From a virus, in UHGV virus genome UHGV-0142065: a stretch of DNA of 30,526 nt. One strand, written 5' to 3'. A program made the translations under genes and the position numbers. Each line of letters opens with the position of its first letter. Within the stretch, counting starts at the first letter, position 1. The notes under the pieces are model-generated. The model made no database searches, was not told where the DNA came from, and worked only from the letters and a program-made list of their open reading frames with translations. Shown piece by piece: positions 1 to 30,526 of the stretch.

Positions 1-43
1 TTTCTTTTTCTAATTGAGAACATACAAAAGTTCTAAGTGAAAA

Positions 44-883
44 TCACTTTGTCAGATCAATCTTGCCAATCATGCAAGCCTTGATTTGTCCGGTAATCGG
101 AATGCGCCTCCGGAAAGCCGGGTTGACAGGGACAAGGAAGAAGTGGCCCTCGTCATCAGCCACCAGCCTCTTGAGCGTGATGCCTGGTAAACTGTCTCCG
201 CCGTCGTAAACGACAATTTCGTCAACGTATTTTTCCAAGTCCGCATTTTTGGGAACAGGACGGACAAGAACTACTTGCCCGTTTTTGATTTCTGGCTCCA
301 TTGACGTTCCTTCCACATGCAACGCCGTGATGCCCTTGTCAAACACTGGGTAGGGTTCGTCAAGATCGCTCCACGTGATTTCCCCTGCAGCGACGTTACC
401 GACAACCATGATTTCCGGCAATTTGACCGGGCGAAGAAAGACGTTGTTGACCTCTTCCGGCTCGTCATCGTTATCCAAGGCAGGGTGTAGCTTTTCAACG
501 GCCTCTTGATACGTGCCGCTTGCCTGTTGCTTTCTCTTCTGCTCCTGGACAGTCATTTCAAGGATTTCATTAACAAGGTCCTCAATGCTTTTGTGTGCTG
601 CCTTCGCTTTCTGCCGGAGGAGGGTTTCAAAGTTCTCCGGAAGCTCAAACTGGATTTCATCTTCACCGTTCATGAGGCGTTCAATAACAGCAAGTTTTGC
701 GGGGGGGATTGGGTTTCCATCAGATAGCCAGCCGTCAACTGTTCGTTTCTTGGAGAGCGTTTTTTCAGCAAGCCATTGACGATTTTTTCCCGTATCTTTG
801 AGCCATTTTTTTATTTCTTCTTCGTTGAGCATAGGCGGAATGTATACGCATATTCCGTACGTGTCAAGATAACTTGGGAACAA
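44..883 (-). CDS. cI/LexA-like phage repressor with N-terminal XRE-type HTH, central RHH-like segment and C-terminal S24 autopeptidase domain. Probable true start is ATG at 830-832; the ORF-track start at 883 is a TTG.
   Basis: C-terminal GTSMEP (Ser nucleophile) and ITLKRL (Lys) resemble the S24/LexA catalytic dyad. N-terminal IKKWLKDTGKNRQWLAEKTLSKKRTVDGWL is HTH-like. Gene is divergent from a cro-like gene across a promoter region. Confidence 0.8.
   Translation of the reverse strand: MFPSYLDTYGICVYIPPMLNEEEIKKWLKDTGKNRQWLAEKTLSKKRTVDGWLSDGNPIPPAKLAVIERLMNGEDEIQFELPENFETLLRQKAKAAHKSIEDLVNEILEMTVQEQKRKQQASGTYQEAVEKLHPALDNDDEPEEVNNVFLRPVKLPEIMVVGNVAAGEITWSDLDEPYPVFDKGITALHVEGTSMEPEIKNGQVVLVRPVPKNADLEKYVDEIVVYDGGDSLPGITLKRLVADDEGHFFLVPVNPAFRRRIPITGQIKACMIGKIDLTK
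839..867 (-). promoter_or_regulatory. PRM-like promoter for the repressor: -35 TTGACA (862-867), 17-nt spacer, -10 TACATT (839-844), ending 6 nt before the ATG. Predicts a leaderless mRNA.
   Basis: Read directly from the reverse complement of 839-867; no SD between the -10 and the ATG at 830-832. Confidence 0.45.
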
Positions 884-911
884 GAAATAACATTTTTAGG
901 TATTTTATGGG

Positions 912-939
912 TTGACGTGATACGCAAAATTGGTATTAT
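912..939 (+). promoter_or_regulatory. PR-like promoter for the cro-like gene: -35 TTGACG (912-917), 16-nt spacer, -10 TATTAT (934-939).
   Basis: Near-consensus sigma70 hexamers seen in sequence, facing away from the repressor gene. Confidence 0.5.
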
Positions 940-996
940 GTGACCATCAACCGCACGCAAGAAGCGAACGCGGAAGCAATCAAACCTGCAATCAAA

Positions 997-1200
997 ATGA
1001 GACACAGCTTTAGAAAAACCCCCGCGGAGGTGAAAGAATGGTTCCGGAAAACGGAAGAAGCAACGGGAATGAGCAAGCCCGCCATTATCTCCGGAATTGT
1101 AATGTCTTTTTTGTTGAAATCCAACAATCAAGGCAAGAATCCACCCACTAAGAAAACCGCCGTCAACCCCGTGAAATGTCCTAAAAGGGGAAATATTTAG
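997..1200 (+). CDS. Small RHH (Arc/Mnt/CopG-like) regulator in the Cro position. ORF-track start at 940 is GTG inside the -10 box; ATG 997 is preferred.
   Basis: FRKTPAEVKEWFRKTEEATGMSKPAIISGIVMSFL fits the beta-strand plus two-helix RHH pattern. Divergent from the repressor. Confidence 0.45.
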   Translation: MRHSFRKTPAEVKEWFRKTEEATGMSKPAIISGIVMSFLLKSNNQGKNPPTKKTAVNPVKCPKRGNI

Positions 1201-1272
1201 TTGCTTTTATGTGCTAAAAAGATACATCTGGATTTGTTAGAGCGATAATATCCAAAAAAAGGAAGCAAAATC

Positions 1273-1446
1273 ATGAGGCCATACGCAGACATCAACGGAG
1301 ATTTCCACTGCCCGGAATGCGGCGCCGTCATCGAATATGACGAGACTGACCCTCTGTGCTGGGGATGCTGTGAAGACTGCGGCTGGGAAGAAACGGAAGA
1401 AGAACTCGCTTTCCCGTATGCTGATGAATACGGCGGCCATTTTTGA
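1273..1446 (+). CDS. 57-aa zinc-ribbon protein (CPEC ... CWGCCEDC). Absent from the ORF track, presumably below its length cutoff.
   Basis: AGGAAG SD 8 nt upstream of ATG 1273; two Cys pairs; acidic tail. Translated by hand. Confidence 0.4.
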   Translation: MRPYADINGDFHCPECGAVIEYDETDPLCWGCCEDCGWEETEEELAFPYADEYGGHF

Positions 1447-1472
1447 GCCTAACCACAAACCAACACCAGAAA

Positions 1473-1910
1473 ATGAATACATGCGAAATATTACAACGGC
1501 CAATCCACCAAGGCCCCTATATGGGGATGGTGGAGACCATCACCAATGCAAACAGCAAAGCACCGTTCCTTTGCTACTCCTGCGGGCAGGAACCCGGCAG
1601 GGGCGCTTACTGGTCCATTATCGGAGACCGCCGCGGGAACGCGTATTGCTGCCGCTGCCTCTGCGCCTCTTGTGCCTGGGAGCAAATCAACGGCATCCCG
1701 GACAGGGCAGGGAAGAACCCCTACCAGTCTCTTGACCCCCGGAAGGAGCGCCGCCGCTTGCAAGCCTGCAAGAACAGTACCAGGGGACGCCGGAAGGAAG
1801 CTGTATCGCGTCTGCTCTTTGGTCTGGTCATTGTCTTGGTCTGTCTTGCTTCCGCAGCGTTCATTGTCGGATTTTTCTACTTAGCCGTAATGATTTTCGC
1901 AGGATTATGA
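1473..1910 (+). CDS. Cys-rich protein with C-terminal transmembrane helix (hypothetical). First ATG at 1473 in the 1443..1910 frame.
   Basis: CYSCG...CCRCLCASCAW cluster and hydrophobic C-terminus LLFGLVIVLVCLASAAFIVGFFYLAVMIF. Stop overlaps the next start (ATGA at 1907), which supports this frame over the overlapping GC-rich alternative frames. Confidence 0.45.
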   Translation: MNTCEILQRPIHQGPYMGMVETITNANSKAPFLCYSCGQEPGRGAYWSIIGDRRGNAYCCRCLCASCAWEQINGIPDRAGKNPYQSLDPRKERRRLQACKNSTRGRRKEAVSRLLFGLVIVLVCLASAAFIVGFFYLAVMIFAGL

Positions 1911-2215
1911 ATACCAATGATCAACGTTTGATTGAAGGTCTGTTTACCCGCATTGATCGCCTTGTTTCGATCATGGAAGGGAAATACTGCCCTGAAACAA
2001 GCGGTGAAACCTGGTTGCGTGCTGAAGACCTGCTCAAACTCCCACAGTTCCGGCACCGCAAAGGCCGCGTATGGCTCTATAAACTTGCGAAAACTGCCCC
2101 GGAAATCATGAAAAAAGACTGCCTACCGCACCAAAAGCGGGGCGCCACTCTTTGGTGTGCGGAACGTATTTCCAAGGCCATAAAAGAGAACACGGCAACA
2201 ACCCTTTCCAACTAA
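1907..2215 (+). CDS. hypothetical early protein
   Basis: ORF translationally coupled to the upstream gene; basic, possibly DNA-binding. No confident motif. Confidence 0.45.
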   Translation: MNTNDQRLIEGLFTRIDRLVSIMEGKYCPETSGETWLRAEDLLKLPQFRHRKGRVWLYKLAKTAPEIMKKDCLPHQKRGATLWCAERISKAIKENTATTLSN

Positions 2216-2255
2216 CCTAACTGTAACAACAACAAAACAATAGAATAAAAACACC

Positions 2256-2732
2256 ATGCAAAGAAACGAATGCAAGCCCGGAACAGAAGTCATCATCCGG
2301 GGAACGATCAGTGAAGATGACGGAACGGATTTTAACTCTATCAAAATCACTATCCGCCGTGATGACGGCAAAACGGAAGATGGCTTTTTTGAACCTTCTG
2401 TTCTTGAGCCCGCCCAGGCGAAATACGACCCGGCACGGAAATACCGCAAGGGGGATTTGGTGCGAATCACCGGATTTCACGGGAGGCTTTTCGGGTGTGG
2501 ATACGAACGAAGCCTTGATAAAGGCAAGAAAATTGATGTCCACGTGACGCTTGAGGAGGACGAGTACCCTAATGGAGATGTTGAGGTCCCACGTGGAATT
2601 TTATCAGGCGGGAACGTGATGATCTCCGTTGCTTGCGTCGAACTTGTCAAAACTGCCGAAGAAATTGATGCGGAAGCCTTAGAACATTGGAACAAACTGA
2701 ACTGCAATCATAAGGACCCCTTGAATGCCTAA
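2256..2732 (+). CDS. hypothetical early protein
   Basis: Clean ORF in the early operon. Followed by a GC stem 2742-2749/2765-2772 with a 15-nt loop. Confidence 0.45.
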   Translation: MQRNECKPGTEVIIRGTISEDDGTDFNSIKITIRRDDGKTEDGFFEPSVLEPAQAKYDPARKYRKGDLVRITGFHGRLFGCGYERSLDKGKKIDVHVTLEEDEYPNGDVEVPRGILSGGNVMISVACVELVKTAEEIDAEALEHWNKLNCNHKDPLNA

Positions 2733-2798
2733 AAAGCAGTTGGCCGGGGTCAGCGCCAACCGATCCCCGGCCTTGTTACACAGAACCATGCAAAGATT

Positions 2799-3680
2799 AT
2801 GAGTAACGCAAAACCTTATAAACCAAAATACGAGGACAGGCAAGACCAGCAAACGACCCTTACCCTGTCAACTCCGAAGGAGCTTGCCGGCTTTTTGACC
2901 AAGTCAAAAACCTCCATTGCCGCCGCGCTGCCGGCCCATCTCAACCCGGACCGCATGATCCGTCTGGCGGTAACCTGCTTTTCCCAAAACCCCGCCTTGC
3001 AGCGGTGTTCTGCCGTGAGCATCTTTTCCAGCCTGCTTATTGCCTCCCAGCTTGGACTTGAGCCGGGGGTAGCCGGGCAGGGGTATCTTATCCCCTACAA
3101 GGGCAAATGCACCTTTGTTCCCGGGTGGCAGGGCCTTGTTGGGCTGCTCAACAATACGGGCAGGGCTACCGCCTGGACGGGTGTAGTTTACGAGGGCGAC
3201 CATTTCCAGTTTGAGCTTGGAGCCTATCCCATCCTCCGCCACGTCCCCGGCATCAACTACGGGGACGAAGACAAAATGACATGGGCCTATGCCTGTGCCC
3301 GGGTCAACGGTGCGGAAACCCCTGTCATTGAGGCGTGGACCATGGAGCGCATTTGGCGCCACCGCGACGCGCACAATGAGGTTGGGGAAAAACACTACTC
3401 CTACAAAAACCGCGAAATGTACGCCCGGAAGGTGGTCTTGCTGCAAGTCCTCAAGTACATGCCGAAAAGCGTTGAAGTGGCAAACGCTATCGAAGTTTCC
3501 CACGCCGCGGAGACGGGGCGTATCGTCAAAATCGACGACGGCGTCGTCATTGACGGCGAAATCGTGCCGGAAGATGACCCCGACATAGATGACTACCCGC
3601 TTGATCGCCAAGACCCGGATCCGACCCCGACGCCGGAACCGGCTCCAGTTTCCGAAACCTCCACCACAAACCTCCTTTAA
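2799..3680 (+). CDS. recT: RecT-family single-strand annealing protein with acidic Asp/Pro-rich C-terminal tail
   Basis: LGLEPGVAGQGYLIPYKGK ... VVYEGDHFQFE core resembles the RecT family. Upstream of a YqaJ-like exonuclease, as in Rac/phage recombination modules. Confidence 0.8.
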   Translation: MSNAKPYKPKYEDRQDQQTTLTLSTPKELAGFLTKSKTSIAAALPAHLNPDRMIRLAVTCFSQNPALQRCSAVSIFSSLLIASQLGLEPGVAGQGYLIPYKGKCTFVPGWQGLVGLLNNTGRATAWTGVVYEGDHFQFELGAYPILRHVPGINYGDEDKMTWAYACARVNGAETPVIEAWTMERIWRHRDAHNEVGEKHYSYKNREMYARKVVLLQVLKYMPKSVEVANAIEVSHAAETGRIVKIDDGVVIDGEIVPEDDPDIDDYPLDRQDPDPTPTPEPAPVSETSTTNLL

Positions 3681-3685
3681 ACGCC

Positions 3686-4684
3686 ATGAGCGAACAACTT
3701 GAAATCATCCCCCTGAATGTGAGCGCCAAAGGCGAAGTGCTCTCTTCCAATCTGGCCGAATTCCGCGCCTCCGTCAAAACTGTCCTAGACAGTATCAGCC
3801 TCACCCCCGAAACCGATGAAGAATTCGGACTGGCTGAACAAAACGTCAAAATGCTCAAAGGGGCAGAAGATGCCGTCAAGGCTGCCAAGGAAAAAGCCCT
3901 GAAGGATGCCGAAAGCCTCCACCAGTTTTTTGCGGCCCTGGACGATTCCAGCGCGGAAATCAGAACGGCCCGGCTTACGCTCGAAAAGAAGATTGCTGGG
4001 GAAAAGGAGAAAATACGCACCAGCCTTATTGAAAAGGCTCTTGACCTTCTTGAATGCGCTCCCCATTTGCGGAAGAGAGAATTTGGCAACGCCATGACGG
4101 ACGCCATCAAGAGCAAGCGCACCATTAAAAGCATCGAGGCCGCGCTTGATGCCGCCGTGGCAAAAGCAAACAAAGACATCGCAACCAATCGTGAAATCAT
4201 TTGTGAATTCATTGATGTTTGCGGCGAAACTCTCGTGCTTGACATGGACGAGCTTGAAACGAAACCCACTATCTATGTTGAGGCCGAACTGCGCCGCCGT
4301 CAGGATGCTGCCAAAGCCGCCGCAGAACGCGCCAGACTGGCCGAAGAAGCCCGGAAGGCACGGGAAGAAGCCCAACAGGTAAAAGCGGAGCTGAAAGAAC
4401 AGGGCAAGCCTCCTGTGCCGCCATCGCCCGCTGTCATCAACATGACCGCATTTGAGCCGGATCCGGAACCGGTTCGAGCCAAAGCCCCCGCGCCTTCCCC
4501 GGCCCCGGTTGGCGAAGAAGAAGAATGGAGACAATTCCAGGATGCTGTTTTTGATGCATTTGCCCAGATCAAGGAGGCTCGCGGAAAACTTGCCTACCCC
4601 AACAACAAGCGCCGTGTGGCCTATTTCGCGCAGGCCGTAAACGAAGCGTGGAAAGTCTGTGAGGCGGAAGGAGGCCAGCAATGA
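3686..4684 (+). CDS. hypothetical coiled-coil protein with Pro/Ala-rich linker, lying between recT and the exonuclease gene
   Basis: Lys/Glu/Ala-rich heptad-like N-terminal two-thirds, PPVPPSPA...APAPSPAP linker, and a small C-terminal domain. The antisense ORFs 3547..4269 and 3785..4720 have junk composition. Confidence 0.5.
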   Translation: MSEQLEIIPLNVSAKGEVLSSNLAEFRASVKTVLDSISLTPETDEEFGLAEQNVKMLKGAEDAVKAAKEKALKDAESLHQFFAALDDSSAEIRTARLTLEKKIAGEKEKIRTSLIEKALDLLECAPHLRKREFGNAMTDAIKSKRTIKSIEAALDAAVAKANKDIATNREIICEFIDVCGETLVLDMDELETKPTIYVEAELRRRQDAAKAAAERARLAEEARKAREEAQQVKAELKEQGKPPVPPSPAVINMTAFEPDPEPVRAKAPAPSPAPVGEEEEWRQFQDAVFDAFAQIKEARGKLAYPNNKRRVAYFAQAVNEAWKVCEAEGGQQ

Positions 4685-5319
4685 AAATCTGGCCAGCCAT
4701 GGAGCAACGCTCGGAAGCATGGTTCCGTGCCCGTGCCGGTCGTCTTACGGCCAGCAATTTTTTCCGGGTTTTAACCCCCACGGGAAAAGACTCGTCTCAA
4801 TGGCGTGCGCTGGCTATTGAGATGTGTTGCAGCCGCATCCGTCCCGACGAAATACAGTGGGAAGGAAACCGCCACACGGACCGCGGGGAAGAACTGGAAC
4901 CGGAAGCACGGGAAGAATTCAGCCGAATCATGGGGATGGAAGTGGAACAGGTGGGATTTATCGTCCAGGATAACGAACTGGTGGGCTGTTCCCCTGACGG
5001 TATGATCAAGATCAATGGTCAGTACGCGGCGGGTGTGGAGCTGAAATGCCCTCTTGCAAAAAATCACGCGGAATACCTGCTGGACGGCGTATTACCCGGC
5101 CAATACAAGGCGCAGGTACACGGCTCCATGATTGTGACTGGACTCCCGTACTGGTACTTCATGAGCTACTGCCGACGTCTCAAACCCCTGATTTTACGGG
5201 TGGAACGGGATAGCTACACCGACGAACTAGAAGATGCTATTGAGCGATTTATAATCTATTACGCAGATTTTTACAAACTCAACATGCCTAAATTCGTTGA
5301 AGGAAGGAGGGCGGCATGA
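4681..5319 (+). CDS. YqaJ/lambda-exonuclease-like PD-(D/E)XK alkaline exonuclease
   Basis: GCSPDG ... VELKCP (D...E-x-K) catalytic pattern; N-terminal RLTASNFFRVL resembles YqaJ; start overlaps the upstream stop (ATGA). Confidence 0.8.
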   Translation: MKIWPAMEQRSEAWFRARAGRLTASNFFRVLTPTGKDSSQWRALAIEMCCSRIRPDEIQWEGNRHTDRGEELEPEAREEFSRIMGMEVEQVGFIVQDNELVGCSPDGMIKINGQYAAGVELKCPLAKNHAEYLLDGVLPGQYKAQVHGSMIVTGLPYWYFMSYCRRLKPLILRVERDSYTDELEDAIERFIIYYADFYKLNMPKFVEGRRAA

Positions 5320-5660
5320 AGACGAAGGCAAGAGCTATCCATCGGCCCGGCGTGATGAACAAGACGGAAGCCGCCTATGGCTTTTACCTGTCTGAACTCC
5401 AAAACAAGGGGGAGATACGGGAATTCAAGTTTGAGGCCGTCAAGCTGATCTTGGGGAACCGCTGCTCATACACGCCGGATTTCATGGTTGTGCGCCCTGA
5501 CGGCACCCTTGAATTCCACGAGGTGAAAGGCTTCTGGCGCGACGACGCCAGGGTAAAAATCAAGACCGCCGCCGACAAGTTCCCCTTTGTTTTTATCGCT
5601 GCCAAGCAGACAAAAACGGGTTGGGAAATAGAAACAATCCAGGAAGGAGAAGTGGAATGA
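5316..5660 (+). CDS. DUF1064-like phage protein (putative resolvase-like nuclease)
   Basis: GFYLSELQNKGEIREFKFEAVKL ... YTPDFMVV ... EVKGFWRDD matches the DUF1064 pattern as remembered. Confidence 0.55.
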   Translation: MKTKARAIHRPGVMNKTEAAYGFYLSELQNKGEIREFKFEAVKLILGNRCSYTPDFMVVRPDGTLEFHEVKGFWRDDARVKIKTAADKFPFVFIAAKQTKTGWEIETIQEGEVE

Positions 5661-5998
5661 GCCCCGAAGAAAGAGAGAGAAAACGCCGCTGGATGGTGGA
5701 ACTTAACCGCAGAAGGGAAGCCTCTGCCGCCAAAGCCGCGCAGCCCGATCTTGACGCCCTCAATGCCATCTACGGCGCCCGCTTTCGACACGGTCAGCAA
5801 GTCACTGTAATGGGGAACAGATATACCATTATCGGTGCCAAATGGGGCGCATGGCTCCGCGTGAAAAACAAAGACGGCAAGAAGTTTGTCTGCCGTCCTT
5901 ATGACGCCTACCCCGTGATCAATCTGTCCGGCACCGTCGCTTTTGACGGCTGGACGATGGGGCCAAGCGGAAAACTTAAAATCAAGAAAGGAAATTAA
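5657..5998 (+). CDS. hypothetical basic protein (start at ATG 5657 with a GGAAGGAGAAG SD)
   Basis: Strong SD 5-8 nt upstream; overlaps the previous stop. Confidence 0.45.
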   Translation: MSPEERERKRRWMVELNRRREASAAKAAQPDLDALNAIYGARFRHGQQVTVMGNRYTIIGAKWGAWLRVKNKDGKKFVCRPYDAYPVINLSGTVAFDGWTMGPSGKLKIKKGN

Positions 5999-5999
5999 A

Positions 6000-6404
6000 A
6001 TGAAAGATATTAAATGCCCGCTGTGCGATAGCAAACTAGTGAAGAGATGTGCCTGCGACTATGAAAGTATTGTAGCCCTCACTTGCTTAAATTGCGGTTA
6101 TCAAATCCTTGATGAAGTGGATTTAAATTTAATTAGAAACAATGAATATAATCATGCTTTATCAATATCGGATCATGAAGCTGCTGAAAGGTTCATTTCC
6201 AAGTTCCCGCCCATCATGCGGTTGAGGCAAGGTGATAACGTGCTGGTATGGTTAAGTGATGACATACATACGGTGCTTGGCACGGATTTAGAAGCTGGGA
6301 AAATACATCTCCAAGACGTGTATGGTGATGCCGATAGCTACTATCCTACCGGCATCAAGAAATGGCCGTGGGAACTGAACGGAAAGGAGGCCAGCAATGA
6401 ATGA
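6000..6404 (+). CDS. hypothetical protein with N-terminal C4 zinc ribbon (CPLC ... CLNC); partly low GC
   Basis: ATG at 6000 after an AAGAAAGGAAA SD; Cys pairs seen in translation. Confidence 0.45.
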   Translation: MKDIKCPLCDSKLVKRCACDYESIVALTCLNCGYQILDEVDLNLIRNNEYNHALSISDHEAAERFISKFPPIMRLRQGDNVLVWLSDDIHTVLGTDLEAGKIHLQDVYGDADSYYPTGIKKWPWELNGKEASNE

Positions 6405-6627
6405 AGAATTGAAACCTTGTTGGTGTGGGGAATTGCCTGACCTCATGCACTATACCGAAAATGGGAAAGCGCACATATCCTATATATGCGATCAAACGAT
6501 TGACGAGCATCTACCTCACGCCCTCATGGCGGATGATGCTGAATCGGAAGAGGAGGCACGCCAAAATTGGAATAGGATGATGGACGCCATTGAAAAACAC
6601 TATCGGGAAGGAGGGAGCAATGATTAA
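6397..6627 (+). CDS. Lar-like restriction-alleviation-family small protein (tentative)
   Basis: N-terminus MNEELKPCWCGE resembles the M-x-ELKPCPFCG opening of Lar-family proteins. Size about 75 aa. Confidence 0.35.
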   Translation: MNEELKPCWCGELPDLMHYTENGKAHISYICDQTIDEHLPHALMADDAESEEEARQNWNRMMDAIEKHYREGGSND

Positions 6628-7033
6628 CATCCTCTTATCCGTCAGGCGGCCTTTCTCCGGTAAAATTCTGTCCGGGGAAAAGGGGTGGGAACTACGCAAG
6701 AACGCGCCGTGCATCCCACCGGAAAATCACGACGGCGTAACGCTCTGGCTCTACGAATCCGGCAAGGACGGGGAGCGGGCCATCATCGGCAAATGCCAGT
6801 TGTGGTGCTTTATTCCGTTGAGGCACATGCCAAATGAGTTGATGATCAAGGAAGCTTGCGTCTCGGTAGCTCATTTGCAGTCATATCTCCCCTGCCACGC
6901 CTGGGGAGTCATGGACCCCGTGAGGCTCCCCGCCGCCGTGCCGCTCTCTGCCATCGGCATGACCCGTCCGCCGCAGTCTTGGCAGTACCTTACCCCGGAG
7001 CAGGCGGCCATTTTGGAAAGGAGGCTCGCATGA
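6620..7033 (+). CDS. ASCH/PUA-like domain protein (tentative)
   Basis: MINILLSVRRPFSGKILSGEKGWELRKN resembles the N-terminal ASCH pattern; GGAGGGAG SD precedes ATG 6620. Confidence 0.4.
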   Translation: MINILLSVRRPFSGKILSGEKGWELRKNAPCIPPENHDGVTLWLYESGKDGERAIIGKCQLWCFIPLRHMPNELMIKEACVSVAHLQSYLPCHAWGVMDPVRLPAAVPLSAIGMTRPPQSWQYLTPEQAAILERRLA

Positions 7034-7314
7034 CTCCTGAACAGAAAGCTTTTTACGAGTACGGGAAAGCCCGTGGAATCCTAAAGGAAGTGAGGTTTCA
7101 AATGATCTCTATGGAATACGATGAAAAACGATACCATAAACTCTCTAAGGCCATCTGCGACGCTTGGCAGAAGCGGGCCGCGTGCAGGGCGTTGAAGGCA
7201 ACAGAAGGACGGTGTTGCTCTAACTGCCTTTACAAAAACCTGCCTGGTAGCAGGCGTCCTTGCGCCATGTGTGAAGATGTAACACATTGGGAGCCGAGAA
7301 AGGAGGGGGAGTGA
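7030..7314 (+). CDS. Cys-rich small protein (hypothetical); start at ATG 7030 with a GGAAAGGAGG SD
   Basis: CRALKATEGRCCSNC ... CAMC cluster; last gene of the rightward early block. Confidence 0.45.
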   Translation: MTPEQKAFYEYGKARGILKEVRFQMISMEYDEKRYHKLSKAICDAWQKRAACRALKATEGRCCSNCLYKNLPGSRRPCAMCEDVTHWEPRKEGE

Positions 7315-7337
7315 AGAAGTTCCTCTTTGACCCCCCC
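7301..7337. terminator. imperfect G-run/C-run hairpin between convergent genes (possible bidirectional terminator)
   Basis: aggagggggagtgaagaagttcctctttgaccccccc: GGGGG pairs with CCCCC and gaagaa with ttcctc. Confidence 0.25.
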
Positions 7338-7398
7338 GTGATCTTGCACGGAAACCCTATGCCGTGCGACCCAATGTGAAACTTCTTAAAAAATCAAC

Positions 7399-7782
7399 TT
7401 ACTTAACATTGTTATTTATTTGGTCAGAAATATGGCAAAAGGCCTCCCATTCTGATCTTAAAATAGTTTTTCCTGAATCAATGGTTCTGAGCATGTTGTC
7501 ATCCATTTTTACATATTTGTATTTGATATGATTTTCTTTCAAAAAATCTACAGTAGTCATTAAGCGAGGACATTCTTGTACTTCAATATTTGTAGTTATA
7601 TTTTTAACTTCATGCCAGGTAACATTATAATCCCCCTTTTTTTCACTTGAGTACTTATTAGCAATATGAGGGAAAATTTTATACAGCTTTCCAATATTTT
7701 CGAAATCATCAATATCTAAAAAAGTTTTGTAGGTAATGTCAGTTGGAGTTTCGTTCACTATAACAATGTAATAACTATTCAT
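7399..7782 (-). CDS. AT-rich, oppositely oriented moron gene of unknown function (127 aa)
   Basis: Coding GC far below its flanks; antisense to the whole early operon; own AT-rich upstream region 7783-7827. Confidence 0.55.
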   Translation of the reverse strand: MNSYYIVIVNETPTDITYKTFLDIDDFENIGKLYKIFPHIANKYSSEKKGDYNVTWHEVKNITTNIEVQECPRLMTTVDFLKENHIKYKYVKMDDNMLRTIDSGKTILRSEWEAFCHISDQINNNVK

Positions 7783-7827
7783 AATGATGAATAATTATCA
7801 AAATAACAAGAATTTATCAATAAAAAA

Positions 7828-8868
7828 ATGCCAACACGATTGATCAGAGACGGTATTCTGACTTCCGAACGCATCGCTTCTCTGTCATGGGAAGCGGAGG
7901 TGTTCTATCGCCGCTTGCTATCCTTGGTGGACGATTACGGCTTGTCCGATGCCAGACCTTCCGTTCTGCGTTCCGCTCTATACCCTCTCCAACTTGAGAA
8001 AATGAGTGAGTGCAATGTTCAACGCTGTCTTGCCGCGTGCGAGACGGCGGGGCTCATTCTGCTTTTTGCCAGGAATGGCAAATCATTTTTGATGGTGCGG
8101 GATTTCGGACAATCGCTCCGGTCTGCTCCAAAGTACCCGCTGCCAGACGGTTACAAGGCCATTCAGGTCGGCAAGAGTAAATACCAGTTGGTAACACCTG
8201 ATGACGATTGTTTGCAGCTGCAAACAGGTGAAAACAGTTGTGTACAGTTGTGTACTTATGCGGATGCGTATTCGGATGCGAAGACGGATAAACAAGAAAA
8301 CAATGCAGAGGGAAATACCACGGTGGTTTGTAGTAGTCCGCCCGCTGCTCCTGTGCTGCCTGCCCAGTCTTTCCCGAACCGGGAACGATTGAACGATGTC
8401 CGGGGGATGCGCTGCGCCGACAATCACGCGGACCTGGGGGCTTCCCCTGGAGCTGCACGGTTCATGGCTGCCACCCTTGAAATCAACCCGTCCTGGGGTC
8501 GGACGATACCAACCGCCATTGAGACGGCAGCCGCGCTTGAGGCGTACCAGTCCGCACAGGGGCGGGTTACTCCGCGGGACATGGAGATGCTGCGGGCCTA
8601 CTACGCTTCCGGGCTGACGCATGACCGGAGCAACAAGGCTTTTTGGCGGCCAGACAGCAGGCGCAAGTTCTGGGAGTGCTTCGGGGATGTGCTAACCCAT
8701 GCGGACCGCTGGGCCAAGGAAACGCGCTGGAAGTCGGTCGCCGCTCGCAAGAAGCCACAGCCGGAGCAAGCCCCGCAGCAGCCGGAAGGGCCCGTCGTGG
8801 ACACCGACACCGCCGCGGCTGAAATCCGGGGTTTGATGAAAGAAATAGGACTGGGAGGGGAAGCATGA
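7828..8868 (+). CDS. replication initiator / replisome-organiser-like protein (lambda O-like role, tentative)
   Basis: N-terminal domain resembles phage replisome-organiser N-termini. Iteron-like repeats lie in the central linker (8210-8289). Confidence 0.45.
   Translation: MPTRLIRDGILTSERIASLSWEAEVFYRRLLSLVDDYGLSDARPSVLRSALYPLQLEKMSECNVQRCLAACETAGLILLFARNGKSFLMVRDFGQSLRSAPKYPLPDGYKAIQVGKSKYQLVTPDDDCLQLQTGENSCVQLCTYADAYSDAKTDKQENNAEGNTTVVCSSPPAAPVLPAQSFPNRERLNDVRGMRCADNHADLGASPGAARFMAATLEINPSWGRTIPTAIETAAALEAYQSAQGRVTPRDMEMLRAYYASGLTHDRSNKAFWRPDSRRKFWECFGDVLTHADRWAKETRWKSVAARKKPQPEQAPQQPEGPVVDTDTAAAEIRGLMKEIGLGGEA
8210..8289. repeat. putative origin iterons inside the replication gene
   Basis: Perfect 16-bp palindrome gtttgcagctgcaaac (8210-8225); 10-bp tandem cagttgtgta x2 (8235-8254); tat(g/t)cggatgcg x2 (8257-8280) plus a third cggat at 8285, giving three cggat copies at 12-bp phasing. 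Confidence 0.5.
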
Positions 8869-8917
8869 AACAATCGGAACTGAAATTGATGTCCCTCACG
8901 CACCGGTGTGTGAGGGT

Positions 8918-10204
8918 TCACAGGTCCGGAAGCTTTTCAAGGGCCTGTGTAAACTCCTTAGCTCCAAAGTCGATATACCCCTCATGGACTTCCCGGGAGT
9001 CGTGCCCCACAATAGCTTGCACAAGGGCAGGGGGAACACCGGCATCATGCAACATAGTTGTTGCCGTATAGCGGAGACTGTGAAAGGACAGCTCATTGAC
9101 GTGGCGCCGGGTTTCCGTGCCGTTCCCTTCCTGCTTTTTATATTTCTTCCCCGCGGCTAAAGGGTCTTTGGTGATAAGGCCGCACTGATACAGGATGCGT
9201 CCAAAGATATTTGACAGACGGCCAGAGCCCTTGCTTTCAAAAATGTCCGCGCATTCCGGATGCAGGAATTCCCCTGGGGCTTCTTTCCTCCGCTGCTGCA
9301 GATGCTTTTTCAGTGCCGGGAAAATCGGAATCATCAGGGGCTTTCCCTTTTTTTGCGTGGTCATCCGGATAACGCCGCGTTTTCCGTCAACCTGGGACCA
9401 TCGGAGCGTTGCCACGTCTCCCAATCTTTGACCCCCCGTGTAGAGGCACGTTTTCACCATGGAGCGCCATTCCGGATTGCACGCGGCCATTACCTTTTCA
9501 AGCTCTTCTAGTTCAAATTTCCGGCGTTTGATGACCTTCCCCTTGTGCGGCTTGGCAATCGCCGTGAAGGGGTTTGTCTCGATGATCTTGTAGTCAACTG
9601 CTGCCTGGAATGCCGCGGAAACCAGAGTAAGGGCAATATTGGCGGTAGACGGAGAGACGCGGGACAGGAGATGATTTTTGAAATCATCCAGCATTAAGGG
9701 AGTGATGCGGTCCAGGGGTAGATTGATACGTTCCCCCATGGAGGCGCGGAACTTGTCAAAGGCTTGTTTGTAGTTGGCTATGGATGCGGGTTTGAGCCCA
9801 TTGCGTATAATGCGCTTCATGTGATCATCAAGCCAGGATTTAACAGAGGGCATCTCAATAGACTCTCCGGTTAACTCCGTAGACAAGGCAGAGATGGATC
9901 GCCGCAGTTGATAGGCTGGCAGGTTTGCCCGTGCAGTTGATTCAAGGGCGTCTGCCAAGCGTTGCGCCTTAGTCATAGCCTGTTCCTTTGTCAGTACGTT
10001 CAGCGCCTTTCCTACGGCCTCCGCGGCCTCTTTTACTTCCCTTGTTACTGTGGCAGGGGTATGTTCGATCTTGGTTGACAGCCTGACCAGCTTCCAGCCT
10101 GTGGCGGTTCGTACACGGTATTGTGCGTACCAGTACGGACTGTTCGGCTTTTTATAGATGGATGCCATGGATTTAGTGGTATCAATAGTGTGCTCTTTTT
10201 TCAA
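8918..10204 (-). CDS. int: tyrosine site-specific integrase
   Basis: C-terminal HSLRYTATTML ... IVGHDSREVHEGY carries the H-x-x-R ... Y catalytic signature; about 428 aa. Confidence 0.9.
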   Translation of the reverse strand: MKKEHTIDTTKSMASIYKKPNSPYWYAQYRVRTATGWKLVRLSTKIEHTPATVTREVKEAAEAVGKALNVLTKEQAMTKAQRLADALESTARANLPAYQLRRSISALSTELTGESIEMPSVKSWLDDHMKRIIRNGLKPASIANYKQAFDKFRASMGERINLPLDRITPLMLDDFKNHLLSRVSPSTANIALTLVSAAFQAAVDYKIIETNPFTAIAKPHKGKVIKRRKFELEELEKVMAACNPEWRSMVKTCLYTGGQRLGDVATLRWSQVDGKRGVIRMTTQKKGKPLMIPIFPALKKHLQQRRKEAPGEFLHPECADIFESKGSGRLSNIFGRILYQCGLITKDPLAAGKKYKKQEGNGTETRRHVNELSFHSLRYTATTMLHDAGVPPALVQAIVGHDSREVHEGYIDFGAKEFTQALEKLPDL

Positions 10205-10281
10205 GTTGTAACATCATGTTTTAGGATGTTCTCCTTCTTTCTGAAATCGCACAAGACCTTTATTTAAAGGGATATAAATAC

Positions 10282-10313
10282 AAAAAGACCGCCTCCAAAG
10301 AGACGGCCTTTTT
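10282..10313. terminator. bidirectional terminator-like hairpin flanked by an A5 and a T5 run, upstream of int
   Basis: aaaaa gaccgcctc caaa gagacggcc ttttt: 7 of 9 stem pairs. Confidence 0.35.
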
Positions 10314-10721
10314 GTTAAATCTGGTAGCCCTATGAGGACTTATAGCATTTATATACAATGATATATTTTTTAGTGTGTTCATAATTGTGATAATGTTGAG
10401 CACATGAGAGGGGATAACGATTGCGTGATATACTGGACACGCAGAGAGCGGGAGAACTGCAATGTAGTCCATTGGTGGGGGATATGGGGGAATGTCATTA
10501 AAGCGGTGCATAATGGGCCGGAATGAGCTGGAAATAGACCGAAAAAGGGAGTCTCCTTGAGCTTGGAGCCCCGAACTGGGTTAAGGGTCATCTGTGTTTT
10601 TGTGTGCATGGTGTTGCAAAATTTCATACAACCATTCCAATAATGCAACGGGAAAAGTACAAAAGGAATGATAATCCGCGGCTCTCCCCTGTGAAGGAAA
10701 ACGCAACGGGGCCGCATTTGT

Positions 10722-11000
10722 ATGTTACGGATTGCAAAAGCTCTTTATGCCTGGGGGATGGTGGATGCCGACGAGCGCATACTACGCTTGAAAGAGGCTT
10801 TAGATAAGGCTGTTGAAGACATAATTGAAAACCAAGGGAAGGAAATCACTCAAGGGAATGTGGGTGATAGCTCATTCCAGTTCGCGCCAGGCTCCATGAC
10901 TGTTGACTTGTGGGTTGAAGCCTTGGGGCTGGCTATCCGCTCTCTTGAGCATGGCCGGTTTGAAGGAGGGAACAACGTTGCAAGGGTGGTGTTCCGATGA
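10722..11000 (+). CDS. gpW-like head completion protein (tentative)
   Basis: Small ORF immediately upstream of, and overlapping, the portal gene as in lambda W-B. The ERILRLKEALDKAVEDII ... GSMTVDLWVEAL pattern loosely resembles gpW. Confidence 0.35.
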   Translation: MLRIAKALYAWGMVDADERILRLKEALDKAVEDIIENQGKEITQGNVGDSSFQFAPGSMTVDLWVEALGLAIRSLEHGRFEGGNNVARVVFR

Positions 11001-12397
11001 AGGCGGGGAATGTTCAGATTTTAGACCAGTTCGGGTGCCCGTTCTCAAGCCGTCCCATTTACAAAAGCGGCAGTTATGATGATGGCTTGCAACGATTGCC
11101 GAATTACCTCAAGGAGCCGGAACAGCTTTCCGGACGCCTTACCCGGAAGAACCTCATTTCCGCGTCCCGTCTGTTGTACAAGAACAACGGCGTTGTAAAA
11201 GGCGCCGTGAACATGAAGGCTGAATACTCTATAGGTAAAGCGTTTCTGTTCAAATCTTTGTGCAAGAATCCGGAAGTTGCAGCGAAGTATGACGAGTACA
11301 TCAAGGCGTTTTACAAAGTTGCATGCGTGAACGGAAAGAATTTTCACTCGCTCCTGTATCTGATCTCCACCGCCATCGACATTGACGGGGATTGCTTTGT
11401 AATGTTGACGGAGAGCAAGACAGGGTTTCCTCAACTGCAATTTATCCGGGCAAACCGGGTGTGCTCTCCTAAAGATGGCCTTATTGACTCTGGAAAATAC
11501 AAGGGGTTGAACGTGCTGCACGGTGTCATAACTAACCGCATGGGGCGTGAAATCGCCTATTGGCTGGACGGTGATGAACCGGGAGGCGGCGAGATAATTC
11601 CGGCGTCCTCAATGCTGCATTTAGTTGACGATGATTTTCTTGCCACTTGCCGCGGGGAACCTCTCTTTTCACATGGACTCAAGGAATTCCGCTATATTGA
11701 TGACATCAATGTTTCCGAACTTGGGGCTATGAAAATTGCCTCACAGATCGCCCTGGTAAAAAAGAATGAAACGGGAGAAGTTGACATAGCACAGGCTTAC
11801 AGCAAACCGGGCAATAATGGTGAGGTTGTTGTACGCAATACAGGAGACAAGCAAATTGTGTTTTTGAAGTCTGAAGACTCCCTTGACTCCCTAAAGATTG
11901 AGCGCCCCTCCCCGAACTACATGAGCTTTTCGGAACGGCTCTTGAAGGGTGTCTTGTCCGGGGTAGGGGTGCCCTATGATATTGTGGTCAATCCAGACTC
12001 AAGCGGCGTTGGGAATAGAATGTCCCTGTCCAAATTCGATAACACCACGCGGGACCGGGCCACGCTGCTTGAAGATGCCGCCATACTGCTTGTACAGTAT
12101 GTCTTGGCCGTAGGTATACAGCGGGAGGACATCCCGCACGCGGTAGGCTGGTGGAACATGATGTTCAGCCGCGCCAAGCGTCCAAGCGTGGACATGGGGC
12201 GCGACTCCAACAGTCAGTTGAAAGAGTACAATGCCGGCATTAAAAACCTCACAGAAATCTGTGAGGAAAACGGAACGCAGGTTGAGGACCATTTGAGAAT
12301 ACGCGCCAGGGAAGCCGCCATTGCGGAGAAGTTGCGCCGTGAAGCTGAAGCAGAATTTGGGGTAGAAATCTCTCCGGATTATATCAGGAAATTTTAA
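10997..12397 (+). CDS. portal protein (lambda gpB-like family)
   Basis: 466 aa, followed directly by an S49 protease gene; position and size fit a portal. Confidence 0.7.
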   Translation: MKAGNVQILDQFGCPFSSRPIYKSGSYDDGLQRLPNYLKEPEQLSGRLTRKNLISASRLLYKNNGVVKGAVNMKAEYSIGKAFLFKSLCKNPEVAAKYDEYIKAFYKVACVNGKNFHSLLYLISTAIDIDGDCFVMLTESKTGFPQLQFIRANRVCSPKDGLIDSGKYKGLNVLHGVITNRMGREIAYWLDGDEPGGGEIIPASSMLHLVDDDFLATCRGEPLFSHGLKEFRYIDDINVSELGAMKIASQIALVKKNETGEVDIAQAYSKPGNNGEVVVRNTGDKQIVFLKSEDSLDSLKIERPSPNYMSFSERLLKGVLSGVGVPYDIVVNPDSSGVGNRMSLSKFDNTTRDRATLLEDAAILLVQYVLAVGIQREDIPHAVGWWNMMFSRAKRPSVDMGRDSNSQLKEYNAGIKNLTEICEENGTQVEDHLRIRAREAAIAEKLRREAEAEFGVEISPDYIRKF

Positions 12398-12401
12398 CGT
12401 T

Positions 12402-13145
12402 ATGAAACCGTTATATTGTGAAGAAACTGCATGGCTGGCGAGTATGCGCCAGCGGAAGAACCTTGAACCGAAAGCCGCGGGGAACCCGGATTTTGACTTC
12501 TCTTTTTTCATCCAGACGCGCCAGAAAGCGCGGGTAATTGGGTCATCCCTGGTGATTGACGTAATAGGGCCCCTGTACGGTGACGGCGTGCCGTTGAATG
12601 AAGCCCTTGGCGGCACAAATTATCAATCCATCGTGGAGGAAATAAAGGCTGCTGCCGGAAACATTGACGAAGTGATTTTCGTCTTTGACTCTCCGGGAGG
12701 AGACGTTCAAGGCTGCCATGAAACAGCGGAATTGATTAAATCCCTGCCCGTGGAAACCGTGGCTTATGTCAAAGGCATGTGCTGCTCTGCCGCCTATTAT
12801 TTGGCTTCGGCTTGTGATCAGGTGATCGTGACGGAAACGGCGCTGGTTGGCAGTATCGGAACTGTCATCAGCCTCTGGAATGCCAAGAGCGAGGAAATAT
12901 TGACCATCACGAATGATGATGCTGTTTTCAAACATCCGGAAACCCCAATGAACGCGGAGGCAATCGCCTATTACAGGGATTTGTGCAACAAGATCGCCGG
13001 ACGGTTTCAGGAGTTTGTGGTTTCCGGACGCCCCGGACTTTCTGCGGATGCTTTTTCCGGCAAGGTCTTTGTGGTGGAAGATGCTGCCTCCCTGGGCCTG
13101 ATTGATGATGTAATGCCCTGGGTTGATTTTCCCGGTGCAAATTAA
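12402..13145 (+). CDS. S49-family (SppA/lambda gpC-like) prohead protease
   Basis: FVFDSPGGDV and GMCCSAAYYLASACD resemble the S49 SPGG and catalytic-Ser motifs. Confidence 0.85.
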   Translation: MKPLYCEETAWLASMRQRKNLEPKAAGNPDFDFSFFIQTRQKARVIGSSLVIDVIGPLYGDGVPLNEALGGTNYQSIVEEIKAAAGNIDEVIFVFDSPGGDVQGCHETAELIKSLPVETVAYVKGMCCSAAYYLASACDQVIVTETALVGSIGTVISLWNAKSEEILTITNDDAVFKHPETPMNAEAIAYYRDLCNKIAGRFQEFVVSGRPGLSADAFSGKVFVVEDAASLGLIDDVMPWVDFPGAN

Positions 13146-13168
13146 AAGCGCAACGCCCCGCAATAAGT

Positions 13169-13558
13169 ATGGCACTATTCAAGTCTGATCAAAATATCGT
13201 TGATGCGCTCAAACAAGAGCTTGCCCCTCTTGGGGCAGAAATGAGGGATGGAATTACAGTAATCCAATCCTCTATTAAATCTCTTTGTGAGCGTGTCGAA
13301 GCCCTGGAAAAGGAGAATGTCAAGCTCCACGCATCCGTTGCCCTCAAGAAAAACCAGCTTGAGGAAGAAGCCGATACGAAGGCGAGCCAGAAGGCCGCGG
13401 AAATGGTGTCTGGCATGGGGCATAAAGCCGTAGTGGATAAGCCGGAAGACGGCGAGGAAACCCCCTCTATCCTGGAGCAGTACACGGCGCTTTCCGGAGA
13501 TGAACAGCGGAAGTTTTATGCAGCCCATAAGGATGAATTGATGAAACTTTGTAAGTAA
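13169..13558 (+). CDS. scaffolding-like coiled-coil protein (tentative)
   Basis: Acidic heptad-rich 129-aa ORF between protease and capsid genes. Confidence 0.4.
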   Translation: MALFKSDQNIVDALKQELAPLGAEMRDGITVIQSSIKSLCERVEALEKENVKLHASVALKKNQLEEEADTKASQKAAEMVSGMGHKAVVDKPEDGEETPSILEQYTALSGDEQRKFYAAHKDELMKLCK

Positions 13559-13598
13559 ACAACACACAATATTAACAATCAAACTATTATTTACGATT

Positions 13599-14435
13599 AT
13601 GGCACTTTCTGATGCACAAAAGGTAGCTATCCACGGAGAAGTTATTACCTCTTTACGCAAGGCACTAGTTCCGCTCGAATTTCTCAAGAAAGATTTTCGC
13701 ATGGAATATGCCTCCCAGATTAAATTTAAAGATATTAAGGCATCTGGTGAAGTAGTGGAGAATCCTACGTCTTACCAGAACGATAAGGAAAACGACGGTA
13801 ATTTGATTCCGCTCTCTCTTACCGAACTGCATCAAGCTTGGCGAATTACTACGGCTGAAAAGCGTAATGGGTGGAAGTTGGCCGATCTGGCAAAGACAAA
13901 TTCTATTGCTTTTGCCAATGATTTGCACAAGCGTATTATGTCTCTTATTCCGGCGAGCGGAGCAAAGACCATTGGGACCGCTGATAAATTCAACAAGCGC
14001 GGCTGCATCAATTTAAGCGGGGATATTGAATCTGATGAACCCAGGCTGTTATTGACTCCCGATTATTACCGGGCCATTCTTCCGGAAAACACTACGGAAT
14101 TTAAGCTTGATGGAGGCGCCTATGGGTTTGAGTCCATCCACAAAGCAAAAGCTTCCGTCTTTTCGAAAGATGTTGTGGGCGTGGCTTACGAAGGCGGGGC
14201 GATCGCCGTAGGTTCCGCCATCCCGGAAATTGATGATGATCTCAAAGATGACATCAATTGGGAGCTTATCACTATTGATGGCCTTGCAGGGCTGACGGTG
14301 ATGTTCTGCAACTGGATTGACCGCAATACCCGCGCAGAATGGGCCTCCCTGGGCCTGATGTTCGGCGCCAAGATACTTGAGCCGGATAAGGTGAAAGGGT
14401 ACGTTGCCGCTGCTGTCACGCCTCCTGAAAGCTAA
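13599..14435 (+). CDS. major capsid protein (positional call)
   Basis: 278-aa ORF after the protease/scaffold, followed by the strongest intrinsic terminator in the window. Confidence 0.55.
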   Translation: MALSDAQKVAIHGEVITSLRKALVPLEFLKKDFRMEYASQIKFKDIKASGEVVENPTSYQNDKENDGNLIPLSLTELHQAWRITTAEKRNGWKLADLAKTNSIAFANDLHKRIMSLIPASGAKTIGTADKFNKRGCINLSGDIESDEPRLLLTPDYYRAILPENTTEFKLDGGAYGFESIHKAKASVFSKDVVGVAYEGGAIAVGSAIPEIDDDLKDDINWELITIDGLAGLTVMFCNWIDRNTRAEWASLGLMFGAKILEPDKVKGYVAAAVTPPES

Positions 14436-14463
14436 TTTTTTTTGCATTAACTGCTGGTGTTCA

Positions 14464-14493
14464 CCGTCCCGGACTTGTCCGGGGCGGTTTTTT
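14464..14493 (+). terminator. rho-independent terminator after the capsid gene
   Basis: ccgtcccgga cttg tccggggcgg: 10-bp stem with one G-U pair, followed by a T6 run at 14488-14493. Confidence 0.7.
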
Positions 14494-14514
14494 GTGCAAC
14501 GCCCCGCCATTTAT

Positions 14515-14814
14515 ATGAGATTCACAGATGCGGCTAACGCCGCGCACCGGCGCATAAATCAGGTATTACCACAGGCGGAAATTGCCTACCAGGGGAAGAC
14601 ATACCAGGGGTACATGAATTCCCGTGACGTAACCCTTGAACGCCAGGAGGGGGGGTATTGCAACCAGCGGGACCGCATCATTCACATTCAAACGGGGGAC
14701 TCTTTCCAGGTAGGGGGCCGCGTGGAATGTGAGGGGATGAAATTCAAGATTACCGCCGTTACAAGTAATTGTGTTTATAGGGTATTAACTTTATCGGTTG
14801 ATTTGTATGATTAA
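14515..14814 (+). CDS. head-tail joining / head closure-like protein (tentative; start uncertain)
   Basis: ~100-aa ORF directly after the capsid terminator. The Gly/Gln-rich beta-type sequence resembles HK97-type connector proteins. Confidence 0.35.
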   Translation: MRFTDAANAAHRRINQVLPQAEIAYQGKTYQGYMNSRDVTLERQEGGYCNQRDRIIHIQTGDSFQVGGRVECEGMKFKITAVTSNCVYRVLTLSVDLYD

Positions 14815-15547
14815 ATGCAACGTGGAAGGGCTCGACAAAGCTATCAGGGACGGGCACAAAAATATTCAGCGTTTCGGTAGGCTGTTCCTGGACATGTACG
14901 CATCCAATGTGGCCCGCGGTATGTGCTTCAATGCGACTCTCCCACTCGGGAAAAACCGGAAATCCAAGGTGGCCGGGCGAAAGTCCGGGGAAGGTTCTGC
15001 CAGCCGTGACATTGCGCGGGCTGTGGGCGCCCCTGGGAAGGCTTACAGGATGTTCAAGGAACGTGATCCGGTAATGGCTCGTCCCGTGTATGCTATGCTC
15101 CGGCAGAAGAAAGAACAGGAAGCCCAGCAAGTAGCATTTGACAGCGGCGTTCCGGTGACGTTTTACGCCAGTTTCACGAAACGCATGCATAAGGACGCCC
15201 GGCGCCGCGGAACGGTGGACGCCATTACCGGGCGCGTTACGTCAGACAGCCGGGGACTCAAAAAGTACCGCATGGAGGTGTTTAAGCACATAGGCAAGGC
15301 AAAATCTGGCTGGACATGGCCCACCTCTTACGGATGGCAAGCGACGGGACGTCTTCCCCAATGGATTACGCGGCACGGCTTGAACGGCATATACAGGCGC
15401 ACCGGGGATTCCGTGGAAATAATCAACCCTGTACCGTATGCCAAGGAAGCCATGATTGAACGCTTGTTCCCGCTTGTTTATTCTAACGCATTAACCGCCA
15501 CTAACTTAAAACTGCACCATGAATGGAAAAGGATAAATAAATCATGA
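14807..15547 (+). CDS. hypothetical basic neck/structural protein
   Basis: ATG 14807 inside the ORF-track frame that starts at TTG 14798; overlaps neighbours at both ends. Confidence 0.45.
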   Translation: MIKCNVEGLDKAIRDGHKNIQRFGRLFLDMYASNVARGMCFNATLPLGKNRKSKVAGRKSGEGSASRDIARAVGAPGKAYRMFKERDPVMARPVYAMLRQKKEQEAQQVAFDSGVPVTFYASFTKRMHKDARRRGTVDAITGRVTSDSRGLKKYRMEVFKHIGKAKSGWTWPTSYGWQATGRLPQWITRHGLNGIYRRTGDSVEIINPVPYAKEAMIERLFPLVYSNALTATNLKLHHEWKRINKS

Positions 15548-15879
15548 TTGTTGATGACATTGTAAAACACCTACGGAATTCCGGATTTACTGCCTACAAG
15601 GCCGGAAATGAAGAAGATTTAGAACGCAAGCCCTGCGTGGTGGTGGAGATGACGAGCCGCACGCAGCCATGGTTTCCGCTGCCCGCCTGGGATTATACGC
15701 TTTCCGTTGCCCTGATCAATAACCGGTCTGACTCGGAAGCGGAAGAAAAGCTTGTGGAAGCCTTGGGCCGGATGGATTGCGGCGAACGGTGCGACTTTTT
15801 CAACCTGATTGATTCTTCATCCGCGCTGGACGGGGATGATTGGGTAACAACCTGGACAGTGCGCTATATCGAAAGATGA
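15544..15879 (+). CDS. tail terminator / tail completion-like protein (tentative)
   Basis: 111 aa; N-terminal MIVDDIVKHLRNSGFTAYKAG ... KPCVVVEM pattern resembles gpU/DUF3168-type proteins. Last gene before the tail module. Confidence 0.35.
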   Translation: MIVDDIVKHLRNSGFTAYKAGNEEDLERKPCVVVEMTSRTQPWFPLPAWDYTLSVALINNRSDSEAEEKLVEALGRMDCGERCDFFNLIDSSSALDGDDWVTTWTVRYIER

Positions 15880-16012
15880 TTTATATAATATTTTGACAAT
15901 CAATCTAATATACAAAACTTATTCGTAGAAATATCTTGCAAAAAGTTTAGTTTTTCTTCATACTCGCCTTGCCCGGTTGGTCCGGGATTAAAAAAGGAGG
16001 TGTAACATGTAA

Positions 16013-16069
16013 ATGAAGTATGAATTATTAACGCGACTGATTGAACTTCTTATAGTTCTGTTCAGCTAA
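16013..16069 (+). CDS. 18-aa hydrophobic mini-ORF (MKYELLTRLIELLIVLFS), preceded by a consensus SD and an ATG-TAA start-stop (16007-16012)
   Basis: AAGGAGG 15994-16000; its stop codon lies 7 nt before the terminator hairpin. Confidence 0.25.
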   Translation: MKYELLTRLIELLIVLFS

Positions 16070-16075
16070 AAGAAA

Positions 16076-16103
16076 GCCCCGGCCTGCTTCACCAGGCCGG
16101 GGC
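16076..16103. terminator. strong hairpin terminator between head/neck and tail genes
   Basis: gccccggcctg cttcac caggccggggc: perfect 11-bp GC stem. The T-rich tract is stronger on the minus strand (tttcttttag). Confidence 0.6.
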
Positions 16104-16128
16104 GATTGTTTAGAAGGTGAACATGTGA

Positions 16129-16665
16129 ATGTTCCGAATTACTAACGCACCTTTAATATGCCTCATTCCGCGATTTTGTCAAGCGGGAAAGGGAGGTCCG
16201 CCGGAAGCGCAACGCACCGCCATTTGTATGGCACATGCATCTGATTTTATACAGCACGGCGACGGTATCTTCGGGATCAATTATTCCGGAGAACAGGATT
16301 TTGGAGCTATTATTTCTTCCGTAAGTTATTCATGGTCCGCAGAAGGGGATGTTAAACTTAAAGGGGACAAAGGCGTTACTGAAGGGAATACTCTCTATAG
16401 TTCCCAATGCGAAATTACTTGGGAAGCCTACATGAGAAAGACCGGAACGGAGGTTCCGCATATTGGCGACATTGTTGATGTCCATGCGGATGTTTTGAAT
16501 CTCTGCATCAGGAATTTAGGTGAACAAATTCCGGAAAAGGTAACTAAGGCCATCTGCAAGAGTGTAGATATGAAAATGGAGGCAGAGAATTACAGAAGCT
16601 TTACCGTTAAAGCCTCTTATGGCCCGAACATTAAAGCCCTGAACCCGGAAATTGTTTCCGAATAA
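16129..16665 (+). CDS. major tail protein (positional call; true start may be ATG 16228)
   Basis: First ORF after the inter-module terminator and upstream of the chaperone pair and tape measure. Confidence 0.4.
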   Translation: MFRITNAPLICLIPRFCQAGKGGPPEAQRTAICMAHASDFIQHGDGIFGINYSGEQDFGAIISSVSYSWSAEGDVKLKGDKGVTEGNTLYSSQCEITWEAYMRKTGTEVPHIGDIVDVHADVLNLCIRNLGEQIPEKVTKAICKSVDMKMEAENYRSFTVKASYGPNIKALNPEIVSE

Positions 16666-16674
16666 CAGACTTCA

Positions 16675-16698
16675 AGGGGCGCCGTTTCTGGCGCCCCT
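16675..16698 (+). other. stem-loop after the major tail gene (aggggcgcc gtttct ggcgcccct); no U-tract
   Basis: 9-bp GC stem seen in sequence; followed by an A8 run, not Ts. Confidence 0.3.
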
Positions 16699-16733
16699 AT
16701 CTCGAACAAAAAAAATAACATAATAGACGTAAC

Positions 16734-17108
16734 ATGAATAATATAATCAATATTGAAGACATCAACCTTGCAAGTGCTTTGCTTGCAGCCACGTCCCCCA
16801 TTGCCAAGAGGGCAGAAATCATCATTACTGACCGGGGGGAACGGAAGGTTTTTTACTTCGCGGATACCCCGGAGACGCGCGAAATGATCAGTAAGTGGAA
16901 TGACCCGGATTTTGTGAAAAACAATCCGGAAGACCCCTTTGCGTTGGTCAAAGCGGCTTTTGATTGTCGCCGCGGTATTCTGGCCGGACTTCCTAGATTC
17001 CGGAAAATCGCCTGTATCCGCTCCAAGGATGGACAAAAGATAGCCATGATTCCGGAGGATTGCCCGGAAGAAGATAAACGCGAAATCCTGGGGCATTTGA
17101 ACTCCTAA
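16734..17108 (+). CDS. hypothetical tail-module protein
   Basis: 124-aa ORF between the major tail and chaperone genes. Confidence 0.45.
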   Translation: MNNIINIEDINLASALLAATSPIAKRAEIIITDRGERKVFYFADTPETREMISKWNDPDFVKNNPEDPFALVKAAFDCRRGILAGLPRFRKIACIRSKDGQKIAMIPEDCPEEDKREILGHLNS

Positions 17109-17121
17109 TCAAAAGAACGTT

Positions 17122-17502
17122 ATGAGCGACAAGGAAAAAGTCTTGAAACTCCGTCCCCTGTCTGTTGGAAGCATGGAGTTGATGCAGCGTTTTAACTGCG
17201 GGTTCATGAATGGGGGCATGGATTTAGGCGGCATTGTAGAATATATTTATATTCATACGGCTGATATTGAAAAACTTGAATCAATGAGCCTTGAAGAATT
17301 CAAGGAATCCATCCTCAAATTTAAATATGAGTTGAGCCCTGATGAAGTGCAGCGCATTTCGCTCTTGGTTGGTGAACAGGCAAAATCAGTTGAGGAAACT
17401 GCTTTCACTGTTGAGGATTCCAAAAAAAAACGGGAGGGGACAGACCGAACTACTTTATTCAGGTGGTTTGGGCGATTGCTTCAAAGACGGGCTACCCCTT
17501 AA
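17122..17502 (+). CDS. tail assembly chaperone (lambda gpG analogue)
   Basis: Acidic 126-aa ORF directly upstream of the tape measure gene; contains the slippery A-run. Confidence 0.6.
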   Translation: MSDKEKVLKLRPLSVGSMELMQRFNCGFMNGGMDLGGIVEYIYIHTADIEKLESMSLEEFKESILKFKYELSPDEVQRISLLVGEQAKSVEETAFTVEDSKKKREGTDRTTLFRWFGRLLQRRATP

Positions 17503-17669
17503 ATTATATCAAATATGATATTCCATACAGCATGATTCTACAGTTCCTTATGAGTGAATGTGTTGTAAATGGAGTGAGCTGTTATTACACGCATGCTCGG
17601 AAGGTAGATCATGCTGATTTAGAACGTCTGGACGCCCTGTTTAAAAAGCCTGTGAATATTGAAGAATGA
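17424..17669 (+). other. programmed -1 frameshift site A_AAA_AAA (17424-17430), yielding a G-T-like fusion 17122..17669
   Basis: The -1 frame is open from 17430 through the TGA at 17667-17669, read by hand as T G G D R P N Y F I Q V V W.... The fusion ends where the tape measure gene starts. Confidence 0.55.
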
Positions 17670-19798
17670 GTGTGGTAAAATTCAAATTTTCCGGAGATTT
17701 TGGAGAGGTTTTAAAAGGACTTTCCGGAATTAAAAATAAAATCCATGAAACGGCTTCTGCTGCCAAGAGTATCAAGCTTGGTGGCAATGGAATAGATAAA
17801 GCGGTTTCAGGGATTACACAGTCTTTCCGCGGACTTCTTCCCGCTATTACGGCGGCTTCCGCTGCTATTGGGGCTTTCAATCTTGTCAAATCCTCTGTTA
17901 TGGAGGCTGGCAACAGGGAAACGCTTCAAACATCGTTCGTCCCATTGCTTAAATCTGCCGGAGCAGCAAAAAAACGCATGGAGGAACTTGCTCATTTCGC
18001 CGCCAAAACGCCATTTCAGCTTAACGGCATTTCTCGCGCCTCTGTAACATTGGAGTCTTTGACCGGTGGTGCCCTTGCAACCGGAAAGGGATTGGAAATG
18101 GTTGGAGACGTGGCAAGCGCCCTTAACATTCCCATTGAAGAGCTTGCTACCACCATAGGTCGCTTATGGGCTGGTTTGCAGTCAGGCCGCGCCGTTGGGG
18201 AACCGCTGGCGCGTCTGTCTGAACTTGGGGCCATCACACCAGAAGTTCGCATCCAGCTTGAGGAATTGCAAAAGGCCGGAAAGAAGGGCGATGAAGTTTG
18301 GGAGATTGCAGCCGATTCATTTGCGCGCTTTTCTGGTGGGATGAAAGCACAATCTCAAACCTTGAATGGTTCTATTTCAACCTTCAAAGATAATTGGGAT
18401 GCTCTTAAAGCTAAATTTGGAGAGGGGTTTATTGAAGGATTAACAATTAAGCTACAAGAAATGTCCGATCAAATGGACAAAAATAGTTCTTCTGCAAAAA
18501 ATCTAGGCAAAGACTTTGCAGATGGGTTTGAAATAGCTATTGGTTCTATATCAAATTTTGCGTATGGAACACGAAAATTTTTTGATGGTGTTGATTGGCT
18601 TTTTACTCCTGTTCGGAAAACTCAAGAATTCTTTGGAGTAGTAGAAAAACGCAATGAAGGTGATGCATACCGAGAATACAAATCGGATTATGATTCAAGC
18701 GACAAAATAAAGAACGACTTTGCTAAAATAGATAGTTACCAGGAATTCAATAAGCGTTTACAAGACGTCATTGAAGAACGGAATGCCATGCAAATGAGGC
18801 TTGCTCAAGTGAACGACATGTACAATGAAATTGGTGATGATAATTTAAAAAGTGAAGCCAATTATTTAGTACGTCTTATTAAGTCAAGAGAGAGCCTTAT
18901 TGATGGCTTGAAGGGCTCCGGGATGTTAACCAGGATTGATCAAAATGTCAGGGCGGCCGAGATAAAAAGACAGGAAGCGGAAGCTGACATAAAACTAGCC
19001 AAGGAAGAGAAAGAGCTTGCAAAATCTATCGAAAAAGCGAATGAGGCGGCGCTCAAGGCCCGTGACCGGTGGACGGAGAAGGGGACTGAACGGGAGATCA
19101 ACCAGATTGAAAACCCGTATCAGAAAATTGAAGCATGGCTCAAAACTGTTGACTTGTCCAGCATTGATGAATGGAATAAGGCTTTTGGCGAGCTTGACTC
19201 AAAATTGAGGAATGGCGGCCTGAATCTTGATGAATCTGTCCAGTATGAAAAGCTGCTGGCCGTTGGTGAAATTATCCGCGGCATCAATGATGAAATCTCC
19301 AAGCAAAAAAGGCTTGGGGAAGAGACAGCACGCGATACACAGGAAAACATTGCCATCATGCGGGCCGAGCTCGCCGGGGAAAAGAAAAAGCTGCGTGAGC
19401 TGGAAAAACAGCGGGACGTGCGGAAGGAAATGCAATCCCTCATGAAGGGCGGCATGAATGAACACGATGCCCTGGGGCTGGCGGAACAGAAGGTTTCCCT
19501 GACCTACAAAATTGAGGACAAAAAGGAGAAGGAAAAGGAGGATGAAAAGGACTCCAAGGAGCGGGCAAAGGAAATGTCTGATGCGTTTAAAACGCGGTTT
19601 GACGCAGTGCAGCAGACGCTTTCAAGCGTGTCCCGTGTGGGGTCTGGCTTCGGTTCCCTCTTTGGCCTAGTGGGGAAGGGGGATGCCGGCCTTTCTGCCG
19701 CCGTGGACTCCCTGACAAAAGAGGTACAGACCTCAAACGGATACCTCAAGACGATTGCGGAAAAGGCCGAGAAAGGCGGCGTTGCCCTCTTTAGCTGA
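17666..19798 (+). CDS. tail tape measure protein
   Basis: 710 aa, long coiled-coil and Ala/Gly-rich segments, preceded by the G/GT chaperones. Confidence 0.75.
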   Translation: MSVVKFKFSGDFGEVLKGLSGIKNKIHETASAAKSIKLGGNGIDKAVSGITQSFRGLLPAITAASAAIGAFNLVKSSVMEAGNRETLQTSFVPLLKSAGAAKKRMEELAHFAAKTPFQLNGISRASVTLESLTGGALATGKGLEMVGDVASALNIPIEELATTIGRLWAGLQSGRAVGEPLARLSELGAITPEVRIQLEELQKAGKKGDEVWEIAADSFARFSGGMKAQSQTLNGSISTFKDNWDALKAKFGEGFIEGLTIKLQEMSDQMDKNSSSAKNLGKDFADGFEIAIGSISNFAYGTRKFFDGVDWLFTPVRKTQEFFGVVEKRNEGDAYREYKSDYDSSDKIKNDFAKIDSYQEFNKRLQDVIEERNAMQMRLAQVNDMYNEIGDDNLKSEANYLVRLIKSRESLIDGLKGSGMLTRIDQNVRAAEIKRQEAEADIKLAKEEKELAKSIEKANEAALKARDRWTEKGTEREINQIENPYQKIEAWLKTVDLSSIDEWNKAFGELDSKLRNGGLNLDESVQYEKLLAVGEIIRGINDEISKQKRLGEETARDTQENIAIMRAELAGEKKKLRELEKQRDVRKEMQSLMKGGMNEHDALGLAEQKVSLTYKIEDKKEKEKEDEKDSKERAKEMSDAFKTRFDAVQQTLSSVSRVGSGFGSLFGLVGKGDAGLSAAVDSLTKEVQTSNGYLKTIAEKAEKGGVALFS

Positions 19799-19799
19799 C

Positions 19800-20576
19800 A
19801 TGAACAAGGATATTAAACATACAGGCGGGTATGGGTGGCAAGGCGATTTTGATGCGTCCATGTCTGATGATGGCTCATGGTCGGCAAGCGTTTCTTACGT
19901 GGCGCCCCCTGGGGAGAAATTCACACCTCCTTACACCCTGCATTGCCATGTTCCCGGCTTCACGGATTTGACCCTATCCAACTATGAGCACTCGCAGATT
20001 GCGGACTTATGGAAAACGGTCTGTACCTTCAAAAAAGAAGCCCCTCAAGAAGATGATCCGGATAATCCAGACCCGGACCCTGATGACCCGGACCCCTTTG
20101 ATTTTGACCCCAAGGATACAAAAACCACTTGGGAATTTACGGCTGGCGTAACGAGCAAGAGCATTTTTGACCACCCGGATTTCAAGCCCATGTTTCAGAA
20201 CAATCCGGACCTGCGGAAAGCCTATGAAGCGATCATGTCGGGCCGTGTGGATATTGAATCCCTGAAAATTGACTCCAAGCTGAAAAGGAAAGACCCGTAT
20301 GATTTCGGCCTGGGGGGCGTGAAGTACTCAAAGGAACTTTCTGACCTGTTCAACAAAGTAATAAATAAAGGAATAACTGACTACTATAAAAGGTGTTGTT
20401 CCTATTCTATCACGACCACGGAAGGGAAGGGCCCGGATGCCGCCCTTCAGTCATTGATTTCCGCGGGCGGTGGCAATTTTGTGAAGATGGGAGAGGATAA
20501 CAACCCCTACGGGAGAAAGACGGAAACCACGCAATCTTTTTCCCAGGTTTTGGAAGAAGGCGTTTTGATTATTTGA
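19800..20576 (+). CDS. distal tail protein (hypothetical) with an Asp-Pro repeat linker
   Basis: ATG 19800 overlaps the tape measure stop; contains EDDPDNPDPDPDDPDPFDFDP. Confidence 0.5.
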   Translation: MNKDIKHTGGYGWQGDFDASMSDDGSWSASVSYVAPPGEKFTPPYTLHCHVPGFTDLTLSNYEHSQIADLWKTVCTFKKEAPQEDDPDNPDPDPDDPDPFDFDPKDTKTTWEFTAGVTSKSIFDHPDFKPMFQNNPDLRKAYEAIMSGRVDIESLKIDSKLKRKDPYDFGLGGVKYSKELSDLFNKVINKGITDYYKRCCSYSITTTEGKGPDAALQSLISAGGGNFVKMGEDNNPYGRKTETTQSFSQVLEEGVLII

Positions 20577-21422
20577 ATGATGACCTGGACAAACGATTTA
20601 CGAATCAGGGCGGACGTTGCGCCGAGTGCTGCTAGCCAGCAGGGCGCTGTAGCGTACAGAGTCAACCGCACCGTTTCACAATCCCAAATTGTACCCATTG
20701 CAGGGTTCCAGCGCCCCAAGTGGGCGGCCATGGCGACCAATCCCAATGCCCCCGGCATGATGGCGACGGGTTACAAGATCGCCTTGCATTCCGCAACGCA
20801 TTACAAGGTGACGGTAACGTACTCTTACCCGTCCGGAGATACCAATGAGGATGAAGACGGCAACCCCATCAATCCAGACAACCCGGATAATCCCGACGAC
20901 GCGAAGGAAAAGTACAAGGTCAAGATCAGCGACCGCTCGAACATGACGCTTGAGCCCATATTGAGCTATTACAAGTTGCGGGACACGAACGGGAACAATA
21001 AATATTCAGAGGATGATATGAGAACTCTGGCCGTTTACCTGTCCGGGGGGCTTGTCTTGTGCAGCAACGGCCAGTACCGGCTTAAATGCGAGAAAGACGA
21101 AACGCCGGGGCATATTCAACTCCCCGTTACCCCGATTACCCCATATATCACACTCGGTTACAAAAAAATTTCGCAGAACAATACGGTCATCACGAAAACC
21201 TATACAGCGCGCCGCGTGGATCCGTCCAAGGTGGAGCGCGTGGGAAAGATTGTCCAGGGCAGCGAGTTTGGAGGCGCAACGGAAGTACAAGGGTATAAGC
21301 TCAATTATCTCTTTACCCGGTACTCCATCCACAAGGTAGGTAACAGGGAATACGAGATCACGGAAGAATATACGCAATCCAATCCCGGAGGCTGGTCAAC
21401 GGACCTATACAAAAATGGATAA
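20577..21422 (+). CDS. tail protein (hypothetical) with an NPINPDNPDNPDD repeat
   Basis: Follows the previous gene with no gap, within the tail module. Confidence 0.5.
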   Translation: MMTWTNDLRIRADVAPSAASQQGAVAYRVNRTVSQSQIVPIAGFQRPKWAAMATNPNAPGMMATGYKIALHSATHYKVTVTYSYPSGDTNEDEDGNPINPDNPDNPDDAKEKYKVKISDRSNMTLEPILSYYKLRDTNGNNKYSEDDMRTLAVYLSGGLVLCSNGQYRLKCEKDETPGHIQLPVTPITPYITLGYKKISQNNTVITKTYTARRVDPSKVERVGKIVQGSEFGGATEVQGYKLNYLFTRYSIHKVGNREYEITEEYTQSNPGGWSTDLYKNG

Positions 21423-22815
21423 CATCACTAAGGGAGACCCTATCAAGGCGGATTGGGCCAACGCCCTTACAAACGCCCTCAATGCTGCTACGCATGGCAA
21501 AACGTCCATGCGCGGCGGTGGCGGCCAGAACGTTTCCATTGCCCCTTATCAGCGCGGTTCACGCCCCCTGGCCTTTGATTTGGTGGAAATCACGGATGAC
21601 GCGGAGGCATCCCTTTCCGGCAAGGTCTCTGGAGGGCTCCTTTTGAATGCCTATAAAGAGGAACAAGATACTGATAATGAGGAAGAAAAGAAGATACTGC
21701 TGAAAAATGAAGATATAGAGATCAGCGAGTATGAAGCCTCTTTTAAGGCAGGGGAAAAAGTGTGGGTGCATGTTACGTATGACACGGACACCTGGGAGGC
21801 ATATACCGCTATCCTGGAAAAGGGGAATGAGGTTCCAGAGCCGGAAGACGGGGAAGCTTACATTGTCGTAGGTGAGTTTGAGGAACGTGATAAATCCATT
21901 ATTTACAAGCACAAAGGCATTACCTTCATCAACTGGGATGTAATCAAATGGGAATTCAAAAAATACAAGCTTAAGACGGACCCCTTATGCGCCTTGGAAC
22001 TCAAGGAAGTCGAAGAGGAAAACGAACTGACACTAAACATTGAATCATCCAGCGAAGAAGAAAACATTGATGCTGATAGCAATCTGAAAGTGTGGCTTGT
22101 CCAGAAAAAGGGGAAAGGGCAGGGCGGCGCGGAGGAAGGGCCGGTTAGGCTTGGCGTGAGAATCAAGGATGAACGCCCCGACTATACGGGGCAAGACCCC
22201 ATTGAAATCACCGGCAGGAGCGTATCTCTCAAGCTGGACCAAACGGAACATGAAACGTCCAACGGCATCAAGTACAGCCTGGAAGTCAAAAACGGTGAGC
22301 TTGCCATGAAACTTGATACCGATTCCATGACGGAGCCGGAACAAATCAGTTACACGGCGGAAGCCCCCATTGAGATTGCCGGAAGCACAATCAAATTAAA
22401 TGTCAACACTACTCAAAAAACGTCCAACGGCATCAAGTACCAATTAACCAAGACGGGAGGACAGCTTGATATAAGCTTGAACGCGGATTCCTTGGCTGTT
22501 GGCGAGAATTTAAAATTTGAAAAACCATTGCGGAAAACCAGTAGTGGCTATGTCGTTTTTGATTACGACCGGAATTGGAGCGAGCCCGCAAACGGGGTAA
22601 AGGCCCATTTTGTAATGGTGGGAGATGCGCTTTCCGTTGAACTCCATGCAGATACGACTAGCGACGGCTCCGACGGTCTTATCAGTGATTCATGGACTGT
22701 GCTTGCGTGTGATAGTGATCACGCATTGCGTTTAAAGAGAAACGATAATGAAAAAATCTATATCCAACAAGGAGAATGGAATAAATCTTCAAATCAATAC
22801 GAACCAATAAATTAA
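21415..22815 (+). CDS. tail tip / receptor-binding-like protein with internal tandem repeat domains
   Basis: 466 aa; two ~56-aa repeats sharing TSNGIKY. Confidence 0.5.
   Translation: MDNITKGDPIKADWANALTNALNAATHGKTSMRGGGGQNVSIAPYQRGSRPLAFDLVEITDDAEASLSGKVSGGLLLNAYKEEQDTDNEEEKKILLKNEDIEISEYEASFKAGEKVWVHVTYDTDTWEAYTAILEKGNEVPEPEDGEAYIVVGEFEERDKSIIYKHKGITFINWDVIKWEFKKYKLKTDPLCALELKEVEEENELTLNIESSSEEENIDADSNLKVWLVQKKGKGQGGAEEGPVRLGVRIKDERPDYTGQDPIEITGRSVSLKLDQTEHETSNGIKYSLEVKNGELAMKLDTDSMTEPEQISYTAEAPIEIAGSTIKLNVNTTQKTSNGIKYQLTKTGGQLDISLNADSLAVGENLKFEKPLRKTSSGYVVFDYDRNWSEPANGVKAHFVMVGDALSVELHADTTSDGSDGLISDSWTVLACDSDHALRLKRNDNEKIYIQQGEWNKSSNQYEPIN
22198..22533 (+). repeat. two tandem copies of a ~165-168-bp unit inside the tail gene (identical 21-mer acgtccaacggcatcaagtac at 22255 and 22420)
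   Basis: cccattgaaatc at 22198 and cccattgagatt at 22366; protein repeats PIEI(T/A)G...TSNGIKY. Confidence 0.55.
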
Positions 22816-22821
22816 AGATAA

Positions 22822-23577
22822 ATGAATTACGCTATATTTTGCTACCGGGAAGACTATAAATGTCTTGAATTATGTGTCGGGCAAATCCGCAAGGTTGACC
22901 CTGATTGCATGATTTACCTGTTTGACGATGGGAAAGCCCCGCTCACAAAAAAGGACATCCCCAAGGGGAAGGACATCATTTACAAGAAGACCTATTTTGA
23001 GCGCAACAAGAACCTGAACGGCCTTGAATGTGTCCGCGGCATGCTTTCCTGCATGCAGGATATTCCGGGCCGGGAACCCGTAATCAAGATTGATGCTGAT
23101 GCACTGTTGATGTCGCTAGACGAAATCCGGAAATCGCTGTTTGAGCGCAGGAAACTTGCGGGGGGCTACCAGTGCGCCGTGCCGTTCGCCTGGTCCGGTG
23201 TATGCTACTGGGTGACGCGGAAATTCATCAATGATGCTCTTGATGTCCTGGTGACGCGGGAATTCCCGGTACGCCATGATCAAACCTACCCGGAGGACGT
23301 GACCGTTTCCTTGCTGGCCCTGTACCTGTACGGGCGCAAGGGCGCCGACGTGATTGAGTTCCAGGGCGGGAAATACCTGATCGGAATCCGTACGTGCGAC
23401 TCCTACCAGTTATCAAAACTGGCGAAGCTGGCCCGGCATGTGTCCGCCGTCCACTGCGGACAGAAGGATTTTTATGAACCCATCGTCCAGCAATCGGGAT
23501 GTACTATCCGGGAAGCTTGCGCCCGCGTCATGTGGGAAATCCTGCATCCGGGGGAACCGGACGGATTCAGACTTTAA
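22822..23577 (+). CDS. GT-A-fold glycosyltransferase-like protein (GT32/DXD-type, tentative)
   Basis: VDPDCMIYLFDDG followed by IKIDADAL (a DXD-like motif) resembles the sugar-binding region of GT32-type transferases. Confidence 0.35.
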   Translation: MNYAIFCYREDYKCLELCVGQIRKVDPDCMIYLFDDGKAPLTKKDIPKGKDIIYKKTYFERNKNLNGLECVRGMLSCMQDIPGREPVIKIDADALLMSLDEIRKSLFERRKLAGGYQCAVPFAWSGVCYWVTRKFINDALDVLVTREFPVRHDQTYPEDVTVSLLALYLYGRKGADVIEFQGGKYLIGIRTCDSYQLSKLAKLARHVSAVHCGQKDFYEPIVQQSGCTIREACARVMWEILHPGEPDGFRL

Positions 23578-24037
23578 ACAGGTCAAGAATTAACTGGTTT
23601 TCCTCAAAGTTCTTCTTGCCCGTGTTGTATACCTTCATAATCTGCTCCGGCCCCTTTTTGCGCGGTGCTTCCAGTTTTTTGATGGGACGTCGCTTAATGG
23701 CGGCATGTTCCGCCTGCTGCATCATTAGGGACGGCGGAAGGCCGCTTTCCGCAAGGAATTTGGAGGCGGCGCGGGAAATGGCTGCCTTATGTACGCCCAG
23801 CTTGCGCGCTCGTTCGGCCATGCGCTCATTGCCGAGCACGGACGTTAGGCCCAGCGCGTATGCCACACCAAACGCGGTAACATTGGGGGTACGGCTGTTG
23901 ATGAGGTGATACAGGGCCAGGGACATGATCCGGATCATTTCAAGGGCACGTTCCCGGAATTCATTTTCCTGCTCCTGTTCATCCTCCGGATATTCAAAAT
24001 CCGTGTGTGCTGTGTAATATGACTGCTGCGGTTCCAT
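23567..24037 (-). CDS. HTH DNA-binding protein (sigma-70 region 4 / ParB-like HTH), divergent from the terminase genes
   Basis: LGNERMAERARKLGVHKAAISRAASKFL fits a helix-turn-helix; acidic N-terminus and basic C-terminus. Confidence 0.4.
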   Translation of the reverse strand: MEPQQSYYTAHTDFEYPEDEQEQENEFRERALEMIRIMSLALYHLINSRTPNVTAFGVAYALGLTSVLGNERMAERARKLGVHKAAISRAASKFLAESGLPPSLMMQQAEHAAIKRRPIKKLEAPRKKGPEQIMKVYNTGKKNFEENQLILDLFKV

Positions 24038-24060
24038 ATCTGCGATGTTTACTTATCAAC

Positions 24061-24072
24061 ATATCATGATAT
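24061..24072. promoter_or_regulatory. perfect 12-bp palindrome atatcatgatat in the HTH/terminase divergent region (operator or cos-like candidate)
   Basis: Seen in sequence 24 nt upstream of the terminase small subunit ATG. Confidence 0.3.
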
Positions 24073-24095
24073 AATAATATGTAAAGGGAAGAGTA

Positions 24096-24605
24096 ATGAC
24101 AGGGATTTCACAGGCTGAACTTGCCCGTCAATTGGGCGTCAACAAAAGCACGATCACATACCATGTGAAGCGCGGGCTGACGCATGCTCAAATACGGGAA
24201 TTGATTGAGGCCAGAAGGAAGGAAAGTCCAGCCGTTGAAGCCGCTGCTTCAGGCATTGAAAAAAACGCCCCGGAAGTTGGGGAAGGAGTGGCGGAACTGC
24301 GGAAAAAGAAACTTGCCGCAGAAATTACCTACAAGAATTTGCAAGCTGAACAGGCCCGCGTGAAGCTTGAAAAGGACAAGGCAAATCTGGTGGACATGGA
24401 GGATGTGAATGAACTTGTGGTGCATCTTGCCAGCGTAACCAAGGGCGTCATCCAGGCATTTGAAAACAAGCTGCCGGGCAAATTGGAGGGGTTGACGGCT
24501 GCTGAAATGGTTCCCGTGCTGCGGGAGGAAATCAAGGCTGCCCTGTACTCCATTGCAGAAGAGGCCAAGGCACAAATCAAAGTGATCAGCCGGGCGGAAC
24601 AATGA
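24096..24605 (+). CDS. terminase small subunit (Nu1-like, N-terminal winged HTH)
   Basis: MTGISQAELARQLGVNKSTITYHVKRGL is HTH-like; the stop overlaps the large-subunit start (ATGA). Confidence 0.6.
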   Translation: MTGISQAELARQLGVNKSTITYHVKRGLTHAQIRELIEARRKESPAVEAAASGIEKNAPEVGEGVAELRKKKLAAEITYKNLQAEQARVKLEKDKANLVDMEDVNELVVHLASVTKGVIQAFENKLPGKLEGLTAAEMVPVLREEIKAALYSIAEEAKAQIKVISRAEQ

Positions 24606-26299
24606 AAGACATTGAAAAGGCTGCCGGATTTCTGAATCTTTTCTCGGATAATGTATCCGCGGGAATGGATGTAGAGCCGGTTACATGGATACGTGAAAAT
24701 GTGGTAGACCAGCAATCGGCAAGGTCTTCCCACATTGATTTTACATTGAGCCCGTTCCTGCTGGACCCCATTGACAAATTCTTGAATGACGGTACGGTCA
24801 AGCACATTAACCTGATGGCGCCAACCGGCTCCGGCAAATCAACATTGTTTGTAGGTCTGCTTAATTACCTCATTGCCAATGATGCCGGAAATACCCTTGT
24901 CGCGTTTCAGAATGAGCAGGAAACATCTGATTTTGCGGAGACGCGGCTTTTCCCCACGTTCCGCGACAACAAAGCCCTGAAGGATTTGTTACCAAAGAAA
25001 AGGCATGCGGCCAGGAAAACGGAAATCCTTTTCCCGCACATGAATTTGTGGATGGTATCCGCTACCAAGGGCCAGTTGCAGTCAAAGTCCTGCCGGTATT
25101 TGATTGGTGATGAAATGTGGGCATGGGAAAAGGGGATGGTGCGGGAGTTCCTGGCCCGCCACCATGACCGGTTCAACCGTAAAATCTTGATGGTCTCCCA
25201 GGGGGGCGACAAGGGGACGGACTGGGTTGACGAGTACGGCAAGGGCCGCATCCATCATTACCATTGGCAATGCCCCGGCTGCCAGGGGTGGAACGCTTAT
25301 GACTGGCGGGATGTCATCTACAGTAAAGAGGAAAATATTGATTGGGAGCGTTTTAAGGAATCCGTCAAAATGGTGTGCCCGCGCTGCTCTCATGAAATAG
25401 AAGATACCGTGAACAACCGGCGCCGACTGGCCAGCGGCGGCAAGTACGTGTTTTCCGGCAACACAAGCGCGTTGCCGGAGATAGTGAGCTACAATTTTAA
25501 TGCTTTGGCTTGTTACTGGGTGTCATGGGCTGATCTGGCTGTGGAGTGGATTCTTGCCAATCAAAAAAAGCGGAAGGGGGACATAGAGCCGCTTAAAAAG
25601 TTTATCCAGAAACGGCTTGCTCAAAACATTGTGGATTTGGGCGAAAAAGACGACGTGTTGAAAATCCCACTCACGGCGGAAAGTATGGAAGGGTACACCG
25701 TGGAAGACGAACGGACCCGTTTCCTGACCGTGGACGTCCAGAAGGGGCACTTTTGGCATACGGTTTATGCCGTTGACGCTGGCGGCTCCTTTCATTTGCT
25801 TTCGGAGGGGCGCCTTGAAACGTTGGAAGATATTGAATGTAAACAATCTCAATTCAATGTGCCTGATCATTGCGTGGCTCTGGACTGTGCCTTTGATACG
25901 GATGCCGTTCGAAAGATATGCGGTCTTCATCATTGGTTTTCAATGAACGGTACTGTTAAAGAGGAGTACCTGCACAAAATCAAGGGGAGGGGAATTAAAC
26001 TGATTTATGCGCCCATCGAACGGCATATTGTTGAGGGGGTGCAGTGCCTTCACTTCAATTTTTCCTCCCAACGGGCGAAGGATGTTCTTGCCGCGCGGAT
26101 TAAAACGGGGCATTTCAAGGTTCCTCATAATGTTTCTGCTGAATACATTAAGCAGATGCAAGCCGAAAGCAAGCAGGAATCCATAGACAAGCGTACTGGG
26201 CGGGTCTCCCTCAAGTGGCTTGCCTCCGGGAATAACTCTCACATGTGGGACTGTTCCTGCATGGCGGTAATTTTTGCCATGATTCACCGGGTCATTTAA
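24602..26299 (+). CDS. terminase large subunit (lambda GpA-like family)
   Basis: Walker A APTGSGKST; Cys pairs CPGCQGW ... CPRCSHE analogous to the lambda gpA zinc-finger-like region; C-terminal nuclease-like domain; 565 aa. Confidence 0.8.
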   Translation: MKDIEKAAGFLNLFSDNVSAGMDVEPVTWIRENVVDQQSARSSHIDFTLSPFLLDPIDKFLNDGTVKHINLMAPTGSGKSTLFVGLLNYLIANDAGNTLVAFQNEQETSDFAETRLFPTFRDNKALKDLLPKKRHAARKTEILFPHMNLWMVSATKGQLQSKSCRYLIGDEMWAWEKGMVREFLARHHDRFNRKILMVSQGGDKGTDWVDEYGKGRIHHYHWQCPGCQGWNAYDWRDVIYSKEENIDWERFKESVKMVCPRCSHEIEDTVNNRRRLASGGKYVFSGNTSALPEIVSYNFNALACYWVSWADLAVEWILANQKKRKGDIEPLKKFIQKRLAQNIVDLGEKDDVLKIPLTAESMEGYTVEDERTRFLTVDVQKGHFWHTVYAVDAGGSFHLLSEGRLETLEDIECKQSQFNVPDHCVALDCAFDTDAVRKICGLHHWFSMNGTVKEEYLHKIKGRGIKLIYAPIERHIVEGVQCLHFNFSSQRAKDVLAARIKTGHFKVPHNVSAEYIKQMQAESKQESIDKRTGRVSLKWLASGNNSHMWDCSCMAVIFAMIHRVI

Positions 26300-26322
26300 G
26301 CGCAACGGGCGCGCACTAGTGT

Positions 26323-27876
26323 ATGATGATTTTATGTCAGGGCGCCACATTTGATATTGCTACTACCAGCGGCATTGCTCAATCGGTGATGCTGCGTTTT
26401 GTGGACGGTGACGGCGCGGCAAAAGACATATCCGGAAACACGTTCCGCTGCGCTGTCCGCGGTCCCGGCGCCGCCGCTATTAAATGCGAGCCTATTGACG
26501 CCACAAGCGCGCGCCTTGCATGGAGCCCCCTAAAAGCTGGGGCTCATGCCTATGATCTGTTCATGGCTGCGCCAGACGGCGCAGAACGGCCCTTGATTAT
26601 GGGAGAAATCCAGGCCGCCCCCCGTGTCACGCCACCAGGAAATGAAGACGTGGTAACGATAGGCGACATTAAAATCATAGTCCCCGACGCCGCAGACGGA
26701 GAAGTTAAAATCATTGACCCTTCCGCGGATGCTGCAGAACGTGCGGAGGCCGCAGCTCAAAAAGCCGAAACTGCCGGAACTGATGCCGATACCGCACGGA
26801 AGGATGCGGAAAATGCTCTGAAATTGGCGAACGATGCTGCCGCATCCGCACAAAAGGCCCTTGCCGCCATCCCGCAGGTAGATGCTGTGGGTAATATGAT
26901 GCTGGAGGGTGGTCTGACTGCGAACGGCACCATCAACGCCAATGGTGGCATCAATATTCCGCTTACCGTGGGAGCGCAAACAGGCACGGCAGCCGTGAAC
27001 CGCCTGTATGCCGCAGGAATGGCCGGAGTGACGGACATTTATACCCAGCATGTCTACCTGAACACGGGCGCTATTACGGCGACAGGTACGGCATCTACTA
27101 AAATTCTGATACCTGGCCAGTACGCGCAGACAAACGTCCTGGCCAATACGCACAGTACTGTTATACATACTTTCACGGGGCCGCACGGCCAATGGAATTA
27201 TTCCAGTTTCGCCGGATTTTCTATCCCCTACCAATTAACGGCGGCTGGCAAAATCACCGTAGATATTGGGCGCGGGAGCAAGACGACGCGGCAAGATTTA
27301 TCCCTGGACTCATACAGCATCATTCCCGGTAATAATCTGGCGTACAATACCGGGGAGATACTGGATATTACGTTTGATAATGTGCGCGATACGGCCCGCA
27401 ATGGCTATGTGATCCGCGTCCGTGAAATATACTGTACCGAGTCCACGCAGCTCTGGAAGGTTAAAACCACAACCAGCTTTATCCCTGCTTCCGGTAACGA
27501 GCCAATACCTTATATAGTTAACAAGATCATCTACCAGCAATATGAGCCACGCTCCTACATTGCGGGGGATTATGGCGACGCTTACGGGGCATTGTTTTTG
27601 CTGACCGGAAGCGGTAGCATTCAGCAATTGTGGATGATTGCCACGGTACGAGGGGTTACGACTTTTGAAACGGGGACGGGGTTTAATCGCATTGTGTCAG
27701 ACATGCCGGGGATTGCAGACGGTAGCGTTGCGCTCCTTGTCGGGTCTGCGGAGCGCACCAACTACCAACCGGGCAATGTCAACCCGGTTTACTATGCCCT
27801 GGCCGCGATAGCCGAAAATGCCATTGAAACCGAAGAAACGACTGATTTTGAAGATATTAACGTACCAATAGGATGA
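26323..27876 (+). CDS. tail fibre protein
   Basis: N-terminal domain, then Ala-rich coiled coil AERAEAAAQKAETAGTDADTARKDAENALKLANDAAASAQKALAA, then Gly/Thr/Asn-rich C-terminal domain. Confidence 0.6.
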   Translation: MMILCQGATFDIATTSGIAQSVMLRFVDGDGAAKDISGNTFRCAVRGPGAAAIKCEPIDATSARLAWSPLKAGAHAYDLFMAAPDGAERPLIMGEIQAAPRVTPPGNEDVVTIGDIKIIVPDAADGEVKIIDPSADAAERAEAAAQKAETAGTDADTARKDAENALKLANDAAASAQKALAAIPQVDAVGNMMLEGGLTANGTINANGGINIPLTVGAQTGTAAVNRLYAAGMAGVTDIYTQHVYLNTGAITATGTASTKILIPGQYAQTNVLANTHSTVIHTFTGPHGQWNYSSFAGFSIPYQLTAAGKITVDIGRGSKTTRQDLSLDSYSIIPGNNLAYNTGEILDITFDNVRDTARNGYVIRVREIYCTESTQLWKVKTTTSFIPASGNEPIPYIVNKIIYQQYEPRSYIAGDYGDAYGALFLLTGSGSIQQLWMIATVRGVTTFETGTGFNRIVSDMPGIADGSVALLVGSAERTNYQPGNVNPVYYALAAIAENAIETEETTDFEDINVPIG

Positions 27877-28283
27877 ACAACGAAGAGATACAGATACAAT
27901 TCCCCCGGCCCGGACAATGGGGAGAATTCGCCTTGACGGCCATCTACCGGGATGCGGAGGGCTACGCCCACACGGACCGCTACACGCAAGACGACATCCC
28001 CGCCGACCAAGCCCCGGCCATGCAGGCTGTAGTTGCCGCGCTGGTGGGACTGGCGGAACCGTGGAAAGCCTCCCAGGTGTGGGCGCGGCTGGGGAAAGAT
28101 GCTCTAAGCCTTACGGAAGACGGAACCTATGAAATGATTGAGGCCGTGTCTCTGACCGTCGAGGCCGTCAATGACCAGGGAGGCAGACGGATATTCACCA
28201 TCATCAATTACCCGGCTTTTGTCCTCACGGACCCCGCCGCCGTGGCATTTTTCAAATACTTCACAAAGCAAAACCATGAGTAA
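27873..28283 (+). CDS. hypothetical protein (possible fibre assembly / accessory)
   Basis: Start overlaps the fibre stop (ATGA). Confidence 0.4.
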   Translation: MNNEEIQIQFPRPGQWGEFALTAIYRDAEGYAHTDRYTQDDIPADQAPAMQAVVAALVGLAEPWKASQVWARLGKDALSLTEDGTYEMIEAVSLTVEAVNDQGGRRIFTIINYPAFVLTDPAAVAFFKYFTKQNHE

Positions 28284-28599
28284 GTTAAGTGACGAACAAA
28301 AGAAGGCCGCCCTGGAGGCGGGGAAGCAGGGCATGAAGAATGCCTACGAAAAAAGCAAAACTAAACCCGGCCTGAAATGGTGGGAACGCCTTTTGTGGGT
28401 GGTCCTGGCGGGGGCGGCCTATGCGGCGTCCGCTTTACTGGGAGGCTGTGGGCACTCCGTAGACGTGACCCCAGGCCGCACGGAGGTCTGCAAGGACGGT
28501 TCCTGCCTCGTCATTGAGCAGGGGCATATCTCCTATTCCCAGGCCCAGCCCAAGACGGAGGTTCAGCCCGTCGTACAGGTAATTCCCACCAAGAAATAA
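28276..28599 (+). CDS. single-pass membrane protein of the lysis cassette (spanin- or antiholin-like; tentative)
   Basis: ATG 28276 overlaps the upstream stop. One TM helix (LLWVVLAGAAYAASALLGG) followed by a Cys and a ~55-aa presumably periplasmic tail. Confidence 0.4.
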   Translation: MSKLSDEQKKAALEAGKQGMKNAYEKSKTKPGLKWWERLLWVVLAGAAYAASALLGGCGHSVDVTPGRTEVCKDGSCLVIEQGHISYSQAQPKTEVQPVVQVIPTKK

Positions 28600-28602
28600 A
28601 CC

Positions 28603-28896
28603 GTGAACAGTTTGGGCATGTTGATCACGATCGGGGCATCGTTGGCTGCCTCAAGCGGCGTCCTTACGTCTATTGACCCTGCTTTATCCGACGTGGCGGG
28701 TATGGGTAGTTTGGGGGTCATGGGCTGGGTTGTCACGATGGTGCTCAAAATGCGCCGTGAGGACCAGCAGCGCCATCAGGATCAGATGGAGAAAAAGGAT
28801 GCCAAGATTGACGCCCTGATGACTCAACTGATCAACAAGTGCCCAAGCTGCGAGCTGGCGAAAGCCGCCAACAAATCCCTTATTGACGAGGATTAA
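28603..28896 (+). CDS. holin-like protein (two TM helices plus charged C-terminal tail)
   Basis: GMLITIGASLAASSGVLTSI and GSLGVMGWVVTMVL hydrophobic segments, then KMRREDQQRHQDQMEKKDAK; directly upstream of the lysin. Confidence 0.45.
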   Translation: MNSLGMLITIGASLAASSGVLTSIDPALSDVAGMGSLGVMGWVVTMVLKMRREDQQRHQDQMEKKDAKIDALMTQLINKCPSCELAKAANKSLIDED

Positions 28897-28915
28897 ACAA
28901 CAAAACGAACAAGTT

Positions 28916-29497
28916 ATGAACAACACTGAAAGAAACATGGCTGCGGCCATCCTCCGCTTTGAAGACAGCCGCGTGACCGGTCCGACCTCCCTGCGCGTCT
29001 CTCGTCTTCCTGCCGCTGACAAGGGCGGCAAGTGGGAGATTTGCGGCATTTGCGACGGCATTGAACCCGCGGTATTCAACCGCCTCAAAGCCTTGCTTGA
29101 TGCCGGGAAACGGGAAGAAGCCTGGGAGGGCTGCCTTCAGTACGTCCTGGACAATACCGCCGCGGTCCGCGCCTGGATTGGTTCTGACGCCCATCCGGGC
29201 ATTGAGTTCTTCCTCCGGGACCACTATTTCAATTCCGGCAGCAAGAACACCGGGAAGATATTGCAGCGCGTCCTCGACAAACATCATTCCGGCCTCACTG
29301 TGGATGGCATCATTGGCCCCATGTCCAAGGCATTTCTGCATAATTCCCTATCGCGTGGTAATGATGTAGCATTCCTTGATGACCTCCGGGAACAGCGAGC
29401 AGCCTTCTACCGCTCCTGCAAGCAGTTCCCGACCTTCGGGAAGGGCTGGCTGCGCCGCTGTGACGACGCCTTCAGCTTTGCCCGTTCCCTAGCTTAG
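28916..29497 (+). CDS. endolysin: GH108-like muramidase with C-terminal PG_binding_3-like segment
   Basis: FNSGSKNTGKILQRVL ... VDGIIGPMSKAFL matches the GH108 / peptidoglycan-binding pattern (FD.AVNSG ... DGIIGPKT). Alternative start at 28883. Confidence 0.65.
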   Translation: MNNTERNMAAAILRFEDSRVTGPTSLRVSRLPAADKGGKWEICGICDGIEPAVFNRLKALLDAGKREEAWEGCLQYVLDNTAAVRAWIGSDAHPGIEFFLRDHYFNSGSKNTGKILQRVLDKHHSGLTVDGIIGPMSKAFLHNSLSRGNDVAFLDDLREQRAAFYRSCKQFPTFGKGWLRRCDDAFSFARSLA

Positions 29498-29519
29498 AGA
29501 GACGTTCCAAGACGCAAAA

Positions 29520-29550
29520 AGCGCCCTCTTAAACGGGGGCGCTACTTTCA
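29520..29550. terminator. hairpin terminator after the lysin, marking the end of the GC-normal phage block
   Basis: agcgccc tcttaaacgg gggcgct, followed by actttc; preceded by an A5 run, so possibly bidirectional. Confidence 0.4.
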
Positions 29551-29687
29551 GAAAAAATCCTTATTTCTCTTGTCTTGGCTTGTTTTTAGGCAATTCTTTT
29601 GGACAAAGAGAAGATGGGAGTTTCATCTTATCCATTGAAATAGGACGGAGATGTACTGATTTTCTGTCACTATTTGCAATTAATTCC

Positions 29688-30269
29688 TTATTCGATTTTT
29701 CCGTCTGTCTGTTGTTGATGGGGCGTTCTGTCATGGCTGTTTGATATAGTTTTAAAAGAAAGATACACAGTACTTGCCAACGCTAGCAAGAATAAAACAG
29801 ATCCTATGAAGTTACAATATTTTATTACTGTATCCATTTTCTTTGCTTTTGCCTCACTTCTGGCAGCCTGTTCATTTTCTTCATTTAGTTGATGCGCTAT
29901 GCTGTCAGCGCACTTCCGATGAAGTCTTGCTCCAGCAAGGAATGAGAGCATCACACAAGGAACAACTCCTGACCACAAAGTCAGGGATAGGAGGAATGGT
30001 GTGGCAGAAAATACTATATTTTCTCCTTTTAACAGATACCATATTAGAGCAATGGCGGAGGACGAAATTGTAATAGTTGTTTTATCCCAATTAGCTTGCG
30101 CTCGTGATGAGACTTCTAATTCTCGAAGCCTTTCTTGTTGTTGTATTTTATAGTTTTCTAAAAAAACAGTATTTTCTAACTCACAGCGGATTCTTTCAGT
30201 TTCATCTATTTGTTGCTTTGTATCTTGTTTAGGGACATTTCCTGTTATAAGTGAGATATTGAATTCCAT
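29688..30269 (-). CDS. AT-rich 193-aa membrane protein: N-terminal coiled-coil region plus three predicted TM helices; unknown function
   Basis: Hydrophobic runs ITISSSAIALIWYLL, FSATPFLLSLTLWSGVVPCVMLSFLAG and FIGSVLFLLALASTVYLSF; GC well below the phage block. Confidence 0.5.
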   Translation of the reverse strand: MEFNISLITGNVPKQDTKQQIDETERIRCELENTVFLENYKIQQQERLRELEVSSRAQANWDKTTITISSSAIALIWYLLKGENIVFSATPFLLSLTLWSGVVPCVMLSFLAGARLHRKCADSIAHQLNEENEQAARSEAKAKKMDTVIKYCNFIGSVLFLLALASTVYLSFKTISNSHDRTPHQQQTDGKIE

Positions 30270-30506
30270 AATAAAATATTTTTTAGTAGGAATATTTTAT
30301 TTATAAAAATTAAGATGGTAGCTTTCTAATTTGAGATATTTCCTGCTACTTTTATTATCAAAGAATAGAACATAACATGGTCTTTGAGTGATACTGGATT
30401 TGTATTTTATTCCATGAATTTTTCTATTCCCAATTTTGTTATTCATTATATATTCACATATTTTTTGAGTAGGTTTATAGTTGCGAGGTTTTCTATTTGG
30501 AGGAAT

Positions 30507-30526
30507 ACTTATTTCATGAGTAAAAT
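30507..30526 (+). CDS. 5' end of an ORF running off the window (MSK...), preceded by a GGAGG SD
   Basis: ggaggaatacttatttcATGagtaaaat at the window edge. Confidence 0.2.

What the first reader, a model, noticed from the sequence alone, without database searches (positions are those of the whole stretch)
15990..16105. SD-driven start-stop plus an 18-codon hydrophobic mini-ORF abutting a strong terminator between head and tail modules
In the AT-rich spacer after the tail-terminator-like gene lies a consensus AAGGAGG. Six nucleotides downstream is ATG-TAA (16007-16012), and next comes a second ATG opening an 18-codon ORF that encodes MKYELLTRLIELLIVLFS. Its stop (16067-16069) lies 7 nt before an 11-bp perfect GC hairpin (16076-16103). 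A ribosome terminating on the mini-ORF would therefore occlude the 5' arm of the terminator. This layout resembles translation-coupled attenuation or antitermination controlling read-through from head into tail genes. Alternatively the peptide could be a small hydrophobic toxin-like product.
Basis: partly seen in the sequence, partly recalled or inferred. Interest (0 to 1): 0.6.

Follow-up and report, generated by a model that had tools for sequence, protein, structure and literature searches.

The report
Phage-borne antisense-RNA toxin-antitoxin-like cassette
The mini-ORF and hairpin belong to a ~300-bp mobile cassette, shared among Akkermansia-type gut phages, that is built like a type I toxin-antitoxin system: a tiny hydrophobic peptide gene silenced by a convergent antisense small RNA, rather than a switch controlling tail-gene transcription.

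Summary
The described features are all present at the stated coordinates. They are not chance: the same ~260-300-bp unit occurs in 119 instances in the fetched phage and gut-metagenome loci (some contigs fetched twice), in 8 sequence variants and at least 3 genomic contexts. Close relatives with the same tail gene lack it.

- a ~45-nt direct repeat, with copy A over the SD, start-stop and ORF 5' end, and copy B just past the hairpin;
- a conserved minus-strand promoter (TTGACA-16-CATATT) pointing at copy B;
- a hairpin that is a bidirectional terminator, with the better U-tract on the minus strand.

Together these predict an ~82-nt antisense RNA that pairs with the peptide's translation start region at -41 to -42 kcal/mol; shuffled controls give -13 ± 3. 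Copies A and B co-vary in every variant (2 of 5040 permutations match the true pairing). This is the par/Fst (pAD1) layout, but with an unrelated 18-21-aa peptide.

The SD-ATG-stop is conserved, and its stop always abuts or overlaps the peptide's start codon. Antitoxin-only units occur in other phages.

The "start" at 16129 is an artefact, and the tail gene starts at 16228. Expression and toxicity are untested.

The parts
15905..16201 (.). Cargo segment at the head-tail junction that holds the cassette. Relatives carry either nothing related or a different 1.9-kb two-ORF insert here.
   Evidence: blastn of the window against cassette-less relatives: homology ends at ~15904 and resumes at 16202.
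15936..15964 (+). Predicted promoter of the peptide mRNA: -35 TTGCAA (15936-15941), 17-nt spacer, -10 CATACT (15959-15964). Match to consensus is weak (8/12).
   Evidence: Read from sequence. The block ATATCTTGC..GTTTTTCTGTATATT/CATACT is conserved across most variants. V5/V7 carry a swapped promoter, TTGATT-16-TATGAT, at the same distance. Below the threshold of the promoter scan.
15972..15986 (+). 5'-terminal hairpin of the predicted mRNA (CCCGG-uuggu-CCGGG).
   Evidence: Present in both the MFE and centroid folds. Other variants carry the compensatory form CCGGG..CCCGG.
15994..16000 (+). Consensus Shine-Dalgarno AAGGAGG. This is unusual here, because most genes of the window lack an SD.
16007..16012 (+). 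Start-stop minimal uORF (ATG-TAA), with its stop abutting the peptide ATG.
   Evidence: All 8 variants keep an SD-proximal ATG followed by a stop after 0-1 codons (ATGTAA, ATGTGA, ATGACTTGA). That stop abuts or overlaps the peptide start codon, which is ATG, GTG or TTG.
16013..16069 (+). 18-codon ORF MKYELLTRLIELLIVLFS* (candidate type I toxin): variable N-terminal half, constant C-terminal core (Q)RLIELLIVLFS.
   Evidence: The frame stays open from an SD-proximal start in all variants, with one exception carrying a premature stop. In the constant 36 nt, 8 of 14 changes are silent against 28% expected (P=0.02).
15987..16036 (+). Direct-repeat copy A, the target site on the mRNA. It covers the SD, the start-stop and the first ~8 codons.
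16076..16103 (.). Bidirectional intrinsic terminator: 11-bp stem and 6-nt loop, flanked by an A-tract at 16066-16075 and a T-rich tract at 16104-16113.
   Evidence: One search finds it on both strands. dG is -24 to -28 kcal/mol in all variants, with 3-4 different stem sequences. 4 of 10 pairs show compensatory changes.
16104..16148 (-). Direct-repeat copy B, the 5' recognition domain of the predicted antisense RNA. It includes a small hairpin, GAACAU-ucac-AUGUUC.
16067..16148 (-). Predicted ~82-nt antisense small RNA (candidate antitoxin): recognition domain plus terminator hairpin plus U-tail. Both ends are estimated, not mapped.
   Evidence: Fold z = -5.25. An nhmmer profile of this unit finds exactly one unit in the window, at 16053-16187. 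The same unit also exists without the ORF in other phages.
16155..16182 (-). Promoter of the antisense RNA: -35 TTGACA (16182->16177), 16-nt spacer, -10 CATATT (16160->16155).
   Evidence: Joint-best sigma-70-type match (10/12) in the 4-kb scan. TTGACA-16-CATAGT/CATATT is kept in 115 of 116 instances, and the remaining one reads TTGACT-17-CATTCT.
16228..16665 (+). Tail-module gene (145 aa) with corrected start. It is not part of the cassette, and the listed ORF start 16129 is an artefact of copy B.

Best explanation
Window ~15930-16185 is an autonomous, horizontally mobile cassette with the regulatory layout of a par/Fst-type type I toxin-antitoxin system. A weak plus-strand promoter makes a ~140-nt mRNA with a 5'-terminal hairpin, an SD, a start-stop uORF and an 18-codon hydrophobic peptide ORF. 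A strong convergent minus-strand promoter makes an ~82-nt antisense RNA. Both RNAs end at one shared bidirectional terminator. [quoted passage not shown] The peptide start codon always abuts or overlaps the stop of the 1-2-codon uORF. Peptide synthesis is therefore probably low and coupled to termination-reinitiation at the start-stop. The variable box inside the repeat sets which RNA silences which mRNA.

Shown in silico: the anatomy, its conservation, the co-variation, the pairing energies and the mobility. Inferred: that both RNAs are made, that the peptide is translated and membrane-toxic, and that the unit serves prophage maintenance or phage-phage or phage-host conflict.
For: (1) Direct repeat and convergent promoter in the window.
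(2) The whole unit is ~73% identical to an intergenic region of Akkermansia phage Moulinsart in a different gene context.
(3) There are 119 instances in the fetched loci (some contigs fetched twice), in 8 variants and at least 3 contexts. Close relatives lack the unit at this junction or carry other cargo there.
(4) Copy A and copy B co-vary. The true pairing gives 75 of 84 identical positions, and only 2 of 5040 permutations reach this.
(5) RNAduplex energies for cognate pairs are -33 to -45 kcal/mol. Shuffled controls give -12 to -15 (sd 3), and most non-cognate pairs give -9 to -30.
(6) Within the 30.5-kb window, the translation start region is the best target of the RNA's 5' domain outside its own template: -41.1 kcal/mol against a mean of -14.2, sd 4.2.
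(7) The minus-strand promoter is conserved in 115 of 116 instances. A. muciniphila promoters are sigma-70-like by Cappable-seq (PMC4782308).
(8) Terminator structure is conserved despite different stem sequences.
(9) Silent changes are enriched in the ORF frame only: 8 of 14, P=0.02, against 4 of 17 in each other frame. The stop codon is kept as TAA or TGA.
(10) Antitoxin-only units keep promoter, box and terminator.
(11) The layout matches the published par description point by point (PMC7472228).
Against: There are no expression data. The promoters and both RNA ends are consensus predictions. The peptide is very short (18-21 aa), its uninterrupted hydrophobic run is only ~10 residues, and it matches no toxin family. 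The amphipathic moment is significant in only some variants. The coding signal is modest (P=0.02). Part of the constant-region conservation could instead reflect an mRNA hairpin, CUGA..GAAC/GUUC..UCAG, which shows one compensatory change. The SD-proximal ATG-stop and the GTG/TTG starts could mean the ORF is barely translated. One copy has a premature stop (L080). No robust SD-sequestering intramolecular helix, as in Fst RNA I, was found. The cassette was not found in any GTDB species-representative genome, so host range rests on phage contigs and Moulinsart.
Confidence: 0.6

Rival explanations
1. The sense/antisense RNA architecture is real, but the peptide is not a toxin. The small ORF or its mRNA would have a regulatory or lysis/lysogeny-related role. 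Alternatively the small RNA is the functional product with other targets, and the mini-ORF region is merely its cis target or decoy.
For: The RNA-level evidence does not depend on toxicity. The peptide is extremely short and matches no toxin family. Most variants sit beside repressor or lysis genes. Orphan RNA genes exist without any cognate ORF in the same genome, and V2 TIR with V4 RNA gives only -11.6 kcal/mol.
Against: The hydrophobic core is strictly conserved with an excess of silent changes. The tight multi-layer repression of a tiny hydrophobic ORF (weak promoter, start-stop, antisense over the SD) is what is seen for toxins. The one-directional loss pattern also fits a toxin: orphan antitoxins are common, and no cassette lacking its RNA gene was noticed, although this was not tallied systematically.
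Confidence: 0.2
2. The co-varying direct repeats are DNA operator sites for a phage-specific DNA-binding protein, not RNA pairing partners.
For: Direct repeats near promoters can be operators. Copy B contains a palindrome, GAACATGTGAATGTTC.
Against: The cassette encodes no protein that could co-vary with the box. Cassettes with different boxes (V1, V3) sit in the same phage backbone context. The repeat exactly spans the SD-to-codon-8 region and the first transcribed bases of a convergent unit that has its own terminator. 3 of the 9 copy A/B mismatches would be G:U pairs. The palindrome exists only in copy B.
Confidence: 0.07
3. One reading: a ribosome terminating on the mini-ORF occludes the terminator's 5' arm and so tunes read-through from head genes into tail genes.
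For: The stop lies 5-8 nt from the stem in all variants. The cassette does sit in the late operon here, and no plus-strand promoter is evident between it and the tail gene.
Against: The cassette is mobile and mostly sits where the next gene is convergent. Relatives with the same tail gene lack it, and some have a different terminator there. No alternative antiterminator helix competes with the terminator in the MFE or centroid folds. The short spacer is explained by the A-tract needed for minus-strand termination. The model leaves the minus-strand promoter and the repeat co-variation unexplained.
Confidence: 0.04
4. A recombination scar: a decayed duplicate of the 5' end of the downstream gene (ORF 16129), with no function.
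For: Copy A resembles the sequence around the listed start at 16129, including an ATG-stop-ATG.
Against: 16129 is not a real start. Both copies travel together into other contexts with promoters and terminator intact, and they co-vary across 8 variants.
Confidence: 0.02

Closest known systems
par locus of Enterococcus faecalis plasmid pAD1 (RNA I/Fst toxin and RNA II antitoxin) and its par-like homologues
   Same: Convergent promoters; a shared bidirectional intrinsic terminator; the two RNAs transcribed in opposite directions across direct repeats, so the antitoxin's 5' end pairs with the toxin's translation initiation region; a structured 5' end on the toxin mRNA; presence on mobile elements including phages (PMC7472228, compared).
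   Different: The peptide is 18-21 aa rather than ~33 aa. It lacks the PXXXG(C) motif and the charged C-terminal tail, and it has no Pfam or NCBIfam match. There is one long repeat with a variable box rather than DRa/DRb. An SD-proximal start-stop uORF is present. No robust SD-sequestering 5' stem-loop was found. The host lineage is Verrucomicrobiota-type phages rather than Firmicutes.
hok/mok/sok of plasmid R1 (from my own knowledge, not checked in a paper here)
   Same: Toxin translation depends on a leader reading frame, and the antisense RNA acts on that leader's initiation region. Here the start-stop uORF's stop overlaps or abuts the peptide start in every variant.
   Different: mok is a long overlapping ORF, not a 1-2-codon start-stop. 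Sok overlaps its target in cis at the 5' end. The Hok family peptide is unrelated (no Pfam hit).
Ibs/Sib of E. coli (from my own knowledge)
   Same: Precedent for 18-19-aa, very hydrophobic type I toxins.
   Different: Sib RNAs are fully complementary cis-antisense RNAs across the ibs ORF. There is no sequence similarity.
Bacterial start-stop sites and minimal uORFs seen by retapamulin ribosome profiling (from my own knowledge)
   Same: An SD-driven ATG followed immediately by a stop, placed in front of a regulated ORF.
   Different: Not previously linked, in the papers I could search, to a type I toxin or to an antisense RNA target site.
Phage-encoded antitoxin mimics such as pseudo-ToxI of phage phiTE and T4 Dmd (from my own knowledge)
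   Same: Phages carrying an antitoxin without its toxin. Here orphan antisense-RNA units are of a box type different from the resident cassette.
   Different: Those act on type III and type II systems. The function of the orphans here is untested, and they may be recombination leftovers.

Membership tests
par/Fst-type type I toxin-antitoxin locus | Convergent promoters for toxin mRNA and antitoxin RNA | tested here: met
   Minus strand: TTGACA-16-CATATT, conserved in 115 of 116 instances. Plus strand: a weaker but conserved or functionally replaced promoter. This is sequence evidence only, with no transcript data.
par/Fst-type type I toxin-antitoxin locus | Shared bidirectional factor-independent terminator | tested here: met
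   An 11-bp GC stem flanked by A- and T-tracts is called on both strands. It is structurally conserved with compensatory changes.
par/Fst-type type I toxin-antitoxin locus | Direct repeats transcribed in opposite directions, giving complementarity over the toxin's translation initiation region | tested here: met
   repeat; duplex energies; co-variation; 2 of 5040 permutations.
par/Fst-type type I toxin-antitoxin locus | Toxin of the Fst/Ldr superfamily (hydrophobic domain with PXXXG(C), charged C-terminal tail) | tested here: not met
   The peptides contain no proline (so no PXXXG(C) motif), have no charged tail, and match no Pfam or NCBIfam family. The features are as listed in PMC7472228.
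par/Fst-type type I toxin-antitoxin locus | Intramolecular stem-loop sequestering the SD; protective 5' helix | tested here: inconclusive
   The 5'-terminal hairpin is present and shows covariation. The SD is paired in the MFE fold but not in the centroid.
Type I toxin-antitoxin system (generic) | Small (<60 aa) hydrophobic peptide ORF under purifying selection | tested here: met
   18-21 aa with a conserved hydrophobic core. Silent changes are enriched (8 of 14, P=0.02) in this frame only. The support is modest.
Type I toxin-antitoxin system (generic) | Peptide toxic when expressed; neutralised by the RNA; RNA less stable than the mRNA | not testable with these tools
   Needs expression and stability experiments.
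Leader-peptide transcription attenuator | Mutually exclusive antiterminator and terminator helices linked to leader translation | tested here: not met
   No structure competes with the terminator's 5' arm in the MFE or centroid fold.
Leader-peptide transcription attenuator | Fixed position upstream of the co-directional operon it regulates | tested here: not met
   The cassette occupies at least 3 contexts, mostly facing a convergent gene, and is absent from close relatives.
hok/sok-type (leader-ORF-coupled) type I system | Toxin translation coupled to an overlapping leader ORF that is the antisense target | tested here: inconclusive
   The start-stop uORF's stop overlaps or abuts the peptide start in all variants and lies inside the predicted duplex. 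The coupling itself is untested. The peptide is not a Hok family member.
Any curated RNA family (Rfam 15) | Score at or above the gathering threshold | tested here: not met
   No hit at gathering threshold. Only sub-threshold hits driven by the terminator appear, e.g. NsiR1 at 26 bits against a threshold of 39 and PtaRNA1 at 25 against 47.

The most novel reading that the evidence does not exclude
The cassettes would form an RNA-specified 'incompatibility' system among Akkermansia temperate phages. A constant membrane-active peptide is kept silent by an antisense RNA whose 5' box is hypervariable, giving at least 8 specificities. Competing phages carry orphan antisense RNAs of foreign box types to disarm a rival prophage's toxin, as counter-defence or cross-immunity. 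The conserved start-stop uORF acts as a reinitiation gate on toxin translation. In the window's own context, late read-through transcripts carry a perfect complement of the RNA (16104-16148) and could sponge it, releasing the peptide late in lytic growth.
Probability: 0.2. Interest if true: 0.78.

Novelty: new variant of a known kind. Interest (0 to 1): 0.6.

Why it matters
[quoted passage not shown] I found no report of one in Akkermansia.

If confirmed, this would be a new peptide family with the par regulatory logic, carried by temperate phages of a medically important gut commensal. It would also be a compact natural example of swappable RNA specificity boxes, antitoxin-only genes in rival phages, and a start-stop uORF built into a toxin's initiation region.

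There is a practical consequence as well. Automated annotation mis-calls this region: the ORF start at 16129 in the window is spurious, and two probably spurious small CDSs were called across the cassette in GenBank ON453896, while the 18-21-codon ORF and the RNA gene go unannotated.

Tried and rejected
- **Rfam.** No family at gathering threshold. The permissive scan gave only terminator-driven sub-threshold hits.
- **Protein families.** Pfam, PHROGs and NCBIfam gave nothing for the peptide or for the flanking 111-aa and 145-aa proteins.
- **Genome collection.** The scan with a peptide-level degenerate pattern returned 24 hits, all chance matches inside unrelated genes.
- **Other collections.** No match in plasmids. 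Only Moulinsart matched in GenBank phages.
- **Tail-gene duplication.** My first idea was that copy A is a decayed duplicate of the tail gene's 5' end. I rejected it once cassette-less relatives showed that 16129 is not a gene start.
- **SD sequestration.** An SD-sequestering helix is not robust in the predicted mRNA fold.
- **Amphipathic helix.** The hydrophobic moment exceeds shuffles in only 4 of 8 variants, so it is not used as evidence.
- **Host assignment.** The look-up of encoding contigs gave chromosome-sized contigs but no organism names. The Akkermansia assignment rests on Moulinsart, a distant best portal hit (26.5% identity) to a Verrucomicrobia phage, and the human-gut labels on several of the metagenome records.
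- **Leader-motif searches.** Two searches had the wrong spacing and found nothing relevant. The corrected one worked.

Full report

Yes. One search shows AAGGAGG at 15994-16000, then six bases, ATG-TAA at 16007-16012 and ATG at 16013. That ATG opens the ORF MKYELLTRLIELLIVLFS, with stop TAA at 16067-16069. A perfect 11-bp stem (10 G-C pairs) with a 6-nt loop lies at 16076-16103.

The surrounding genes confirm a head-to-tail position:
- portal at 10997 and head protease at 12402;
- tape measure at 17666;
- no family hit supports the label 'tail terminator' for 15544-15879.

**2.

- **A direct repeat.** The stretch from the SD to codon ~8 (copy A, ~15987-16036) recurs just past the hairpin (copy B, ~16104-16148). 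The repeat includes a second ATG-stop-ATG, AACATGTAAATG versus AACATGTGAATG.
- **A minus-strand promoter.** A 10/12 sigma-70-type match, joint best in the surrounding 4 kb, is on the minus strand. It reads TTGACA-16-CATATT (16182->16155) and points at copy B and the hairpin.
- **A bidirectional terminator.** The hairpin's U-tract is better on the minus strand (TTTCTTTTAG) than on the plus strand (GATTGTTTAG).

Together these predict an ~82-nt minus-strand RNA (about 16148->16067). Its 5' 45 nt are the complement of copy B, and therefore imperfectly complementary to copy A on the peptide mRNA. It folds into a small 5' hairpin plus the terminator, with z = -5.25.

**3. The unit is a mobile cassette**

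A blastn search of the region against GenBank phages hit only Akkermansia phage Moulinsart, and only across the cassette. There the homologous ~260 bp lie between an endolysin and a convergently transcribed repressor gene. Moulinsart is an induced prophage of A. muciniphila YL44.

Pattern scans recovered 119 instances (some contigs fetched twice) in 8 variants:
- IMG/VR;
- metagenomes, several records labelled human gut;
- tally.

The contexts differ:
- V1 and V3 lie between the 111-aa gene and the tail gene, as in the window;
- V2, V4 and some V6 follow an endolysin;
- V5 and V7 abut the 3' end of a LexA/CI-like repressor;
- V8 lies between two HTH-like genes.

Loci recovered through the tail protein show that several close relatives lack the cassette. 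Their homology with the window stops at ~15904 and resumes at 16202. One of them, L047, carries a different 1.9-kb two-ORF insert instead. The junction is therefore a cargo site.

This also fixes the tail gene's start at ATG 16228.

**4. Evidence for RNA-RNA pairing**

Each variant has its own 10-14-nt box, and the box is the same in copy A and copy B:

| Variant | Box (copy A and copy B) |
|---|---|
| V1 | GAATTAYTAAC |
| V2 | GACCTAATAC |
| V3 | GGAACTAATAC |
| V4 | GCAWTCAATAC |
| V5 | GACCTGTTGC |
| V6 | GAAWTGGTAC |
| V8 | ATTGGTATTTACTC |

- With seven variants, the true A/B pairing gives 75 of 84 identical positions. Only 2 of 5040 permutations reach this, and the tie arises because V5 and V7 share copy B.
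- Cognate RNAduplex energies are -33 to -45 kcal/mol. Shuffled RNAs give -12 to -15 (sd 3). Most non-cognate pairs give -9 to -30, and the variants fall into two SD-type groups.
- Scanning the whole window, the mini-ORF initiation region is the best target of the RNA's 5' domain apart from its own template: -41.1 against a mean of -14.2, sd 4.2.
- The predicted duplex covers the SD, the start-stop and the first codons.

**5. Conserved signals**

- **Minus-strand promoter.** TTGACA-16-CATAGT/CATATT in 115 of 116 instances. The V8 member has TTGACT-17-CATTCT. Cappable-seq shows -35 and TATAAT-like elements at A. muciniphila start sites (PMC4782308).
- **Plus-strand promoter.** Weaker but conserved, or replaced by another promoter at the same distance in V5/V7. 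The mRNA would begin with a hairpin that shows a compensatory change, CCCGG/CCGGG versus CCGGG/CCCGG.
- **Terminator.** dG stays at -24 to -28 kcal/mol with 3-4 different stem sequences. 4 of 10 pairs show double changes.

**6. Is the ORF coding?**

In every variant the frame is open from an SD-proximal start (ATG, GTG or TTG) to a conserved stop (TAA or TGA). The peptides are:
- MKYELLTRLIELLIVLFS
- MIKYSDLIQRLIELLIVLFS
- MRQQELIQRLIELLIVLFN
- MIIDWHSIQRLIELLIVLFS
- MIKYIDLLQRLIELLIVLFS
- MIKYGEMVQRLIELLIVLFS
- MIKYSDLLQRLIELLIVLLS
- MIVNWYLLGKLIELLIVLLS

The N-terminal half varies, because it carries the RNA box. The core LIELLIVL(F/L) is constant.

In the constant 36 nt, 8 of 14 minimal changes are silent against 28% expected (binomial P = 0.02). 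In the other two frames 4 of 17 are silent. This is supportive but modest.

Three caveats remain:
- Part of the conservation may reflect an mRNA hairpin, CUGA..GAAC/GUUC..UCAG, with one compensatory change in V3.
- One copy has a premature stop (L080), and one has E-L changed to G-F (L095).
- The peptide matches no Pfam or NCBIfam family.

**7. The start-stop**

All variants keep an SD-proximal ATG closed after 0-1 codons (ATGTAA, ATGTGA, ATGACTTGA). The peptide's start codon abuts that stop (TAAATG) or overlaps it (aTGTGA gives GTG; acTTGA gives TTG). This is the geometry of termination-reinitiation coupling. I infer that the start-stop throttles or gates peptide translation. The strong SD is itself unusual, because most genes in this window have none.

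**8. Antitoxin-only units**

Units made of terminator, copy B and minus-strand promoter, with no ORF, occur as follows:
- V1-type next to full V3 cassettes, in 10 loci;
- V4-type in Moulinsart-like phages that carry V2 or V6 cassettes, or alone, in 12 loci;
- V6-type once;
- one further box type in L155.

They keep promoter, box and terminator. The V4 RNA is not predicted to pair with the resident V2 mRNA (-11.6 kcal/mol). They may be leftovers of cassette replacement or cross-immunity genes. I cannot tell which.

**9. Comparison with known systems**

The published description of par (pAD1) lists convergent promoters, a shared bidirectional terminator, direct repeats transcribed in opposite directions that sequester the toxin's initiation site, and structured 5' ends (PMC7472228). 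All the RNA-level features are met here.

The toxin-level features are not. The peptide lacks the PXXXG(C) motif, the charged tail and Fst/Ldr family membership. [quoted passage not shown]

The leader coupling recalls hok/mok, and the peptide length recalls Ibs; both comparisons rest on my own knowledge. I found no paper on type I systems in Akkermansia and none linking start-stops to type I toxins.

**10.

The attenuation model is not supported, for four reasons:
- the contexts are mobile and mostly convergent;
- close relatives lack the cassette;
- no competing antiterminator helix is predicted;
- the short spacer between stop and stem is the A-tract of a bidirectional terminator.

In the window the cassette does sit inside the late operon, so tail-gene transcripts must read through its terminator. 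Cassette-less relatives also have a terminator there, which suggests antiterminated late transcription. That is an inference.

**11. Confidence**

| Claim | Confidence |
|---|---|
| Sense/antisense architecture | ~0.8 |
| Full type I toxin-antitoxin reading (toxic peptide) | ~0.6 |

Noticed in passing
window 16129-16227: The 178-aa ORF listed from 16129 owes its first 33 codons to the cassette (copy B and the minus-strand promoter). Cassette-less relatives show that the conserved start is ATG 16228, giving a 145-aa protein. Gene callers are likely to over-extend this gene.
   Followed up: yes
window 10703-10724, 13150-13171, 16209-16230, 26302-26325: A leader motif, AA(A/G)CGCAACG-N10-13-GTATG, ends in the start codon of four structural genes (10722, 13169, 16228, 26323). 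There are 4 matches against 0.05 expected (alignment). It may be a shared translational or late-transcription signal. Most genes here lack an SD.
   Followed up: partly
L042, L043, L052, L053, L054 (about 30 nt upstream of the tail-gene ATG): In cassette-less relatives a poly-T/poly-G tract just upstream of the tail-gene leader varies in length between contigs: T8G8, T6G10, T6G9, T6G6, T7G7. This may be slippage-prone homopolymers or assembly noise.
   Followed up: no
window 16087-16092; L003/L037; V4 loci such as L007 versus L009: The terminator loop occurs in both orientations at similar frequency. V1 has CTTCAC (n=7) and GTGAAG (n=6). V4 has CTGGAA (n=9) and TTCCAG (n=21). This is recurrent inversion of the hairpin loop, which swaps the loops of the two RNAs.
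   Followed up: partly
L001 (ON453896) ~4907-5040; L039-L041 ~2349-2470; L082; L101-L103; L106; L109; L155 1900-2020: Antitoxin-only units (terminator, box and promoter, with no peptide ORF) carry a box type different from the resident full cassette. One further box type is seen only as an orphan.
   Followed up: partly
L080 (~4584, minus strand) and L095 (~1013, minus strand): One V4 cassette has GAG changed to TAG, truncating the peptide after 12 residues. Another changes the core LIELL to LIGFL. These may be toxin inactivation or sequencing error.
   Followed up: no
L047 575-2474 (same junction as window 15905-16201): The relative L047 carries two other ORFs at this junction: 312 aa, and 188 aa with a hydrophobic, signal-peptide-like N-terminus. 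A terminator follows them, so the head-tail junction is a variable cargo site.
   Followed up: partly
L001 3876-3965 and 4125-4232 (GenBank ON453896 CDS WAK79087.1 and WAK79088.1): Two annotated 'hypothetical proteins' in Moulinsart overlie the cassette's promoter and 5' UTR and the antisense promoter. They are probably spurious. The 20-codon ORF and the RNA gene are unannotated.
   Followed up: partly
window 14463-14488: A second strong plus-strand intrinsic terminator (11 pairs, followed by TTTTTTGTG) lies ~28 nt after the 278-aa ORF ending at 14435, which I take as the probable capsid gene from its position only. It sits inside the ORFs listed at 14404-14814 (+) and 14049-14510 (-).
   Followed up: no
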